IMG/VR virus record: IMGVR_UViG_3300026453_000533
Location: 1 to 64,000 of that record
Direction: 5' to 3' (one strand)
DNA from: an uncultured virus (IMG/VR IMGVR_UViG_3300026453_000533)
Taxonomy: Duplodnaviria > Heunggongvirae > Uroviricota > Caudoviricetes
Length of the DNA: 64,000 nucleotides
Within the stretch, counting starts at the first letter, position 1; each line of letters begins with the position of its first letter. A model generated the notes under the pieces. It saw only the letters and a list, made by a program, of their open reading frames with translations, had not been told where the DNA came from and ran no database searches. Below, piece after piece: positions 1 to 64,000 of the stretch. The translations under genes were made by a program, and so were the position numbers.

Positions 1-2
1 TA

Positions 3-857
3 GAAGACGCTGCAGATGTAGTATTAAACTACCACGTAGCACCAGGTGATAACTCAAGAGGTGATTTTGAAGGATCTGGAGCAGACGGTAACAATGTTGC
101 CCCTTCAGTTAGTATCCCTGAAATCGACGTACAATTAGCTTCTGAAGCAATTGTTGCTAAAACTAGAAAGTTGAAAGCACAATGGACTCCAGAATTTGCT
201 CAAGATTTGAATGCTTATCATTCAATTGACGCTGAAGCAGAATTAACTTCAATGTTATCTGAGTACATCTCTATGGAGATTGACCTTGAATTACTTGACA
301 TGTTAATCTCAGGTGCTGGTACTACTGAAAAGTGGTCTGCAGAGAATAACAAAGTATGGACAGGAGCTGCATGGTCAACTGCAGGATCTGATTTCTACAA
401 TACTCAAGGACAATGGTTCCAAACTTTAGGAACTAAATTGCAAAAAGTATCTAACAAAATTCACCAGAAAACGTTAAGAGGTGGAGCAAACTTCGTAGTA
501 TGTTCTCCTTCTGTAGCTACAATCCTAGAATCAATTCCTGGATATGCTGCACAAACTGACGGTGATAAAGCACAATTTGCAATGGGCGTACAGAAAATCG
601 GTTCTTTAGCGAACAGATTCCAAGTATACAAAAACCCTTACATGACTGAAAACGTAATCTTAACTGGTTATAGAGGTGGACAGTTCTTGGAAGCAGGTGC
701 AGTATATGCTCCTTACGTACCATTAATGATGACTCCTCTAGTATACGATCCAGATACCTTTACTCCACGTAAAGGATTGATGACTCGTTATGCTAAGAAG
801 ATGATTCGTCCAGAATTCTACGGTAAGATTTACGTATCTGATTTAGCTCAGGTATAA
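3..857 (+). CDS. Major capsid protein (T4 gp23-like), 5'-truncated by the window edge
   Basis: Frame is open from base 3. Contains TRKLKAQWTPEFAQDLNAYHSIDAEAEL...EID and the C-terminal YAPYVPL...DPDTFTPRKGLMTRYA typical of the gp23 family. Confidence 0.95.
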   Translation, partial: EDAADVVLNYHVAPGDNSRGDFEGSGADGNNVAPSVSIPEIDVQLASEAIVAKTRKLKAQWTPEFAQDLNAYHSIDAEAELTSMLSEYISMEIDLELLDMLISGAGTTEKWSAENNKVWTGAAWSTAGSDFYNTQGQWFQTLGTKLQKVSNKIHQKTLRGGANFVVCSPSVATILESIPGYAAQTDGDKAQFAMGVQKIGSLANRFQVYKNPYMTENVILTGYRGGQFLEAGAVYAPYVPLMMTPLVYDPDTFTPRKGLMTRYAKKMIRPEFYGKIYVSDLAQV

Positions 858-880
858 TCTAAACTTAGATTTTTTATAAA

Positions 881-907
881 GAGAGGCCTTCGGGCCTCTT
901 TTTTTTT
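881..907 (+). terminator. Rho-independent terminator after the capsid gene
   Basis: GAGGCC-TTCG-GGCCTC hairpin followed by a T tract. Confidence 0.9.
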
Positions 908-910
908 GTC

Positions 911-918
911 TATTTATA
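911..918 (+). promoter_or_regulatory. Putative late promoter motif TATTTATA
   Basis: Recurrent intergenic octamer, here upstream of phoH. Confidence 0.55.
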
Positions 919-953
919 AGTAAGAAACAGTAATAGTTTTAATACACTTATAT

Positions 954-1640
954 ATGGCTAGTAACAACTACCACGACGAGGTTTTCGCAAATAAGAGAAG
1001 ACCGAAGAATCCAATAAAGTTTAAAGTCCAACTTAATGAAGAGCAGAAGAAAGCAAAAAAATTAATACTAGAAAATCCTGTAACAGTTTTGAAAGGAATG
1101 GCCGGAAGCGGAAAAACTCTAGTAGCTACACAAGTTGCTCTCGATTTACTATTTACCAAACGTATAGATAAGATAATAATAACCCGTCCAACAGTAGCTA
1201 AAGAAGAGATAGGATTTCTACCAGGAGATATACGTGAAAAAATGGACCCATGGTTAGCACCAATCTATCATAATTTATTCATGCTGTATAATGAGGCAAA
1301 GGTACGTAAGGAAATGGATAATGGTAATATAGAAATAGTACCTTTTGCTTTTATGAGAGGTAGAACTTTTCTAAATTCTTTTGTAATCGTAGATGAAGCA
1401 CAGAATGTTACTCATTCTCAAATGGAAACAGTAATAGGCAGGTTAGGGCAAGGTTCTAAGATGGCTATATGTGGAGACTTAGCTCAAATCGACTTAAGAG
1501 ACAAAAGAGATACAGGATTTAGCTTCCTAAGTAGGTTAGAAGAACAAGTAGAGGGCTTTGTGACTCATTCACTAGCTAAGAACCACAGACATGATATAGT
1601 TGCACCTCTATTGAACGTATATAAAACCTTTAGAGATTAA
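954..1640 (+). CDS. phoH: PhoH-family ATPase
   Basis: GMAGSGKT Walker A, TRP, IGFLPGD, FMRGRTF, DEAQN, GDLAQID motifs. Confidence 0.95.
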   Translation: MASNNYHDEVFANKRRPKNPIKFKVQLNEEQKKAKKLILENPVTVLKGMAGSGKTLVATQVALDLLFTKRIDKIIITRPTVAKEEIGFLPGDIREKMDPWLAPIYHNLFMLYNEAKVRKEMDNGNIEIVPFAFMRGRTFLNSFVIVDEAQNVTHSQMETVIGRLGQGSKMAICGDLAQIDLRDKRDTGFSFLSRLEEQVEGFVTHSLAKNHRHDIVAPLLNVYKTFRD

Positions 1641-1644
1641 ACGC

Positions 1645-1652
1645 TATTTATA
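1645..1652 (+). promoter_or_regulatory. Putative late promoter motif TATTTATA
   Basis: Intergenic, 15 nt before the neck gene ATG. Confidence 0.6.
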
Positions 1653-1666
1653 TAAAACTTTAAGTA

Positions 1667-2809
1667 ATGGCAAATATACAAATATGGGACGGCACTGCTA
1701 CGTTTACCCCAGGAGATACTCCTTTCGGGTTCTACGATAGTGATCAGGCTTTTCAATCTGATGCTGTAAAAGTAGCAAAATTTGTGGGTACTCGTTTAGG
1801 ATACCCTCTTATGGATGTAGAGTTAAAGCAAGAACAAATGTTTGCATGCTTTGAAGAAGCAATAACAACTTACGGTAATGAAGTATTTACTTATAAGATT
1901 AGAGAAAATTATCTAAGCCTAGAAGGAGTCTCAACAGGGAGTCAAGTAAATAATCAATTAGTAGATCCTACCATCAGCAGAATAGTTGAAATATCAAGAC
2001 ATTACGGGACTGAAGCAGGAGTTGGCGGTAATGTAAATAGGTATACAGGTTCTATAGATACTATAGGTAATCAACAGAATTACGATTTAAATGAATGGGC
2101 AGAGAATGAAGGAATAACAGGTGGTATAGAGATAAGAAAGGTGTATTACGAAGCACCACCAGCAATATTACGTTATTTTGACCCATATGCCGGTACAGGT
2201 ACAGGAGTACAGTCTTTAATGACAGCTTTTGACTTCGGATCATTTAGTCCCGGTGTCAATTTCTTAATGATGCCTACATCTTATGACATATTAAAGACTC
2301 AAGCTATTGAATTTAACGATCAAGTAAGAAAATCTACTTATTCCTTTGAAATAGTAAATAATACTCTTAGATTATTCCCTATACCTAGTCGAAATGGTAA
2401 GATGCACTTCGAATACTATAAGAATGTTGATAAATCTAAGCTAAACTTTAACAATGACCCAGGTCTTATAACAAATATAGGAGAAGTACCTTACTCTAAC
2501 CCAGAATATAAAGGTATAAACAGCGTAGGACGTCAATGGATATTCAACTACACGTTAGCTTTATCAAAAGAGGTGCTAGGTTATATAAGAGGTAAGTATC
2601 AAACAGTACCAGTACCTGGTTCTGAAGCGACTCTCAATCAAGCCGACTTATTAACCGATGCTAGGGCAGAAAAAACAGCACTCTTAACTCAATTAAGAGA
2701 AACTTTAACCTCAACAGGTAGGTCAGCCCAGTTGGATGCACAAGCTAAAGAATCAGAAGATGTAGAAAACATCTTAAAATCAATTCCAATGACAATATAC
2801 GTAGGTTAA
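1667..2809 (+). CDS. Neck/head-tail adaptor protein (T4 gp13-like)
   Basis: RLGYPLMDVEL...ACFEEAI N-terminus and WIFNYTLALSKEVLG.IRGKY...LN C-terminus; position after the capsid gene. Confidence 0.75.
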   Translation: MANIQIWDGTATFTPGDTPFGFYDSDQAFQSDAVKVAKFVGTRLGYPLMDVELKQEQMFACFEEAITTYGNEVFTYKIRENYLSLEGVSTGSQVNNQLVDPTISRIVEISRHYGTEAGVGGNVNRYTGSIDTIGNQQNYDLNEWAENEGITGGIEIRKVYYEAPPAILRYFDPYAGTGTGVQSLMTAFDFGSFSPGVNFLMMPTSYDILKTQAIEFNDQVRKSTYSFEIVNNTLRLFPIPSRNGKMHFEYYKNVDKSKLNFNNDPGLITNIGEVPYSNPEYKGINSVGRQWIFNYTLALSKEVLGYIRGKYQTVPVPGSEATLNQADLLTDARAEKTALLTQLRETLTSTGRSAQLDAQAKESEDVENILKSIPMTIYVG

Positions 2810-3108
2810 TGAAGTTATTAGATATTATATTAGAAATAGAGTACAGAACGTACGAGGCAATGGTACAAGTTACCTTTACTGAAGACGGCCCTGAAGGGTA
2901 TGACGATGCTATTCGTGCTTTACCTGGTGTAACTACCTGTACTGTAGCTTCTAAAGACAGTACTAATAATAGAGCTACCTATAAAGTAAAGATAATAAGC
3001 CAAAAAGAAGCTAAAGAAGCTTTTGACGCTTTAAAAACTAATGCCAAAGCTAAATACAGTGATATAGCTGTGATAGAAGTAGGTGAACAAACAATAGAAG
3101 AAAAATAA
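2809..3108 (+). CDS. Hypothetical protein, possibly head-associated
   Basis: Translationally coupled on both sides (TAATG overlaps); MKLLDIILE N-terminus. Confidence 0.6.
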   Translation: MKLLDIILEIEYRTYEAMVQVTFTEDGPEGYDDAIRALPGVTTCTVASKDSTNNRATYKVKIISQKEAKEAFDALKTNAKAKYSDIAVIEVGEQTIEEK

Positions 3109-3593
3109 TGCTATTTGGATCTAATAGAGACTTTGATTTACTTGTAAACATCAATCGTGAGCTTTTAAAAGACATAATTGAACAGGAAGTACTATACCAT
3201 AAACTCAGTTTAGAGGATTTAGACGTTAATTTATACGGAGAAGCATTAGAAAAGACATATTGGAATGCAATTAAGATGTATTGCTTAATAACCAGAGGTG
3301 ATCAAGTATACGATGTACAGGAATTTGGTGTAGATTTAGGTAGAGAAGCATCATTTGCATTTATTAGACAGGATTTAGCAGACTCTCAGGTAGTTCCGGA
3401 AGTAGGAGACATCATTCAATGGCATAATGACTTCTATGAAGTAGATTCAGTAAGAGAAAATCAACTATTCTTAGGTAGAGATAAATCGTATAACCTATCT
3501 AACTATGCTTCTGGATTTGGATCATCAGTTTCTATAACTGTTGATTGCCATTTAACAAGAGCAGATAGAGTAGGACTAACAGAAGTAAGATAA
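3108..3593 (+). CDS. Head closure/neck protein (gp14-like)
   Basis: NLYGEA, PEVGDII.W...YEV motifs; gene order. Confidence 0.65.
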   Translation: MLFGSNRDFDLLVNINRELLKDIIEQEVLYHKLSLEDLDVNLYGEALEKTYWNAIKMYCLITRGDQVYDVQEFGVDLGREASFAFIRQDLADSQVVPEVGDIIQWHNDFYEVDSVRENQLFLGRDKSYNLSNYASGFGSSVSITVDCHLTRADRVGLTEVR

Positions 3594-3594
3594 T

Positions 3595-4452
3595 ATGGCA
3601 GGAAATAAACCAACACCGAAAAGTCAAGCAAGGTTATCACAAGATAGCCTAAAAAACTATGTTAATCCAGATACTGGCGCTCCAATCAACGGAAAGTATG
3701 AAGTAGATTCTACTAAAAGTAGGGCTAATCAAATAAGTAGAAAAAACGATAAAGTTAAAAACATAACTGTCGGGATAAAAGATATAGATGAATCTATTTA
3801 CTTTTATTTTAATGAAATACTAAGACCTCAAGTAATACAGAACGGAAAAACTATAAACGTACCACTTGTATATGGATCTCCCGAAAGATGGGCTTCGATG
3901 CAGAAAGATGGATACTATAGAGATAAAAACGGTAAAATGCAAGCACCGTTAATTGTGTTTAGAAGGGATAGTTTAGAAAAAAACAGGCAGTTAGGTAATA
4001 AGATGGATGGTAATAATCCAAATAACTTCGGCATCTTCAAAAAAGAATTTTCAAAGAAGAATATTTACGATAGATTCGGTGTACTTAATAGTAGAAAGCC
4101 TGTAGAGGAATATTACGCAGTTGCTATTCCTGATTATGTAAACATTGTATATTCTTGTATTATATTTACCGATTATGTTGAACAAAACAACAAAATAATA
4201 GAAGGTATTAACTTTGCTTCTGATTCCTACTGGGGAGATCCAAGTAAATTTAGATTTAGAGCACAAATTAACAACTATACTACATCAGCAGAGATAGTAC
4301 AAGGTAATGATAGAATAATAAAAACAGAATTTCAAATAAACCTATTAGGACATATAATAACTGACGCAATTAACGCACACCCGCATAATAATAGAAAATT
4401 CTATACTAAATCTGAGTTAAAATTTGGTGCAGAAACAGAGACTGATCTTTAA
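3595..4452 (+). CDS. Tail terminator/sheath stabiliser (gp15-like)
   Basis: VPLVYGSPERW motif, PDYVNIVY; follows the neck genes. Confidence 0.6.
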   Translation: MAGNKPTPKSQARLSQDSLKNYVNPDTGAPINGKYEVDSTKSRANQISRKNDKVKNITVGIKDIDESIYFYFNEILRPQVIQNGKTINVPLVYGSPERWASMQKDGYYRDKNGKMQAPLIVFRRDSLEKNRQLGNKMDGNNPNNFGIFKKEFSKKNIYDRFGVLNSRKPVEEYYAVAIPDYVNIVYSCIIFTDYVEQNNKIIEGINFASDSYWGDPSKFRFRAQINNYTTSAEIVQGNDRIIKTEFQINLLGHIITDAINAHPHNNRKFYTKSELKFGAETETDL

Positions 4453-4523
4453 AGAAAGGTCCTATTTATTGTAAAGGGTGAAATTCCGTCGGTTATACCT
4501 ATAGATAAAATTAATAAAAGTAG

Positions 4524-7500
4524 ATGACTAAGTTCACCGGCAAATTATCAGGCTCGTTAGCATTCGAAAGAAGCGGCTCAACTCCTATCCAGCTTATCCC
4601 TGGTATAGAATCCCTACATTTAACTGGTTCTCTAAATATAACGGGTTCTAAATTAACTTTCAACGGTACTGATGTAATAAATCGTATTGAAGCATTAGAA
4701 TCAGGCGGTGGCAGTACCACTTCCTTACTTCCTTTAAATAACTTTACAGGTTCTATATCAAACGAAGTAGATGTTCTTTCTTCTTCTTTAAATAACTCTA
4801 TATCTGGACTTAATGCAGCAACTTCTTCTTATTTAGTTGACTCTGATTTAAGTAATGTAATATCCTCTTCTGCTCAAATATCAGGATTAGGATTTTTAAA
4901 TGAGTTACCAGCACTTATTATATCATCTTCTGAACAAATAACTGCTTTAGGATTTGATGTAGATGCAGAAGTACCAAGTGGGACAGTATCATCTTCTTTA
5001 CAGATAAGTGAATTAGGATTTATAACAGGAAGTACATATGATGACTTAGTAGGTATACCTTCAAGTATTATTTCATCTTCAGCACAAATATCTGCTTTAG
5101 GATTTGGTGCAGGTGGAGACAGCACTCCCGAAGGCACAGTATCATCTTCAACTCAGATACTATCAGCAGTAACTTCTGGTGATTTAGATATGGGGGGTAA
5201 CAAAGTCCTATTTGGAAATGTATATTCTCAATTAGCAGATTTACCTAATGCATCTACATATCACGGAATGTTTGCTCATGTACATGCAACAGGTAAAGCA
5301 TACTTTGCTCATAACGGAGAGTGGGTTGAATTAGCAAATGCTGGAAGTGGAGCAAGTATACCCTCAGGAACAGTATCCTCATCAGCACAAATTGAAGAAT
5401 TTGGGTTTATAACATCTTCAGATGTTGCATATGACGGTAATAGAATAATTTCTAACACAGCTCATCCTTTATTCAATACATTTAATCCTGGAAGTGAAGG
5501 AACAGTAACAGATTTCTTGGATGCAATGTTTTATCCAAACTCTGCACCATCTATCACAACAGGTAATCAAACAATTGCAGAATTTACTCCTTCTGGAAGT
5601 TCAATAGTAACTTTAGCAGGTTCAGATGCTGAATCTCAAGCTATTACTTTTACAATAGACCCTACTTATACAGAGAATTTTGCTACTATAGAGAATGGAG
5701 TGTTAAAACTAAATGTTTTACCGATAGCAGAAAACTTTAATACAGACAATAGAGGTGATGGAACACTAGCACACCCGGTCGTAATTAGAGCAACAGACAC
5801 AATTGGAGGATTTAGTACTAAAACAATATATTTAAATGTTACTGCTAACACTGCCCCTATATTTAGAGAAACTTCTATATCGGGTAATCAAATTAGTTCA
5901 TTTAGCACATCTAGAAATGAAAGTGCAGTATCTGGGCTAGTAAGTAGAATATATTTTACGGATTCAGAAAGCGATTCTATTACTATCACATCAGCCTCAG
6001 ATGCATCAGGACATTTTAGTCTTACTAAGTACGCTACTTACGTAGAATTGAGACAGGTCACTTCATCTTTAGATTATGAAAGTATAACATCGTACAACAT
6101 GTCAATAACTGCTTCTGATGAACATGCAGTTGCAGGAGACGATGCTGATGCAGTAACAATGCTACCTATAAGTATCACAGTAGTAGATAATGCACAGCCA
6201 ACTGTTAATAACCAAACACTTACTGGTGTTAATGAAAGTAGTATCGATGGAACAACAGCAGGAAGCATCACCGCAACAGATCCAGAAGGAAATACTATTA
6301 CTTTTGCAAACGCTAGATTACATAGTTTAGAACTAGATGGAAACCCAGTAGCAACTGGTTCCTACTCTGGTACTTCAGCAGCAACAGATCCACATGAAGA
6401 TGCCTTTTCTATATCTACTAATGGAGTAGTAACAAGGAAAGCTGGAGTTCTATTAAACTCTGATATAATTAATAAGTACATATATGAAGTAAGGGTAACT
6501 GACGCATATAATACAGGTACAGATAAAGGTCTGATAAGTATACCGATTGCTGATGATACCACTCCTTCAATAAGTGGAGACACAACATTATATGTAATAG
6601 AGTCTGCAGTCAATGGAGATAATATTTACGATAATAGTAATGGATACTCGGGTACTGTCTCGATATTCTCATCTAACCAATCAGTAACATGGTCAGTCAG
6701 CTCATCTAACGACTTTACTATAGATTCTTCTGGTTACTTATTTGCAGGTAGAGATATTTCAGGTTCTGCCACAGCAGGAGGATCCCAAATAGATGGAGTA
6801 GTAACAGCAACTAATTCATTTGGTTCATTTTCTACTCAAGCATTTTCTGTTAACGTAACAGATAATCAAGCACCTAATATTACGTTTAGTAATACTAGTG
6901 CTAATTTAAATACAAACAAAGCTAGAGCAAATAGTAATAACTTAGTTACTATTACATTTTCTGACCCAGAAGGAAATGCTTTAGACCATGACTCATTCTC
7001 TGCTACTTTTGCAGGCGCTAATCTTACCGCAGTAAAATCAGGAGATAGCTACTTAATTAGAGCTACAGATACGCTTGCAGCAGGTAATTACCAAATTACA
7101 GCAAGTATATCAGATCAACAAGGATTTGCTACTAGAACATCTACTCACAACTTTACTATTGCACAAGCAGTAGTTGGTTCATTAAGTGTAAACGGAACTT
7201 TATACGTAATTGAATCAGCAGAAAGTGGAGACAGTATAGTATTAGGTACAAGCGGTAGAAGCGGTACCCAAGGAGATTTAAGCGTAGCATACTCACCATC
7301 ATATGGTAGTCAAGCAGTGCAAGCATTTACTTCATCTAACGCACTAATTGCTGTTAATTCTAATGGTAACTTAACTGTTGGAAACGATATTAGCGGCAGT
7401 GGAAATGTAGGAGGTAGTACTATATCATCAACTATTAATTTCCAAGATCAATACGGTAATATAGGAAGCGGATCAATTACAGTTAATATAACTGATAATG

Positions 7501-9017
7501 CAGCACCAACTATATACTTTAGTGATACTGCTGGCAATCATAATACGAACTTAGCAAGACCAGGCAATACTTTAACTACGGTTTCATTCTCAGATAATGA
7601 AGGAGACGGAATTGATTATGGTTCATTTATATTAACAGATGCTTCAGGTAAACTTAATGCAGTAAAAAGTGGAAATAGTTACCTTATACAGCCTAATACT
7701 AATTTACCAGCAGCTACTTATACATACTCTGTCTCTATAACAGATGAACATGGATTTGCTACTAGTACAGAATCAGATTCATTTACAGTAGCACAAGCAG
7801 ACAACGGTACCTTAAATGGTGACACAACAATATACGTAATAGAGTCAGCTGAATCAGGAGACGTATTTAGAGATGCAACTGGATATAATAACGGTAATGC
7901 AGCAGACGTAGGAGTAAGCTATTCAACGTCATACGGTTCACCTTCAGTCCAAGCATTTACTTCTTCTAACGCAGCCATAGTAATTAATAGTAATGGTAAT
8001 TTAAGTTTAGGAGTTGATATAAGCGGTTCTGCAACAAGCTCGGGTGATACAATAGTAAGTACTATAACATATCAAGATCAATTTGGTAATATAGGCTCTG
8101 GTACTGTAACAGCTAATGTATTTGCTAATTTAGCCCCATCAGTATCTATATCATTATCTAGCGGATTAAAAGAAGGAGAAATAAGCAACGGAACCAATGT
8201 AGGTACTATCTCAGTTGGAGATACTGAATCAGACTACCCTATAACATTAACTTTATCAGGAACAGATGCTTCAGACTTTACTGTAACATCGGCAAACGAA
8301 AACGGTACTCTTTGGAATATTACAGCAAATAGTTCGTTAACAGCTGGCACTTATTCGTTTACTGCAAATGCAACTGATTCATTTGATAAAGTTGGAACAG
8401 ATAGTGATAGTATAACAGTTGCAGCACCAGCAGTGAGCTGGTATGCTTATATGTATGAAGGTGGAGTTTATGCTACATCTGAAGCTAATGCTTTGACAAT
8501 GTTAGGAGATGCAAACGATGACGGAACAACAGATGCTAACAGTACATTTGCTGCTTTTGCAGGAGGTAATATAGGTCAAGGTACCATAACTCATACAATA
8601 CATAGTGGGCTAGGTATTACTAAGACAATAGAAGTTGGAAGCGGATTAGGATTAAGCGGAGATAGAACAACTGCTCTACTTAGTGATTTAAATCAAGCTA
8701 CAGGTTCACAAGGAAATTCAAGTTTAGTAATTGTATTCCCTTCTGGTTCAGACTTTACTCTACCTAAAACAATGGCAAATAGTGTAGGAGGAGCAACAGC
8801 AGGAGAATATGTTCTATTTGCAGATAGGGTTGGAACAGGAATTAATGATGCACCACAATCTGCTTATGTAAGATATTTTGACTTTGACAGCGGTAATACT
8901 TACCCTAACACTTCTATTGATCGATTTGGAGTATTATTTACACAAGGAGATGCAACATCTGATATAACTTATTTTCTAATGGCGTCGAGTGGTTCGGCTC
9001 CATCATCAACACAATAA
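4524..9017 (+). CDS. Giant virion-associated protein with cadherin/Ig-like repeats
   Basis: 1497 aa, Ser/Thr/Gly-rich. N-terminal P.GTVSSSAQI repeats, LDYE and DxE cadherin-like motifs, repeated LYVIESA modules. Confidence 0.7.
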   Translation: MTKFTGKLSGSLAFERSGSTPIQLIPGIESLHLTGSLNITGSKLTFNGTDVINRIEALESGGGSTTSLLPLNNFTGSISNEVDVLSSSLNNSISGLNAATSSYLVDSDLSNVISSSAQISGLGFLNELPALIISSSEQITALGFDVDAEVPSGTVSSSLQISELGFITGSTYDDLVGIPSSIISSSAQISALGFGAGGDSTPEGTVSSSTQILSAVTSGDLDMGGNKVLFGNVYSQLADLPNASTYHGMFAHVHATGKAYFAHNGEWVELANAGSGASIPSGTVSSSAQIEEFGFITSSDVAYDGNRIISNTAHPLFNTFNPGSEGTVTDFLDAMFYPNSAPSITTGNQTIAEFTPSGSSIVTLAGSDAESQAITFTIDPTYTENFATIENGVLKLNVLPIAENFNTDNRGDGTLAHPVVIRATDTIGGFSTKTIYLNVTANTAPIFRETSISGNQISSFSTSRNESAVSGLVSRIYFTDSESDSITITSASDASGHFSLTKYATYVELRQVTSSLDYESITSYNMSITASDEHAVAGDDADAVTMLPISITVVDNAQPTVNNQTLTGVNESSIDGTTAGSITATDPEGNTITFANARLHSLELDGNPVATGSYSGTSAATDPHEDAFSISTNGVVTRKAGVLLNSDIINKYIYEVRVTDAYNTGTDKGLISIPIADDTTPSISGDTTLYVIESAVNGDNIYDNSNGYSGTVSIFSSNQSVTWSVSSSNDFTIDSSGYLFAGRDISGSATAGGSQIDGVVTATNSFGSFSTQAFSVNVTDNQAPNITFSNTSANLNTNKARANSNNLVTITFSDPEGNALDHDSFSATFAGANLTAVKSGDSYLIRATDTLAAGNYQITASISDQQGFATRTSTHNFTIAQAVVGSLSVNGTLYVIESAESGDSIVLGTSGRSGTQGDLSVAYSPSYGSQAVQAFTSSNALIAVNSNGNLTVGNDISGSGNVGGSTISSTINFQDQYGNIGSGSITVNITDNAAPTIYFSDTAGNHNTNLARPGNTLTTVSFSDNEGDGIDYGSFILTDASGKLNAVKSGNSYLIQPNTNLPAATYTYSVSITDEHGFATSTESDSFTVAQADNGTLNGDTTIYVIESAESGDVFRDATGYNNGNAADVGVSYSTSYGSPSVQAFTSSNAAIVINSNGNLSLGVDISGSATSSGDTIVSTITYQDQFGNIGSGTVTANVFANLAPSVSISLSSGLKEGEISNGTNVGTISVGDTESDYPITLTLSGTDASDFTVTSANENGTLWNITANSSLTAGTYSFTANATDSFDKVGTDSDSITVAAPAVSWYAYMYEGGVYATSEANALTMLGDANDDGTTDANSTFAAFAGGNIGQGTITHTIHSGLGITKTIEVGSGLGLSGDRTTALLSDLNQATGSQGNSSLVIVFPSGSDFTLPKTMANSVGGATAGEYVLFADRVGTGINDAPQSAYVRYFDFDSGNTYPNTSIDRFGVLFTQGDATSDITYFLMASSGSAPSSTQ

Positions 9018-9029
9018 TACCTATAGAAT

Positions 9030-9671
9030 ATGCCAATAAACATTAGTACAGATATAGCGATAACCACAGGCGGTAAGTTAACAGACATTACCGCAATACA
9101 AGGTGGATGGCAGACAGTTGATACTGTAGCTGATATGAACGCTTATACAGGTAGTGCTACATTAAAAGGAAAGCTGACGAATGGTCAAATTTTCTATATT
9201 AATGGAACAGAAGAATTATACCAATTAGTAATTGCCGGTTCATTTCCATTTAGTACGTATACATTTGAAAGTTTCGCATGGCCTGGAGGAGGTGGCGACG
9301 GATCAGGAGATATAACTGCTGTTACTGCAGGTGACGGATTATCAGGAGGAGCAAATTCAGGCGCTGCTACTCTATCATTAGACACAGGCTCTAGTCACTT
9401 TATCAATGCAATTAATGGATTAGCTACAAGCGGTATATTTACTGCAACAGGTTCAGCATATTCAACAACTAACGACTTACAAGTTACCGGTTCAATTGAA
9501 TTCCAATATAACGGTTCATCTGATCCGATAACTATCAATTCAGGTTCTAAACAAATGTTTTCAATTCAAGGAAATGGAGTATTAGTGTTTACTTCTCAAT
9601 CAGTAACTCCACCACCGGTAGATGGCGGGATGTATAGAGATATTGACGGTAATTTTTATTTCGGTATTTAG
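9030..9671 (+). CDS. Putative virion structural/fibre protein
   Basis: GDITAVTAGDGLSGG fibre-type motif; Gly/Thr-rich. Confidence 0.55.
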   Translation: MPINISTDIAITTGGKLTDITAIQGGWQTVDTVADMNAYTGSATLKGKLTNGQIFYINGTEELYQLVIAGSFPFSTYTFESFAWPGGGGDGSGDITAVTAGDGLSGGANSGAATLSLDTGSSHFINAINGLATSGIFTATGSAYSTTNDLQVTGSIEFQYNGSSDPITINSGSKQMFSIQGNGVLVFTSQSVTPPPVDGGMYRDIDGNFYFGI

Positions 9672-9728
9672 AAGTATAACATATTTATTATAGTAACAAA
9701 AAACAATTAAAATTTAAAATTATTTAAC

Positions 9729-11297
9729 ATGGCAGAATGGAAAAAAATTATCGTTTCAGGCAGTGGCGTTGCACAGCTTGCTAACGATGCAAATTACTTA
9801 ACCGATTATACGGTCACATCAGGAGATGTAACCGCACATGAAGGTGACATTACTATTACTGAATCACAGATTAGTGATTTCGGTACTTATAGTACAGCAA
9901 CAGGTGTTGAAAACAACGCAGACGTAACTGATTTTACAAATGTACAAGCAGCTGGAGCATTAATGGACACAGAAGTTGATGCAGATATTAAAACATTATC
10001 TCTACCAGCTAACACAACAATATCGACGTTTGGTGCTAGCTTAGTTGATGATGCAAATGCTACTGCAGCTCAAACTACTTTAGGTTTAGGATCAGCAGCA
10101 TTAGAAGATAAATCAGCTTTTGCAACAGCAGCACAAGGTAATACAGCAGATAATGCTTTACAGGATATTTCTGGTGAGAGTGTAACTGATTTAACAGATG
10201 TAAGTTCTGCAGGTTCAGGACAAATAATCACAGCAGCAGAAAGAGGTTCGATTGGAGCATTAAATACTTTCACTGGTTCATTAGATGCTAACTTTGCAAC
10301 AGATGCAGAATTATCAGCAGTTTCCGGAGCTTTAGCTTTAGATATTTCAGGTGCATTAATGGATTCAGAAGTAACTAACCTTGCACAGGTTAAATCTTTT
10401 GATTCTTCAGACTATGCAACTGCAGCACAAGGAATTAAAGCAGATAATGCTTTTCCTGGATCTAAAGTAAGTACTTTCGGTGCAACTTTAGTTGATGATG
10501 TAGATGCTGGAACAGCTAGAGCTACTTTAGGTTTAGGAACAGCAGCAATAGAAGATAAATCAACTTTTGCAACAGCAGCACAAGGTGGTAGAGCAGATAC
10601 TGCTTTACAAGATATTTCTGGTGAGAGTGTAACTGATTTATCAGATGTTAGTTCTGTAGGTTCAGGAGCAATTATCACATCAACAGAAAGATCCAAATTA
10701 TCTAATATTGAAGCCTTAGCAGATATAACAGATGCAACTAATGTAGCAGCAGCAGGTGCTATTATGGATGGAGATTTTACATCCAACGGATTTATGAAAA
10801 GAACTGGTGCAGGTACTTATACTGTAGATAACAGTACATACTCAACTGCAACAGGTGTAGAAGATAATGCAGACGTTACTGATACTACTAACGTAAAAGC
10901 CGCTCTTAATGCTAACTTAGGTACTCTAACTATTGGAGATTCAAACGATACTATTACTATCGGAAACGATTTAGTAGTAACTGGTAATTTAACAGTAAGC
11001 GGTGATACTACTACTGTTGACGTAACTAACTTAAATGTAACAGATCAATTCATCAACTTGAACGATGGTGGTTCTGCTGCCGATGGTGGTATAGTTGTAG
11101 AAGGAGCTGGTGTATCTTTCGGATGGGATAACTCAGAAGAAAGATGGGCATTTGATGCAGCAGGAGCAACTGAAGGACAGACAGCAATTACAGCAGATGC
11201 TTATGCTTCAGCAGTAGTTACTTCAGATCTTGCAGCTTATAGAAAGAATGGTAACATTAGAGTAGATGGTGGAGAGATTTACATCTACACAGAGTAA
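9729..11297 (+). CDS. Putative tail fibre/virion protein with internal duplication
   Basis: MAEWKKIIVSGS N-terminus shared with the 11675 protein. Repeated ATAAQG..AD.ALQ motifs and the C-terminal GNLTVSGDTTTV.VTNLNVTDQFI.LN fibre motif. Confidence 0.65.
   Translation: MAEWKKIIVSGSGVAQLANDANYLTDYTVTSGDVTAHEGDITITESQISDFGTYSTATGVENNADVTDFTNVQAAGALMDTEVDADIKTLSLPANTTISTFGASLVDDANATAAQTTLGLGSAALEDKSAFATAAQGNTADNALQDISGESVTDLTDVSSAGSGQIITAAERGSIGALNTFTGSLDANFATDAELSAVSGALALDISGALMDSEVTNLAQVKSFDSSDYATAAQGIKADNAFPGSKVSTFGATLVDDVDAGTARATLGLGTAAIEDKSTFATAAQGGRADTALQDISGESVTDLSDVSSVGSGAIITSTERSKLSNIEALADITDATNVAAAGAIMDGDFTSNGFMKRTGAGTYTVDNSTYSTATGVEDNADVTDTTNVKAALNANLGTLTIGDSNDTITIGNDLVVTGNLTVSGDTTTVDVTNLNVTDQFINLNDGGSAADGGIVVEGAGVSFGWDNSEERWAFDAAGATEGQTAITADAYASAVVTSDLAAYRKNGNIRVDGGEIYIYTE
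10021..10680 (+). repeat. Internal ~70-aa duplication (about 10021-10230 and 10468-10680)
   Basis: STFGA.LVDD...A..TLGLG.AA.EDKS.FATAAQG..AD.ALQDISGESVTDL.DVSS.GSG.IIT occurs twice; the DNA gatatttctggtgagagtgtaactgattta is identical in both copies. Confidence 0.85.
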
Positions 11298-11342
11298 TAC
11301 TATCAAGTTTTTTTGCTAGTAAATAATTTTTTATTCAGGAAC

Positions 11343-11364
11343 GGGGGGCTAACGCCCCCTTTTC
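11343..11364 (+). terminator. Rho-independent terminator
   Basis: GGGGGC-TAAC-GCCCCC then TTTT. Confidence 0.75.
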
Positions 11365-11388
11365 TTGCTTAAACTTAGAGAATAAGTT

Positions 11389-11574
11389 ATGCCAATCAAG
11401 AGCAACAAATTAATTCATAAAAAGACAACTACTATTTCTAACGTTAATAATGAACTAACCAAGAAAGAAATCCAGTTTCTTTTAGATAAAATGAAAACAG
11501 CTCAATTTACAGGAGCTGAATTTGAACAGTTTTACTCTATCTTCACAAAACTGTCTAAACAGTTAAAAAAGTAA
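11389..11574 (+). CDS. Small hypothetical protein
   Basis: 61-aa ORF filling the intergenic gap on the coding strand. Confidence 0.6.
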   Translation: MPIKSNKLIHKKTTTISNVNNELTKKEIQFLLDKMKTAQFTGAEFEQFYSIFTKLSKQLKK

Positions 11575-11597
11575 TAATACTTTCCTCTTATACTACC

Positions 11598-11605
11598 TAT
11601 TTATA
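11598..11605 (+). promoter_or_regulatory. Putative late promoter motif TATTTATA
   Basis: Upstream of the structured leader and the fibre gene. Confidence 0.6.
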
Positions 11606-11617
11606 TTAAACTAATTA

Positions 11618-11657
11618 TTGGCCCGTAAGGGAAGTGGACTGAATAGTCAGTAGCCAA
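11618..11657 (+). ncRNA. Candidate structured 5' leader (three-way junction)
   Basis: TTGG/CCAA closing stem, CCC-GTAA-GGG GNRA hairpin and ACTGA-ATAG-TCAGT hairpin; GC-rich island in an AT-rich spacer. Confidence 0.5.
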
Positions 11658-11674
11658 CCGTAAATAGACAAGAT

Positions 11675-14600
11675 ATGCCAAACTGGAAAAAAGTAATTAC
11701 CTCAGGGAGTACTGCGGTACTAAACGAAATAACATCTTCAGGAGGAATATATTCTGCTCAGGATATATACTCAAGAGAATCAAAATTAGGAAGAGATACC
11801 TATTTAGAGAGACTAGTTACCTTAGGTACAGAACCATCACTAGACTCGACTGCTAATACAAGCATAGACTTTTTAACAAGAAATAGTACTTCTGGTCAGA
11901 TAGAGCGTCATTCTTTAGGTTCAAACGCATTTAATTCAACGGCGTTTACTACTTGTACTGGTACTGTAACTGGCACAGGTGTAAATAATCAAGTAACTAC
12001 TTGGAACGGTACTACTAGTTTAGATGGTTCATCTAATTTTACATATGATGGTACTACCCTAGATTTAACATACACAGGTACAGGCGATCTATTAAGATTA
12101 ACTTCTACAGACGCAGGTGCTTCTTCTGCACCAGATTTAACTTTCTGTAGAAATTCAGCTTCCCCAGCGGATAATGATACTTTAGGAACAGCTCAATTTT
12201 GGGGCAAAAGTACAGCTGCAAATAAACTATATGCTGCTATTTACGGTAGAATAGCTTGTGCTACTTCAGGACAAACTAAAGGTAATATTTCATTTAAACA
12301 AGAATGTAATAACGTATTTATAGATACTGCAAACTTTTCTCCCCACGGTTTGTATGTTCTACCCCCTTCATTTAATTCAATGACCACACCAGGTATAGGC
12401 TTAACAGTAACTGGTGGTATATCAGGTAGTACAAATATACAAATAGGTTCAGGACATAATATCCAATATGATGATTTTTCTTCAATAGCAGGAGGCCGTG
12501 ATAGCGAAATATGCTCAAGTACTAATGCTTTTATTGGAGGCGGTAGGTATAACAGTATACATGGCTCAGGAGGATATACAGTTATAGGAGGAGGGTATAA
12601 TAACTGTATAGTTTCTTCAACTAATCAGGGGCATGTTATAGCTGGAGGTTCTTGCAATATTTCTTATAACGGCGGTACCGATGGTGGACATACAATTGTT
12701 GTAGGAGGGTGTAAAAACTGTGCTAACGGTAATTTTGCTACTATAGTAGGCGGTATGCTAAACACAGGCTCAGGAGCATGTAGTTTTATAGGAGGTGGTT
12801 GTAGTAATAATATAACCCTAAGCTCATGTTTTAGTGGTATTGTAACAGGTGAAGATAACTATATAAGTTCTCTCCACAACTTTATAGGTGGAGGTAAAAA
12901 TAACTGTTTAATACTCCCTTCTAGTAGTATAGCAGGTGGTTTTAATAACTCTAGTGCAGACAAATCCAATGTACATATTTTAGGTTCTGATATAACAGCA
13001 GATAAATCTAACTATACTTTTGTAAATAATTTAGATGTAGAAACTAATACAATTAGCTCTACTCTATCTCTTACAGGTCTAGCCAATCAAGCATCAGCAT
13101 CAACTGCTGTAATGATAAATGGTTCAAATGTAGTTGGAACTAGAGAATTAGGTTCAAATGCATTTAATTCAACAGCGTTTACTACATGTACTGGTACTTC
13201 TAACTTAACATTAGGTACAACATCTACTACAGCATTGGCAGGTAACACGAAAGTGGATGATGTTTCTATTACTAATTTAAAAATACGTTTAGCAGGTGGT
13301 TTTGGATCAAACGCAGTTCAAATTGGTGATTCAACCGATACAGTAACTATACCTGGTGATTTAGTTGTAACAGGAACAACAACAACTAATAATGTTGAAA
13401 CTGTATCTACATCTAATGGTGTTGTATTCGAAGGAAATGCCGCCGATCAATACGAAGGTACTTTATTAGCAGGACTATTAACTGGAGATAGAACATATAC
13501 TTTACCTGATCAAACTGGTACAATTGCTATAAGTTCTGATATACCAAATAATAACAATCAAATAGCTAACGGATGTGGGTATATAACAGATGGTAATACC
13601 AATTGGGATAACACTTACGGATTTACTACTTGTACCGGTACATTAACTGGTAACGGTACATCTACATATATTCCATTCTATAACGGAACTACATCATTTG
13701 GTAATACCAACAAATTAATTTGGGATGGTACGAAATTGGTGACTGCTGCGCTGAATATAGCCTTACAACCCGCACAAAATTCAGAAGCAACTTCATTAAT
13801 GATTAACAGTAGTGGAGATGTTGGAACTAGAGAATTAGGTTCAAATGCATTTAATTCAACGGCGTTTACTACTTGTACTGGTACAGTTACAATGTCCGGT
13901 GGAGTTAATAATAGGATACTAACTGCTGGTGGGACAACTAGTATTATAGGAGAATCAGGATTAACTTACGACGGTCAGTCTTTCTGTGTAGATTCACTAG
14001 GAAACTACTTTCTCGCAGATCGTAGTCAATTTGGATGCAATAATGCTGGTTTAGGGAAAATCGATATCAGTGATGATAACTTCGGCGGGGAGTTAGGGAT
14101 AATGACTGATGATGATGAAACAATAGCTGTTAAAGTTGCTTCATGTACCTTTGAATATGGAGGTACAGAACCATTTGATTCTGCTATTTGTGTGGTAGCT
14201 AATTATAAAAATGTATTCCTTAACAAAACATCTGGTAATTCAACATTCGGTTCATGTAACATAGTCGGAGGTAATTTAAACTATATAAACGGTAACCAAA
14301 GTATAGTCGCATCTGGTAATTGTAACTGCATCTCCACCGGTGGTGGTTACTACAATACAATTGTAGGAGGTACTTTAAACTGCGTGAAAGGAAACGGTTC
14401 TATGTGTAGTGCAAACTTTATAGGAGGAGGTTGTTACAATAAAATGGAATTCGGAACTATTCAAACAATTGTAGGAGGATATGAAAACAAGATATTAGAT
14501 ACAGCTTGCAATTACCCTAAAAGTGAGTCAAGATCTGCCTATGCAATAATAGGAGCAGGTTGTCGAAATCAAATAGATGGAGCCTGCTTCGCATTTATAG

Positions 14601-15646
14601 GCTCAGGTGGATCTAACTGTATCTTAGTGTCTAATTCCGGTACCATAGCAGGAGGATGTAGTAATAGTATATTATGTCAAAACTTGAGTTCAATCCTGGG
14701 AGGTAATGCTAACCAAATTAAAAATTCTACTGCTGGAAATTACCATACCATAGGTGGTGGAAATAGTAATGTAATATGCGGATATATTAGCAATACAATA
14801 GCAGGAGGATCTACTAACGTTATAAATACTTGTAGCTATGGTTCCCAGAACACAATAGGAGGTGGTATCCAAAACTGTATATGCGGAAGCAATTGCAGTG
14901 GCGCTACAATTGCAGGTGGATGTTGTAACAGAATATGCAATGCCTTGGCTAGTACTATAGGTGGCGGAAAATGTAATTTAATTAAAGATCAAGCACTTGC
15001 TTTTGTCGGTGGAGGATTTTGTAATCGTGCCACCGGATATGCTTCTTCCATAATAGGAGGTGAGTACAACAATGTTTGCCTTAATTCTAATTATTCCTCT
15101 ATTCTAGGAGGCTGTATGAACAATATATGTCACTCAGATTATGCTTCAACAGTCGGGCGAGGCAACTGTGTTAAACACGACTATTCTCACGCTATAGGGT
15201 GTTGTTTAGCTTCTACTACAACAAAAACTACTTACATGAACAATGCCACAGTAGCATGTCATTTACAAGTAGGGGGTACTACAACACTTAATACAACAAC
15301 CGGTAGAATTGATGCGACAAACGATGTTGTAGCATTTGCTACTTCCGATAGAAGATTAAAAGAAAATATTCAACCTATTGAAAATGCTTTATGTAAAGTA
15401 ATAGGAGTATCAGGTAATACATTTGACTGGAAATCTTTATCAAAAGAAGAAATACAAACAATACATGGTAATACAGGTAGAGATGTAGGTGTTATAGCCC
15501 AAGAAATAGAATCAATATTACCAGAAGCTGTTACTACAAGAGATAATGGATATAAAGCTGTTAACTATGAAAAAATTGTTCCTTTATTAATTGAAGCAAT
15601 TAAAGAACAGCAAAAACAAATCGACGAACTTAAATCTAAAGTATAA
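11675..15646 (+). CDS. Long tail fibre, Cys-rich beta-helical, with C-terminal intramolecular chaperone (peptidase S74-like)
   Basis: IGGG.xN repeats; SDRRLKENI autocleavage motif, GVIAQE, VNYEKIVPLLIEAIKE coiled coil; about 51 Cys counted by hand. Confidence 0.85.
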   Translation: MPNWKKVITSGSTAVLNEITSSGGIYSAQDIYSRESKLGRDTYLERLVTLGTEPSLDSTANTSIDFLTRNSTSGQIERHSLGSNAFNSTAFTTCTGTVTGTGVNNQVTTWNGTTSLDGSSNFTYDGTTLDLTYTGTGDLLRLTSTDAGASSAPDLTFCRNSASPADNDTLGTAQFWGKSTAANKLYAAIYGRIACATSGQTKGNISFKQECNNVFIDTANFSPHGLYVLPPSFNSMTTPGIGLTVTGGISGSTNIQIGSGHNIQYDDFSSIAGGRDSEICSSTNAFIGGGRYNSIHGSGGYTVIGGGYNNCIVSSTNQGHVIAGGSCNISYNGGTDGGHTIVVGGCKNCANGNFATIVGGMLNTGSGACSFIGGGCSNNITLSSCFSGIVTGEDNYISSLHNFIGGGKNNCLILPSSSIAGGFNNSSADKSNVHILGSDITADKSNYTFVNNLDVETNTISSTLSLTGLANQASASTAVMINGSNVVGTRELGSNAFNSTAFTTCTGTSNLTLGTTSTTALAGNTKVDDVSITNLKIRLAGGFGSNAVQIGDSTDTVTIPGDLVVTGTTTTNNVETVSTSNGVVFEGNAADQYEGTLLAGLLTGDRTYTLPDQTGTIAISSDIPNNNNQIANGCGYITDGNTNWDNTYGFTTCTGTLTGNGTSTYIPFYNGTTSFGNTNKLIWDGTKLVTAALNIALQPAQNSEATSLMINSSGDVGTRELGSNAFNSTAFTTCTGTVTMSGGVNNRILTAGGTTSIIGESGLTYDGQSFCVDSLGNYFLADRSQFGCNNAGLGKIDISDDNFGGELGIMTDDDETIAVKVASCTFEYGGTEPFDSAICVVANYKNVFLNKTSGNSTFGSCNIVGGNLNYINGNQSIVASGNCNCISTGGGYYNTIVGGTLNCVKGNGSMCSANFIGGGCYNKMEFGTIQTIVGGYENKILDTACNYPKSESRSAYAIIGAGCRNQIDGACFAFIGSGGSNCILVSNSGTIAGGCSNSILCQNLSSILGGNANQIKNSTAGNYHTIGGGNSNVICGYISNTIAGGSTNVINTCSYGSQNTIGGGIQNCICGSNCSGATIAGGCCNRICNALASTIGGGKCNLIKDQALAFVGGGFCNRATGYASSIIGGEYNNVCLNSNYSSILGGCMNNICHSDYASTVGRGNCVKHDYSHAIGCCLASTTTKTTYMNNATVACHLQVGGTTTLNTTTGRIDATNDVVAFATSDRRLKENIQPIENALCKVIGVSGNTFDWKSLSKEEIQTIHGNTGRDVGVIAQEIESILPEAVTTRDNGYKAVNYEKIVPLLIEAIKEQQKQIDELKSKV
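11915..13884 (+). repeat. Three near-identical DNA repeats inside the fibre gene (11915-11964, 13133-13197, 13820-13884)
   Basis: ttaggttcaaaYgcatttaattcaacRgcgtttactacWtgtactggtac encoding LGSNAFNSTAFTTCTGT. Confidence 0.9.
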
Positions 15647-16353
15647 TGGCTCTACCCTCTGCAGGAAATCCGCTTAGTTTTAGCCAAATTAGAACAGAAC
15701 TAAGTGCCGCGAGTACAAACGTATCTTTACGTAGTATGAGCAGTACAGCTGGGAAATCAACACCAGATGCTGTATCCGAATTTTACGGGTACTCAAGTAT
15801 CCCTTTAGGATTATCCTCAGCTTTATATACACAAAATTTATCATCAACTACCTCTTGGGATATATTCCAAGGTGATGGTGAAATTTCTACGTTGAGTGAT
15901 TACGATGGTAAAAACGGTAGATTAGTAATACAGTATACTAACGGTACAGCGAGTACTTCTTACCGAGGAGATTTTCAAATCGGTGCAACAATATATTTAG
16001 GTAATACTACTTATGATTTATCTCAAAGTAGAACAGGATGGCAGACAACAACAACAAATACCAGTACATATAGTGGAGCAAGCTGGACTTCGTTAGGAAC
16101 AGGTACAAGTGGGGGTAGGTGGAATGTAACTAATAGTATTCCTCCATCTTCAGGAACAGGTACATCAGTAGATACAACAGTTGAATCAACTGGTTATCAT
16201 GTATATGCAGAAACTAGTGGAGGAAGTATGTTGGGCTATAACTTCTGGTTACGAAGCCCAATCACAGCATTAGTTGATACTTTAGAATTTAGTTTTGTTT
16301 CTTACGGTAGTAACGTAGGAACATTTAAAGTATACCTCGACGTAACATCATAA
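15646..16353 (+). CDS. Putative fibre-tip adhesin with MAM-like C-terminal domain
   Basis: MALPSAG.PLSFSQIRTEL...SLRSM...SEFYGY adhesin-type N-terminus; GYHVYAETS...LRSP...F...YGSNVGT.KVY resembles a MAM domain; coupled to the fibre gene. Confidence 0.55.
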   Translation: MALPSAGNPLSFSQIRTELSAASTNVSLRSMSSTAGKSTPDAVSEFYGYSSIPLGLSSALYTQNLSSTTSWDIFQGDGEISTLSDYDGKNGRLVIQYTNGTASTSYRGDFQIGATIYLGNTTYDLSQSRTGWQTTTTNTSTYSGASWTSLGTGTSGGRWNVTNSIPPSSGTGTSVDTTVESTGYHVYAETSGGSMLGYNFWLRSPITALVDTLEFSFVSYGSNVGTFKVYLDVTS

Positions 16354-16365
16354 TATTTATAAAAT

Positions 16366-16662
16366 ATGGAATTTAACTGGCACATAAATAACTTAACTAG
16401 AAACGCATCTGACGGATTAGTATACGATGTAGAATACACATATGATACTATCGTTAGTGGATCTGTAGCTCGAAAATGGGGCATCATAGAAATATCAGGG
16501 ACCGCATCTGAAGACGGGTTTATACCTTTCGAAGATTTAACTCAAGATATAGTTTTAGGGTGGATAACAGGGAGTTTTGATATTCCTTCTATCCAAACAG
16601 AATTATCATCTTCTATTAATAAATTAATAACAAGTCAATCAATTCAAGAAACTCCTTTTTAA
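16366..16662 (+). CDS. Small fibre-associated protein (paralog of 22206)
   Basis: W.I..L.R...DG.V..V.Y...DGFI.F.DL....VLGW; preceded by TATTTATA at 16354. Confidence 0.7.
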   Translation: MEFNWHINNLTRNASDGLVYDVEYTYDTIVSGSVARKWGIIEISGTASEDGFIPFEDLTQDIVLGWITGSFDIPSIQTELSSSINKLITSQSIQETPF

Positions 16663-16710
16663 TGTTATTTTTATCTATTTATATTATATAGAAAAAAATT
16701 ACTCTAAAAG

Positions 16711-16739
16711 TTGTTTATTAAAAAGAAAAGTATTATATT
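16711..16739 (+). promoter_or_regulatory. TTG-N20-TATATT promoter (host-sigma type)
   Basis: One of ten copies with fixed spacing; a TATTTATA motif also lies at 16676. Confidence 0.7.
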
Positions 16740-16745
16740 ATAATT

Positions 16746-17573
16746 ATGAAAAAGAACACACCAAACTTTATAATAGTAGGAGCAATGAAAGGTAGCACCT
16801 CTGCTGCTGCTATAAATTTAAATTTACACGAAGATGTATTCTGTGTAACGCCTTACTGGAAGGAAAAAGTAAACGCACATTATAATTATAAACCTTCTGA
16901 CTTTGTAGGAGGCTTAAGTGAAGAGACTAATAAAGAAATGGACTTTTTTAATAAAGAACATAATTTTAATTTAGGTAGAGATTTATACGAGTCTTATTTT
17001 CCAAGACCAACCAAAGCAATAGGAGAAGCATCACCAAATTATTTCTACCTACATGAAAAAGGTCAAGAAAGCACAGCTAAAAACATGGCATTAACTTTAG
17101 GAACACCTAAGATTATAGTTATACTTAGAGATCCTATCACTAGAAGTTTTAGCCATTGGAATCATATACAAAGACCAAATTCGAATTTTGCATTGAGATT
17201 TAAAGGAAAGTCCTTCAACGAAAGTACAGAACAGGTTTCTAACGATAAAGCTAAAAACTCTATTCTACTTAGAAGTAAATACGTAGAAAACTTAAAGAAA
17301 TATAGAGCAACTTTTGGATCGGAAAACGTATATGTAGCTATACAGGAAGAAATCAAAGCTAATCCTGCAGTTGAATATAATAAAATGTTTAGCTTTTTAG
17401 GAGTAGATGAGTTAGCACTTGATAAAGAATATAGAGATATACATTCTGCATCTTACGACACAACTATCGATACAGCTTCTGAACAATTTTTAAAGGCTTA
17501 TTTTAAAGATAGTGTTAATGAACTCAAAGCACTTTATCCTGATCTAGACTACTCTAAGTGGAATACGTACTAG
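16746..17573 (+). CDS. PAPS-dependent sulfotransferase
   Basis: PNFIIVGAMKGSTS 5'-PSB loop, E.DFF, GEASPNY, LRDPITRSFSHW 3'-PB motif. Confidence 0.9.
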   Translation: MKKNTPNFIIVGAMKGSTSAAAINLNLHEDVFCVTPYWKEKVNAHYNYKPSDFVGGLSEETNKEMDFFNKEHNFNLGRDLYESYFPRPTKAIGEASPNYFYLHEKGQESTAKNMALTLGTPKIIVILRDPITRSFSHWNHIQRPNSNFALRFKGKSFNESTEQVSNDKAKNSILLRSKYVENLKKYRATFGSENVYVAIQEEIKANPAVEYNKMFSFLGVDELALDKEYRDIHSASYDTTIDTASEQFLKAYFKDSVNELKALYPDLDYSKWNTY

Positions 17574-17608
17574 TAGTACAGTAAAAAAAGTTTATTGAAA
17601 AATTAGTT

Positions 17609-18352
17609 ATGAATATAGATATATACGCAGTTACTGTGTGTGTAAACTACGCACATTTATTTAAGTATTGTATAGCAAATAATCGTTTTTTTAAACGTTG
17701 GGTTATAGTTACTACCGAGCAAGATACTGAAACTATAAAACTGTGTGAAGATAATAACCTAGAGTATATATTTTCTGAAAAGCTTTATAACCGTCAATTT
17801 TCAAAAGGTGAAGCCATTAACGAAGCATTTGATTTATTAGGGTACACTAACGATTGGTATCTGCATATTGACGCAGACGTACTACTACCGGATAACTTTA
17901 GTGATGCTTTCCCTGTTGATGAAGAGACTAATAGAATAAAAATTAGAGGGTTAAGAAAATTGAAATGTGTTGAAACAGAACACATGGAAAGAACAGGTTA
18001 TTACCGTTTATATGAAGAGTATTTAGACGAACCCTTCTCAGCATTAAACCTATACACGATGGGAAGAGTCAACGTCAACGAAGAAGAGGATTTTGACCCA
18101 TTCATACCACAGCAATATTTTAGTAAAACAGACGAAATCGTACAGAAGTTTAAAGGGTATGGTTATTTTCAACTATTTCATTTGCCATCTCTATTAAATG
18201 TATACCCCGATTTACACCACCTATACCCTTCTATGTCTAAAAATGCAGGCCACGATGATTGGATATTTTCTAAAATATTCTACCAGGTTATATGTTTAGA
18301 TAGCTACTGTGTGCATCTATCACCTGAAAATGAAAACTGGGATGGAATTTAA
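17609..18352 (+). CDS. GT-A fold glycosyltransferase (GT2-like)
   Basis: TVCVNY start, FSKGEAIN, HIDAD (DxD) motif, GYFQLF, terminal VHL. Confidence 0.75.
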   Translation: MNIDIYAVTVCVNYAHLFKYCIANNRFFKRWVIVTTEQDTETIKLCEDNNLEYIFSEKLYNRQFSKGEAINEAFDLLGYTNDWYLHIDADVLLPDNFSDAFPVDEETNRIKIRGLRKLKCVETEHMERTGYYRLYEEYLDEPFSALNLYTMGRVNVNEEEDFDPFIPQQYFSKTDEIVQKFKGYGYFQLFHLPSLLNVYPDLHHLYPSMSKNAGHDDWIFSKIFYQVICLDSYCVHLSPENENWDGI

Positions 18353-19400
18353 TACAGCAAGTAAGATGAAGTTATGTGTAGTCACAAATTATGAAAATAA
18401 AGGGTTAATAAACGAAACTAATATTTTTACTAGTATCTATAAAGCTATAGGTATAACTGAAGCAGATACGTTTAGCTTTAGGGACGTAAATGCTCAGTAT
18501 ACTATTAATAAGAATTACTCGCATTTAATTATTAGCTTTGATTACAAAGTTAGTAGTGTAGGGCTGTATCATGAGTTTCTAAGGGAAGTCACGATTCCTA
18601 AAATATTTATTATAGACACAATACCAGAAGTTCATAGAAAATTAAATCTTGAATGTCTAGAGAAATTTGCACCTTCTTTTTCGGAAGGATTTGTAGCTCT
18701 ATCTAATGATAAGCAGAATACCCTATACTATAAACATTCTGATGCATTTGTATTCTTTAGTAAGAGAGATAAGGAACTATTTGAAGATTATTATAAAGTT
18801 CCCGATGGAATTAAAAAAGTAGTTATACCACCGCCTCTAGGTAGTGAGAAAAGTTTAAAAGTAAATTTAGACAACGTTACTAAAGGTACAAATTTTACTT
18901 TCAATGGAGTACCGTCATATGCTAATGGAATTCATATATCTGCAAATACAATATGGAAGAATGAAAATTTAAGTTTAGACTATTACGGTATTCACGGAAG
19001 AACGGATTTTCTTAATCAATTTCTTATTAACAACGTTACACAGACTATACCAAAATTTACTTTTAAAGCAAGACTACGTTCAGAAAATAAGTATTTCAAG
19101 AAATATTCTGCATATCTATATACCCCAGTATACGATACCTTCGATTACTATACATTTAAGAGTCTATTAAACGGATTAGTACCTATAATAGGAAGAGACT
19201 CCGCTGCATTAGAGTATTTAAAGAATTATCCATATGTTATCTCTAATCAACCTGAACAAATAGAATATACCTTAGATATTTTTCATAAAACAAAACTAGA
19301 TATACTGAAAAGACTACTTACAGACCAAGAAAGTAACTTAAAGGAGTTAAGTAATGAAAATATATACTCTAAGTATGAGAATCTAATTAGAGAGTTATAA
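18342..19400 (+). CDS. Putative GT-B glycosyltransferase (GT4-like, divergent)
   Basis: SDAFVFFS, VIPPP, YLYTPVYDTFDYYTFKSLLNGLVPI resemble the GT4 C-terminal motif; the ATG at 18342 is preferred over the GTG at 18309. Confidence 0.55.
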   Translation: MEFNTASKMKLCVVTNYENKGLINETNIFTSIYKAIGITEADTFSFRDVNAQYTINKNYSHLIISFDYKVSSVGLYHEFLREVTIPKIFIIDTIPEVHRKLNLECLEKFAPSFSEGFVALSNDKQNTLYYKHSDAFVFFSKRDKELFEDYYKVPDGIKKVVIPPPLGSEKSLKVNLDNVTKGTNFTFNGVPSYANGIHISANTIWKNENLSLDYYGIHGRTDFLNQFLINNVTQTIPKFTFKARLRSENKYFKKYSAYLYTPVYDTFDYYTFKSLLNGLVPIIGRDSAALEYLKNYPYVISNQPEQIEYTLDIFHKTKLDILKRLLTDQESNLKELSNENIYSKYENLIREL

Positions 19401-19401
19401 T

Positions 19402-20727
19402 ATGAGTTTAAAAAATAGTACTTTAGGATTTGATAAAATATACGTTATAAATTTAAAACGTAGAAAAGATAGAAGAGATATATTAATTAAGGAAAATCCT
19501 GAAATTGATTTTACTTTTATTGAAGCTGTAGACGGTAAGGAAATAACAACAGTAGAATTACAAAAACAAGGTCTAGTAGGGAGTTCGTTTTTTGATCCAA
19601 CTGGTATGCTGACTACAGGTATCTTCGCTTGCGCATTATCACATAAAAAAGCTTGGGATCAAGCATTAAAGGATGGAGTTGAAAATGCACTTTTTCTAGA
19701 AGACGATATTTTCTTTGTAACTCCCTTTATAGAGAATAGCAAGCTAACACCTATATACAAGGAAATACTAAAAGAACAGAACGATATCGACTGGGATATA
19801 GTACAGTACGGGAAAAAAACTGAACAATCACATGGAATAATACTATCTAAAAATTTTGTAATTCCTAGATACAGGACTAATTTTAACGGTGCACATTGCT
19901 ACGGAGTTACAAAGCAAATGATTAAGACTCTTTCTGATAACTGTATACCGGTTAAGTATGCTGCAGATGTATATATAGAAACTTTCTACAATACTCATAA
20001 TATAATTAACCTTTCTAACAGTCTAGTAAGACAAAAATCAGATATTGCAGATGCTGCAAATGCAGATTCTGATACATACTATAACGATTATAGAGAAAGC
20101 GGCGGTAAGATAGGTATTTCTTTTGATAGTGAAGGAAATGTAATAAATAAGAGCATAGCTCAGTACATTAAACACCCAAAAGATATTATTGATCAGCATG
20201 TTGAAATAGTATTAGAGAAGTATAATTTCGGACGACAAAAATTTAACAGAGATAGCTTCTTCGGTCTATCAGATCTACTAAAGCATATAGGTAATTTTAC
20301 AGATGAAAATTCTAAAATGATTGAAATAAACAGTCATACCGGAGAGTCAACTTTTTTCTTCGGATGTAGCGGTCTGTTTAAAAACATATACACTGTCGAT
20401 TCGTATGTAGGTGAAGACGAGTTTAATATTAAGAATAATTTAAGTTGGGAAGATATTAAAATTGCCTATAGCAACAATACAAGTAGTTTTAATAATGTCA
20501 ACCACCTTACAAATCTTCCGGAAGAAATTATAGATAGCTTCTCAGATATATTCTTTACCTATATTAATAATAGAAAAAGACAAGATGTTAAAAAATTAAT
20601 TGAATCAATTCTCCCTGCAATGAATAAAGAAGGCTTTATAGGAGGATATGGTCCTACTAATATAGTACCAACCAAAACTTTTTGTGATGGGAGCTGGTTA
20701 ATTAAGGTAGGAGATATAGTTGTATAA
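19402..20727 (+). CDS. GT25-family glycosyltransferase fused to a degenerate class I methyltransferase-like domain
   Basis: YVINLKRRKDRR, FIEAVDGK, ACALSH..AW, LFLEDD, GAHCY; C-terminal MIEINSHTGES...VDSY...GFIGG. Confidence 0.8.
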   Translation: MSLKNSTLGFDKIYVINLKRRKDRRDILIKENPEIDFTFIEAVDGKEITTVELQKQGLVGSSFFDPTGMLTTGIFACALSHKKAWDQALKDGVENALFLEDDIFFVTPFIENSKLTPIYKEILKEQNDIDWDIVQYGKKTEQSHGIILSKNFVIPRYRTNFNGAHCYGVTKQMIKTLSDNCIPVKYAADVYIETFYNTHNIINLSNSLVRQKSDIADAANADSDTYYNDYRESGGKIGISFDSEGNVINKSIAQYIKHPKDIIDQHVEIVLEKYNFGRQKFNRDSFFGLSDLLKHIGNFTDENSKMIEINSHTGESTFFFGCSGLFKNIYTVDSYVGEDEFNIKNNLSWEDIKIAYSNNTSSFNNVNHLTNLPEEIIDSFSDIFFTYINNRKRQDVKKLIESILPAMNKEGFIGGYGPTNIVPTKTFCDGSWLIKVGDIVV

Positions 20728-20748
20728 TTCAAAAATAATTCTTATATT
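20720..20748 (+). promoter_or_regulatory. TTG-N20-TATATT promoter
   Basis: Fixed spacing; immediately upstream of cysC. Confidence 0.7.
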
Positions 20749-20754
20749 GATAAT

Positions 20755-21252
20755 ATGATATACTGGTTAACTGGCCAACCATGTGCTGGCAAAACAATTT
20801 TAGGAGATTTATTGCAAGAGCGTTACACACCTAATGCCTTTAGAATAGATGGAGATGATATGAGAGAATTATTCTCTAATAAAGACTACTCTATTAAAGG
20901 TAGAGTTGAAAATGTAGGTACAGCTCAACGTATTGCTCACTATCTACACAATCAAGGAAATGATGTTATAGTTTCTTTAGTAGCACCTTATTTGGATCAA
21001 AGAGAAGATTTCAAAACCCTTTTAGGTGATAATATTAAAGAAATATATGTTCACACAACAGAAGCAAGAGAACGTGACCATTGGAAAGCAATTGCGTATA
21101 TTGCCCCTCAAGGTAATTTTATTGATATAGATACTACAGACGATACACCTGAAGAATCTTTACAAAAGATAATCAATAATTTACCTAAAAAATACCCTGA
21201 AGGGTCTTTACTAAATGAATTACCACCTTCAGATTATCAATTAGATAACTAA
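20755..21252 (+). CDS. cysC: Adenylyl-sulfate (APS) kinase
   Basis: WLTGQPCAGKT, IDGDDMR, DYS..GR.EN, VIVSLVAPY...R motifs. Confidence 0.9.
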   Translation: MIYWLTGQPCAGKTILGDLLQERYTPNAFRIDGDDMRELFSNKDYSIKGRVENVGTAQRIAHYLHNQGNDVIVSLVAPYLDQREDFKTLLGDNIKEIYVHTTEARERDHWKAIAYIAPQGNFIDIDTTDDTPEESLQKIINNLPKKYPEGSLLNELPPSDYQLDN

Positions 21253-21253
21253 T

Positions 21254-21592
21254 ATGGAGAAAAAAAATACATACTTTTGTGATATAGATGGTACTATATT
21301 CAAATACCGTAAATTTGAAACATATGAGACAACAAAAGCTGAAGGAATAAAATCTACTATAGAATATTTAGACAAAGCTTCAGTTGAAGGTCATATGATA
21401 ATTTTAACTACAGCTCGTCCTGAATACCTTAGGATGCATACTGAAATAGAATTATATGAAAATGAAGTACCGTACCATAGGTTAATTATGGGTATTGAAA
21501 GGGGCCCTCGTTATTTAATCAATGATATGGATCCAAAGAAACCTGGAGAACGGGCTATTGCAATAAATTTAGAAAGAGATAAAGGTATATGA
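21254..21592 (+). CDS. Minimal HAD-superfamily phosphatase
   Basis: FCDIDGT motif I, LTTARP motif II, LIND. Confidence 0.75.
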   Translation: MEKKNTYFCDIDGTIFKYRKFETYETTKAEGIKSTIEYLDKASVEGHMIILTTARPEYLRMHTEIELYENEVPYHRLIMGIERGPRYLINDMDPKKPGERAIAINLERDKGI

Positions 21593-21987
21593 AAAAGTAT
21601 TTAGCACAAGCAGCATTCCAGTCCTCATTCAATGAGAATAAATACTCAATGTATATTGGAAGATGGCAACCTTGGCATGCAGGTCATAGATGGCTTATTG
21701 ATCAAAGATTAGAAGAAGGTAAGAACGTATGGATAGCCATTAGAGAGATACCACCAGACGAAAAAAACCCTTGGACTGCTGAGGAGGTATTAACTAACTT
21801 AGAACGTGAATTAAAAGATTTGATAGAGCAAGGTAGAGTAAAATGTACTATCGTACCGGATATTGAATCAATCAATATAGGAAGAGGAGTAGGATATGAC
21901 GTTATAGAACATTGCCCACCTGAAGAAGTAAAAAATATATCTGCTACTAAGATTAGAGAACAAATGAAAAAAGATGGCAAGTTATAA
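21589..21987 (+). CDS. HxGH nucleotidyltransferase (cytidylyltransferase-like; candidate minimal ATP sulfurylase)
   Basis: IGRWQPWHAGH and ISATKIR motifs. Confidence 0.75.
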   Translation: MKKYLAQAAFQSSFNENKYSMYIGRWQPWHAGHRWLIDQRLEEGKNVWIAIREIPPDEKNPWTAEEVLTNLERELKDLIEQGRVKCTIVPDIESINIGRGVGYDVIEHCPPEEVKNISATKIREQMKKDGKL

Positions 21988-22174
21988 AGAAACAATAGTT
22001 AAGACTTTAATTTGGAGAGTTATAGCTACATCGATAACTATACTTACTGGCTGGATAGTAAGCGGTAATTGGAAATTCGGGTTAGCTATTGGGAGCATAG
22101 ATACTGTCATAAAAACAGTAGGCTACTTTTCATTTGAAAGACTATGGGTAAAATCAACTAAATTAAAAAAATAG
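21974..22174 (+). CDS. Small membrane protein (DUF2061-like)
   Basis: KTLIWRVIAT...IG.IDTVIKT..YF.FERLW. Confidence 0.75.
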   Translation: MASYKETIVKTLIWRVIATSITILTGWIVSGNWKFGLAIGSIDTVIKTVGYFSFERLWVKSTKLKK

Positions 22175-22205
22175 CATATTTATAATAAATTAAAACACAC
22201 TTACA

Positions 22206-22514
22206 ATGACACACACTTGGAAAATATACGATCTTGAAAGACTCAAAGCAGATGGAGTAGTTACTAAAGTAACTTACGGATGCGAATCAAACGACGGTGA
22301 TTTCTCTGCTAGAAAAATAGGAGAATTTACACTAACAGGTGCAGCATCTGACGATGGATTTATTGCTTATGATGACTTATCAGAGGGTAATGTACTAGGT
22401 TGGGTAGACTCAAATGTTGATAAAGCAGCAATTGAAGCTGAATTGGTAGAATCTATCAACAACAATAAGCTACTTATAGCAGCTGAAACTACAGCAACCG
22501 GTACACCTTGGTAG
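22206..22514 (+). CDS. Small fibre-associated protein (paralog of 16366)
   Basis: Same motif set as 16366; preceded by TATTTATA at 22177. Confidence 0.7.
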   Translation: MTHTWKIYDLERLKADGVVTKVTYGCESNDGDFSARKIGEFTLTGAASDDGFIAYDDLSEGNVLGWVDSNVDKAAIEAELVESINNNKLLIAAETTATGTPW

Positions 22515-22550
22515 TAAAGAGTTAAAATTAGTTATAATTAAATAAGTTTT

Positions 22551-23426
22551 ATGAATATCATATTTCAAATAGACGGCGGTCTAGGCAAAAGCATTATGGC
22601 TACGGCAGTAGTTAAAGTGATAAGAAAACGCTATAAAAACGCACATATAGTAGTAGTATCTGCTTACCCTGATGTCTTTCTTAATAATCCACTTATTAAT
22701 GAATGTTACAGAATAGAGCAGATGAATGGTGCGTACTTAAAGTATGTAAAAGATCAAGACTGTAAGCTTTTTGTAGAAGACCCGTACCGTAATACTTCAT
22801 TTTTAACTGAAAAAGAACACCTCTTAAAGACGTGGTGTAGGATCTACGGACTTACTTATAATTTCGAACAGCCTCAAATCTACTTAACAGAACCTGAAAA
22901 GGAATATTATTCTCCATTCTATAAAACAGATAAACCAGTAATGGTTATTCAGCCAAATGGTGGTCCACAACAACAAGGATATAAATACGCCTGGACTAGA
23001 GATATTCCACAAATAACAGTAAACAGCCTAGTACAGCATTATAAGAATGATTATTCAATTGTTCATATAAAAAGAAAGGATCAGTATGAATATCCTGATA
23101 CATTAGCAGCTATGGATGGTTATAGAAGTATAGCTATATTAATAGGGTTATCTAAGAAACGTGTACTTATGGACTCATTTGGGCAACACCTTGCAGCAGC
23201 AATGAACAAAAAGTCTACTGTATGCTGGGTAACTACAAAACCAAAAGTATTTGGGTATAAACTTCATGATAACATACAGGCAAACCCCTTTACTAAAGAA
23301 CCTAATATTAAAAACGCTATATATCAGCCTTTTGGACTATCAGAAGATATATCAAGTATACCTTATAATGGACTAGAAGAAATTTTCGACATCAATAAAA
23401 TAGTTAAGTCTATTAATAATCAGTAA
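22551..23426 (+). CDS. GT9-like (heptosyltransferase-like) glycosyltransferase
   Basis: GGLGKSIMAT.VV..I...Y, F.NNP.I, MDSF.QHLAAA motifs. Confidence 0.7.
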   Translation: MNIIFQIDGGLGKSIMATAVVKVIRKRYKNAHIVVVSAYPDVFLNNPLINECYRIEQMNGAYLKYVKDQDCKLFVEDPYRNTSFLTEKEHLLKTWCRIYGLTYNFEQPQIYLTEPEKEYYSPFYKTDKPVMVIQPNGGPQQQGYKYAWTRDIPQITVNSLVQHYKNDYSIVHIKRKDQYEYPDTLAAMDGYRSIAILIGLSKKRVLMDSFGQHLAAAMNKKSTVCWVTTKPKVFGYKLHDNIQANPFTKEPNIKNAIYQPFGLSEDISSIPYNGLEEIFDINKIVKSINNQ

Positions 23427-23441
23427 TAATTAAATTAATAG

Positions 23442-23470
23442 TTGCTTAAATAAAATTAAATTCTTATATT
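23442..23470 (+). promoter_or_regulatory. TTG-N20-TATATT promoter
   Basis: Fixed spacing, intergenic. Confidence 0.7.
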
Positions 23471-23492
23471 ATATTAATAAATAAAAATAAAA

Positions 23493-23807
23493 ATGGCTAC
23501 AACTAAATTAACCCAAGAAGAAATAGATAATATTGCTAACATTAGTAAGGATAACCAGGTACTGAGACAGGAACTAGGGAAACTAGGTTTAGACAAAATC
23601 GAACTCGAATCTAGGGAGACAAACTTAAAAGCATTCTTAGCTAACATTCGCGAAAGAGAAGCTGAATTAAATAAAGCTCTAACAGATAAATACGGAGCTG
23701 GGACTGTTGACCTCCAGACAGGTGAAATAACAACACAGGACGAACAGCCTGCAGAAGATACAGTAGTTAAAACTCAACCAATCGAAGATACTGATGAAGA
23801 TAATTAA
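23493..23807 (+). CDS. Small coiled-coil protein (tandem paralog 1)
   Basis: KLTQEE...ELG.L.L.K...L.DKYG.GTVDL.TGE. Confidence 0.75.
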   Translation: MATTKLTQEEIDNIANISKDNQVLRQELGKLGLDKIELESRETNLKAFLANIREREAELNKALTDKYGAGTVDLQTGEITTQDEQPAEDTVVKTQPIEDTDEDN

Positions 23808-24048
23808 ACTTACCTCAGAGGAAGTTGAAACTTTACAGAAACTCAAATCACATAACGAATCTATAGTTAAAGAGTTTGGGTCAATACATCTTGCTAAGCT
23901 TAATTTGAAAAGTAGAGAGGAACGAGCAGAAACATTCCTAACTAATGTAAGAACCACAGAAGTTGATATTGCAAAGATGTTAGAAGACAAGTACGGCAAA
24001 GGTACTGTAAACCTTTCAACAGGTGAATTTAACTCAACAGCATCTTAA
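23794..24048 (+). CDS. Small coiled-coil protein (tandem paralog 2)
   Basis: KLTSEE...EFG.I.L.K...LEDKYG.GTVNL.TGE. Confidence 0.75.
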   Translation: MKIIKLTSEEVETLQKLKSHNESIVKEFGSIHLAKLNLKSREERAETFLTNVRTTEVDIAKMLEDKYGKGTVNLSTGEFNSTAS

Positions 24049-24177
24049 TATTCTCAGTAGACTGTTTTCGGTCTTTTATTCCTATTTATTATCGTTAAGA
24101 GGAACACTTAATTAAAAATAAGGTTTCGAATTATTAACGATATTTATTATAGAACGAATAATCTAATATAAGATACG

Positions 24178-25920
24178 ATGGCAGAATCATTAATCTCACC
24201 AGGGGTACTATCACGCGAGCAGGATAGATCTTTTATTGCACCAGCCCCACTAGAAGCAGGTGCAGCTTTCGTTGGCCCAACAGTAATGGGACCAACATTC
24301 GAACCTACAGTTGTTACTTCTTACGGAGACTACCAAAGAACATTTGGAACAACTTTTTCATCAGGTTCTGAAACATACGAATTTTTAACTTCGATTGCAG
24401 TTAAATCCTACTTCGAGCAAGGAGGAAACACAGCTCTTATTACAAGAGTTGTTTCTGGTTCTTTTACAGGAGCTACGAGCACTACAATTGGCGCAGCAGA
24501 TGGAGGAGATAAACCTTTCACTCTACAGACTTTAGGTAAAGGAGAGCTCTTTAATACTTCTACTGGAGCTGGTGACCCAGGAGCAGAAAATAGCGATGGT
24601 TCATTAAAGTTAGGTTCCGATGATAACATTAGATGGGAAATCCAAAATGTTGACCAAGCAACAGGAACATTCTCTTTAATTATCAGAAGAGGTGATGACA
24701 GCACAAAATCAAAAACTATATTAGAATCTTTTAACGATTTAAGTTTAGACCCTAACAGTGAAGGGTATATTGCTAGCGTTATTGGTGATCAGTACAAGAG
24801 TATTGGAGACGACGGAGATGGCGCATTCTTAAGTACTAACGGTCGTTACGTTAACAGATCACGTTACGTAAGAGTAGCAAGTGTTGATAGAAGAACTATT
24901 AATTACTTAGCAAACGACGGTATCAATATTAGAGAAGCATCTTACACAGGTTCTTTACCAGCTGCTAGTTCTGGTTCATTCCACGGCGCAACAGGTACTA
25001 ACTATCAGCATGATGAAGTAAATTTACATTTCGAAGATATTTCAGCAACAAACACACAAGGTTTAGTAGCTGAAAATTATGAATCTGCATTCAGCTTACT
25101 AACTAACCAAGACGAATACTTATTCAATATTATATCTGCACCAGGTCTTATCTACAGCTACGGTGAGCACAAGACTCAATTAGATTCTATGATTTCTCTA
25201 GCACAAGACAGAGGAGATGCTATCGCAGTAGTAGATTTATCACCATATGGAACAACAGTAGCACAAGCAGCAGGACATGCAGCAGTAGTAAATAACTCTT
25301 ATGCAGCATCTTACTGGCCTTGGGTACAAGTTGGTAGTTCAACAGGTAAATTAGAATTCGCTCCAGCATCAGTAGTAATACCAGGTGTATATGCCTTCAC
25401 AGATAGCGCAGCAGCACCATGGTTTGCACCAGCAGGTTTAACTAGAGGAGGTATTCCTAACGTTATCCAAGCAGAAAGAAAATTAACTAGAGCTCATAGA
25501 GATACTCTTTATGCTGCAAACGTTAACCCAATAGCTACATTCCCAGGATCTGGTATTTCAGTATTCGGTCAGAAGACATTACAGAAGAAGAAATCAGCTC
25601 TTGATCGTGTAAACGTAAGAAGATTATTGATCGCACTTAAGAAGTTCTTAGGAGATCAAGCTAAGTCATTAGTATTCGAACAAAATACTATTGCAACTAG
25701 AAACACTTTCTTAGCAAACGTTAACCCATATTTACAATCAGTAGTTGAAAGACAAGGTCTTTATGCATTCCGAGTAATAATGGATGATTCTAACAACACA
25801 GCAGACGTTATTGATAGAAACCAATTAGTAGGTCAAATCTTTATCCAACCAGCTAAAACAGCAGAATTCATTACTTTAGACTTCGTAATCCAACCAACTG
25901 GAGCTACATTGGGAGAATAA
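24178..25920 (+). CDS. Contractile tail sheath protein
   Basis: SPGVLSREQD start, YWPWV, PWFAPAG..RG, NVNPI, GQKTLQ, RVNVRRL, FEQN, PAKTAEFI.LDF. Confidence 0.95.
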   Translation: MAESLISPGVLSREQDRSFIAPAPLEAGAAFVGPTVMGPTFEPTVVTSYGDYQRTFGTTFSSGSETYEFLTSIAVKSYFEQGGNTALITRVVSGSFTGATSTTIGAADGGDKPFTLQTLGKGELFNTSTGAGDPGAENSDGSLKLGSDDNIRWEIQNVDQATGTFSLIIRRGDDSTKSKTILESFNDLSLDPNSEGYIASVIGDQYKSIGDDGDGAFLSTNGRYVNRSRYVRVASVDRRTINYLANDGINIREASYTGSLPAASSGSFHGATGTNYQHDEVNLHFEDISATNTQGLVAENYESAFSLLTNQDEYLFNIISAPGLIYSYGEHKTQLDSMISLAQDRGDAIAVVDLSPYGTTVAQAAGHAAVVNNSYAASYWPWVQVGSSTGKLEFAPASVVIPGVYAFTDSAAAPWFAPAGLTRGGIPNVIQAERKLTRAHRDTLYAANVNPIATFPGSGISVFGQKTLQKKKSALDRVNVRRLLIALKKFLGDQAKSLVFEQNTIATRNTFLANVNPYLQSVVERQGLYAFRVIMDDSNNTADVIDRNQLVGQIFIQPAKTAEFITLDFVIQPTGATLGE

Positions 25921-25958
25921 TTTTAAAATAAGATATTTATATTTAAACAACAAATAAA

Positions 25959-26444
25959 ATGGCAGTATTAGATCCTAACGAAATAATGTTCAGAGCTTTC
26001 GAACCGAAAGTACAAAACAGATTTATCATGTATATTGATGCGATCCCATCATTCATGATAAAAAACGTCAAAGCTCCTACTTTTACAGATAATGTAGTAA
26101 AGCTTGACCATATCAATTCATACAGAAAAATTAGAGGTAAAAGAGAATGGGCAGAGATGTCTATGACACTTTACGATCCGATCACTCCAAGTGGAGCACA
26201 AGCTGTTATGGAATGGGCAAGACTAGGGTACGAATCAGTAACCGGTAGAGCAGGATATTCTGACTTCTATAAGAAAGATTTAACACTTAACGTATTAGGA
26301 CCAGTAGGTGACGTAATCGGAGAGTGGATAATCAAAGGAGCATTCGTAACAAACGGAGACTTCGGCCAGTATGATTGGTCATCAGACGCAGTTGTTGATT
26401 TAGCAATCTCAATCAACATGGATTACTGCATCTTAAATTACTAG
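25959..26444 (+). CDS. Tail tube protein
   Basis: Follows the sheath; FEPK..NRF, G.REW, YKKD.TL..LGP.G...EW...GAF; TATTTATA at 25934. Confidence 0.9.
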   Translation: MAVLDPNEIMFRAFEPKVQNRFIMYIDAIPSFMIKNVKAPTFTDNVVKLDHINSYRKIRGKREWAEMSMTLYDPITPSGAQAVMEWARLGYESVTGRAGYSDFYKKDLTLNVLGPVGDVIGEWIIKGAFVTNGDFGQYDWSSDAVVDLAISINMDYCILNY

Positions 26445-26467
26445 GATACAATACATTTATTTATAGA

Positions 26468-26495
26468 AGAGCCTGCATTAGCAGGCTTTTTTTTT
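26468..26495 (+). terminator. Rho-independent terminator after the tube gene
   Basis: AGCCTGC-ATTA-GCAGGCT followed by a T tract. Confidence 0.9.
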
Positions 26496-26504
26496 GTTTA
26501 GAAG

Positions 26505-26537
26505 TTGGTTCCAAAAGTATTTCTTCGTATATTTATA
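26505..26537 (+). promoter_or_regulatory. Overlapping TTG-N20-TATATT and TATTTATA promoter motifs
   Basis: TTG at 26505, TATATTTATA at 26528-26537. Confidence 0.65.
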
Positions 26538-26566
26538 TATAAACTAGTTTACAATTAATAAAATTT

Positions 26567-27307
26567 ATGGAACCAAAATTTAAAATTCCTACCGAAACGG
26601 TAGACCTACCATCGAAAGGGCACTATTACCCTGAAGGACATCCACTTAAAGAAGGCAAAGTCGAAATGAAATATATGACTGCCAAAGAAGAAGATATCCT
26701 AACTAACCAGAATTATATAACTAAAGGAATAGTAATTGACAAATTACTTCAATCTCTTATTGTTACTGATTTTCCTTATAACGATTTATTAATCGGGGAT
26801 AAGAATGCAATTATGGTTGCAGCACGTATCTTATCTTACGGTAAAGATTACGATATTGAGTATAAAGGAGAGCAGATTACTGTCGATTTATCTGAAATTA
26901 AAGAAAAAGAATTTGACGCTAGCGTTAAACCTAATGAAGCAGGAGAGTTTGTTTTTAGTCTCCCTAAAAGCGGTAATGAAGTGACATTTAAGCTTCTCAA
27001 CCACGGAGATGACAAGAAAATAGATAGAGAGATAGAAGGTCTTAAAAAGATTAGCAGAGACAATGAGACAGGGGTTACTACAAGAATGAAACACCTTATC
27101 ACCTCAATTAACGGAGATAGAGAGCAATCAACTATCAGACAATTTGTAGACCAGGGATTATTAGCGGCTGATGCAAGAGCATTAAGAGAGGAATATTCAA
27201 GAGTACAGCCAGATGTTGAATTTAGTGTATACCATGTGAACGATCAAGGTGTTGGGGAGGACATCGACGTTCCGGTAACTATCAACTTTTTTTGGCCTGA
27301 CGCTTAA
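26567..27307 (+). CDS. Tail assembly chaperone / baseplate hub assembly protein (gp26-like)
   Basis: LPSKG, MTAKEEDIL, GDKNAIM.AARI.SYG, ends INFFWPDA; lies between tube and tape measure. Confidence 0.75.
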   Translation: MEPKFKIPTETVDLPSKGHYYPEGHPLKEGKVEMKYMTAKEEDILTNQNYITKGIVIDKLLQSLIVTDFPYNDLLIGDKNAIMVAARILSYGKDYDIEYKGEQITVDLSEIKEKEFDASVKPNEAGEFVFSLPKSGNEVTFKLLNHGDDKKIDREIEGLKKISRDNETGVTTRMKHLITSINGDREQSTIRQFVDQGLLAADARALREEYSRVQPDVEFSVYHVNDQGVGEDIDVPVTINFFWPDA

Positions 27308-27554
27308 ACAAGCTGCTGAGTATAGAAGCGGTTTATTCCGGCAAATACACGAAATAGTGTTTCATGGTAAAGGCGGCTATGATTGGGGCACCGTGTATAA
27401 TATGCCGATATGGTTACGTAAGTTTACCTTTGGTGCAATTAATGAATTTCACAAAGAACAAAACGAAGTAAATAACACAGGACAGACCTCTAGTAACGAT
27501 ATTCCTAAAGGTCCAAATATTTCTCCATCGTATAGTACAAAGGCTTCTAAATAA
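27279..27554 (+). CDS. Frameshift-accessed C-terminal extension of the tail chaperone
   Basis: The +1 frame is open from 27279 (after TAA at 27276) across the T7 run and gives FFGLTLKQAAEYRSGLFRQIHEIVFHGKGGYDW..VYNMPIWLRKF; no ATG precedes this region. Confidence 0.65.
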   Translation, partial: LSTFFGLTLKQAAEYRSGLFRQIHEIVFHGKGGYDWGTVYNMPIWLRKFTFGAINEFHKEQNEVNNTGQTSSNDIPKGPNISPSYSTKASK

Positions 27555-27591
27555 TAGAGGCCTTTACTATTTATAAAAAAGAATACAGCAA

Positions 27592-30500
27592 ATGGCTGAT
27601 GAAATAAACATACAGGGAGATCTATCCGGTGGTGACGCACGTAAAAAACAACTAGATGATATAAGAACTGCTGCAGAAAAAGCAGGGCAGGAAATAAATG
27701 CGTTATCTAAGGAATTCAAAGAACTTTCTAATCTAGCAGGTGCTAATAAGAATATCGGAGTAGATACCAGTAAGGTGAAGGTACTTACTAAATCTATGTC
27801 TGAGATAACAGTCTCTACTTTAAAGTCTTCTAAAGAAAGAAAAAAATTCGCTACTCAACTTCTAGCAGCAGAAAAAGAACAAGCAGGAACTGCAACGGTT
27901 ATTGAAAACCTTAGTAAGGAAATAAAAGAAAGAAAAAAAGAAGATTTAGCATTAGAAAAAGTAGCCGATATCCTTAGGAAAAAATCTAGAGATGAACAAC
28001 TAGAATTTGAAGAGAGAATTTCCAAGCATAAAGCCAAAGCAACCCAGCTAGAGATTGATGCTGATAAAATGCTTCAAAAAGCTATAGCATCTGGTAAAAA
28101 AGATGAAATAGCAAACGCAGAAAAAGCACATAGTAGTATGATGGCTAAATCTAAAGAAAACTATGATTTAGCAAAAAAATTAACTGCAGACGCCAAAACC
28201 AAAGAAACAGCAGCACAAAAGCTAATAAATAAAAAACAAGATTTAGTAAAAGAATCACAAGCAGAAACATCTGCTCTAGAAGGTCAAAAAAGAAGCGCTG
28301 AAGAAATCAATGCCGCCCAAGAAAAGCAAATAGGTAAAGCAAAGGAACTTCATGGCGAAATGCAAAAAATAGAAAAAGCAGGAGGTAGCGTACTTAAGTC
28401 TTTCTCAGAATTTGGTCAAAAAATAGGAGGTATGATACCTGTGTTTGGTCAATTATTTCAAACCGTATTTGGTGAATTAGCTGATGCTCAAAAAATGTTT
28501 GAAGATGCTGTAGCACAGGGTACTAGTAAAGCAGGAGCGAGGTATAAGGCACTAACCGGGACTATTAAAGCACTTACTATAGCAGCAGCAACTTCTTTTG
28601 CAAAAATGGCATTTGATGGTGCAAAAACATCTTCCGAAGCATTTAAAATAGTTAAGCAAGGAATAGGAGGAGGTCTTATTGATGCTAAAATTGCAATGCA
28701 AGCAGCAAGCGGAGCAGCTGCTAAAATGGGAATTCCTCTAGCAGAAGCATCTGGCTATATAGGTCAGATGAACTCTGCATTAGGTACATCATTAGGTTTC
28801 ACTAGCGAACAAGTAGCAACTTTCGGTAGACTTACTAGAAATATGGGTGTATCTAGTGGTGCCGCAACTAAGATATTTAAGATTGCTACTAAAACTGGAA
28901 TATCTTTTGAAGACATGGCAAAAAAGGTTGGTGGTATAACAACTAAGCTTAACGCTATGAACGGTACAGCCATCGCCCCTCAAGCTGTATTTGAAGAGAT
29001 GGGCAATGCGTCTAGTACGATCCTCCGTAATATGAAAGACAACCCAGATGCTTTAATAAAAGCAGCAGCTGGCGCCAGAGCCATGGGTATGGAAATGAAT
29101 AGAATAGCTGATGCAGCAGAATCTACATTAGATTTTGAGAATTCTATGCAAAAAGAAATGGAGGCTGAATTAATTCTCGGTAAGGAATTAAATTTAGATA
29201 AATTAAGAGCTGCAGCAGCAACAGGAGACCAAGTTGCAATTCAAGAAGAGCAGAAGCGTATCATAATGGAAAACGCAGATGCTGTAAAAGGTAACGTAAA
29301 AGCTCAAGAGATGTTAGCAGCATCTTTAGGAATGAGTAAAGAAGAACTGAATGGTATCTTAAACGCTACTGAAGATAATGTTAAGATGGCCAACAATGAT
29401 GCTGCTGCTGCCCAAGCAAATGCTGAGAATAAAAAGAAATCTGCTGAAGAATTAGGTCAACTGCAATTAAATACATTTAAAACACTAAACTCCTTATCAG
29501 ATAAATTAAATAAATTTACTGAAGATTTATCATTAGGAGCATTTAAATTTTTCAATCTTATTAGAGATGCATTTGATCCTAAAGATATAATGGGTTCACT
29601 AGGCAGAATAAAAGACCTAGTAATAAAGACATTTAAAGATGCATTTACCGGAGGTGATACAGTATTTAAAAATACGTTAGGCAAAGGAAGTATGTTAGGT
29701 ATGCTATTAGGAGCTGCCACAATGACAGGTGGAGCTTTAACCATAGGATTTAAAGGTCTTTCTGCAATAGGTGGTATTTTTAAGAAAATGAGAGGTACTC
29801 CTATGATGCCAATGTTTGTAAAAAACATAGGTGATAAGACCGCCGGAATACTCAGCAAATTCACTTCAATGTTTAAAAACAAAAAAGGAGGTGCTGCTGC
29901 TGCAGGTGGAGGAGGAATATTAAGCAAGCTAACATCAGTATTTAAGAAGAGAGGTTCTGGAGATTTAGTAAAATCTGCATCTTCTCCTTCCGGGTTTAGA
30001 GACAAAATGGGTAGATTTGCAAAGGCACCAGGTAAGTCCGCAGCAGGTGGAGGCGCCGCAGGAGGTGTTGGTGGAATGCTAAAGGGTATAGGAAAAGGAA
30101 TAGGCGATTTTGCTAAAGGAATAGGAAAAGGTATAAAAGGTATCCTTGAAGGTTTAGCTTTTGGTATAAAAGCATTTGGTTCTGGCCAGGTTCTTGCTGG
30201 TGCAGCAGTACTAGGAGCTGCTATTACATTAATTGGCGCCGGTATTGCAGGAGCTTCTTGGTTAATGGGTAAATCGTTACCAACATTGGCCAAAGGAATG
30301 GAATCAATTGCAGAATTAGACGGTTCTGCACTTATAAAAGCAGGAGCTGGAATGGCAGCAGTTGGACTTGGACTTACCGCTATGGCAGCAGGTACAGCAG
30401 CTCAAGCAGTAGGTGGACTAATGGGAGCTATTGGATCATTTTTCGGTGGTGACGGTATTGATGAAATGCTTAAAAAGGTAGAGAAGTTTGGAAAAAATTA

Positions 30501-32445
30501 TGACTTTGATGCCGGTAAAATAGAAAATAATGCCAAAGGAGTAGTAGCATATGCTCTTGCAATGGGAGCACTAGCAGTTGGAGCAGGTGCTGGCGCCGTA
30601 GCAGGATTAGCAAATCTAGGTAGCACACTCTTAGACGGACTTACAGCATCGCTAGGAGGAGGTCTACCTATGGATAAAGTACAAGCATTCGGTAAGTGGA
30701 ATTTAGACGCTGATAAGATAGAGAACAATGCCCGGGCAGTAGCTGGATACGCAGTAGGTATGGCAGCTTTAGCTGGCGGAGCAGCAGGCGGTGGAATTGC
30801 CAGTTTAGCTAACCTAGGCGGTGCACTCTTAGACGGACTTACATCTACACTAGGAGGTGATCTTCCAATGGATAAAGTACAGCAATTCGGTAAGTATAAC
30901 TTAGATGCTGATAAAGTTGAAAATAACGCTCGTGCAATAGCAGGTTATGCAAGAGGCATGGCTGCATTAGCAGGAGGATCAGCAGCATCTTCATTATCTT
31001 CTTTAGCTGGCCTGGGTGGCTCACTAGTAGATGGAATAGTAGCAGGAATAGGAGGCCCTCTTCCATTAGATAAAGTTTCTAAATTCCAAACATATAATTT
31101 CGATGCTGATAAAGTTAAAAATAATGCATCAGCATTAGCAAGTTATGCATTAGGTATGGCTGCTTTAGCAGGAGGAGCAGCAGCATCATCCGTAGCATCG
31201 CTAGCAGCTTTAAGTGGTTCAGTAGTAGACGGAATTGTAGCAGGAGTAGGAGGCCCTCTTCCATTAGATAAAGTAGATAAATTTCAAAAGTATAACTTCG
31301 ACCCTAAGAAAGTTAAAAATAATGCCTCTGCAATAGCTAGTTATGCAATCGGTATGGCTAAATTAGCAGGAGGTTCAGCTGCATCATCTGTAGCATCTTT
31401 ATCATCCATAGCAGGTAACCTTGCAGATGGATTAATGGCTGGGCTTGGAGGGCCTCTTCCATTAGATAAAGTTAAAATTTTCCAAGGATATGATTTTAAG
31501 AAAGATAAAATAAAAAATAATTCTGAAGCTATAAGTGAGTATGCCATAGCGATGGCTAAATTAGCATCATCAGAAGCAGGTGGATTTTTAGCTTCATTAG
31601 GAAAAGCAGCTGGTCAATTAGTTACTGGATTAGCTGAATCTATCGGTTTAGGAGGTATTCCTTACGATAAATTAAAAGAATTAGAAAATGCTGATTTAGA
31701 TGCTGAAAAAATAGGTAATAACGCAAAGGCTTTAACAGCTTATGCTTTAGCAATGGCATCACTTCAAGATGTGCCTAGCGGGTTCTTCAAGTCGTTAGGT
31801 AAGATGGGTAGTGAACTAGTTGACGGCATAACGGATGCCTTAGGAGGTACTAGCGGTATTCCTTACGAAGAAATGAATGCATTTGCTAATGCTAAACTAG
31901 AAACAAAAAAAATAATTTCTAACGCTGAAGCATTACAAGCATTTGGTACGGCAATGACTTCTTTAGGTACTTTTGATAATGATACTGATAAGTTCTACGA
32001 CGGTATTGAAGATTTAGGGAACGGTATAGATGCTTTTAATAAACTTGAAGATATAGATACTAATAAAATTGAATCTTTAAGAACATCAATGCTGGCAATA
32101 AAAGATGCTACTTCTATAGATTTATCTAATGCAAAGAGTATATTAGAGGATCTTGGATCATTTGCTAAAACAGTAGGTAAAGGGGTAATAAAGGTAGATA
32201 TAGCAGCTAAAACAATATTTAGTGAAGAGCTAGAAGGATTAACATCTACGATAGATAGCTCATCAAACAGAGAATTAGAAGAGCTTAAAAAAATAAATCA
32301 AGAACAATCTAAAGAACATAGGAAAGAAATGAAAGAATTAAGAAGACAAACATTCTTACTTGCCGAAGCTTTAGGAGATAGAAAAGACACTGTAATACAG
32401 ATGGATGGATTCCAAGTAGGTAAAGCTTTAGGGTCCCGATACTAA
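27592..32445 (+). CDS. Tape measure protein
   Basis: 1617 aa, Ala/Gly/Lys-rich helical, ~60-aa repeats; follows the chaperone; TATTTATA at 27568. Confidence 0.9.
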   Translation: MADEINIQGDLSGGDARKKQLDDIRTAAEKAGQEINALSKEFKELSNLAGANKNIGVDTSKVKVLTKSMSEITVSTLKSSKERKKFATQLLAAEKEQAGTATVIENLSKEIKERKKEDLALEKVADILRKKSRDEQLEFEERISKHKAKATQLEIDADKMLQKAIASGKKDEIANAEKAHSSMMAKSKENYDLAKKLTADAKTKETAAQKLINKKQDLVKESQAETSALEGQKRSAEEINAAQEKQIGKAKELHGEMQKIEKAGGSVLKSFSEFGQKIGGMIPVFGQLFQTVFGELADAQKMFEDAVAQGTSKAGARYKALTGTIKALTIAAATSFAKMAFDGAKTSSEAFKIVKQGIGGGLIDAKIAMQAASGAAAKMGIPLAEASGYIGQMNSALGTSLGFTSEQVATFGRLTRNMGVSSGAATKIFKIATKTGISFEDMAKKVGGITTKLNAMNGTAIAPQAVFEEMGNASSTILRNMKDNPDALIKAAAGARAMGMEMNRIADAAESTLDFENSMQKEMEAELILGKELNLDKLRAAAATGDQVAIQEEQKRIIMENADAVKGNVKAQEMLAASLGMSKEELNGILNATEDNVKMANNDAAAAQANAENKKKSAEELGQLQLNTFKTLNSLSDKLNKFTEDLSLGAFKFFNLIRDAFDPKDIMGSLGRIKDLVIKTFKDAFTGGDTVFKNTLGKGSMLGMLLGAATMTGGALTIGFKGLSAIGGIFKKMRGTPMMPMFVKNIGDKTAGILSKFTSMFKNKKGGAAAAGGGGILSKLTSVFKKRGSGDLVKSASSPSGFRDKMGRFAKAPGKSAAGGGAAGGVGGMLKGIGKGIGDFAKGIGKGIKGILEGLAFGIKAFGSGQVLAGAAVLGAAITLIGAGIAGASWLMGKSLPTLAKGMESIAELDGSALIKAGAGMAAVGLGLTAMAAGTAAQAVGGLMGAIGSFFGGDGIDEMLKKVEKFGKNYDFDAGKIENNAKGVVAYALAMGALAVGAGAGAVAGLANLGSTLLDGLTASLGGGLPMDKVQAFGKWNLDADKIENNARAVAGYAVGMAALAGGAAGGGIASLANLGGALLDGLTSTLGGDLPMDKVQQFGKYNLDADKVENNARAIAGYARGMAALAGGSAASSLSSLAGLGGSLVDGIVAGIGGPLPLDKVSKFQTYNFDADKVKNNASALASYALGMAALAGGAAASSVASLAALSGSVVDGIVAGVGGPLPLDKVDKFQKYNFDPKKVKNNASAIASYAIGMAKLAGGSAASSVASLSSIAGNLADGLMAGLGGPLPLDKVKIFQGYDFKKDKIKNNSEAISEYAIAMAKLASSEAGGFLASLGKAAGQLVTGLAESIGLGGIPYDKLKELENADLDAEKIGNNAKALTAYALAMASLQDVPSGFFKSLGKMGSELVDGITDALGGTSGIPYEEMNAFANAKLETKKIISNAEALQAFGTAMTSLGTFDNDTDKFYDGIEDLGNGIDAFNKLEDIDTNKIESLRTSMLAIKDATSIDLSNAKSILEDLGSFAKTVGKGVIKVDIAAKTIFSEELEGLTSTIDSSSNRELEELKKINQEQSKEHRKEMKELRRQTFLLAEALGDRKDTVIQMDGFQVGKALGSRY

Positions 32446-32490
32446 ATAACTAGATATTTATAATTATATTAAACAATTAAATTAACAATT

Positions 32491-32679
32491 ATGGCACTTA
32501 TTGATTCATTAAACTCAACAAACTTAGGATTAAACGGCGAAACCCCACCTAATAGAGAAGGAGCATCAGCAGATACTTCTAAAGTACATGTAAACGGTGA
32601 AACTCAAACAGCAGATCATTCTGTATTGGATTTAGACGGAGCAGTACCAACTAAATACATGGATAACCCTCCACAGTAA
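32491..32679 (+). CDS. Small hypothetical virion protein
   Basis: Preceded by TATTTATA at 32455; LDL.G..P.KY.DN.P. Confidence 0.6.
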   Translation: MALIDSLNSTNLGLNGETPPNREGASADTSKVHVNGETQTADHSVLDLDGAVPTKYMDNPPQ

Positions 32680-32680
32680 T

Positions 32681-33907
32681 ATGGCTTTAGTAGATCTAAA
32701 AACAGATCTAAAGTCTTTAAAATTTGAGAGCGGGCTGAATAGGAAGCCTTTTGTCGTTAAAGATGTAGATCAACGAGGCGGACGAAATAACGCTTTTGAT
32801 GTTATCGGTATACAAGCAGCTAAGAGATTAGATGATGTTGTCCGAATGGCAAAACTCGTTGTGGCTAAACCTGGCTTAGCACATGCTGCTAAACAGGCAC
32901 TACATACTACTATTTCTGCAGCCGAAACAGGTAAGTTATATGATAACGCAGAAAAAGATGTTCTAAGAAACGCAAAAGATATTCTTGCCACCGCAGTTAC
33001 TAATACAGCACAAACAGCAGTTAACGGCTTAGGTATACATACATTTAAAGGATTACTGGAGACAGATGGAGATGATCGTCAGTATTTAACTTCTATTGAT
33101 GAAGTTGTAAAAAAGAAAATGAGAAGCCCATCTCACTCAACTCAAATATCTCAAGGAGTAAAGAAGTCAAAAAAGCTAAAAGTAGGAGATGAAGAAGCAA
33201 AAAAATTCGGCAAAATAGACTACCTAGAAAAACCAAATAACTCAAATGCATACGATAAAGTTAATTATAACGAAGGAGAAATAGACGAATCAAGTGATAT
33301 TATACCATTTGGATTTCGAATTATAGGTGGTGATAGTATGCAATTTAGAGCTTATCTTTCATCACTTAGTGATTCCTATTCAGGTCAATGGAATAAAACA
33401 CAAATGTTAGGCAGGCCTGAAAATTTTAAAAGTTATAACGGATTCGAAAGAAATATAAATTTAGGTTTTAAAATCGCAGCTGAAACTAGAAAGGATTTAC
33501 TTCCTCTATATAGAAAACTTAATAGATTAGCCTCAACGACAGCACCAACTTTTGACAATTCAGGTGTCTTTATGAGAGGAACTCTAGTTAAAGTTAGAGT
33601 TGGGGATTACTTGCATAATCAAACATGTAACGTAGAAAGTGTAGCTTTTTCATGGGCTATAGAGTACCCATGGGAAGTAAAATTGCGAGGCGATAAAGAA
33701 GGTGATGTTCAAATACTCCCTCACGTATTAGATGTAAGTATGACATTAGGCGCTATTCATAATTTTGTACCAACAACAGGCGATACACCGTTTATAGGAT
33801 ATCACGATTGGGATGAAGAGAAAAAAGCACCAGGTCCAGATTCTTTATTTCAAAAGGCACCGGCATTAAACCCGGATCGAATTAATAACCCGTGGAAGGA
33901 TTCGTAA
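32681..33907 (+). CDS. Baseplate/tail-tube initiator-like protein
   Basis: FRAYL.S.SD.Y...W.....GR.E....Y.G.ER; position after the tape measure. Confidence 0.55.
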   Translation: MALVDLKTDLKSLKFESGLNRKPFVVKDVDQRGGRNNAFDVIGIQAAKRLDDVVRMAKLVVAKPGLAHAAKQALHTTISAAETGKLYDNAEKDVLRNAKDILATAVTNTAQTAVNGLGIHTFKGLLETDGDDRQYLTSIDEVVKKKMRSPSHSTQISQGVKKSKKLKVGDEEAKKFGKIDYLEKPNNSNAYDKVNYNEGEIDESSDIIPFGFRIIGGDSMQFRAYLSSLSDSYSGQWNKTQMLGRPENFKSYNGFERNINLGFKIAAETRKDLLPLYRKLNRLASTTAPTFDNSGVFMRGTLVKVRVGDYLHNQTCNVESVAFSWAIEYPWEVKLRGDKEGDVQILPHVLDVSMTLGAIHNFVPTTGDTPFIGYHDWDEEKKAPGPDSLFQKAPALNPDRINNPWKDS

Positions 33908-33910
33908 TAT

Positions 33911-34216
33911 ATGAACAGGTATAACAAAATAAAAACCTCTAATACAGAAACAGGTAGAAGGTATGTATTTAACGCTGTATATCCCGATATTCCTGCTACT
34001 GCTGATGACACATATGTAATCGCCACAGGAGGAGATAGGTACGATACCCTAGCACAACAGTTTTACGGAGATAAATCACTATGGTGGATCATCTCTACAG
34101 CAAACCCAGGCACTAACACAGATTCCTTATCTGCTAAACCTGGACTTCAATTAAGAATACCAGCTAACCCTCAAACTGTAATAGATAGATACAATAAGTT
34201 AAATGAAATTAGATAG
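33911..34216 (+). CDS. LysM-like baseplate protein (tail X/gp53-like)
   Basis: GDRYDTLAQQFYGD..LWWII..AN...G.QLRIP. Confidence 0.8.
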   Translation: MNRYNKIKTSNTETGRRYVFNAVYPDIPATADDTYVIATGGDRYDTLAQQFYGDKSLWWIISTANPGTNTDSLSAKPGLQLRIPANPQTVIDRYNKLNEIR

Positions 34217-34218
34217 TT

Positions 34219-36447
34219 ATGGCAAAAGAAGGAGTATTTTTTGAAAGACCTCTACCGTCATTATCTACTTTAGACGTAAGTGTTAGAGAGCAATTAGAAG
34301 TAAGAGAAAAACTTTACGCAAAAGACTTAACATATACAGGAGACGGAGATTTCCTGACACAGTATTTGAATGCAAATAATTCCTTTGTAAAATTAACATC
34401 AGGTATAGAAGTAAAAGATGTTCCTAATGCTGCTCATAACAATATACTTTTAGGAGGGGTTTTATATAAAGGTAAGAGTAAGAGAGCAGGATTGAACGAT
34501 AACCCATTCATAAGCGAGAACAATTCAGGAGCGTATAACTTTGCCCATGGAGTATCAGGAGAAGTAAAAGATAAACCTGCAGAAGGGTACGTCCCAATGC
34601 CCGGTATAGTAGACTTTAGTGTTAAGAACACAGGTAATAGTGGCTTTACACGTAACGTTTCTATAAAAGTAAAATGCTTTAGTTTAGAACAACTTTCTAT
34701 ACTCGAAAAATTATACTTAAGACCCGGTTTCAAATGTTTAGTAGAATGGGGTCATGTTATTTACGGTACAGGTAATAAATCAAAACTAGATGACAAAAAA
34801 GTATACAACCCAGAAACTATATTTTCAGATGAAGTACCGTCTGGTGATGATTTAAAAGAAGAAAAAATAAAAGAAAAAGGCAGTGAGCTTATAAAGTCAT
34901 CACAGAACAATTATGATTATATGCTTGGCATGATAAAGAATTATAATTGGAGTGCCGAAAAAGATGGGTATACAGTTGATATACAACTTTTAGGTAAAGG
35001 GGCTGTATCTACATTTATCAAGAAAGTTTATGGAGGTACAGAACACGAAGACGGTACTAAACTTGACCCAGGTGTAGAATTTGAAAGTACCCCTGAGAGT
35101 TCTTTCGGTGGGATCTTAAAGAGGATATCACAAGCTGATACTAAAGGTAAACAAGAAAACACAGATGAAAATAATATCGTAGAAGAATGCGATATGGGAC
35201 CTATCAACTCTGGACTTGAAAAATATAAAACTCAAATGGATGGAATAACTGAACTATTATCCACAGAAGGAGATAGTTTTGAATTCAAAGTCTATAGAGC
35301 AGGTTTTGCTGATGTAAATAAAGAAGCAGGTAATAAAAATTTCAATTACATTAGTATGAGATTCTTCTTAGGGATGATAAACTACTTCTTCCTACCCCGT
35401 CCCTCCTCAGGAACTATAGTACCCGAAGGTAAGTTTAATACAACACCTGAACAGGATTTCTACTTAACCTACGATAATCATTTTAGCATAGATCCATATA
35501 TCTGCTTACTTCCCCAACAGACGGGTGATTTTGGATTAAAAACCACTACCATTAAAGGTTTCAGTAAAGATAAAAAGACAGCTGCTGATATATTAGATAT
35601 ACAGTTATGTACTGATTTCTTATATCAAGACTATAAAAAAGTAGTAGAGCCATCTGGAAAAAATAATGAATCACAAAAAAGTATTGGAGAATATTTGAAT
35701 ATCATTTTAGATAAGGTAACTGCAAGTTTAGGAGGAATAAATGAATTTGTACTCTATAATGATTTTTACCTAAAAAAAGAATTAGGACCTAGTAGGGTAA
35801 TAGATTTACAAGTACTGCCAAGACCTGAAGGACAACCAGAAACATATAAAATGATAACACCAAGAGGTAAAGCCTCATTTGTAACAGATTTCTCTTTTAA
35901 AAGTGAACTTTCCAATTCGATGATTAACTTAATAACAAGCCAAGCAATCATATCAGGGGCATCTGCAGGAAAGATGGCTTCAACAGGTTTAGCTGCATTT
36001 AATAAAGGAGTATCATCTAGATTTGAAGATGAGAAAGGAGAAGAAATAACTGAGTATGCTCAAAAAAGAGCGAAAGCAGAAGCTGAGACAAAAGCAACAG
36101 TGGAAGGTGCGTTTAAGGAGTTATATTCTAAGTTTAAATATGATGAAACCAAGGTTACAGAAGCATACGCAAACGGTACTTCAATTATTAGGAAAGCGTT
36201 AAACGATACCTTAAAGGAGACTAAACCTAAAAGGGGCCATATCGGTGCTAAAGTATCTTTGACTATGATAGGAATTGGAGGTTTGAAATCTCTTCAGTAT
36301 TTTACATTACCTGATCAAATATTACCTTCTGCTTACTCCGATAAAATAAAAGTTGGATTTCAAATAAGCAATGTTTCCCACCAAATATCAAATAACGTGT
36401 GGTACACGACTATAGAAGCTAACGCAATAATACTATCACAAGAATAA
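34219..36447 (+). CDS. Putative baseplate hub protein
   Basis: PMPGI, LYLRPG...LVEWG, C-terminal FQI.NVSHQI....W.TTIE; context. Confidence 0.55.
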   Translation: MAKEGVFFERPLPSLSTLDVSVREQLEVREKLYAKDLTYTGDGDFLTQYLNANNSFVKLTSGIEVKDVPNAAHNNILLGGVLYKGKSKRAGLNDNPFISENNSGAYNFAHGVSGEVKDKPAEGYVPMPGIVDFSVKNTGNSGFTRNVSIKVKCFSLEQLSILEKLYLRPGFKCLVEWGHVIYGTGNKSKLDDKKVYNPETIFSDEVPSGDDLKEEKIKEKGSELIKSSQNNYDYMLGMIKNYNWSAEKDGYTVDIQLLGKGAVSTFIKKVYGGTEHEDGTKLDPGVEFESTPESSFGGILKRISQADTKGKQENTDENNIVEECDMGPINSGLEKYKTQMDGITELLSTEGDSFEFKVYRAGFADVNKEAGNKNFNYISMRFFLGMINYFFLPRPSSGTIVPEGKFNTTPEQDFYLTYDNHFSIDPYICLLPQQTGDFGLKTTTIKGFSKDKKTAADILDIQLCTDFLYQDYKKVVEPSGKNNESQKSIGEYLNIILDKVTASLGGINEFVLYNDFYLKKELGPSRVIDLQVLPRPEGQPETYKMITPRGKASFVTDFSFKSELSNSMINLITSQAIISGASAGKMASTGLAAFNKGVSSRFEDEKGEEITEYAQKRAKAEAETKATVEGAFKELYSKFKYDETKVTEAYANGTSIIRKALNDTLKETKPKRGHIGAKVSLTMIGIGGLKSLQYFTLPDQILPSAYSDKIKVGFQISNVSHQISNNVWYTTIEANAIILSQE

Positions 36448-36450
36448 AAA

Positions 36451-36984
36451 ATGTATTTACCTAAATCAAAATATAAAGGACCTTTTACAGCCGCCGATGG
36501 AGCGAAAAAAGTGCTTGTGCTTGATACTAAAGAAATTTATAAAGGAAAGTACTTTGTTACATATAAGGATGAATTATATGAAGGAAGGTTCCCTAAAGAA
36601 GCAGGACGTCAATTAATTTTTGAAAGTGTACTACTGAAGAAAGAAAAAGAAAGTAGTAGAGAATTAAAACCACAACCTAGTTTAGTAATACCTACTGAAA
36701 AAGATTACGAAAGTAAAAAATTTAAAAGGTATTTCTCAAGAGATAAACGCTCTGGTAAGATTATAGAGCTAAACCGTAAAGAATTTAACAATTTAAAAAA
36801 GTACCCTTCGTATATGGGGTTGGAATTGGAATGGTGGATAGAAGGTCCTGTTGAAGATACACTCTATAACAACTATCTGTATAAAGGAGCCGCTACTAGA
36901 AACAGAGAAACTATAAATAAACATAAAAAAGCATTCAAAGGAATAGAAGAATACTTATTTGCTTTAGATGAGTTTGTAGTTTAA
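36451..36984 (+). CDS. Hypothetical protein (baseplate region)
   Basis: MYLPKS start; Lys-rich; coupled to the upstream gene. Confidence 0.6.
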   Translation: MYLPKSKYKGPFTAADGAKKVLVLDTKEIYKGKYFVTYKDELYEGRFPKEAGRQLIFESVLLKKEKESSRELKPQPSLVIPTEKDYESKKFKRYFSRDKRSGKIIELNRKEFNNLKKYPSYMGLELEWWIEGPVEDTLYNNYLYKGAATRNRETINKHKKAFKGIEEYLFALDEFVV

Positions 36985-37001
36985 AATATTTTTCTTATAT
37001 T
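36974..37001 (+). promoter_or_regulatory. TTG-N19-TATATT promoter
   Basis: Upstream of the polymerase gene. Confidence 0.6.
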
Positions 37002-37027
37002 ATATTTAACTAAAAGGTTACAGTTAA

Positions 37028-38353
37028 GTGTTTTATATAATAGAAAAAAATAATAGCTTAGATGCTATAGAGAAGTTAATTAGGTTAGGATGCTATGTAG
37101 ATATAATACCCACTAATTTCAACTACCACCCAAAACTTACTTCAACTGTAGCAGTATACATAAAATTACTACATTCAGATAAAGGCTATATAATTCCAAT
37201 TAACCATGATGAAGGTATCAATGTTGATAAAGAACGTGTCTACAGTATATTATCTTCTACAGAGAAACTGTATACATTAAATAAAAAAGAACTTCTATAC
37301 CACTTTAATCTACAGGGTGCAATAGACCTTTCACTTCTATATTCAATGAGTAAATATGACAAATTAGAATATAGTAGATTGAATAAATTAATTAACCCTT
37401 TTTACAGTAGGTATAACGATATTGCAAATATAAATCAAATAATACCTCTAAGTAAACTATACGAAGTATCAGAGAATATCTACAGCTCAATAAAAGAAGT
37501 AATAGATTATGAGATACCAAATGGATTTGATTTTTATAATAAAACTGCTACTAACGTATTCTTTTTATTAGAACAATCAGGGGTAGGTATTAAATACGAT
37601 GCTTTTAATTCTATATTTAAACCAAAAAATACGCTATATAATACATTAGACAATAAAGTTTTAACTCAATATAATTTATACAATACAACCTCAAGACCGA
37701 CTAATTCATTTAATAGTGTTAACTTTGCAGCTATACCTCACACGGAAGAACATAGAAAATGTTTTACCCCAGCTAACGATTATTTTGTAGAATTTGACTT
37801 TGACGGATACCACTTAAGGTTACTAGCAGAGCAAATAGAATATGCACTAACATCAGACTCGGCTCATAAACAGCTAGCAAGATTATACTTTAACAAAAAA
37901 GAAATTACAGATGACGAATACAAAGAAGCAAAACAAATTAACTTTCACGCAATTTATGGAAAAATCCCAGAAAAGTACTCTTTCCTTGAAATCTTTACAA
38001 GAATTGATGATTATATCAAAGAGTTATGGAAACGATACAAAGATGACGGAGAAGTCCTGGCACCAATTAGTGGAAAACCTTTCACAGCATCTTTAAAAGC
38101 AATGAACCCACAGAAGTTAATGAATTATGTAATGCAATCATTAGAAACTTCTAGAAACATAGTAGTATTAAAAAAATTACTAAAATATTTACAGACTAAA
38201 AAAACAACTATAAGTCTATACACGTACGATTCTATTATTATGGATTTTGACAAAGAGGACGGTAAGGATACACTAGAAAACATTAAATCTATAATGGAAG
38301 AAGGTGGCAAATACCCAGTATCTTTTAAGTACAGTAAAGATTTAAGTTTATGA
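37028..38353 (+). CDS. polA: Compact family-A DNA polymerase
   Basis: TSRP.N...NF.AIP, motif A EFDFDGYHLRLLA, motif B AKQINFHAIYG, NYVMQS, motif C YTYDSII. Confidence 0.85.
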   Translation: MFYIIEKNNSLDAIEKLIRLGCYVDIIPTNFNYHPKLTSTVAVYIKLLHSDKGYIIPINHDEGINVDKERVYSILSSTEKLYTLNKKELLYHFNLQGAIDLSLLYSMSKYDKLEYSRLNKLINPFYSRYNDIANINQIIPLSKLYEVSENIYSSIKEVIDYEIPNGFDFYNKTATNVFFLLEQSGVGIKYDAFNSIFKPKNTLYNTLDNKVLTQYNLYNTTSRPTNSFNSVNFAAIPHTEEHRKCFTPANDYFVEFDFDGYHLRLLAEQIEYALTSDSAHKQLARLYFNKKEITDDEYKEAKQINFHAIYGKIPEKYSFLEIFTRIDDYIKELWKRYKDDGEVLAPISGKPFTASLKAMNPQKLMNYVMQSLETSRNIVVLKKLLKYLQTKKTTISLYTYDSIIMDFDKEDGKDTLENIKSIMEEGGKYPVSFKYSKDLSL

Positions 38354-38375
38354 TAATAACTTATATTTATATAAA

Positions 38376-38831
38376 ATGACAAATGTTATAGAAAGTCGGT
38401 TTGATTATGATATCGAACCATTATGGATTAACGAAGATATGAGCAATAAATTATTTTGCACTTTTACCACTGAAGAAACTTTAGAACCTACATTACAGGT
38501 TATAAAAGAGAAGTACTCGATTATGTACAATAAGATTTTTGTGCTTTATTCAAAAAGCCAAGATGAATACATATGTACATATAATGTAGATTTTGCAAAT
38601 ATATCTAACTTTATAGATAATACAATTTTAGTTCATAGAAAGAAAGAATCCAATACTCTGTATACAATCAACGCACTGAATACTCTTATAAAAGAATTGA
38701 ATGGCGGAAGATTAGACACTTCATACAGAATCAACTGGTCAGATTACCGCAACTGCGTACTACTTACTAAAGGATCAGAATTAAAAAGAATTAATACAAA
38801 ACTTTTTCGTATAATAGAGTTGGAAAACTAA
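38376..38831 (+). CDS. Hypothetical phage protein
   Basis: Good ORF preceded by TATTTATA at 38364; no recognised motif. Confidence 0.65.
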   Translation: MTNVIESRFDYDIEPLWINEDMSNKLFCTFTTEETLEPTLQVIKEKYSIMYNKIFVLYSKSQDEYICTYNVDFANISNFIDNTILVHRKKESNTLYTINALNTLIKELNGGRLDTSYRINWSDYRNCVLLTKGSELKRINTKLFRIIELEN

Positions 38832-38848
38832 ATTATAGTTCGTATATT
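38820..38848 (+). promoter_or_regulatory. TTG-N20-TATATT promoter
   Basis: Upstream of the SSB gene. Confidence 0.7.
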
Positions 38849-38887
38849 GTATTAATAATAAATGTTTTAAATTAAAAATGTTACAAT

Positions 38888-39688
38888 ATGGATATTAACG
38901 CTATCAAGGCTAAACTAGACGCCTTAAACTCTAATGGTCAGGAGAGAGAAAAAACAGACTACTCAAAAATCTTTTGGAAACCTGAATTAGGAAAACAGAC
39001 AGTACGGTTAGTACCATCTGCTTTCGACCCTGCTATGCCTTTCAAAGAGTTAAAGTTCCACTACGGTATTGGAAAGTACCCTATGGTAGCTTTATCTAAT
39101 TTTGGTAAGCAAGACCCTATTGAAGAATTTGTAAAAGAGCTTAAAAAAACATCTGATAAAGACAATTGGTCTCTAGCAGGTAAAATTAACCCTAAAACAC
39201 GAATCTTTGCTCCTGTTGTAGTAAGAGGAGAAGAAGAAAAAGGTGTACGTATTTGGGGATTCGGAGTAACGATTTATAGAGCACTCCTTGCTCTAATTGC
39301 CGATGAAGATATAGGAGACATTACAGATGTAATAAACGGATGGGATTTAGTTGTAGAACAAGTACAGGGTAACCCTTACCCCGAAACTTCGGTTAGAATT
39401 AAACCTAAACAAACTCCACTATCGGATAATAATGATCAAGTAGATACTTGGTTAAAAACTCAACCTAATCCTACAGAAGTACATACTCAGTATGATTATG
39501 AGTTTATTAAAAAACAACTTCAAAATTATCTTAACCCAGGTTCAGCAGAAGAAAGTACTCCTGCGACTAAAACAGATGATAAACTGCCAGAAAGCTTAGG
39601 TCAACAAAAAACAGACTTTACTTTGGAAACAGCTACGGCTGGCAACAAAGACACAGTTAGTAAATTTGATGACTTATTTAATGAATAA
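38888..39688 (+). CDS. Single-stranded DNA-binding protein (gp32-like)
   Basis: FWKP..G...VRLVP, GVRIWGFG, DITD...G.DL, acidic end KFDDLFNE. Confidence 0.8.
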   Translation: MDINAIKAKLDALNSNGQEREKTDYSKIFWKPELGKQTVRLVPSAFDPAMPFKELKFHYGIGKYPMVALSNFGKQDPIEEFVKELKKTSDKDNWSLAGKINPKTRIFAPVVVRGEEEKGVRIWGFGVTIYRALLALIADEDIGDITDVINGWDLVVEQVQGNPYPETSVRIKPKQTPLSDNNDQVDTWLKTQPNPTEVHTQYDYEFIKKQLQNYLNPGSAEESTPATKTDDKLPESLGQQKTDFTLETATAGNKDTVSKFDDLFNE

Positions 39689-40761
39689 TGGCAAAGAAAA
39701 AAGAAGAAGTACAAGCAAGAGCGACTGCTGCAGTTCAGAAGTCGTTTAATTTAGGGAATTTTAAAAAGAAGAAAGGTTTTTCTAATGCTTCGGTAAAGTT
39801 TAAAGAACAAGGATGGATTCCTTTATCTAAAGCTTTCCAGGACATTACCTCACTACCTGGCATCCCCACTGGTCATATTACGTTATTACGAGGACATAGT
39901 GATACCGGTAAAACAACAGCTCTAATAGAAGCAGCAGTTAATGCTCAAAAAATGGGCATACTACCTGTCTTTATTATTACTGAGATGAAATGGTCATGGG
40001 ATCATGCCAAGGAAATGGGTCTTCAATTTGAAGAAACTACTGATGACAAGGGTAATGTTACCGATTACGAAGGACATTTCTTATATGCCGATAGAGGTCA
40101 ACTCAATACTATTGAAGATGTAGCAGTTTATATTGCAGACCTAATGGATGAACAAGCAAAAGGTAATCTACCTTACGATATGTGTTTCTTCTGGGATAGT
40201 ATAGGCTCAGTACCATGCGACCTTTCAGTACGTTCTAACAAGAACAATAACGAATGGAATGCAGGTGCTATGTCTACTCAGTTCGGTAATAACCTTAATC
40301 AGAAAATTTTATTATCGAGAAAAGAGAATGCCGCTTATACCAACACTTTAGTTGCTATTAATAAAGTCTGGACTATGAAACCAGAACATCCAATGGGACA
40401 ACCGAAATTACAGAATAAAGGAGGTATGTCTATGTGGTATGATGCTACGTTAGTTATTACATTTGGTAATATCACTAATCCTGGTACTTCTAAGATTAAG
40501 GCTATAAAAAATGGTATGCAAGTTGAATTTGCTAAACGTACTAACGTTCAAGTAGAGAAGAATCATATCGGAGGAGTTCAATCTAGAGGTAGAATTGTAA
40601 TGACTCAACACGGCTTTATAGAAGATGATAAGAAAGCAATTGATAAATATAGAGATGCTCATAAAGAACATTGGCTGAAGTTAGTCGGTTCTATAGACTT
40701 TGATCTTATTGAAGAAGGAGATTTAGAAGAAACACCTATAACTCCAAACTTACTAGATTAA
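39688..40761 (+). CDS. RecA/UvsX-like recombinase
   Basis: PGIP.G, Walker A GHSDTGKT, WDSIG, KGG...WYDA, KNH. Confidence 0.85.
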   Translation: MAKKKEEVQARATAAVQKSFNLGNFKKKKGFSNASVKFKEQGWIPLSKAFQDITSLPGIPTGHITLLRGHSDTGKTTALIEAAVNAQKMGILPVFIITEMKWSWDHAKEMGLQFEETTDDKGNVTDYEGHFLYADRGQLNTIEDVAVYIADLMDEQAKGNLPYDMCFFWDSIGSVPCDLSVRSNKNNNEWNAGAMSTQFGNNLNQKILLSRKENAAYTNTLVAINKVWTMKPEHPMGQPKLQNKGGMSMWYDATLVITFGNITNPGTSKIKAIKNGMQVEFAKRTNVQVEKNHIGGVQSRGRIVMTQHGFIEDDKKAIDKYRDAHKEHWLKLVGSIDFDLIEEGDLEETPITPNLLD

Positions 40762-41792
40762 TGGCGTACGATGACATTCTAAATAATTTAAAACAGACCC
40801 CACCCCGATCGCTAAACGATCACATACTGATTGTTGATGCTATGAATATGCTCATTAGATCATTTTCATTACTCAAAGCGATGAACCCCGACGGCCACCA
40901 CATCGGTGGCCTGGTTGGGTTTTTAAGATCGTTAGGGTATGTGACTAGAATTTTTGATCCAACAAGAGTTATAGTAGTATGGGACGGTAAGGGAGGATCT
41001 GCAAATCGTAAAAATATTGATCCTAACTATAAAGCACAACGTGCGACCTCAAGAATTACACATTGGGGATTATACGATACCAAAGAGGAAGAAACAGAAG
41101 CCCTTATCGGTCAATTGTACAGAGTACAGGACTATCTTGAATGCTTACCAGTACACCAAATAGGGTTAGAGAAATTAGAAGCTGATGATATTATAGCATA
41201 TATAGCTCAAAAAGCTTCTATATCTTCGGTTAAAAAATGTACTATCATATCTTCAGATAAGGATTTCCTACAGTTAATAGACGATACTATAGAGGTATAT
41301 GCTCCAGTTAAGAAAAAAACATTTACTCAAGATAATATATTCGAGGAATTAAAAGTTCTTCCAGAAAATTATAATGTAGTAAAAGCACTACTAGGAGATA
41401 ACTCAGATAATTTACCGGGGGTGAAAGGTTTAGGTATAAAAACAATAGTTTCCGAATTCCCTGAACTTCTAACTAATCCTAAATCTAACCTGCAGTATGT
41501 ATATGATACATGTGCTTCCAAGCTAGATGAAAAGAAAGTAAAGAAGATATTTCCTAAAATCTTAACAGAGTGGGATAGAGTAGAGACTAATTATACACTA
41601 ATGGATTTAAGTATTTCTGATTTAGACGATAAAGAAAAAGAAGTAGTTAATGAAACTATAAAAGCACCTATCCCCGGTATACAGACTGGCGGGTTCTTAC
41701 ATTTGTTAGGATTAGATAAAATAGAGGGCATTACAAAGAATACTGAAGGCTGGTTAGAAAACTTTAGAGGGCTTACAACAGTAAAAAAATAG
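40761..41792 (+). CDS. 5'-3' exonuclease / RNase H (flap endonuclease)
   Basis: VDAMN..IR, VWDG, YKAQR, EADD, SSDKD, GDNSDNLPGVKGLGIKT. Confidence 0.92.
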   Translation: MAYDDILNNLKQTPPRSLNDHILIVDAMNMLIRSFSLLKAMNPDGHHIGGLVGFLRSLGYVTRIFDPTRVIVVWDGKGGSANRKNIDPNYKAQRATSRITHWGLYDTKEEETEALIGQLYRVQDYLECLPVHQIGLEKLEADDIIAYIAQKASISSVKKCTIISSDKDFLQLIDDTIEVYAPVKKKTFTQDNIFEELKVLPENYNVVKALLGDNSDNLPGVKGLGIKTIVSEFPELLTNPKSNLQYVYDTCASKLDEKKVKKIFPKILTEWDRVETNYTLMDLSISDLDDKEKEVVNETIKAPIPGIQTGGFLHLLGLDKIEGITKNTEGWLENFRGLTTVKK

Positions 41793-41815
41793 TAAAAAAA
41801 AATGTATTCATCTAG

Positions 41816-41844
41816 TTGGTTATTAACTTATAATTAACTATATT
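41816..41844 (+). promoter_or_regulatory. TTG-N20-TATATT promoter
   Basis: Upstream of the helicase gene. Confidence 0.7.
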
Positions 41845-41861
41845 AAATAAAAGGTTACAAT

Positions 41862-43211
41862 ATGACATTAAAATCGCTACAGCAATACGGGAAGGGGTTC
41901 CAACTTAAAGTGTTAGGTTCATTACTTACAGATAAAAAGTTTCTACTAAATGTACGAGATGTATTAAGTGAAGATTACTTTGACGCTGATACTCATAAAT
42001 GGATTGTAAATGAAATTATATCTTATTTTGATAAGTACCACACTACCGTTACTATGGACGTTCTTAAAGTAGAGCTTCAGAAGTTAGAAAACGAAGTACT
42101 CCAAGTAGCACTTAAAGAAGAATTACGAAATTCATATCAAGCATCTCAAGATGATTTAGATTACGTACAGGAAGAGTTTACAACTTTTTGTAAGAACCAG
42201 GAAATGAAACAAGCCATTTTAAGTTCCGCAGACCTTCTTAAACAAGGAGATTTTGACGGAATAAGAAATATGGTTGAAAAAGCTATGAGAGCTGGTATGG
42301 ATAAGAATATAGGACATGAATATAATGTAGACATAGAAAGTCGATATAGGGTTGATTACCGTCCTACAATACCAACTCCTTGGCCTGTTCTCAATGAAGG
42401 TATTCAAGGAGGATTTGGACCAGGAGATTTAGCTATCGTATTCGGTAACCCTGGTGGTGGAAAGAGTTGGACTTGTGTAGCAATGGCAGCACATGCAGTT
42501 AAGATGGGTTATAAAGTTAACTACTATACTTTGGAACTAGGAGAGGACTATGTAGGTAAGCGATTTGATTGCTACTTTACAGGGTACTCTATCGATGAAG
42601 TAAATAACCACCGTAAAGATGTACAATCATATGTAGATGGATTAAAAGGTAAGTTGATTGTTAAGGAATATGCTCCTAAAGGTGCTACAGTCAATACTAT
42701 AAAATCACATATACAGAAGTGTATTGATATGGATCATAAACCAGACCTAGTAGTTATAGATTACGTTGATTACTTACGAGCACCCTCTAAAGGTAAATTC
42801 TCAGAACGAAAAGACGAGATAGATGATGTATTTATAGCGACTAAAGGATTAGCTAAAGAATTTAAAATTCCAGTCATTACTCCTTCCCAAGTTAATAGAA
42901 TGGGTGCTAAAGATTCGGTTATTGAAGGAGACAAAGCAGCAGGTAGTTACGATAAAATGATGGTAGCAGATATGTGTTTTTCATTGTCAAGAATGAAAGA
43001 AGATAAAGTACTAGGGACCGGAAGATGGCATGTTATGAAAAACAGATACGGTCAGGATGGAATGACATATAATTTAAAAATGGATACAAACAACGGTCAT
43101 ATAGAATTTGAAGGAAAGGCAAATCCTGAGGATCTTATAAAGGACAACGATGCTCCTAACTTTACTTTGTCACGCGAAACTATGTCGCAAATTTTTGATA
43201 AAAAGTTGTAA
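41862..43211 (+). CDS. Replicative DnaB/gp41-like helicase
   Basis: GNPGGGKS Walker A, TLEL, VIDYVD, SQVNR, KNRYG. Confidence 0.92.
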   Translation: MTLKSLQQYGKGFQLKVLGSLLTDKKFLLNVRDVLSEDYFDADTHKWIVNEIISYFDKYHTTVTMDVLKVELQKLENEVLQVALKEELRNSYQASQDDLDYVQEEFTTFCKNQEMKQAILSSADLLKQGDFDGIRNMVEKAMRAGMDKNIGHEYNVDIESRYRVDYRPTIPTPWPVLNEGIQGGFGPGDLAIVFGNPGGGKSWTCVAMAAHAVKMGYKVNYYTLELGEDYVGKRFDCYFTGYSIDEVNNHRKDVQSYVDGLKGKLIVKEYAPKGATVNTIKSHIQKCIDMDHKPDLVVIDYVDYLRAPSKGKFSERKDEIDDVFIATKGLAKEFKIPVITPSQVNRMGAKDSVIEGDKAAGSYDKMMVADMCFSLSRMKEDKVLGTGRWHVMKNRYGQDGMTYNLKMDTNNGHIEFEGKANPEDLIKDNDAPNFTLSRETMSQIFDKKL

Positions 43212-43254
43212 ATAGTTTGGTAAAAACCAAAATATATATGCTATTTATCTAAGC

Positions 43255-43292
43255 GTCCTCGAGGAACTAGATAGTAAATCTCGAGGACTTTT
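43255..43292 (+). other. 9-bp inverted repeat (hairpin/terminator-like) in the nrdB leader
   Basis: GTCCTCGAG-N16-CTCGAGGAC followed by TTTT. Confidence 0.55.
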
Positions 43293-43325
43293 CTGTCTAA
43301 TTAATAAAAAAATATATAAAGATAT

Positions 43326-44303
43326 ATGAGCCTTTTAAAAGAACGCATCGTTTACAAGCCATTTGAATATCCAAAAGCATATGATTTTTGGTTAAAGCAA
43401 CAACAAGCACATTGGTTACATACTGAAGTACCAATGGCACAAGACGTTACAGATTGGGCTAGTAACCTTAAGCCACATGAAAAAAATGTAGTAGGAGGAA
43501 TTCTAAAAGGATTTGCACAGACAGAAACGATCGTAAACGACTACTGGTCAACATTAGTTACTAAATGGTTTAGAAAACCAGAAGTTATTATGATGGGTAC
43601 TACACTAGGCTCTTCAGAAACTATTCATGCTGAAGCTTATTCACTTCTTAACGAACAATTAGGATTAGATAACTTTGCTGAATTTTTAGAAGATGAAGCT
43701 ACGATGGCTAAGATAGAATCGTTAATGGAAGTTAGAGACAATCACGACGGTACCCCTAACTGGCATCAAAGAGCTGTCTCTCTCGCTATATTTTCTGCTT
43801 TCACAGAAGGAGTTAACTTGTTTAGTTCCTTTGCTGTGTTACTGTCTTTTAAAATGAGAAACCTTCTTAAAGGTGTAGGACAGATAGTAGAATGGTCTGT
43901 AAGAGATGAATCACTGCATTCAGAAGCAGGATGCTGGTTATTTAGAACTCTTATGAAAGAACATCCAGAATTTAAGACACCGGAGCTTATAAAAGATATT
44001 GAAGAAGCTGCATATGGTGCTGTAAAATTAGAGTTTGATTTTATAGATAAGATTTTTGAAATGGGAGATCTAGATAACTTAAGTAAGGAAGAATTAAAAA
44101 ACTTCATTAAGCATAGAGTAAACACAAAAATGGCCGATTTAGGATTAAAGCCTATAATCCCTGCAGAAGATATCGATAAAGGCGCATTAAAGACAATGAA
44201 ATGGTTTGACGCTGTAATTGCAGGAAAACAGCAAACAGACTTTTTCGCTAATAGAGTTACGAATTATGCTAAAGGGCACTTAGATTGGTCAACAGCATTT
44301 TAA
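43326..44303 (+). CDS. nrdB: Ribonucleotide reductase class Ia beta subunit
   Basis: YKPFEYP, W...EV....D..DW, ETIHAEAYS, EGV.LFSSF, RDESLH, DFF..RVT.Y. Confidence 0.95.
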   Translation: MSLLKERIVYKPFEYPKAYDFWLKQQQAHWLHTEVPMAQDVTDWASNLKPHEKNVVGGILKGFAQTETIVNDYWSTLVTKWFRKPEVIMMGTTLGSSETIHAEAYSLLNEQLGLDNFAEFLEDEATMAKIESLMEVRDNHDGTPNWHQRAVSLAIFSAFTEGVNLFSSFAVLLSFKMRNLLKGVGQIVEWSVRDESLHSEAGCWLFRTLMKEHPEFKTPELIKDIEEAAYGAVKLEFDFIDKIFEMGDLDNLSKEELKNFIKHRVNTKMADLGLKPIIPAEDIDKGALKTMKWFDAVIAGKQQTDFFANRVTNYAKGHLDWSTAF

Positions 44304-44314
44304 AATAAAGGTAT

Positions 44315-46027
44315 ATGAGTTTAATAGTGGACACAACTGAATGGGTAGCCGGAAAAGATTACCCAGAATGGATGAATGAAGTATCAATAGCAACAATATC
44401 TAAAGGATACTTAGGACAAGGAGAAAACGTAAAATCTGCATATAGAAGAGTAGCTTCTACTATAGCAAAAAGATTAGACCGTCCAGATCTAGAGAATAAA
44501 TTCTTTAGGTATATGTGGAAAGGATGGTTGAACTTAGCCTCACCGGTACTTTCAAATACCGGCACTGACAAAGGATTGCCAATTTCATGTTTTGGTATCG
44601 ATACACCCGACTCGATACGCGGTATTGGATTAACTAATGCTGAATTAATGAGATTGACATCCTTAGGCGGTGGTGTAGGTATTGGTCTATCTAAGGTTAG
44701 AGGTAGAGGAGAAAAAATCGGTAATGAAGTAGGTCAGTCAGAGGGTATTGTTCCTTGGGCTAAGATTTATGATTCTACTATTATAGCTACTAACCAAGGA
44801 GCTGTGAGGAGAGGAGCAGCTTCTGTTAATTTAGATATAAATCATCCAGATATTTCGGAATATTTAGAGATAAGAAGACCTAAAGGAGATCCTAATAGAC
44901 AGTGTCTTAACTTACATCAATGTGTTGTAGTGGATGATGCCTTTATGCAAAAATTAGAGCATAGAGACCCTGAGGCTATGGAACTATGGGTGAAAATACT
45001 TAAATCTAGAGTTGAAACAGGAGAACCATACCTTATGTTCAAGGATACTGTCAATAATGCTAATCCTCCTGCATATAAAAAGAATAACTTAGACGTTACG
45101 ATGACTAATATATGCTCAGAAATTACGCTTCACACAGATGAAGAACATTCTTTCATATGTTGTCTATCTTCTGTAAACTTAACTAAATGGCATGAATGGA
45201 AAAATACAGATTTAGTAGAAACAGCCATTTATTTTCTGGACGGAGTACTAGAAGAGTTTTTAGCAAAAACATCTGGAAGGGATTCTTTAATCAGATCTCA
45301 TAGATCAGCAAAAAAAGGAAGAGCAATCGGGTTAGGAGTACTAGGATGGCATACATTTTTACAGAACGAAAGAGTTCCTTTTAATTCTATTGCTGCAACC
45401 TCATTTACTCACCAGATATTCTCCGATATAAAACAAAAAGCAGAAAATGCATCACGTAAATTAGCAGATGAATACGGTGAGCCGCTATGGTGTAAAGGAA
45501 CAGGCATGAGAAACAGTCATTTACTTGCTATCGCCCCAACAGTATCCAATAGTACGATATCAGGAGGGGTATCCGCAGGAATCGAACCAGTACCGGCTAA
45601 CATATATACATTTAACTCTGCAAAAGGAACTTTTATAAGAAAAAACCCTGCGTTAGAGAGTTATTTAGACGAAACAGGATCAAATACTGATGAAGTATGG
45701 GACCAGATTATGAGAGATAGAGGTTCTATAGCAAATTTACCCGAAGACATAATGCCTGCAGAAGATAAACCTATATTCCTTACATTTGCAGAAATAAATC
45801 AATTGGCTTTAGTTGAACAAGCAGGAGCAAGGCAGAAATACATTGACCAAACACAGTCATTAAATTTAGCATTTGATCCAACAGATAGCCCAAAGTTTAT
45901 TAATGAAGTACACCAAGCAGCATGGAGATTCGGTGTAAAAACACTCTATTACTTGCGAACCGATTCGGTAATTAATGGAGATATAGGTTCTAGGACATCT
46001 GAGGATTGCTTATCCTGTGATGGCTAA
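44315..46027 (+). CDS. nrdA: Ribonucleotide reductase class Ia alpha subunit (short, no ATP cone)
   Basis: SPVLSN, SCF, GGGVG, QG.VRRGA, TNICSEI, CCLSS, APT.S, DQTQS.N, KTLYY, C-terminal CLSC. Confidence 0.95.
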   Translation: MSLIVDTTEWVAGKDYPEWMNEVSIATISKGYLGQGENVKSAYRRVASTIAKRLDRPDLENKFFRYMWKGWLNLASPVLSNTGTDKGLPISCFGIDTPDSIRGIGLTNAELMRLTSLGGGVGIGLSKVRGRGEKIGNEVGQSEGIVPWAKIYDSTIIATNQGAVRRGAASVNLDINHPDISEYLEIRRPKGDPNRQCLNLHQCVVVDDAFMQKLEHRDPEAMELWVKILKSRVETGEPYLMFKDTVNNANPPAYKKNNLDVTMTNICSEITLHTDEEHSFICCLSSVNLTKWHEWKNTDLVETAIYFLDGVLEEFLAKTSGRDSLIRSHRSAKKGRAIGLGVLGWHTFLQNERVPFNSIAATSFTHQIFSDIKQKAENASRKLADEYGEPLWCKGTGMRNSHLLAIAPTVSNSTISGGVSAGIEPVPANIYTFNSAKGTFIRKNPALESYLDETGSNTDEVWDQIMRDRGSIANLPEDIMPAEDKPIFLTFAEINQLALVEQAGARQKYIDQTQSLNLAFDPTDSPKFINEVHQAAWRFGVKTLYYLRTDSVINGDIGSRTSEDCLSCDG

Positions 46028-46059
46028 ACACCGGTAGAACGTTAAAAGTTATAGATAAC

Positions 46060-46067
46060 TATTTATA
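46060..46067 (+). promoter_or_regulatory. Putative late promoter motif TATTTATA
   Basis: Immediately before the giant Ig-like gene. Confidence 0.55.
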
Positions 46068-46071
46068 TTAA

Positions 46072-49000
46072 ATGAAGACAGTTAGAATAAAAAATCGGTC
46101 GATATCTTCGGATATTCGTATATGTAAAATATACCATACTACTAAAGTTGACGGCAACCTGTTAACAACACCGGTATCGTCAAGTGGAATTTTTACTGGC
46201 GCCGATCTGGCCCAAGGAATCGAATTTCAAGTTCAAGATTCAGTAGATCAGTTTATAGTAGTAAATTTACCCGAAGATGACTGCGAAGGTGCAGAATGTA
46301 AGGTATGTACTAATATTGGTTCTGGGAGTATTTCAGGAGAATTTACAGATAATGATATTTTATACTCTATACAGCCTGGTAGGTTTGGAAAAGTAGATTA
46401 TGACGGACAATTTTCAGGAAGTGTTACAAGTGATAATGACATTACTTCAAGTAACTTTACAAATAACCATGCAATAAACAATACTTTTACATTAACTGCT
46501 ACACCTACACCTCCTTATGTGTTTGAAGGCTGGTTCGATAATGTTAACAGAACAGGCCCAGCACTATCCACGAATACTACAGTAACCGTAGCATCTGGAA
46601 GTATAGACGGTACAACGGCATATTCAACTAATTGGTTCGTTAAGTATGTTAATAATGAACCTCTTTTTAAGTTAGGAGCACCTGACGGTTCTACTGTAAT
46701 TCAATTTACTAGAGCCAGAAATGAAAATAGAGGTCCGGAAGAAATAGCTAAATTCTACTTCTCAGATCTAGATGGTGACGACCTAACAGTATCTCTAAAC
46801 CCTGACCCAGATAATCACTTTTCTTTTACTGAAAATTCTGACCATATAACTTTCCAGCAAGTTACTTCCTCACTAGATTACGAAAGCAAAACAGCATATA
46901 GTATGTCTATTAGTGTTAGTGACGGAACCGATACAACACTACTTCCAGTAAGAATAGATGTAATAGATAATTTACAACCAACAGTACTCGACCAAGCAAT
47001 GTCTAATTTTGGTGAAAATAGTGCTGACGGAGCAATAGTAGGACAAATTATAAGCTCAGACCCAGACTCTGATGCAATTTCGTTTATTAATATTTCACTA
47101 CACTCTATTAGCTATAGCGGCAAAAGCTTATCAACAGGATCTTTTGCAGGAACAGGGTTTAACGATCCAACAGCGGATGCATTTAATATATCTTCTACAG
47201 GACAGATTACTAAAAAATCTGGATCTTACCTCAATCATAGAATAATAGATTCATATACTTATCAGGTAACAGCTGATGATGATTATAACGAGGGTACATC
47301 AACTGCGTTAATCACTATTCCGGTAGTACAAGACGGACAAACTGTATACGTATCAGGAGATGGAGATAATAATGTATATGTAGTTGAAACAGCACTCTTA
47401 GGAGATTCAGTTTATGATGATCCTAGCGGGGTAACAGGTTCCTTAGCAACATTCACTGCTAACTTACCAGTTACATGGTCTGTTACTTCAACTCCATACA
47501 ACGCTCTTTCAATAGACTCTTCAGGAACCCTAACAGTAAACCAAGACATTGACGGATCATTTGTGGCAGGAGACAAATTTTATGCCACAGTTACGGGAAC
47601 TAGTTCGATAGGACGAACACACGTTATAAATATAGTAATTAACGTAACAGCAGATACAAGCCCCGCTACAATTACAGGTTTGGGTACATCTTCTTTCGCA
47701 TATGTAATTGAATCAGCAGTAGAAAACGATTCAATATACCTAAGTTCTAACGGATATTCAGGTACTAGAGTAAAATTCGAATCAGATCAAACACCTACTA
47801 CATGGTCAGTTACACCGACTTCTAAATTAGAAATAGACTCTTCAGGGTATGTAACACTTGGATCTGATATCTCAGGATCAAGCTTTTCTCACCCACAGAC
47901 TATAGCTAGTAAGGTAGTTGCAACAAATACGTTCGGGAATACTTCTTCTTTAGACTTTACATTGCAGATTACAGAAAATACTGCACCGGATATAATATTT
48001 GATAATCACGTTTCATCTTTTGATACGAATTATGCAATAGCAAATGCTAGATTAGTTACAGCTTCATTTAACGATATAGAAGGAGATAGTATAGATCACG
48101 GTTCATTTACATTTACCGATACATCAGGGCAATTAGATTATGTAAAAGCGGGAGATGTTTACTATATTTACGCACTAAACCCTCTATCAGCTAGTGCTTA
48201 TTCTTTTGATATAGGAATTGAAGATGAACATGGGTTTAGTAAAAATGAAGAAACACATACTATAAATGTAGGATTTGCACAAAATTATCCACCTACTATC
48301 ACCTATAACAACCATACAGTAAACCTATTTAGTAACTTAGCTGTTTCTGGTGCAACATTAGTAACTGCTTCTATAAGTGATACAGAAGGAGACCCAATAA
48401 ATTACGATTCTTTTACATTTATCGATCCATCAGGAGAATTAAATGCAGTAAGAGACGGAGGAGTCTACTATATTCAAGCTAATCAAAATCTTACATCATT
48501 AGATTATGAGTTTACTGCAAGTATTGCAGATAATCATGCTTTTGGAACAGCAGACCATTCATTTAGTTTGCAAGGTTCCTCTACAGGTATACTAAGAAAT
48601 AATAGTGTCTTTGTAGTCGAAACAGGACTAACAGGCCTAGGATACGAAGCAACAAAAGGATTCGGATCAGGAGTATCAGCTTCATTAGATGTAATTTATT
48701 CTCCTAACATAGGAGGTCAGGCTGTACAATCCTATACATCTTCTAATCCAGCAGTAGTTGTAGACAATTCAGGTAATTTAACTTTAGGACTAGACATGTC
48801 AACTACTACATCCGGTTCTGGTAATACATATACTTCGGATATTACTTTTACAGACCAATACGGCAATGTAGGTACAGGAGTTGTTGATGTAGAAGTTACT
48901 TACCCTAATTCTGGTTCATATATTAAATTTGAAGCAATTGGGTTTTTTCCACCGCAAGTTGTTTACTCAGGTTCGATAGTAGAATCCGGTCAATTTGCTA

Positions 49001-51417
49001 CTGGTTCTTTTGTACTATATTCTGAATACATAGATGACGGTACTAAAGTATCGTTTTATACGTCATCAAACCAAGATGCAATAATAAACGAGGATTATAC
49101 ACTATCGAATACAGAGTTTGTAATGATGAACAACACTGGTTCAATTACTGTGACAGCTATCGAAGACCAAAAAGGCGAAACAATACTAGAACAGGTTTAC
49201 TTACAACTTACAGATTATGGAGAAACAGTTCAAACTGCATTTCCGTACTATGACAGTGCAGGTAATCTACTTGCAACTAGTGTTTCTAAGAACCCATTCG
49301 GTTCAATCATTAAAAATTTAAGAATTGAAGATACTTCTAGATCATACCTATCATTAACACCTGATAAGACGACTGTGAATGAAGGAGGCACTGTTACATG
49401 GACATTATTAAGTCAAAATGTAGCAGATGGAACAGAAGTTATGTACGATATCAACACTATTGGAACTACTGCTTCTTTGAATACAGACTTTACTATGTCC
49501 AGTGATAGATTTACAATGTATAACAATACAGGTTCAGTATCAGCTTCAATACTTACAGATGCATTAGCTGAACCTACTGAAAGTATTAGAGTAAACTTAG
49601 CAGGAGGATGGGACATGTACGGAGTATTTACTGGGTCTGCCTTTTCAAGCCCTTACGATAGCTCTGGTAATACTTACTTTTTCCAAGGGAGTTCGCCCTA
49701 CGGTAATGCTACTGTTTATATAACAAATGTAGATGCAGATGCACCTACTATTACGATAACAGGCAATAATCCACATACACATGAAGTTAAATATACCTAC
49801 ACCGATGCAGGTGCAACAGCAAGTGATACAGTTGATGGGAATCTTACTACTTCTATAGCTGTTACAAATAATGTTAATGATCAAGTATCAGGTTCATACA
49901 CAGTTGTCTACGATGTAAGTGATTCTGCAGGCAATACAGCACAAGCAACCCGAACAGTAAACGTAGTTGATACATCACCACCGGTGATAACTTTACAAGG
50001 TACTTCATCTATTCAAGTATACCAAGGACAGACCTACACTGATGCAGGTGCAACAGCACAAGATGCATATGAAGGAAATATCACTTCAGATATAATAACA
50101 ACAAATCCAGTAAATACATCTAATTTAGGTACTTACACAGTAAGGTATAATGTTGATGATGCATCTGGTAATTCAGCTACAGAAGTAACAAGAACAGTAA
50201 ACGTAGTTGCTAATAACATCCCAATCATAAGTGGAAATAAAGTAGACTATACAGTAGAAGTTGGAGGTACATTTGGTAGAGTAGAAGCATTAGCAGGTGT
50301 TTCAGCATCAGATACAGAAGAAGGCGATATAACAGCAGACATAGTACTCACTAACCCAGTGAATACAGCAGTGATCGGTACCTATACGGTTAGGTATAAT
50401 GTTGACGACTCATCAGGAAATTCAGCAGTAGAGAAAACTACTAACGTGTATATTATAGATACGACTGCCCCTGTTATTACTATGTTAGGTAATTCACCTA
50501 TAGATGTAGCACAAGGGACTACATATTCAGATGCAGGTGCCACAGCAAGTGATAACTACGATGGTGATATTACCGGAAATATAACTACAACGACCAGTGT
50601 TAACACAGCCACTACAGGAACCTACACAGTCAAATATAACGTATCTGACTCAGAAGGTAATGCAGCAACCGAAGTTGTAAGAACAGTAAACGTAGTACCT
50701 GCAACAAGAGATTTTTCTTATAGTCTTTATAATTTGAGATTAGACTTCGATATGGCAGCAATATCAAGTGATTCAAATGATTCAGTCTCAAAAGATTCAA
50801 TATCAGGAACAGGTCTTTATGAGCCAGATAGTGGTGCAAATGAAAATTGGTCAGTAGATCCAATACAGGTAAACAGACAACAGGGTACAGATAATATTAA
50901 AAATGAGGATTCTGGATATTTTGACGGATACTATAACTGGCAATGCTTATCAGGTTCTAAACTTATTGGTTCTAATGGTAATTTAGCAGGAGGAGCAAGC
51001 ACAGTAGATCTAGCATACGAAGTTAATTACGGTACCGATATAGATAGTAACCCACCGAGTGTATATAGTTTTGATGCAAATGAAGTTGAATACTTGGCAG
51101 TTACTCTATCCTATGTTGTAGAAACAACCTCTAGTTTAGACATGATATTTGGAGTTGCAATTTGGAACGAATCTACTGGTACTCCACCTCACACTGTGGA
51201 TCCATCGGATGGATGGCAAATATACTATAGTTTTGCAGGAGAGTATAACGGACTAGAATTTGACCCTGTAAATAATCCAGGAGTATGGACTGTAAGTGAA
51301 GTAGGAGGAGAAATTGTAGCTCATCATAGCGATACAATAGCATGGGTTAAGCCTGTAGTTGGTTTCTACCATCCAAGCGGAAGCGGACAAGGAGGACAAT
51401 TCTTTGATCCTACTTAG
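46072..51417 (+). CDS. Giant cadherin/Ig-like repeat protein (paralog of 4524) with DUF5011-like repeats
   Basis: QVTSSLDYES and YVIESA modules shared with 4524; four P.IT..G......Y.DAGATA.D..DG.IT..I.......GTYTV.YNV.D..GN repeats. Confidence 0.75.
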   Translation: MKTVRIKNRSISSDIRICKIYHTTKVDGNLLTTPVSSSGIFTGADLAQGIEFQVQDSVDQFIVVNLPEDDCEGAECKVCTNIGSGSISGEFTDNDILYSIQPGRFGKVDYDGQFSGSVTSDNDITSSNFTNNHAINNTFTLTATPTPPYVFEGWFDNVNRTGPALSTNTTVTVASGSIDGTTAYSTNWFVKYVNNEPLFKLGAPDGSTVIQFTRARNENRGPEEIAKFYFSDLDGDDLTVSLNPDPDNHFSFTENSDHITFQQVTSSLDYESKTAYSMSISVSDGTDTTLLPVRIDVIDNLQPTVLDQAMSNFGENSADGAIVGQIISSDPDSDAISFINISLHSISYSGKSLSTGSFAGTGFNDPTADAFNISSTGQITKKSGSYLNHRIIDSYTYQVTADDDYNEGTSTALITIPVVQDGQTVYVSGDGDNNVYVVETALLGDSVYDDPSGVTGSLATFTANLPVTWSVTSTPYNALSIDSSGTLTVNQDIDGSFVAGDKFYATVTGTSSIGRTHVINIVINVTADTSPATITGLGTSSFAYVIESAVENDSIYLSSNGYSGTRVKFESDQTPTTWSVTPTSKLEIDSSGYVTLGSDISGSSFSHPQTIASKVVATNTFGNTSSLDFTLQITENTAPDIIFDNHVSSFDTNYAIANARLVTASFNDIEGDSIDHGSFTFTDTSGQLDYVKAGDVYYIYALNPLSASAYSFDIGIEDEHGFSKNEETHTINVGFAQNYPPTITYNNHTVNLFSNLAVSGATLVTASISDTEGDPINYDSFTFIDPSGELNAVRDGGVYYIQANQNLTSLDYEFTASIADNHAFGTADHSFSLQGSSTGILRNNSVFVVETGLTGLGYEATKGFGSGVSASLDVIYSPNIGGQAVQSYTSSNPAVVVDNSGNLTLGLDMSTTTSGSGNTYTSDITFTDQYGNVGTGVVDVEVTYPNSGSYIKFEAIGFFPPQVVYSGSIVESGQFATGSFVLYSEYIDDGTKVSFYTSSNQDAIINEDYTLSNTEFVMMNNTGSITVTAIEDQKGETILEQVYLQLTDYGETVQTAFPYYDSAGNLLATSVSKNPFGSIIKNLRIEDTSRSYLSLTPDKTTVNEGGTVTWTLLSQNVADGTEVMYDINTIGTTASLNTDFTMSSDRFTMYNNTGSVSASILTDALAEPTESIRVNLAGGWDMYGVFTGSAFSSPYDSSGNTYFFQGSSPYGNATVYITNVDADAPTITITGNNPHTHEVKYTYTDAGATASDTVDGNLTTSIAVTNNVNDQVSGSYTVVYDVSDSAGNTAQATRTVNVVDTSPPVITLQGTSSIQVYQGQTYTDAGATAQDAYEGNITSDIITTNPVNTSNLGTYTVRYNVDDASGNSATEVTRTVNVVANNIPIISGNKVDYTVEVGGTFGRVEALAGVSASDTEEGDITADIVLTNPVNTAVIGTYTVRYNVDDSSGNSAVEKTTNVYIIDTTAPVITMLGNSPIDVAQGTTYSDAGATASDNYDGDITGNITTTTSVNTATTGTYTVKYNVSDSEGNAATEVVRTVNVVPATRDFSYSLYNLRLDFDMAAISSDSNDSVSKDSISGTGLYEPDSGANENWSVDPIQVNRQQGTDNIKNEDSGYFDGYYNWQCLSGSKLIGSNGNLAGGASTVDLAYEVNYGTDIDSNPPSVYSFDANEVEYLAVTLSYVVETTSSLDMIFGVAIWNESTGTPPHTVDPSDGWQIYYSFAGEYNGLEFDPVNNPGVWTVSEVGGEIVAHHSDTIAWVKPVVGFYHPSGSGQGGQFFDPT

Positions 51418-51435
51418 AAAAAAATTAGTGTATAG

Positions 51436-51464
51436 TTGGAAATAACATTTATTATTCGTATATT
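51436..51464 (+). promoter_or_regulatory. TTG-N20-TATATT promoter
   Basis: Resumes the metabolic operon after the inserted structural gene. Confidence 0.7.
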
Positions 51465-51481
51465 ATAATAAAGAATAAGAT

Positions 51482-51616
51482 ATGTCCAAAACATCTAATA
51501 AGCAACGTTATATTCAAATTATGGAATGGTTAGGTACGTTGAATCAAAAATCTAACAGTAAGAAACAAACCAAATTTTCTAAAGCTAAACACTATAAATC
51601 TAAAGGAGTAAGATGA
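51482..51616 (+). CDS. Small basic hypothetical protein (44 aa, not in ORF track)
   Basis: MSKTSNKQRYIQIMEWL...KGVR; ATGA overlap with the thioredoxin gene; directly after a promoter. Confidence 0.55.
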   Translation: MSKTSNKQRYIQIMEWLGTLNQKSNSKKQTKFSKAKHYKSKGVR

Positions 51617-51870
51617 CAAAAGCTATTAAGTTTTACGCTACCTGGTGCGGTCCATGCAAAATATACGGTAAAACCTGGGATAAGGTATCTGAAGAATTAA
51701 GTAAGGAAGTTGAATTTATAGAAGTAAATATTGACAACGATACCCAAGGACTAGCAGCTAAATACAGAATACAGTCAATACCTACTACCGTTGTAGTAAA
51801 AGGTGATAATGTACTCAAAGAAGTTGGACTAGTAAAAGAAGATAAATTAAAAGAATTAATACTAAATTAA
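51613..51870 (+). CDS. trxA: Thioredoxin
   Basis: FYATWCGPCK, IQSIPT. Confidence 0.92.
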   Translation: MTKAIKFYATWCGPCKIYGKTWDKVSEELSKEVEFIEVNIDNDTQGLAAKYRIQSIPTTVVVKGDNVLKEVGLVKEDKLKELILN

Positions 51871-51874
51871 AGTT

Positions 51875-52171
51875 ATGTTAAGAAAACCAGATTCAATTCC
51901 AAGCTCGGATACGGTCATTACCGATCCAGCACTAGAACCTTTTTTTATTTCACGTTCTAACACAGGCGGATACACCTTATTTGAAAGAGTAATTAAAGGG
52001 GATAACGACACAGAGTATATTAAAACTATTTGTTACCCGTCTAATTTTACTAATGCTCTAAAAAAAGCAGCAGAAGAACTGCTAAACAAAAGTAAGGAAT
52101 ATAACTCTATTAAAGAATATGTTGAGGAGTTTAAAACTATTCAGACAAAGATAACTTCAATAATGGAATAA
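51875..52171 (+). CDS. Hypothetical protein
   Basis: In-operon ORF with no recognised motif. Confidence 0.6.
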   Translation: MLRKPDSIPSSDTVITDPALEPFFISRSNTGGYTLFERVIKGDNDTEYIKTICYPSNFTNALKKAAEELLNKSKEYNSIKEYVEEFKTIQTKITSIME

Positions 52172-52224
52172 TAAAAGCGTTAGCCTATACGCAAAATACC
52201 TGGCAAAAATTAAATAAGTAAATT

Positions 52225-53013
52225 ATGGCACATTGTGTAGTAAGTTTAAGTGGTGGAATGGATAGTAGCACCCTATTGTTAAGAGCTATCGAGAAGTATG
52301 ATACCGTAACTGGTATCTCATTTGATTACGGTCAAAAACACAGAGTAGAGCTAGAGAGAGCTCAATCATTAATTGATTACCTTGCAAGTAAAGGACACAA
52401 AATAAATTATCGTCAAATTAAACTTGATGGTCTAGTAGATTTATTAGACTCAGCTTTAGTTACAGGTGGGGATGATGTACCAGAAGGACATTATGAGCAA
52501 GATAATATGAAAGAAACAGTTGTTCCTAATAGAAACAAAATGTTTGCTTCAATTACTCAAGCAGTTGCATTATCTGTAGCAAATAGAACAGAAGACGTTT
52601 GTGATATTGCTTTAGGTATTCATGCTGGTGATCATGCAGTTTATCCTGATTGTAGACAAGAATTTAGAGATGCAGATGATGCAGCTTTTAGAATTGGAAA
52701 CTGGGATGCAGATAGAGTAGGTTACTTTACACCTTATTTAGATACTGATAAATTTGGTATTCTACAAGATGGAGAAAAATTATGTGAAATTTTAGGTATT
52801 GATTTTGATGAAGTTTATAAGAGAACTAATACATCGTACAAACCCTATCCTAGTGGAAATTCCGATTATAAGTCTGCTTCTAGTGTTGAGAGGATTGAGG
52901 CTTTTATTGCTTTGGGGAGAAAAGATCCTGTACAGTATGAGGATGAAACTGGAGTGGTTGATTACGAAGTAGCAAAAACTCATGTTGAAAAAGTACTTGC
53001 TGACTATGTATAA
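52225..53013 (+). CDS. queC: 7-cyano-7-deazaguanine (preQ0) synthase
   Basis: SLSGGMDSST, FDYGQKH..E, VVPNRN, GIHAGD...YPDCR.EF. Confidence 0.93.
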   Translation: MAHCVVSLSGGMDSSTLLLRAIEKYDTVTGISFDYGQKHRVELERAQSLIDYLASKGHKINYRQIKLDGLVDLLDSALVTGGDDVPEGHYEQDNMKETVVPNRNKMFASITQAVALSVANRTEDVCDIALGIHAGDHAVYPDCRQEFRDADDAAFRIGNWDADRVGYFTPYLDTDKFGILQDGEKLCEILGIDFDEVYKRTNTSYKPYPSGNSDYKSASSVERIEAFIALGRKDPVQYEDETGVVDYEVAKTHVEKVLADYV

Positions 53014-53039
53014 ATTAATGTTTAACCAATAAGTCAGTA

Positions 53040-53183
53040 ATGCAATCACAAGATTCAAACAATGGAAACACCCAACTAAACTCTGAAAGAGCAAAAGTTA
53101 ATCAGAGAGTAAGTAGATATGCTATGTTAGGCAAGTCAAGAAAAGTGTACTGGGACGGTGCAAGAAGAAACCGAACTATTTAA
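53040..53183 (+). CDS. Small hypothetical protein (47 aa, not in ORF track)
   Basis: MQSQDSNNGNTQLNSER...YWDGARRNRTI fills the gap before the tRNA. Confidence 0.45.
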   Translation: MQSQDSNNGNTQLNSERAKVNQRVSRYAMLGKSRKVYWDGARRNRTI

Positions 53184-53189
53184 CAGGTA

Positions 53190-53263
53190 GGGGGATTAGC
53201 TCAGCTGGCTAGAGCGCCTGCCTTGCACGCAGGAGGTCATCGGTTCGACTCCGATATTCTCCA
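53190..53263 (+). tRNA. tRNA-Ala(UGC), CCA not encoded
   Basis: GGGGGAT/ATTCTCC acceptor stem with G3:U70, TAGCTCAG D arm, CCTGC-CTTGCAC-GCAGG anticodon arm, GGTTCGACTCC T arm. Confidence 0.97.
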
Positions 53264-53334
53264 CTAAATTTTACTGATTAATAAATCACTACTAAATCAG
53301 ATTATTCAGCTATTTATACAATATAAGTGTATAC

Positions 53335-54774
53335 ATGGCAGATTTTACCAGCAATAAGATTAATAAAACTTATCAACGGATAGTTCAAGTTGATAAAGGA
53401 ATACTACAAGACGGATACGGAAGAATCCTATCAGGCTCAATGGCCGATCTTACCGTCAGTGGCGTGCTTGAAGTTACAGGAAGCCTAAATGTAGATGGAC
53501 CTGTAACTGCAAGAAGATTTATAGCAACACAGGTTACTTCTTCTATTATATATGAATCCGGCTCTACTAAGTACGGTGATACTCAAGATGATAACCATAC
53601 ATTTACAGGTAGCCTTTTAATTTCCGGCAGTGAAAACTTAGTAGGAAATTTAACTATTACAGGAAGTACCTTTCAAGTTGGGGATACTACACAAATTGGT
53701 AGCATAAACCTTAGCGGGGATATTGATCAAACAGGTAATTACAGTTTAATTGGAAACATTGAACAAACCGGAAGTATAGAACTACTAGGAGATTCGGATC
53801 AAAAAGGAGATTATGATCTTGAAGGTGATTTTACACATACTGGGATTAATTCTCATATAGGATTATATAAACATACAGGTGATACCGAACAAACAGGTAA
53901 GTTTACTCAAGTAGGAGATACTGCAAAAACAGGACGTACAGATCACACTGGACGGTTCAATAATATAGGTGATTTTGACATACAGGGTGGACTAAGACAA
54001 ACAGGAACCTTAAAACGTGTAGGAAATAGTGAAACTTCAGGAGATTCATCACTAATAGGTAAATCGAGCATAACAGGAAGTTTAATAAGCTCAGGTTCTT
54101 TAACCTCTACTGGTGTAACAACATTATCAGGAGAAGTTGCAATTACAGGAAGTACAGACATACATATTTCAGGTAGTATAATTCAAAACGGAGTATTAAT
54201 CCGAACAGGAAGCACTTCACAGGCAGGAGATTTTACCTTATTAGGAGATACTACATTAACTGGAGCAGTAAATATTACAGGCAGTACAGATATAGCTATT
54301 TCCGGGAGTATAGTACAGGAAGGTAATTTTATCCAAACTGGTACATATGACCTGACAGGAGATACCAATCAAGTAGGTAATATAGACGTCACAGGTGACG
54401 TTACTATTGACGGAACACTTACTGCAAACCAGTTTAATACATCAATAGTATCTTCTTCAGTAATATACCAATCAGGTTCGACACAGTTCGGAGATACATT
54501 AGATGACAAACATAGTATAACAGGTAGCTTAAACGTTACTGGTTCATTAACAACAAATGGTAACACAGTAGTTAACGGAAGTTCTACAGTGCAGCATAGA
54601 CTAACAGCTAATTCGGTTGATTCGAATTATTTCATGTCTCCTAAAGCTATACCATCAACAGTAGTACCGCCTAACTACAATATGAGATTGTTTCACGATA
54701 CAGAAGTAAACGGAGAATTATTTATATCACAAAATTCTGATGTTTACGTAGTAAAATACGCATTAACAGATTAA
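53335..54774 (+). CDS. Putative virion beta-helix protein with hexapeptide repeats
   Basis: G every 6 residues (GDxxxT/TGxxxx); two SS.IY.SGST.FGD..DD.H.TGS motifs; TATTTATA at 53311. Confidence 0.65.
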   Translation: MADFTSNKINKTYQRIVQVDKGILQDGYGRILSGSMADLTVSGVLEVTGSLNVDGPVTARRFIATQVTSSIIYESGSTKYGDTQDDNHTFTGSLLISGSENLVGNLTITGSTFQVGDTTQIGSINLSGDIDQTGNYSLIGNIEQTGSIELLGDSDQKGDYDLEGDFTHTGINSHIGLYKHTGDTEQTGKFTQVGDTAKTGRTDHTGRFNNIGDFDIQGGLRQTGTLKRVGNSETSGDSSLIGKSSITGSLISSGSLTSTGVTTLSGEVAITGSTDIHISGSIIQNGVLIRTGSTSQAGDFTLLGDTTLTGAVNITGSTDIAISGSIVQEGNFIQTGTYDLTGDTNQVGNIDVTGDVTIDGTLTANQFNTSIVSSSVIYQSGSTQFGDTLDDKHSITGSLNVTGSLTTNGNTVVNGSSTVQHRLTANSVDSNYFMSPKAIPSTVVPPNYNMRLFHDTEVNGELFISQNSDVYVVKYALTD

Positions 54775-54792
54775 TAGACATATTTATATAAG

Positions 54793-56541
54793 ATGAGTAG
54801 AATTAGAGTAAATAGCATTAAACCGATAAGCGGACAGATAGTAAGTCTATCCGGCAGTCTGATAGTTACAGGAGATGTAACTGCAGAACAATTTATAACG
54901 GAAAAAGTACAAACATCAATCATCTACAGATCAGGTTCTACTCTGTTTGGAGATTCTGCAGATGATCTACATAACTTCACAGGTTCAGTATTTGTTAGTG
55001 GAGGATTAGATTCTAATAAATCTATAACTCTAGGAGACGATATAAATCTTCAAAAGGGAGTTAACGGAGGAGGATTGTTAGAGGTACTACCGACTGATAC
55101 AGAAGGTTTACACGGTCTTCAATTAGCAGCAGAAACTACGTCTTCAAACGTAAACTATACTACTTTTTATAATAATAAATTTAGTATCTCTGAAGCAGGA
55201 AGAGATGGAGTAGCTGGTGGTAATGGAGAACATATTAAATTAGAAGACTACTATAAAGTAGAATCTGGTATTCCTACCAGATATGCAGGAATACAGATTA
55301 ACCATCCTTCTTCAAGTAGATTTAAATTAGGAGCAAATCTAAAAGAAGAAGCTGACTATCCTTTCTATGTAAATGCAGATAGTAAATTTAAAGGAGATTT
55401 ATCAATTACAGGTAGTACTTTTTTACTTGGTGATATAGATCACAATGGAGATACTGGTCAAAAAGGAGACTATACTAGAATTGGTACTCTTGATCAAGAA
55501 GGTACAGTAACAGTATCCAATGGAGATATAATACTTGCCACAGCAGGTAGAAAAATTGCAATAGATAGCAAACTAGATATATTCTCAGATGTAGCTGGAA
55601 ATTCACATATACAGGAAAAAGGATCTGGAGATCTATTAATAGTTTCAGATAATGAAGTTGAAATCAAATCAGGACAATTGGGAGAAACTTTTGCTAAGTT
55701 TACAAAAGATGGTCCTATTGAGCTTTATTATGATAATGCTAAAAAATTCTCAACTACTACTAATGGAATCGCGGTAACCGGTACTATATATGCTTCTGAT
55801 GATATAAATACCACTGGCAAAATATCAGCAGATAATGACATTGTCACAATTAGAAATATTAAAGCAGAATCTGGTCAATTATCGATAGCAGGATATAGCA
55901 ATGTCTCGGAATCTATAGCTAGATTAGATCACTTTAGTTCTTCTTTAGACAACTATTATGCTACAGACGCACAACTAGATAGTGTGTCTTCATCACTTGC
56001 TTTAGAAACAGCACATCTATTAAACTTTAGTTCTTCATTTGATAATATATATGCTTCTGAAGATGAATTATATACAGCTACAGCTTCTTTAGATGCTAGA
56101 ATTATAAGCTTAGAAAGTTTTAGTTCCTCTATAGATAGTGAGTATGCTACTGATGCACAGCTAGATGCAGTTTCAGCATCTTTTGCAGTCGTGACTACTG
56201 CCAATGTAGATGACATAGCAATTCTACAAACCGATGTAAGTAACAACAATGACGATATAGCTGCATTATCTGGTTCGCAACTAGGACTATTAGCAGCAAC
56301 AAGTTCATACGCTTTAAAAGCTGACATTACAGGTTCATTTACAATGCTGTCTGCTTCTATAGCACAATCGTGGACAGAAAATCATAACGATATTCACGAT
56401 TTAGAGCAGGATGCTTACACATTTGTACCATCAGCTTCTATTGAATTAAATTATGTTAGCAAAGCAAAATTAAGAGCTGCATTAACAGGGTCAACAAACT
56501 ACAATGACTTTACAGGTTCTTTATTAGCATTACTAGCATAA
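54793..56541 (+). CDS. Putative virion fibre protein
   Basis: SIIYRSGSTLFGDSADDLHNFTGS motif, ELYYDNAKKF.TT..GI.VTG fibre repeat, coiled-coil FSSS.D..YATDAQL repeats; TATTTATA at 54781. Confidence 0.65.
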   Translation: MSRIRVNSIKPISGQIVSLSGSLIVTGDVTAEQFITEKVQTSIIYRSGSTLFGDSADDLHNFTGSVFVSGGLDSNKSITLGDDINLQKGVNGGGLLEVLPTDTEGLHGLQLAAETTSSNVNYTTFYNNKFSISEAGRDGVAGGNGEHIKLEDYYKVESGIPTRYAGIQINHPSSSRFKLGANLKEEADYPFYVNADSKFKGDLSITGSTFLLGDIDHNGDTGQKGDYTRIGTLDQEGTVTVSNGDIILATAGRKIAIDSKLDIFSDVAGNSHIQEKGSGDLLIVSDNEVEIKSGQLGETFAKFTKDGPIELYYDNAKKFSTTTNGIAVTGTIYASDDINTTGKISADNDIVTIRNIKAESGQLSIAGYSNVSESIARLDHFSSSLDNYYATDAQLDSVSSSLALETAHLLNFSSSFDNIYASEDELYTATASLDARIISLESFSSSIDSEYATDAQLDAVSASFAVVTTANVDDIAILQTDVSNNNDDIAALSGSQLGLLAATSSYALKADITGSFTMLSASIAQSWTENHNDIHDLEQDAYTFVPSASIELNYVSKAKLRAALTGSTNYNDFTGSLLALLA

Positions 56542-56560
56542 AAATAATTTAAAAAAAACT

Positions 56561-56591
56561 AAGGGGATAGTTGCTTACTATCCCTTTTTTT
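56561..56591 (+). terminator. Rho-independent terminator overlapping the next promoter
   Basis: GGGATAGT-TGCTT-ACTATCCC plus a T tract. Confidence 0.85.
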
Positions 56592-56599
56592 ATTATATT
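56571..56599 (+). promoter_or_regulatory. TTG-N20-TATATT promoter for the queD/queE operon
   Basis: Fixed spacing. Confidence 0.7.
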
Positions 56600-56618
56600 A
56601 TAAGTAATATAAGACTAT

Positions 56619-56645
56619 AGTGTCGTAGCACCACTTTAAAAACAC
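56619..56645 (+). ncRNA. preQ1-I-like riboswitch aptamer (copy 1)
   Basis: P1 AGTG/CACT, loop TCGTAGCAC, tail TTAAAAACAC; ends 4 nt before the ATG at 56650. Confidence 0.65.
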
Positions 56646-56649
56646 CAAT

Positions 56650-56883
56650 ATGAGTAAAAAAGCAAATACTCTGTATAAAGATACGGAGTTTAAAAAACAA
56701 AAAGGTTCTATTGAGATCGACGGACAGAAAATACCTGATCCGAAACTTCACCAAAGAATTTCATTTTTAAAATCAGCTATTAGGCTAGGAGCATGTGCTT
56801 TTGGCTTCTTTGGTATGTTTGAATTAGGCTTTATAGGTCTATTTTTAGCAGAAATAGTTGGAATAGGGGAAGAATTAGTTTAA
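56650..56883 (+). CDS. Small membrane protein, first gene of the queD/queE operon
   Basis: Hydrophobic C-terminal hairpin AIRLGACAFGFFG...GFIGLFLAEIVGIGEELV. Confidence 0.7.
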   Translation: MSKKANTLYKDTEFKKQKGSIEIDGQKIPDPKLHQRISFLKSAIRLGACAFGFFGMFELGFIGLFLAEIVGIGEELV

Positions 56884-56892
56884 ATTAAAGAT

Positions 56893-57357
56893 ATGGGAAA
56901 ATTTCAATCAAGTAAAGTATTCGACGGGTTCTCTACTGTGTTCCGTCAATGGAAAGCAGAAGATACACATTGTAGGTTTGTTCACGGCTACGGAGTAGCA
57001 TTTAAAGTATATTTTGAAGGAGAATTAGACTACAGAAACTGGGTATGGGACTTCGGAGGTATGAAAAGAGCTAAGACTAAAATAGATGGCTTATCTCCTA
57101 AGCAATGGATGGATTATATGTTCGACCATACCTTCATAGTTGCTCAGGACGACCCCTATTTAGATAAATTTCTACATATGGGATTATCAGAAGTAGCACA
57201 AATCAGAGTTATACCTGCTACCGGAGCAGAAAAATTTGCAGAATATATTTTTAATAAATTAAATGATTTTGTAGAAGAAGAAACAGAAGGTAGAGTTAAG
57301 GTGACGAAAGTAAAATTTATGGAACACGGAAAAAACGCAGCTTATTATGTCGCATAA
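56893..57357 (+). CDS. queD: 6-carboxy-5,6,7,8-tetrahydropterin synthase
   Basis: HCRFVHGY, WVWDFG, FDH, E..A..I, V.F.EH..N.A.Y. Confidence 0.9.
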   Translation: MGKFQSSKVFDGFSTVFRQWKAEDTHCRFVHGYGVAFKVYFEGELDYRNWVWDFGGMKRAKTKIDGLSPKQWMDYMFDHTFIVAQDDPYLDKFLHMGLSEVAQIRVIPATGAEKFAEYIFNKLNDFVEEETEGRVKVTKVKFMEHGKNAAYYVA

Positions 57358-58135
57358 ACAATTAAAAAGAATAGAAGATTACGAAAAGAACTTACCGATT
57401 GTAGAAGTTTATACTGCAGTACAGTCAGAAGGTTCAAGAGCAGGGTACCCAACTATAGTAATTAGAACTACTGGCTGTACCCATAGATGTTACTTTGGAG
57501 AAGGAGGCTGGTGTGATAGCTGGTATACTTCAATCCATCCAGAAAAAGGTCAATTTAATTTTAACGATATTATACAAAAGTATAAAGATAACCCCCATAT
57601 TAAAGAAATGATGCTAACAGGAGGTTCTCCTACAATGCATCCAGCTTTGGTAAACGAATTAACACACTTTGCAAATGAGAATAATATATTTATTACTATC
57701 GAAACTGAAGGTAGTCACTTTCTACCCACAGATTACCCTATTAATCTGCTATCTATTAGCCCTAAGTTTTCTAATTCTGTTCCAGTCATTGGCGTAGAGA
57801 CTCCTCAAGGAGGGATTACTGACGAAAGAATGATAAAGCAGCATAATAAGTTTAGACTTAATTATGATGCTATAGAAGAAAGTATCAATTACCACTCTGA
57901 CTATCATTTAAAACCTGTATGGGATGGTAAAGATGAAAAAGCTTTAGAGGAAATAATGACCTGTATTTACAGGTTAAAAATACCTAAAAGTAAGGTATGG
58001 TTTATGCCTGCAGGAGATTCAAGGGAAGCATTATTTAAATCTTATCCGGTATTATTTGATTGGGTTAGAGATAATGGTTATAGAATGACTTGGAGACCGC
58101 ATATCATTGCTTTTGAAGATCAACGTGAAGTATAA
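57347..58135 (+). CDS. queE: 7-carboxy-7-deazaguanine synthase (radical SAM)
   Basis: VQSEG..AG.P...IRT.GCTHRC......WCDS, LTGG.P, IETEG, SISPK. Confidence 0.9.
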   Translation: MSHKQLKRIEDYEKNLPIVEVYTAVQSEGSRAGYPTIVIRTTGCTHRCYFGEGGWCDSWYTSIHPEKGQFNFNDIIQKYKDNPHIKEMMLTGGSPTMHPALVNELTHFANENNIFITIETEGSHFLPTDYPINLLSISPKFSNSVPVIGVETPQGGITDERMIKQHNKFRLNYDAIEESINYHSDYHLKPVWDGKDEKALEEIMTCIYRLKIPKSKVWFMPAGDSREALFKSYPVLFDWVRDNGYRMTWRPHIIAFEDQREV

Positions 58136-58269
58136 TGACTAAAGACGAAGCTTTAGAGATATTAGAAGAAGTAGAAGAAAATATTAATACATGCTGTGCT
58201 ATTACTATGGAACCAGACGATGTACTAGTATTAATAGATAAACTAAAAATTTTTATAAATGAATTATAG
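58135..58269 (+). CDS. Small acidic hypothetical protein (44 aa, not in ORF track)
   Basis: TAATG coupling to queE; MTKDEALEILEEVEENINTCCAITMEP... Confidence 0.55.
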   Translation: MTKDEALEILEEVEENINTCCAITMEPDDVLVLIDKLKIFINEL

Positions 58270-58561
58270 TAATATTTTAGAAGATTTAGACCGTAAGGTG
58301 TACTTTTTAAATAGTCCTATTTGGGATTATAAACTATCTGGGAATACCTTAGAATTAATTACAATGGACTCCATACAGACCTTAGATTTGATGAACTTGG
58401 AAAATCATAGCTGTACTGTTAGGGAATTAGTAGAATATGTTAACGAAGAAGGTCTTGACTTCAAAGATATAAGAATCGTAAGTGAAGAAACAGGACAAGA
58501 AGTTGTTGACTATGCAATTAAGTATAACATAGTACATTTATCAACGTTAATATTAAAGTAA
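58259..58561 (+). CDS. Hypothetical protein
   Basis: In-operon ORF. Confidence 0.55.
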   Translation: MNYSNILEDLDRKVYFLNSPIWDYKLSGNTLELITMDSIQTLDLMNLENHSCTVRELVEYVNEEGLDFKDIRIVSEETGQEVVDYAIKYNIVHLSTLILK

Positions 58562-58564
58562 GAT

Positions 58565-58984
58565 ATGACTCCAAAAAAAGTATTCGTTACCTGGAACGAT
58601 ATAGACCACCAGGTAGAAAAATTAGCAAATAAAATTAAAAATGTAGATTACGTAGTAGGTATACCGAGAGGAGGTTTAGTAGTAGCAGTCATTATGTCTC
58701 ATAAACTGGGGATAAAGCACATAACTATAGACCATCTAGAAAAGTTAGAGGAGTTTAACCTTAATATAGATAAGAAAAAAATATTAATAGTGGATGATAT
58801 ATCCGACTCTGGACAGACCCTCAAACACTTTAAGAAACAGGGATACACAACAGCTACATTAGACGTAAGAAACACTACAGTAACAAAACCAGACTTCTAC
58901 TGCAATTGGTTAGAAACTACTGATTGGATCGTGTACCCATGGGAGAAAAAAGATTCAAAAACAATTCAAGATTATTTGGATTAA
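58565..58984 (+). CDS. Type I phosphoribosyltransferase (xanthine-guanine PRT-like)
   Basis: VVGIPRGGL, ILIVDDISDSGQTL PRPP loop, WIVYPWE. Confidence 0.9.
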   Translation: MTPKKVFVTWNDIDHQVEKLANKIKNVDYVVGIPRGGLVVAVIMSHKLGIKHITIDHLEKLEEFNLNIDKKKILIVDDISDSGQTLKHFKKQGYTTATLDVRNTTVTKPDFYCNWLETTDWIVYPWEKKDSKTIQDYLD

Positions 58985-59004
58985 TGAATAAAAGTTCTTA
59001 TATT
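58976..59004 (+). promoter_or_regulatory. TTG-N20-TATATT promoter for the folE operon
   Basis: Fixed spacing. Confidence 0.7.
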
Positions 59005-59016
59005 AAGTTATAGTAA

Positions 59017-59044
59017 TGAGTCGTAGAACCTCAATAAAAACATA
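59017..59044 (+). ncRNA. preQ1-I-like riboswitch aptamer (copy 2)
   Basis: P1 TGAG/CTCA, loop TCGTAGAAC, tail ATAAAAACATA; ends 9 nt before the folE ATG. Confidence 0.65.
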
Positions 59045-59053
59045 AATTATATT

Positions 59054-59767
59054 ATGCCAAAAAAGTTTATAAAAGGAACAGAATTAGTAAAAGCCGGTTT
59101 CGCTAACGGTATTTCAACTCAATTAGCAGAAAAACAAAAGCTGGAAGGACCAGAAGCAAGACTTACTGATCATGAAAAACAAGTAATTATAGAAAGAGCA
59201 GCAAAGGCTTATGCAGAGTTCCTTACCGCTTTAGGATGTGATTATGCAGCAGATCCTAACTCTGCAGATACACCATTTAGGGTAGCTAAAGCATATGTTA
59301 ACGATTTATGGGCTGGAAGATATAGCCCTTTAGATAAGATTACAGCTTTTCCTTCAGACGGGTATGACGGTATCGTACAAGAGAGTAACATACCAGTAAC
59401 GTCTATGTGTTCGCATCATCATCAAGCTATTAGAGGCACAGTAAGTATTGCTTATATAGCTTCAGAAGATGGTAAGGTAGTAGGACTATCTAAACTAAAT
59501 AGAATAGTAGAACAATTCGGTAGAAGAGGAGCTATTCAAGAGCAGTTAACTGTAGCTATACATAATGCAGTAGATAAGATATGTGAAGGCAATTTAGGAG
59601 TAGCAGTTCAAGTTAATGCAACTCACGCTTGTGTTTCCTGTAGAGGAGTTAAGCATGGAGGAGCATCAATGCAAACAGCTAAACTAACTGGAGCCTTTTT
59701 AGATGAACCATCAGCTAAAGCTGAGTTTTATAAGAATATAGAATTAGCAGAGAAATGCAATCATTAG
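59054..59767 (+). CDS. folE: GTP cyclohydrolase I
   Basis: TP.RVAK, SMCSHH, VVGLSKLNR, QEQLT, HACVSCRGV. Confidence 0.95.
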   Translation: MPKKFIKGTELVKAGFANGISTQLAEKQKLEGPEARLTDHEKQVIIERAAKAYAEFLTALGCDYAADPNSADTPFRVAKAYVNDLWAGRYSPLDKITAFPSDGYDGIVQESNIPVTSMCSHHHQAIRGTVSIAYIASEDGKVVGLSKLNRIVEQFGRRGAIQEQLTVAIHNAVDKICEGNLGVAVQVNATHACVSCRGVKHGGASMQTAKLTGAFLDEPSAKAEFYKNIELAEKCNH

Positions 59768-60198
59768 AACACGATGAAAGACCTTGGGGTTGCTACGATG
59801 TACTATTAGATACTGACTTTACTAAAGTTAAACTAATCACCGTAGCTCCAGGTAAGAGATTATCCTATCAGTCTCATGAGAAGAGACAAGAGCAATGGAC
59901 TCTAGTAAGTGGAGAGTTAACTGTCATTAGAGATGGTGATGAATACTCTCTAGATAATCCTGGTGAATCTATAACCATACCTTGCTGCAGTAAACATAGA
60001 GCTTGGAATAAAACTGATAAACCAGTACAATTTATAGAAGTGCAAACCGGAGATTATTTCGGAGAAGATGATATCATTAGATATCAAGACGATTGGGATC
60101 GTGGTATATACGATCATTTAGACGATTTAGTAGACAGAAAAGAAAAACAACTCATCAATAAAACAGATTGGTGGAAAAAAATGAGTAAAAATGGGTAA
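59755..60198 (+). CDS. Cupin (mannose-6-phosphate isomerase type II C-terminal-like)
   Basis: ERPWG.Y, LSYQSH..R.E.W, HR..N, IEVQTG.YFGEDDI.R..DD. Confidence 0.85.
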   Translation: MQSLEHDERPWGCYDVLLDTDFTKVKLITVAPGKRLSYQSHEKRQEQWTLVSGELTVIRDGDEYSLDNPGESITIPCCSKHRAWNKTDKPVQFIEVQTGDYFGEDDIIRYQDDWDRGIYDHLDDLVDRKEKQLINKTDWWKKMSKNG

Positions 60199-60694
60199 AC
60201 AACTATCATTATTCCGAGAAACAGATTACGTACCATTTGTTTCTGAAGTAGAAGAATTTAATGCCACATTTGGCAAACCAAATAACTATGAACCGACTAT
60301 ACCAGAGAAGAAAGAGTGGCAGTTCGTATATGACTTTATACTCGAAGAGCTTGAAGAATATAGAGAAGCGTGTGAGAACGGAGACATCGTTGAAGTTTTG
60401 GACGCTTTGTGCGACATTGCTTATGTTTCCCTTGGGAACGGTACTATGTTACACGGCCTTAAGGATAAGATATGGCCAGCATATCAAGAGGTACAGGCTT
60501 CTAATATGTCTAAAGCTTGTAAAACTGAAGAAGAAGCAAAAGAAACTGTCGCCGTCAGGTCTAAAGCTTATAATGAAGAATGTCATTATGAAAAAGTAGA
60601 AGACTTGTATATTGTATACAGAACAAGAGATAGAAAAGTAATGAAATCAGTTAATTACTTTAGACCTAATTTAAAAAAGTTTTTCAATGAGTAA
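60191..60694 (+). CDS. MazG-like NTP pyrophosphohydrolase
   Basis: EELEEY......DIVEVLDALCDIAYV, EVQASNMSK. Confidence 0.85.
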   Translation: MGKQLSLFRETDYVPFVSEVEEFNATFGKPNNYEPTIPEKKEWQFVYDFILEELEEYREACENGDIVEVLDALCDIAYVSLGNGTMLHGLKDKIWPAYQEVQASNMSKACKTEEEAKETVAVRSKAYNEECHYEKVEDLYIVYRTRDRKVMKSVNYFRPNLKKFFNE

Positions 60695-60887
60695 GGGTAC
60701 TAATTTAGAGGATTACATTATAACAGTAGACGGAAAAGAATATGTGCCGCTAGAAATTGCTCAACAGGCTGTCAAAGAAGTATTCACGTATGATAAAAAA
60801 CTTAATACGGAAATGAATAAATTAGACGGCTATGTAAGATATATTTCAAATATTTTAGACGATACGTTTAAGGAAGGTAAAGAGTAA
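60687..60887 (+). CDS. Hypothetical protein
   Basis: In-operon ORF overlapping the upstream stop. Confidence 0.55.
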   Translation: MSKGTNLEDYIITVDGKEYVPLEIAQQAVKEVFTYDKKLNTEMNKLDGYVRYISNILDDTFKEGKE

Positions 60888-60905
60888 AAATCAAAAATAA
60901 GTTAT

Positions 60906-61733
60906 ATGAATATAAAAATTGCACACGAAAGTCCTAAAAGTATTTTTGATGAAGTTCAAAAGTATACAGACTACGATTACGCTTTAGTACATTTATTTGA
61001 AGAAGATGAAGAATACTTGGCTCAATTTAAAAAAGCAGTAAGTAAAGGTAGAGAGGTTATTTTAGATAATTCTATTTTTGAATTAGAAGAAGCTTTCGAT
61101 GCAGATAAATTTAATAGATGGGTTAACGAACTTAAACCTTCCTGGTATATAGTTCCAGATGCTTTGGAAGATGCTCAAAAAACATGCGATCAGATGGAGG
61201 ATTGGATTAATAAAGGGTATGGATATAAGGGAAGCGGTAAAATAGGTGTAGTACAAGGTAAATCCTATGATGAAATTGTAGATTGCTACAACTATATGAA
61301 TAAATCAGCAGATGTAGATATGATAGCTATTTCTTTTGATTACTCGTACTACACACAGTCAGTTCCTCATGCTAACAAGTATGTTAGTTGGATGCTAGGA
61401 CGTGTTAAGCTACTAGGAGACTTACTTAGAGATGGAGTAATTAATCAAACTAAACCTCATCATCTCCTCGGCTGTGGGCTTCCTCAAGAATTTAGTTTTT
61501 ATAAGCACTCTGATTACGACTGGATATACTCTTTAGATACTTCAAATCCTGTAGTTCACGGTATTAAAAATATAACATATAGATCAGACGGATTATGGTC
61601 TAAAGAGAGACAAAAATTACATGAACTTATTAACTCTGATATATCAATAGAGCAATTAGGTACAATTAAAAATAATATACAAAAATTTAGATGGTTTACA
61701 AATGGGAGACAAACTTTGGATAGCATTCTTTAG
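60906..61733 (+). CDS. dpdA: TGT-fold 7-deazaguanine transglycosylase (DpdA-family, divergent)
   Basis: ILDNSIFE (cf. TGT DSGxF), PD, GVVQG, HHLLGCG, SLDTSNP; inside the que cluster. Confidence 0.7.
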   Translation: MNIKIAHESPKSIFDEVQKYTDYDYALVHLFEEDEEYLAQFKKAVSKGREVILDNSIFELEEAFDADKFNRWVNELKPSWYIVPDALEDAQKTCDQMEDWINKGYGYKGSGKIGVVQGKSYDEIVDCYNYMNKSADVDMIAISFDYSYYTQSVPHANKYVSWMLGRVKLLGDLLRDGVINQTKPHHLLGCGLPQEFSFYKHSDYDWIYSLDTSNPVVHGIKNITYRSDGLWSKERQKLHELINSDISIEQLGTIKNNIQKFRWFTNGRQTLDSIL

Positions 61734-62244
61734 TCAGACAGGGACTGAAATAGTAGATATAGCAAAGGCATTTGGTAGATGGCCTGATAAAATAATTACT
61801 AATCAAAGACCTGAGCATTTAAGAAAAATAAATGATGAATTACTCGATATGGATATTATTTTCCTGCCGAATAAACCATCAGTAGAGGATTATGATGTAG
61901 TGTTAGAAGATAATGCTTTAGTTACTTTACACGGGTGGTTAAGAGTTATGCCTCCTTCTATATGTAGAAAATACCTTATCTATAATGGGCATCCAGGGCT
62001 CATAACTGAATATCCAGAACTGAAAGGTAAAGATCCTCAAGTAAGAGCTTTCGAAGGTATTAAAGAAGGTAAATATCCTACAGCAGGTGCAGTATTGCAT
62101 AAAGTAGTAGCTGAGGTTGATGAAGGAAGAATTATTGCTGAAGAAAAATTTAATACTTTTCAGTTGGAATTAGATGATTTATTTCGTATATTAAGAGATA
62201 GAAGCTTGTATATGTGGTGCAATTTTTTGAGACAAATTTTATAG
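61702..62244 (+). CDS. PurN-like formyltransferase (candidate DpdN, preQ1 formyltransferase)
   Basis: FFSQTGTE (cf. SG.GSN), LHGWLRV, YNGHPGL, G.VLH.V...VDEG.II. Confidence 0.8.
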   Translation: MGDKLWIAFFSQTGTEIVDIAKAFGRWPDKIITNQRPEHLRKINDELLDMDIIFLPNKPSVEDYDVVLEDNALVTLHGWLRVMPPSICRKYLIYNGHPGLITEYPELKGKDPQVRAFEGIKEGKYPTAGAVLHKVVAEVDEGRIIAEEKFNTFQLELDDLFRILRDRSLYMWCNFLRQIL

Positions 62245-62247
62245 AAA

Positions 62248-62427
62248 ATGAATATAGATAAAGAATTTTATTTAGTAAGAAAAAGTGAAGGTAATTCATT
62301 TCAAAGATTAATGATGTTTTTTTTAGATCAAAATAAAAAATATGGTGCTGACTTTGGAATAGCAGGTATGTATAATACATTAAATAGGTTTTATGATAAC
62401 AAGAATAGCATTAGTAGGAGCAAGTAG
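62248..62427 (+). CDS. Possible small hypothetical protein (59 aa, not in ORF track)
   Basis: ATG 3 nt after the upstream stop; fills the gap but overlaps the next gene by 35 nt. Confidence 0.35.
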   Translation: MNIDKEFYLVRKSEGNSFQRLMMFFLDQNKKYGADFGIAGMYNTLNRFYDNKNSISRSK

Positions 62428-62911
62428 TACAGGTAAGACTACTGTTTATGAACTACTTAAAAATAAATTACCTAAATATGAATTCGTAAACGAATCTACT
62501 AGAACTGTTGGTAGTTATGGATTTCCTATCAACGAAGAAGGTACTTGTGCTACTCAGTTAGCTATTAGTAGCTTTCATTTAGAAGCTTTACTTCAACCTT
62601 ATAACTTAGTATTAGATAGATGTTATATGGATGTGGTAGTTTATACTAAGTTTATGAAAGGAGTAACTTCACATACTTACAGCTATATAGAAGATACTTG
62701 GAATAGGGTAAAAAATGAATATACTCATTATATTTACTTTCCTATTGAATTTGATTCTGTAGATGATGGAGTAAGAAGTATAAGTGAAGAATGGAGAAAA
62801 GAAGTAGATGATGAGTTTCAAGCAGTGTTAGAAGGTGTACGTCAGCCTTATCTCACTATAACTGGTTCTCCTATGCAAAGAGTAGAACAAATAATGGAAT
62901 TTATAAAATGA
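62393..62911 (+). CDS. P-loop nucleotide kinase-like protein (NadR/AAA_28-like)
   Basis: GASSTGKTT, E..R, LDRC.MD...Y, DDGVR. Confidence 0.8.
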   Translation: MITRIALVGASSTGKTTVYELLKNKLPKYEFVNESTRTVGSYGFPINEEGTCATQLAISSFHLEALLQPYNLVLDRCYMDVVVYTKFMKGVTSHTYSYIEDTWNRVKNEYTHYIYFPIEFDSVDDGVRSISEEWRKEVDDEFQAVLEGVRQPYLTITGSPMQRVEQIMEFIK

Positions 62912-63513
62912 ATAAATTAGAATCTTCAGAAAAATTATTATTATTTGCAATAATATTTTTTATAACAATATTTGTAACATCAACGTTAAATGCACAGATA
63001 GTAGAAACTGAAACATTTAAAGTAGAGTACGATCAAAAACTACAACAGCCATTATGGGTGGAGTATACTATAACTTGCCCTAACGGTAAGGAATCTAGAC
63101 ATGGAATGGATTTTTGGATTCCGGAAGGTTATGATACATCCGATAATGAGGACTATAAAAACAATATTTGGGATAAAGGACACCTTGCTCCTGCAGCTTC
63201 TTTTAGCTGTACTGAAGAATCCTTACGAAGCACGTTTTCTTACTTTAATTCTGCATTACAGCACGAAGGGTTAAATAGGGGACAGTGGAGTAGATTAGAA
63301 GCATTTGAAAGAGATGCAGCTAAATTTTTTAATACTGATATACATGTAAGAGTGGAGTTAGTATTTACAGACGAGTCAGAAGTATTAAGAACTGGTGCTA
63401 CGGTACCTTCTAGTTTTATTAAGACTATTACTATTGGCGATATTAAACGAAAATTTGTATTTCCTAATAGAGATACAAAAGGAACTAATTGGATTGATTA
63501 TATTAAAGAATAA
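62908..63513 (+). CDS. DNA/RNA non-specific endonuclease with N-terminal signal peptide
   Basis: WDKGHLAPA, TF.YFN..LQ...LNRG.W..LE; hydrophobic N-terminus ending LNA-Q. Confidence 0.88.
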   Translation: MNKLESSEKLLLFAIIFFITIFVTSTLNAQIVETETFKVEYDQKLQQPLWVEYTITCPNGKESRHGMDFWIPEGYDTSDNEDYKNNIWDKGHLAPAASFSCTEESLRSTFSYFNSALQHEGLNRGQWSRLEAFERDAAKFFNTDIHVRVELVFTDESEVLRTGATVPSSFIKTITIGDIKRKFVFPNRDTKGTNWIDYIKE

Positions 63514-63518
63514 AAAAA

Positions 63519-64000
63519 ATGGCAGAAGTTAAAAATTATCAAGAAGTAGTAGACATAGCGTCTAAACATTTAGGAAAAGTAGGAGGAGACGGGTATAAAG
63601 ATACCTACGCTCCAGAATTATTAGTTAAAGTACCTCGATACTTAAATAGAGAAGGTTACGGTTTGACAGATAAAGACTTTGTTGGAGTAGATACCTGGAA
63701 CTGTTACGAAGTTTCGGCTATTACTAGTAAAGGATTACCTGTAGCAGGTATGTTAAAAATAGTATGCCCTTCAGATTCTGAATATCACGTGGAATCTAAA
63801 TCTATTAAGCTATATTTAAATTCTTTTAATATGACTAGATTAGGAGATACAGCTGTAGAATGTATTTTAGAGATTGAGGGAAGGGTAAAAGCTGATTTAG
63901 ATAAGTTACTTGAAACTAATACTACTGTGAGTTTTTACACTGATTTAGATGATGGCAAAGAATTATCTTTTGAAGGATATACAGATTTAGGTGATATAGT
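63519..64000 (+). CDS. queF: preQ0 reductase (bimodular QueF), 3'-truncated by the window edge
   Basis: Translated by hand: MAEVKNY...LGK......Y.PELLV.VPR..NR...GVDTWNCYEVS.....GLP...VESKSIKLYLNSFN. Confidence 0.9.
   Translation, partial: MAEVKNYQEVVDIASKHLGKVGGDGYKDTYAPELLVKVPRYLNREGYGLTDKDFVGVDTWNCYEVSAITSKGLPVAGMLKIVCPSDSEYHVESKSIKLYLNSFNMTRLGDTAVECILEIEGRVKADLDKLLETNTTVSFYTDLDDGKELSFEGYTDLGDI

What the first reader, a model, noticed from the sequence alone, without database searches (positions are those of the whole stretch)
56619..59044. Two covarying preQ1-I-like riboswitch aptamers controlling the phage 7-deazaguanine DNA-modification operons
Seen: two intergenic elements, AGTG-TCGTAGCAC-CACT-TTAAAAACAC (56619-56645) and TGAG-TCGTAGAAC-CTCA-ATAAAAACAT (59017-59043). 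The 4-bp stems differ in sequence but both pair, while the loop UCGUAG(C/A)AC and the tail UAAAAACA are conserved. Each lies between a TTG-N20-TATATT promoter and the first start codon of an operon: membrane protein-queD-queE-PRTase, and folE-cupin-MazG-dpdA-formyltransferase-kinase-nuclease-queF. Established: class I preQ1 aptamers are small H-type pseudoknots with a short P1, a U...AG..AC loop ending in the ligand-pairing C, and an A-rich tail ending AAAAC. The T. tengcongensis aptamer, recalled as CUGGG-UCGCAGUAAC-CCCAG-UUAACAAAACAAG, has this layout. Inference: the phage senses preQ1/preQ0 or a derivative and feedback-limits GTP flux into modified-base synthesis. The A-rich tail overlaps or abuts the A-rich initiation region used by SD-less Bacteroidota, so ligand binding could block translation without sequestering an SD. 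I do not know of a described phage riboswitch controlling DNA hypermodification. Caveats: P1 is 4 bp and the loop is 1 nt shorter than canonical, so the ligand could differ or the element could be a protein-binding operator.
Basis: partly seen in the sequence, partly recalled or inferred. Interest (0 to 1): 0.93.

Follow-up and report, generated by a model that had tools for sequence, protein, structure and literature searches.

The report
Miniature preQ1-type riboswitch pair in phage
Two copies of a tiny conserved RNA hairpin with an A-rich tail sit just before the phage genes that start synthesis of the modified guanine it puts in its DNA; they look like a shrunken preQ1 riboswitch, and the same element also precedes queuosine genes in some marine bacteria.

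Summary
Both 27-nt elements (56619-56645, 59017-59043) lie between a recurrent phage promoter box and the first start codon of the queD-queE and folE-dpdA-queF operons.

The motif is a real, widespread family. Of 128 viral loci matching a loose pattern, 82 hold FolE, QueD or QueE homologues, and all 82 have the 4-bp stem; 32 chance matches have neither. Three of the four stem pairs covary. The loop UCGUAGNAC and tail UAAAAACA are invariant in the pattern-selected set.

New here, and contrary to earlier scan notes that call it phage-only: the same aptamer precedes queC in Thalassospira and queD-queE in Vibrio and Marinomonas, with a different stem (CCUG/CAGG) and different expression platforms.

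Rfam's PreQ1 model RF00522 detects neither the phage nor the bacterial copies, so membership by that model fails. The layout and conserved bases do match type II preQ1-I aptamers (Tte, Bsu).

Best reading (about 0.78): a compact preQ1-I-like OFF switch that senses preQ1 or preQ0 and blocks SD-independent translation initiation. Ligand binding, the P2 pseudoknot and the transcription start are untested. This scan found the phage motif before on other DNA. My searches found no paper describing it.

The parts
56563..56591 (+). Terminator-like hairpin (GGGGATAG/CTATCCC plus a T-run) ending the upstream 582-aa gene. Its loop holds the TTG of the next promoter.
   Evidence: Read directly from the sequence. 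The hairpin is drawn in weak Rfam alignments.
56571..56599 (+). Promoter-like site 1: TTG (56571-56573), 20 bases, TATATT (56594-56599).
   Evidence: TTG-N19-21-TATATT occurs 14 times on the + strand, against 2.5 per strand in mononucleotide shuffles.
56619..56645 (+). Aptamer-like element 1. P1 5' strand 56619-56622 (AGUG); loop 56623-56631 (UCGUAGCAC, candidate specificity C at 56631); P1 3' strand 56632-56635 (CACU); A-rich tail 56636-56643 (UUAAAAAC); AC 56644-56645.
   Evidence: covariance model R1 scores 54.4 bits; covariation.
56650..56883 (+). First gene of operon 1: a 77-aa protein of a conserved, virus-only small-protein family. Its start codon lies 6 nt after the tail's C.
   Evidence: No Pfam or PHROG family.
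56893..57357 (+). queD (6-carboxytetrahydropterin synthase-like, PTPS fold).
   Evidence: Pfam PF01242, 54.4 bits.
57347..58135 (+). queE (radical-SAM 7-carboxy-7-deazaguanine synthase-like).
   Evidence: Pfam Radical_SAM, 29.3 bits, just under the 29.5 cut-off. NCBIfam QueE models match below their cut-offs. Syntenic with the annotated QueE of immuto.
58565..58984 (+). Phosphoribosyltransferase, last gene of operon 1.
   Evidence: Pfam PF00156; phrog_8995.
58976..59004 (+). Promoter-like site 2: TTG (58976-58978), 20 bases, TATATT (58999-59004), within the exact box TTCTTATATT.
59017..59043 (+). Aptamer-like element 2. P1 5' strand 59017-59020 (UGAG); loop 59021-59029 (UCGUAGAAC, candidate specificity C at 59029); P1 3' strand 59030-59033 (CUCA); tail 59034-59041 (AUAAAAAC); AU 59042-59043.
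   Evidence: R1 scores 43.7 bits; the P1 hairpin is the predicted minimum-free-energy fold.
59054..59767 (+). folE (GTP cyclohydrolase I), first gene of operon 2. Its start codon lies 12 nt after the tail's C.
   Evidence: Pfam PF01227, 142.6 bits.
59755..63998 (+). Rest of operon 2: cupin, MazG-like, a 66-aa ORF, dpdA (60906-61733), a DpdN-like formyltransferase (61702-62244), a 59-aa ORF, an AAA_28 kinase, a nuclease, and queF (63519 to the window end).

Best explanation
Each element is the aptamer of a compact class-I (type-II-like) preQ1 riboswitch at the 5' end of an mRNA. A 4-bp P1 helix closes a 9-nt loop, UCGUAG(N)AC. [quoted passage not shown] The tail (U/A)UAAAAAC would lie in the minor groove of P1, and its C would pair with the loop G to close an H-type pseudoknot over the ligand.

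When free preQ1 (or preQ0) accumulates faster than DpdA puts it into DNA, the folded pseudoknot ends only 6 nt (operon 1) or 12 nt (operon 2) before the AUG. It then ties up the A-rich, unstructured initiation region that SD-blind Bacteroidota ribosomes need. Translation of the first committed enzymes (FolE; QueD and QueE) falls, which limits the drain on GTP.

Shown here: the anatomy, the position, the conservation, P1 covariation, the strict link to 7-deazaguanine genes, and bacterial homologues. Inferred: the ligand, the P2 contact, the OFF direction and the translational mechanism.
For: 1. Position. Both elements lie between a recurrent phage promoter box and the first AUG. Their leaders run 49-50 nt from box to AUG, against 6-33 nt at six other boxes of the window. 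That is roughly one aptamer longer.

2. Family and gene link. 96 of 128 viral loci matching a loose pattern have the 4-bp stem. 82 of 128 hold FolE, QueD or QueE homologues by tblastn, and all 82 have the stem. None of the 32 stemless loci has such a gene. In all 33 loci with enough downstream sequence that I sent to Pfam, the first to third ORF is GTP_cyclohydroI, PTPS or Radical_SAM.

3. Retrieval by protein. 54 of 80 loci fetched through FolE similarity carry the motif directly before folE.

4. Covariation. Among 62 distinct instances, pair 1 is AU 36, CG 11, GC 9, UA 6. Pair 2 is GC 51, CG 11. Pair 3 is UA 52, AU 10. Pair 4 is GC in all 62. There are no one-sided changes, and sliding the register destroys the pairing. 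In the FolE-retrieved set, 99% of 100 cells pair.

5. Bacterial homologues. 26 Thalassospira or Rhodospirillales loci carry the aptamer. In the 16 distinct rows that one search printed far enough, the ORF that follows starts with the same residues as the two I identified: QueC above the NCBIfam cut-off (L136) and Pfam QueC (L137). It precedes queD-queE in 4 Vibrio and 2 Marinomonas loci (I annotated one leader of each genus), and queD in 5 further genomes of G003's family (by N-terminus only). The flanks are ordinary chromosomal genes and the expression platforms differ.

6. Match to known aptamers. Set by eye against the Tte and Bsu aptamers printed in PMC10639078, the loop reads UCG(C/U)AG..AC and the tail A-run ends in C. 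'AC before the 3' strand of P1' is the type II signature, with that C as the specificity base (PMC11625349 and PMC10622847 passages).

7. Physiological sense. The relative phage immuto replaces dG completely with formyl-dPreQ1 (bioRxiv 10.1101/2023.04.13.536721 passages), so flux control is plausible.

8. Host translation. Bacteroidetes initiation is tuned by mRNA structure and upstream adenines, not by SD sequences (PMC6847099 abstract).
Against: Rfam RF00522 does not detect the phage elements: no match at the gathering score and none at E<=10 even in a 41-nt search. It does not detect the bacterial ones either (at E<=1; 0 of 5 genomes over the cut-off, and no sub-threshold match at the motif).

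P2 cannot be shown. Only one invariant G-C contact is available. The variable loop position 4 (U, A or G) shows no clear partner.

The hairpin is thermodynamically marginal (-1.5 to -3.9 kcal/mol, z-scores -0.2 to -0.95). For the isolated 32-nt element 1, the minimum-free-energy fold is a competing GUGU/GCAC hairpin.

The element is dispensable. 26 of 80 FolE-homologue loci gave no model hit, although 2 of these carry variant forms seen by eye. 71 of 80 QueD-homologue loci also gave none.

It was not found in 151 sampled Bacteroidota genomes, though that is a weak test.

There are no ligand-binding, reporter or transcription-start data. The RNA-library contigs do not settle whether the element is transcribed.
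Confidence: 0.78

Rival explanations
1. It is a riboswitch of this fold, but the ligand in the phage is not preQ1. It could be preQ0, 7-carboxy-7-deazaguanine, formyl-preQ1 or guanine. The shortened L2 and P1 would retune specificity or affinity to the very high fluxes of an infected cell.
For: L2 is 1 nt shorter and P1 is 1 bp shorter than in Tte and Bsu. The phage end product is formylated. Known type II and III aptamers discriminate preQ1 from preQ0 only 17- to 138-fold (PMC10622847 passage).
Against: The identical loop and tail serve queC or queD-queE leaders in bacteria whose loci show ordinary queuosine genes and no DpdA or DpdN within the 3 kb I fetched. The window encodes QueF, so free preQ1 is expected.
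Confidence: 0.12
2. It is a protein-bound RNA operator. A phage or host translational repressor would recognise the hairpin loop and the A-rich tail, as in other phage translational operators. No metabolite would be sensed directly.
For: The hairpin is small and weak on its own. Loop and tail are sequence-invariant while the stem varies, as in protein-recognised hairpins.
Against: The same element occurs in Alpha- and Gammaproteobacteria and in phages of Flavobacteriia. No shared neighbouring gene other than the que genes was seen in the flanks of the two bacterial loci examined or among the annotated phage ORFs. The expression platforms also differ. The invariant bases coincide with the pocket positions of solved preQ1-I aptamers.
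Confidence: 0.06
3. It is a conserved leader with a constitutive role, such as a translation enhancer, an mRNA-stabilising 5' hairpin or a processing site. It would be linked to these genes only by common descent of the operons.
For: Many relatives lack it and still have the promoter and the genes. Most phage copies are closely related to each other.
Against: Common descent does not explain the presence before non-homologous first genes (folE, the small ORF, queD, queE, and bacterial queC). It does not explain the spread across phyla with compensatory stem changes either.
Confidence: 0.04

Closest known systems
preQ1-I riboswitch, type II, translational (Thermoanaerobacter tengcongensis, Tte)
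   Same: The order of parts is the same: P1, loop beginning UCG.AG, 'AC' immediately before the 3' strand of P1, and an A-rich tail ending in C just upstream of the start codon. Set against the sequence in PMC10639078, the loop UCGCAG-UAAC compares with UCGUAG-(C/A)AC, and the tail UUAACAAAAC with (U/A)UAAAAAC. Both are leaders of 7-deazaguanine pathway or transport genes and presumed OFF switches acting on translation.
   Different: P1 is 4 bp, not 5. L2 is 1 nt shorter and L3 is 2 nt shorter. No Shine-Dalgarno sequence is available to be sequestered. P2 beyond one G-C contact is not evident. Rfam RF00522 gives no match. The host is a phage, and the regulated product goes into DNA, not tRNA.
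preQ1-I riboswitch, type II, transcriptional (Bacillus subtilis queC leader, Bsu)
   Same: The loop contains UAG followed by ..AC, and the tail AUAAAAAAC resembles AUAAAAAC of element 2. It controls queCDEF biosynthesis genes, like the bacterial copies found here.
   Different: Bsu has a 12-nt loop and a CUA that pairs with UAG to form P2, and it acts through a terminator. The phage leaders have no CUA and no terminator.
preQ1-I riboswitch, type III (E. coli yhhQ leader; PMC10622847)
   Same: It has a compact hairpin loop, an 'AC' specificity motif and an A-rich 3' tail, and it acts on translation.
   Different: Type III has a pyrimidine-rich loop, UU after the 5' strand of P1 and a longer linker. 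It buries an AAGG Shine-Dalgarno sequence in P2 and regulates the yhhQ transporter, almost only in Gammaproteobacteria. None of these features holds here.

Membership tests
preQ1-I riboswitch (Rfam RF00522) | Score at or above the family's gathering threshold (39 bits) with the Rfam covariance model | tested here: not met
   There is no RF00522 match at either element at the gathering score or at E<=10 in 161-, 151- and 41-nt searches. The only RF00522 hit (17.1 bits) lies on an unrelated A-run at 56541-56568. The bacterial copies are also missed.
preQ1-I riboswitch (Rfam RF00522) | P1 helix supported by covariation | tested here: met
   P1 is 4 bp rather than 5. Three of the 4 pairs show changes on both sides, with none on one side only, in 62 distinct instances (those rows were pre-selected for pairing). 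In FolE-retrieved leaders, 99% of 100 cells pair.
preQ1-I riboswitch, type II | 'AC' immediately before the 3' strand of P1, the C being the ligand-specificity base (PMC11625349, PMC10622847) | tested here: met
   A16 and C17 of the alignment are invariant in 62 of 62 instances, though the search pattern fixed these two bases. They are also kept in the variant leaders fetched through FolE similarity, independently of the pattern.
preQ1-I riboswitch (Rfam RF00522) | A-rich 3' tail (L3) following P1 | tested here: met
   The tail is (U/A/G/C)UAAAAAC in the pattern-selected set. In FolE-retrieved leaders the length varies from 6 to 9 nt before the C.
preQ1-I riboswitch (Rfam RF00522) | P2: an H-type pseudoknot between the loop and the 3' tail | tested here: inconclusive
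   The loop G and the tail C are both invariant, so no covariation is possible. The next tail base, A, is invariant whatever the loop base at position 4 (U, A or G). No consistent 3-4-bp P2 was found.
preQ1-I riboswitch (Rfam RF00522) | Location in 5' leaders of preQ1/queuosine biosynthesis or transport genes | tested here: met
   Phage copies precede folE, queD or queE. Bacterial copies precede queC or queD-queE, with QueC, QueD and QueE above the NCBIfam cut-offs.
preQ1-I riboswitch (Rfam RF00522) | Selective binding of preQ1 | not testable with these tools
   This needs ITC, in-line probing or a structure.
preQ1-I riboswitch, type III | Pyrimidine-rich loop, UU after the 5' strand of P1, and an AAGG SD buried in P2 | tested here: not met
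   The loop is UCGUAGNAC and the base after P1 is U then C. No AAGG follows the tail, compared with the description in PMC10622847.
preQ1-I riboswitch, type I | 'UC' before the 3' strand of P1 and UU atop the 5' strand | tested here: not met
   AC, not UC, precedes the 3' strand in every instance. The feature is as described in PMC11625349.
DUF805 RNA (Rfam RF03081) | Score at or above the gathering threshold (51.1 bits) | tested here: not met
   The match is 17.4 bits, E = 0.44, over 56615-56664, with the loop and a 19-nt segment skipped. There is no match at element 2.

The most novel reading that the evidence does not exclude
This is a fourth, minimal subtype of the class I preQ1 riboswitch: about 25-27 nt, with a 4-bp P1 and a 9-nt loop. 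That would make it the smallest natural metabolite-sensing aptamer. Rfam's model misses it. It is shared between marine Proteobacteria, where it controls queC or queD-queE for tRNA queuosine, and phages of Flavobacteriia. In the phages it has been turned to feedback control of complete guanine replacement in DNA, and it represses translation without any Shine-Dalgarno sequence by folding the A-rich initiation region.
Probability: 0.55. Interest if true: 0.88.

Novelty: new variant of a known kind. Interest (0 to 1): 0.8.

Why it matters
If ligand binding is confirmed, this would link riboswitch control to phage DNA hypermodification. Six full-text searches found no paper making that link, and the paper on the immuto modification pathway contains no occurrence of 'riboswitch'.

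It would shrink the smallest known natural aptamer further. It would also give a natural case of riboswitch control in an SD-blind translation system.

It exposes a blind spot of the Rfam PreQ1 model that also hides bacterial queC and queDE riboswitches. A better model would improve annotation.

The bacterial copies in culturable Vibrio, Marinomonas and Thalassospira give ready experimental systems, alongside phage immuto and its Flavobacterium host.

Tried and rejected
**Rfam.**
- The whole window at gathering scores gives only a tRNA.
- Permissive scans of both leaders and of a 41-nt piece give no PreQ1 match on the elements.
- The weak DUF805 RNA match (17.4 against 51.1 bits) is rejected as chance.

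**Thermodynamic folding.**
- The hairpins are no more stable than in shuffled sequences. This is uninformative for so small a ligand-dependent fold.

**Search for P2.**
- A register pairing UCGU with ACGA fits Thalassospira and some phage leaders.
- It fails in the folE class.
- It would also remove the loop's first U, which by my recall contacts the ligand in Tte. I rejected it as a general feature.

**RNA evidence.**
- Six metatranscriptome runs hold the stretch. Four of them were laid, and all four are kept only as assembled contigs.
- One contig covers 56620-56970.
- Contigs bridge element 2 (58943-59217; 58129-59210).
- An RNA library can contain DNA and contigs cannot show starts. The uncovered 56495-56619 in X15 and the contig ends are therefore not used as evidence.

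**Other phages and host-phylum genomes.**
- Cellulophaga phages phiST and phi13:1, which have queD-queE-folE, have no such element.
- A scan of 151 sampled Bacteroidota genomes with the model found nothing, under strict filters that scored only 46 candidates per genome. This is no evidence of absence.

**Literature.**
- McCown et al. 2014, the paper that defined the types, is not held. I could not check whether 4-bp-P1 variants were in its alignments.

**Earlier scan notes.**
- The notes calling the family phage-only are contradicted.
Full report
**1. Observation**

- Element 1 is AGTG-TCGTAGCAC-CACT-TTAAAAACAC at 56619-56645, with the ATG of a 77-aa ORF at 56650.
- Element 2 is TGAG-TCGTAGAAC-CTCA-ATAAAAACAT at 59017-59043, with the ATG of folE at 59054.
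- The stems differ at pairs 1 (A-U against U-A) and 3 (U-A against A-U), and both still pair.
- The loop differs only at its 7th base, and the tail only at its first.

Gene content is confirmed by Pfam, NCBIfam and PHROGs.
- Operon 1 is the small ORF, QueD (PTPS), QueE (radical SAM), two small ORFs and a PRTase.
- Operon 2 is FolE, a cupin, a MazG-like protein, a 275-aa protein, a formyltransferase, an AAA_28 kinase, a non-specific nuclease and QueF.
- A queC-like gene lies earlier in the window (52225-53013) behind its own promoter box and carries no element.

The window is the first 64 kb of a 116-kb viral record. Its closest named relatives are the immuto phages; the more distant ones are Cellulophaga phages phiST and phi13:1.

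**2. Promoter context**

TTG-N20-TATATT is present before both elements.
- It belongs to a recurrent box, roughly GTTG-N17-18-TTC(T/G)TATATT. It occurs 14 times on the + strand as TTG-N19-21-TATATT, against 2.5 per strand in mononucleotide shuffles.
- At six other boxes the ATG follows 6-33 nt after the box. At the two elements it follows after 49-50 nt.
- The leaders are therefore about one aptamer longer, and the elements should lie inside the transcript. This is an inference, because no transcription start has been mapped.

Relatives exist whose folE leader has the box and the ATG but no element (L199, L201, L205, L231). The element is thus a discrete, dispensable module and not part of the promoter.

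**3. A family, tied to 7-deazaguanine genes**

- For 15 specified bases that number is near what I estimate chance alone would give in a collection of this size. The estimate is my own and comes from no call.
- The hits nevertheless split cleanly.
  - 96 of 128 have a 4-bp stem directly flanking the loop.
  - 82 of 128 contain a FolE, QueD or QueE homologue (tblastn E<=1e-5), and all 82 have the stem.
  - The 14 with a stem but no such gene are short loci, 461-1436 nt.
  - 32 have neither. At least one of these, L085, looks like a true member with a 3-bp stem in a short locus.
- I sent ORFs from 33 loci with enough downstream sequence to Pfam. I had left out near-duplicate loci.
  - folE came first in 9.
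  - A small ORF (or two) followed by queD-queE came in 20.
  - queD came first in 2.
  - A queE-like radical-SAM gene came first in 2.

Retrieval by protein, independent of the motif, gave two results.
- 54 of 80 FolE-homologue loci have a model hit ending within a few bases of the folE start.
- Only 9 of 80 QueD-homologue loci do. In most of the others queD sits inside a longer operon behind a thioredoxin-like gene.

In the whole 116-kb record the model scores 54.4 and 43.7 bits at the two sites and at most 14.9 bits elsewhere.

**4. RNA structure**

- In 62 distinct 35-nt instances, phage and bacterial, the four P1 pairs are as follows.
  - Pair 1: AU 36, CG 11, GC 9, UA 6.
  - Pair 2: GC 51, CG 11.
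  - Pair 3: UA 52, AU 10.
  - Pair 4: GC 62.
- There are no one-sided changes and no unpaired cells. Sliding the 3' partners by 1-3 columns drops pairing to 24-65%.
- Those rows were pre-filtered for pairing. The fairer figures come from the gene-context test above and from the FolE-retrieved set of 25 distinct leaders. In that set 99 of 100 cells pair, with pair 1 as UA 12, GC 9, AU 3, and pair 3 as AU 16, UA 9.
- Complementarity is kept while the sequence changes, and the loop and tail are asymmetric. This argues for an RNA hairpin and against a DNA operator.
- The invariant top pair G-C, the loop UCG.AG.AC and the tail A-run plus C form the conserved core.
- Natural variants in FolE leaders include the loops UUGAAGCAC, UCGGAGCAC and UCGAAGAAC, and tails of 6-9 nt before the C.
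- Loop position 4 is therefore free, and the base after the tail's C is always A.
- I could not find a covarying partner for position 4, so P2 rests on a single invariant G...C contact.
- Thermodynamic folding is uninformative.

**5. Bacterial homologues**

An 18-base version of the pattern scanned over one genome per species gave 37 loci. Thirty-four have the 4-bp stem, here CCUG/CAGG.
- 26 are Thalassospira or Rhodospirillales loci.
  - In the 16 distinct rows that one search printed far enough, the ORF that follows starts MKTIVVCSGG; the other 10 rows are identical copies or too short to show it.
  - In L136 that ORF is QueC, at 187.9 bits against a cut-off of 150.3. L137 matches Pfam QueC.
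- 4 Vibrio and 2 Marinomonas loci have it before queD-queE. In the two leaders I annotated (L139, Vibrio; L161, Marinomonas), QueD scores 94.3 and 90.6 bits against a cut-off of 89.25, and QueE scores 288.3 and 316.9 bits against 206.1.
- 2 lie on one 5.9-kb contig binned as a Verrucomicrobiales MAG. It carries both phage-type leaders and looks like a phage fragment.
- The 3 remaining hits are chance.

The flanking genes are ordinary chromosomal ones: a ubiE-like methyltransferase in L137 and a chemotaxis receptor in L152.

The model finds exactly one site per genome in three of these bacteria. It finds 6 of 151 sampled genomes of the family that G003 (Vibrio albus, by its record title) belongs to, G003 itself included. 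In all 6 the ORF that follows begins like QueD; these were not checked against a family model.

In Vibrio and Marinomonas the aptamer is followed by three parts.
- The first is a variable hairpin, often with a U-run.
- The second is an invariant GUGCUGCAUUGU.
- The third is a 9-bp hairpin that pairs UGCAUUGU with ACAAUGCA next to the AGGA ribosome-binding site (these pairs are invariant, so they show no covariation).

GUGCUGC is also complementary to the aptamer loop GUAGCAC. That would give the mutually exclusive pairings of a classical expression platform. This last point is my inference.

One aptamer with three different downstream read-outs in three lineages is what a metabolite-sensing RNA predicts, and what a lineage-specific protein operator does not. 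It also contradicts the earlier scan notes that describe the family as phage-only.

**6. Comparison with what is known**

The aptamers printed in PMC10639078 (methods passage) can be set by eye against the two elements:

| Aptamer | P1 5' | Loop, first part | Loop, second part | P1 3' | Tail | After the tail |
|---|---|---|---|---|---|---|
| Tte | CUGGG | UCGCAG | UAAC | CCCAG | UUAACAAAAC | AAGGG |
| Bsu | AGAGG | UUCUAG | CUACAC | CCUCU | AUAAAAAAC | UAAGG |
| Element 1 | AGUG | UCGUAG | CAC | CACU | UUAAAAAC | ACC.. |
| Element 2 | UGAG | UCGUAG | AAC | CUCA | AUAAAAAC | AUA.. |

- Relative to Tte, P1 is 1 bp shorter, L2 is 1 nt shorter and L3 is 2 nt shorter. A shorter L3 fits a shorter helix to span; that is my inference.
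- The review PMC11625349 (passages) defines type II by 'AC' before the 3' strand of P1, with that C as the specificity base.
- The same review describes a pocket ceiling built on a canonical G-C pair plus a loop cytosine and an L3 adenine.
- PMC10622847 (passages) describes the poly-A tail as lying in the P1 minor groove and forming the pocket floor.
- The phage motif keeps a base at each of these positions. The residue-by-residue mapping to Tte numbering is from my recall, not from a call.
- Type I (UC, UU) and type III (pyrimidine-rich loop, AAGG SD, yhhQ) signatures are not met.

Membership by Rfam's model is not met.
- RF00522 gives no match at gathering scores or at permissive thresholds on the elements.
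- It gives none on eight bacterial loci.
- In five bacterial genomes that carry the motif, no RF00522 match passes the cut-off and none of the weak ones lies at the motif (only 150 candidates per genome were scored).
- I therefore file the element as something that works like, and very probably descends from or converges on, preQ1-I type II. It is not a member as Rfam currently defines the family.

**7. Mechanism**

- Phage immuto replaces dG completely with 7-formylaminomethyl-7-deazaguanine. It encodes FolE, QueD, QueE, QueC, QueF, DpdA3 and the formyltransferase DpdN (bioRxiv 10.1101/2023.04.13.536721 passages). The window encodes the same set.
- The pathway therefore has to convert a large share of the GTP pool into free preQ1 base.
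- The two elements sit on the entry enzymes (FolE; QueD and QueE), not on queC or the later genes.
- The tail's C lies 6 nt (element 1) and 12 nt (element 2) from the AUG. Across the family the gap is about 4-13 nt.
- Bacteroidetes ribosomes ignore SD sequences. Their initiation is tuned by mRNA structure and upstream adenines (PMC6847099 abstract).
- The most likely working is as follows. With little ligand the weak hairpin and the A-rich leader are open and translation starts. With ligand the pseudoknot docks the A-run onto P1 and puts a stable fold within the ribosome's landing site, so initiation falls.
- All of this paragraph is inference from anatomy and from the behaviour of solved relatives.

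**8. Novelty**

- Full-text searches for phage preQ1 riboswitches, for riboswitch with DpdA, for riboswitch with immuto, and for preQ1 riboswitches in Thalassospira, Marinomonas or Vibrio found no description.
- The review on the preQ1 family contains neither 'phage' nor 'virus'.
- The paper that defined the types (McCown et al. 2014) is not held. I cannot exclude that some 4-bp-P1 bacterial members were in its alignments.
- This scan has noted the phage motif several times on other DNA.
- The additions here are the bacterial copies, their expression platforms, the third covarying pair, and the demonstration that RF00522 misses both sets.

**Verdict:** a real feature and a new compact variant of a known riboswitch kind. 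Ligand binding is still to be shown.

Noticed in passing
window 56650-56883 (and L006, L009, L010, L016, L022, L031, L032, L038, L039, L050, L061, L063, L065, L068, L074, L088, L097): The first gene behind element 1 belongs to a conserved small-protein family of 61-107 aa. The N-terminus is variable. The C-terminal part is strongly conserved (PDPKLHQ.VSFIKSGIRI, a hydrophobic stretch, then SEIVGIIEELV at the very end). It has no Pfam or PHROG family, and only virus-only 'hypothetical protein' clusters turn up in the ESM Atlas. It nearly always heads the riboswitch-controlled queD-queE operon, and its function is unknown.
   Followed up: partly
window + strand: 5803, 16711, 20720, 23442, 26505, 36974, 37224, 38820, 41816, 51436, 55556, 56571, 58976, 62164: A recurrent promoter-like box, roughly GTTG-N17-18-TTC(T/G)TATATT, occurs 14 times on the + strand as TTG-N19-21-TATATT, against 2.5 per strand in shuffles. 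Several copies sit only 6-20 nt before an ATG, which suggests very short leaders for many genes of this phage.
   Followed up: partly
L139, L147, L152, L160, L161, L162, L337-L340 (Vibrio and Marinomonas queD leaders): Downstream of the bacterial aptamer lie a variable hairpin (often with a U-run), an invariant GUGCUGCAUUGU, and a 9-bp hairpin with ACAAUGCA next to the AGGA ribosome-binding site. GUGCUGC is also complementary to the aptamer loop GUAGCAC, so the two pairings would exclude each other, as in a classical expression platform.
   Followed up: partly
L154 and L155 (contig NYWG01000135.1, 5.9 kb, binned as a Verrucomicrobiales MAG): This contig carries both phage-type leaders (AGTG and TGAG versions, with the phage promoter box) about 2.3 kb apart. 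It looks like a fragment of a related phage placed in a bacterial bin.
   Followed up: no
window 52225-53013 and 51436-51482: The queC-like gene (130.6 bits to TIGR00364, below its 150.3-bit cut-off) lies in a separate unit behind its own promoter box, without the aptamer. Only the entry steps (folE, queD-queE) carry the element.
   Followed up: partly
window 53190-53263: There is a tRNA gene (Rfam RF00005, 66.8 bits) between the queC-like gene and the next ORF. The anticodon was not checked with ARAGORN.
   Followed up: no
window 56609-56658, in the RNA-library contigs of runs X16 and X18: Contigs from co-occurring relatives match the window only from 56609 onward (X16) or only up to 56658 (X18), and diverge outside. 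The aptamer plus start codon is thus a conserved island between a variable promoter-proximal region and a variable small-ORF N-terminus.
   Followed up: no
window 56620-56631: In element 1 and other C-loop members, GUGU and GCAC can form a competing 4-bp hairpin with a CGUA loop. This is the predicted minimum-free-energy fold of the isolated 32-mer. It may be incidental, or it may be a ligand-free alternative.
   Followed up: no
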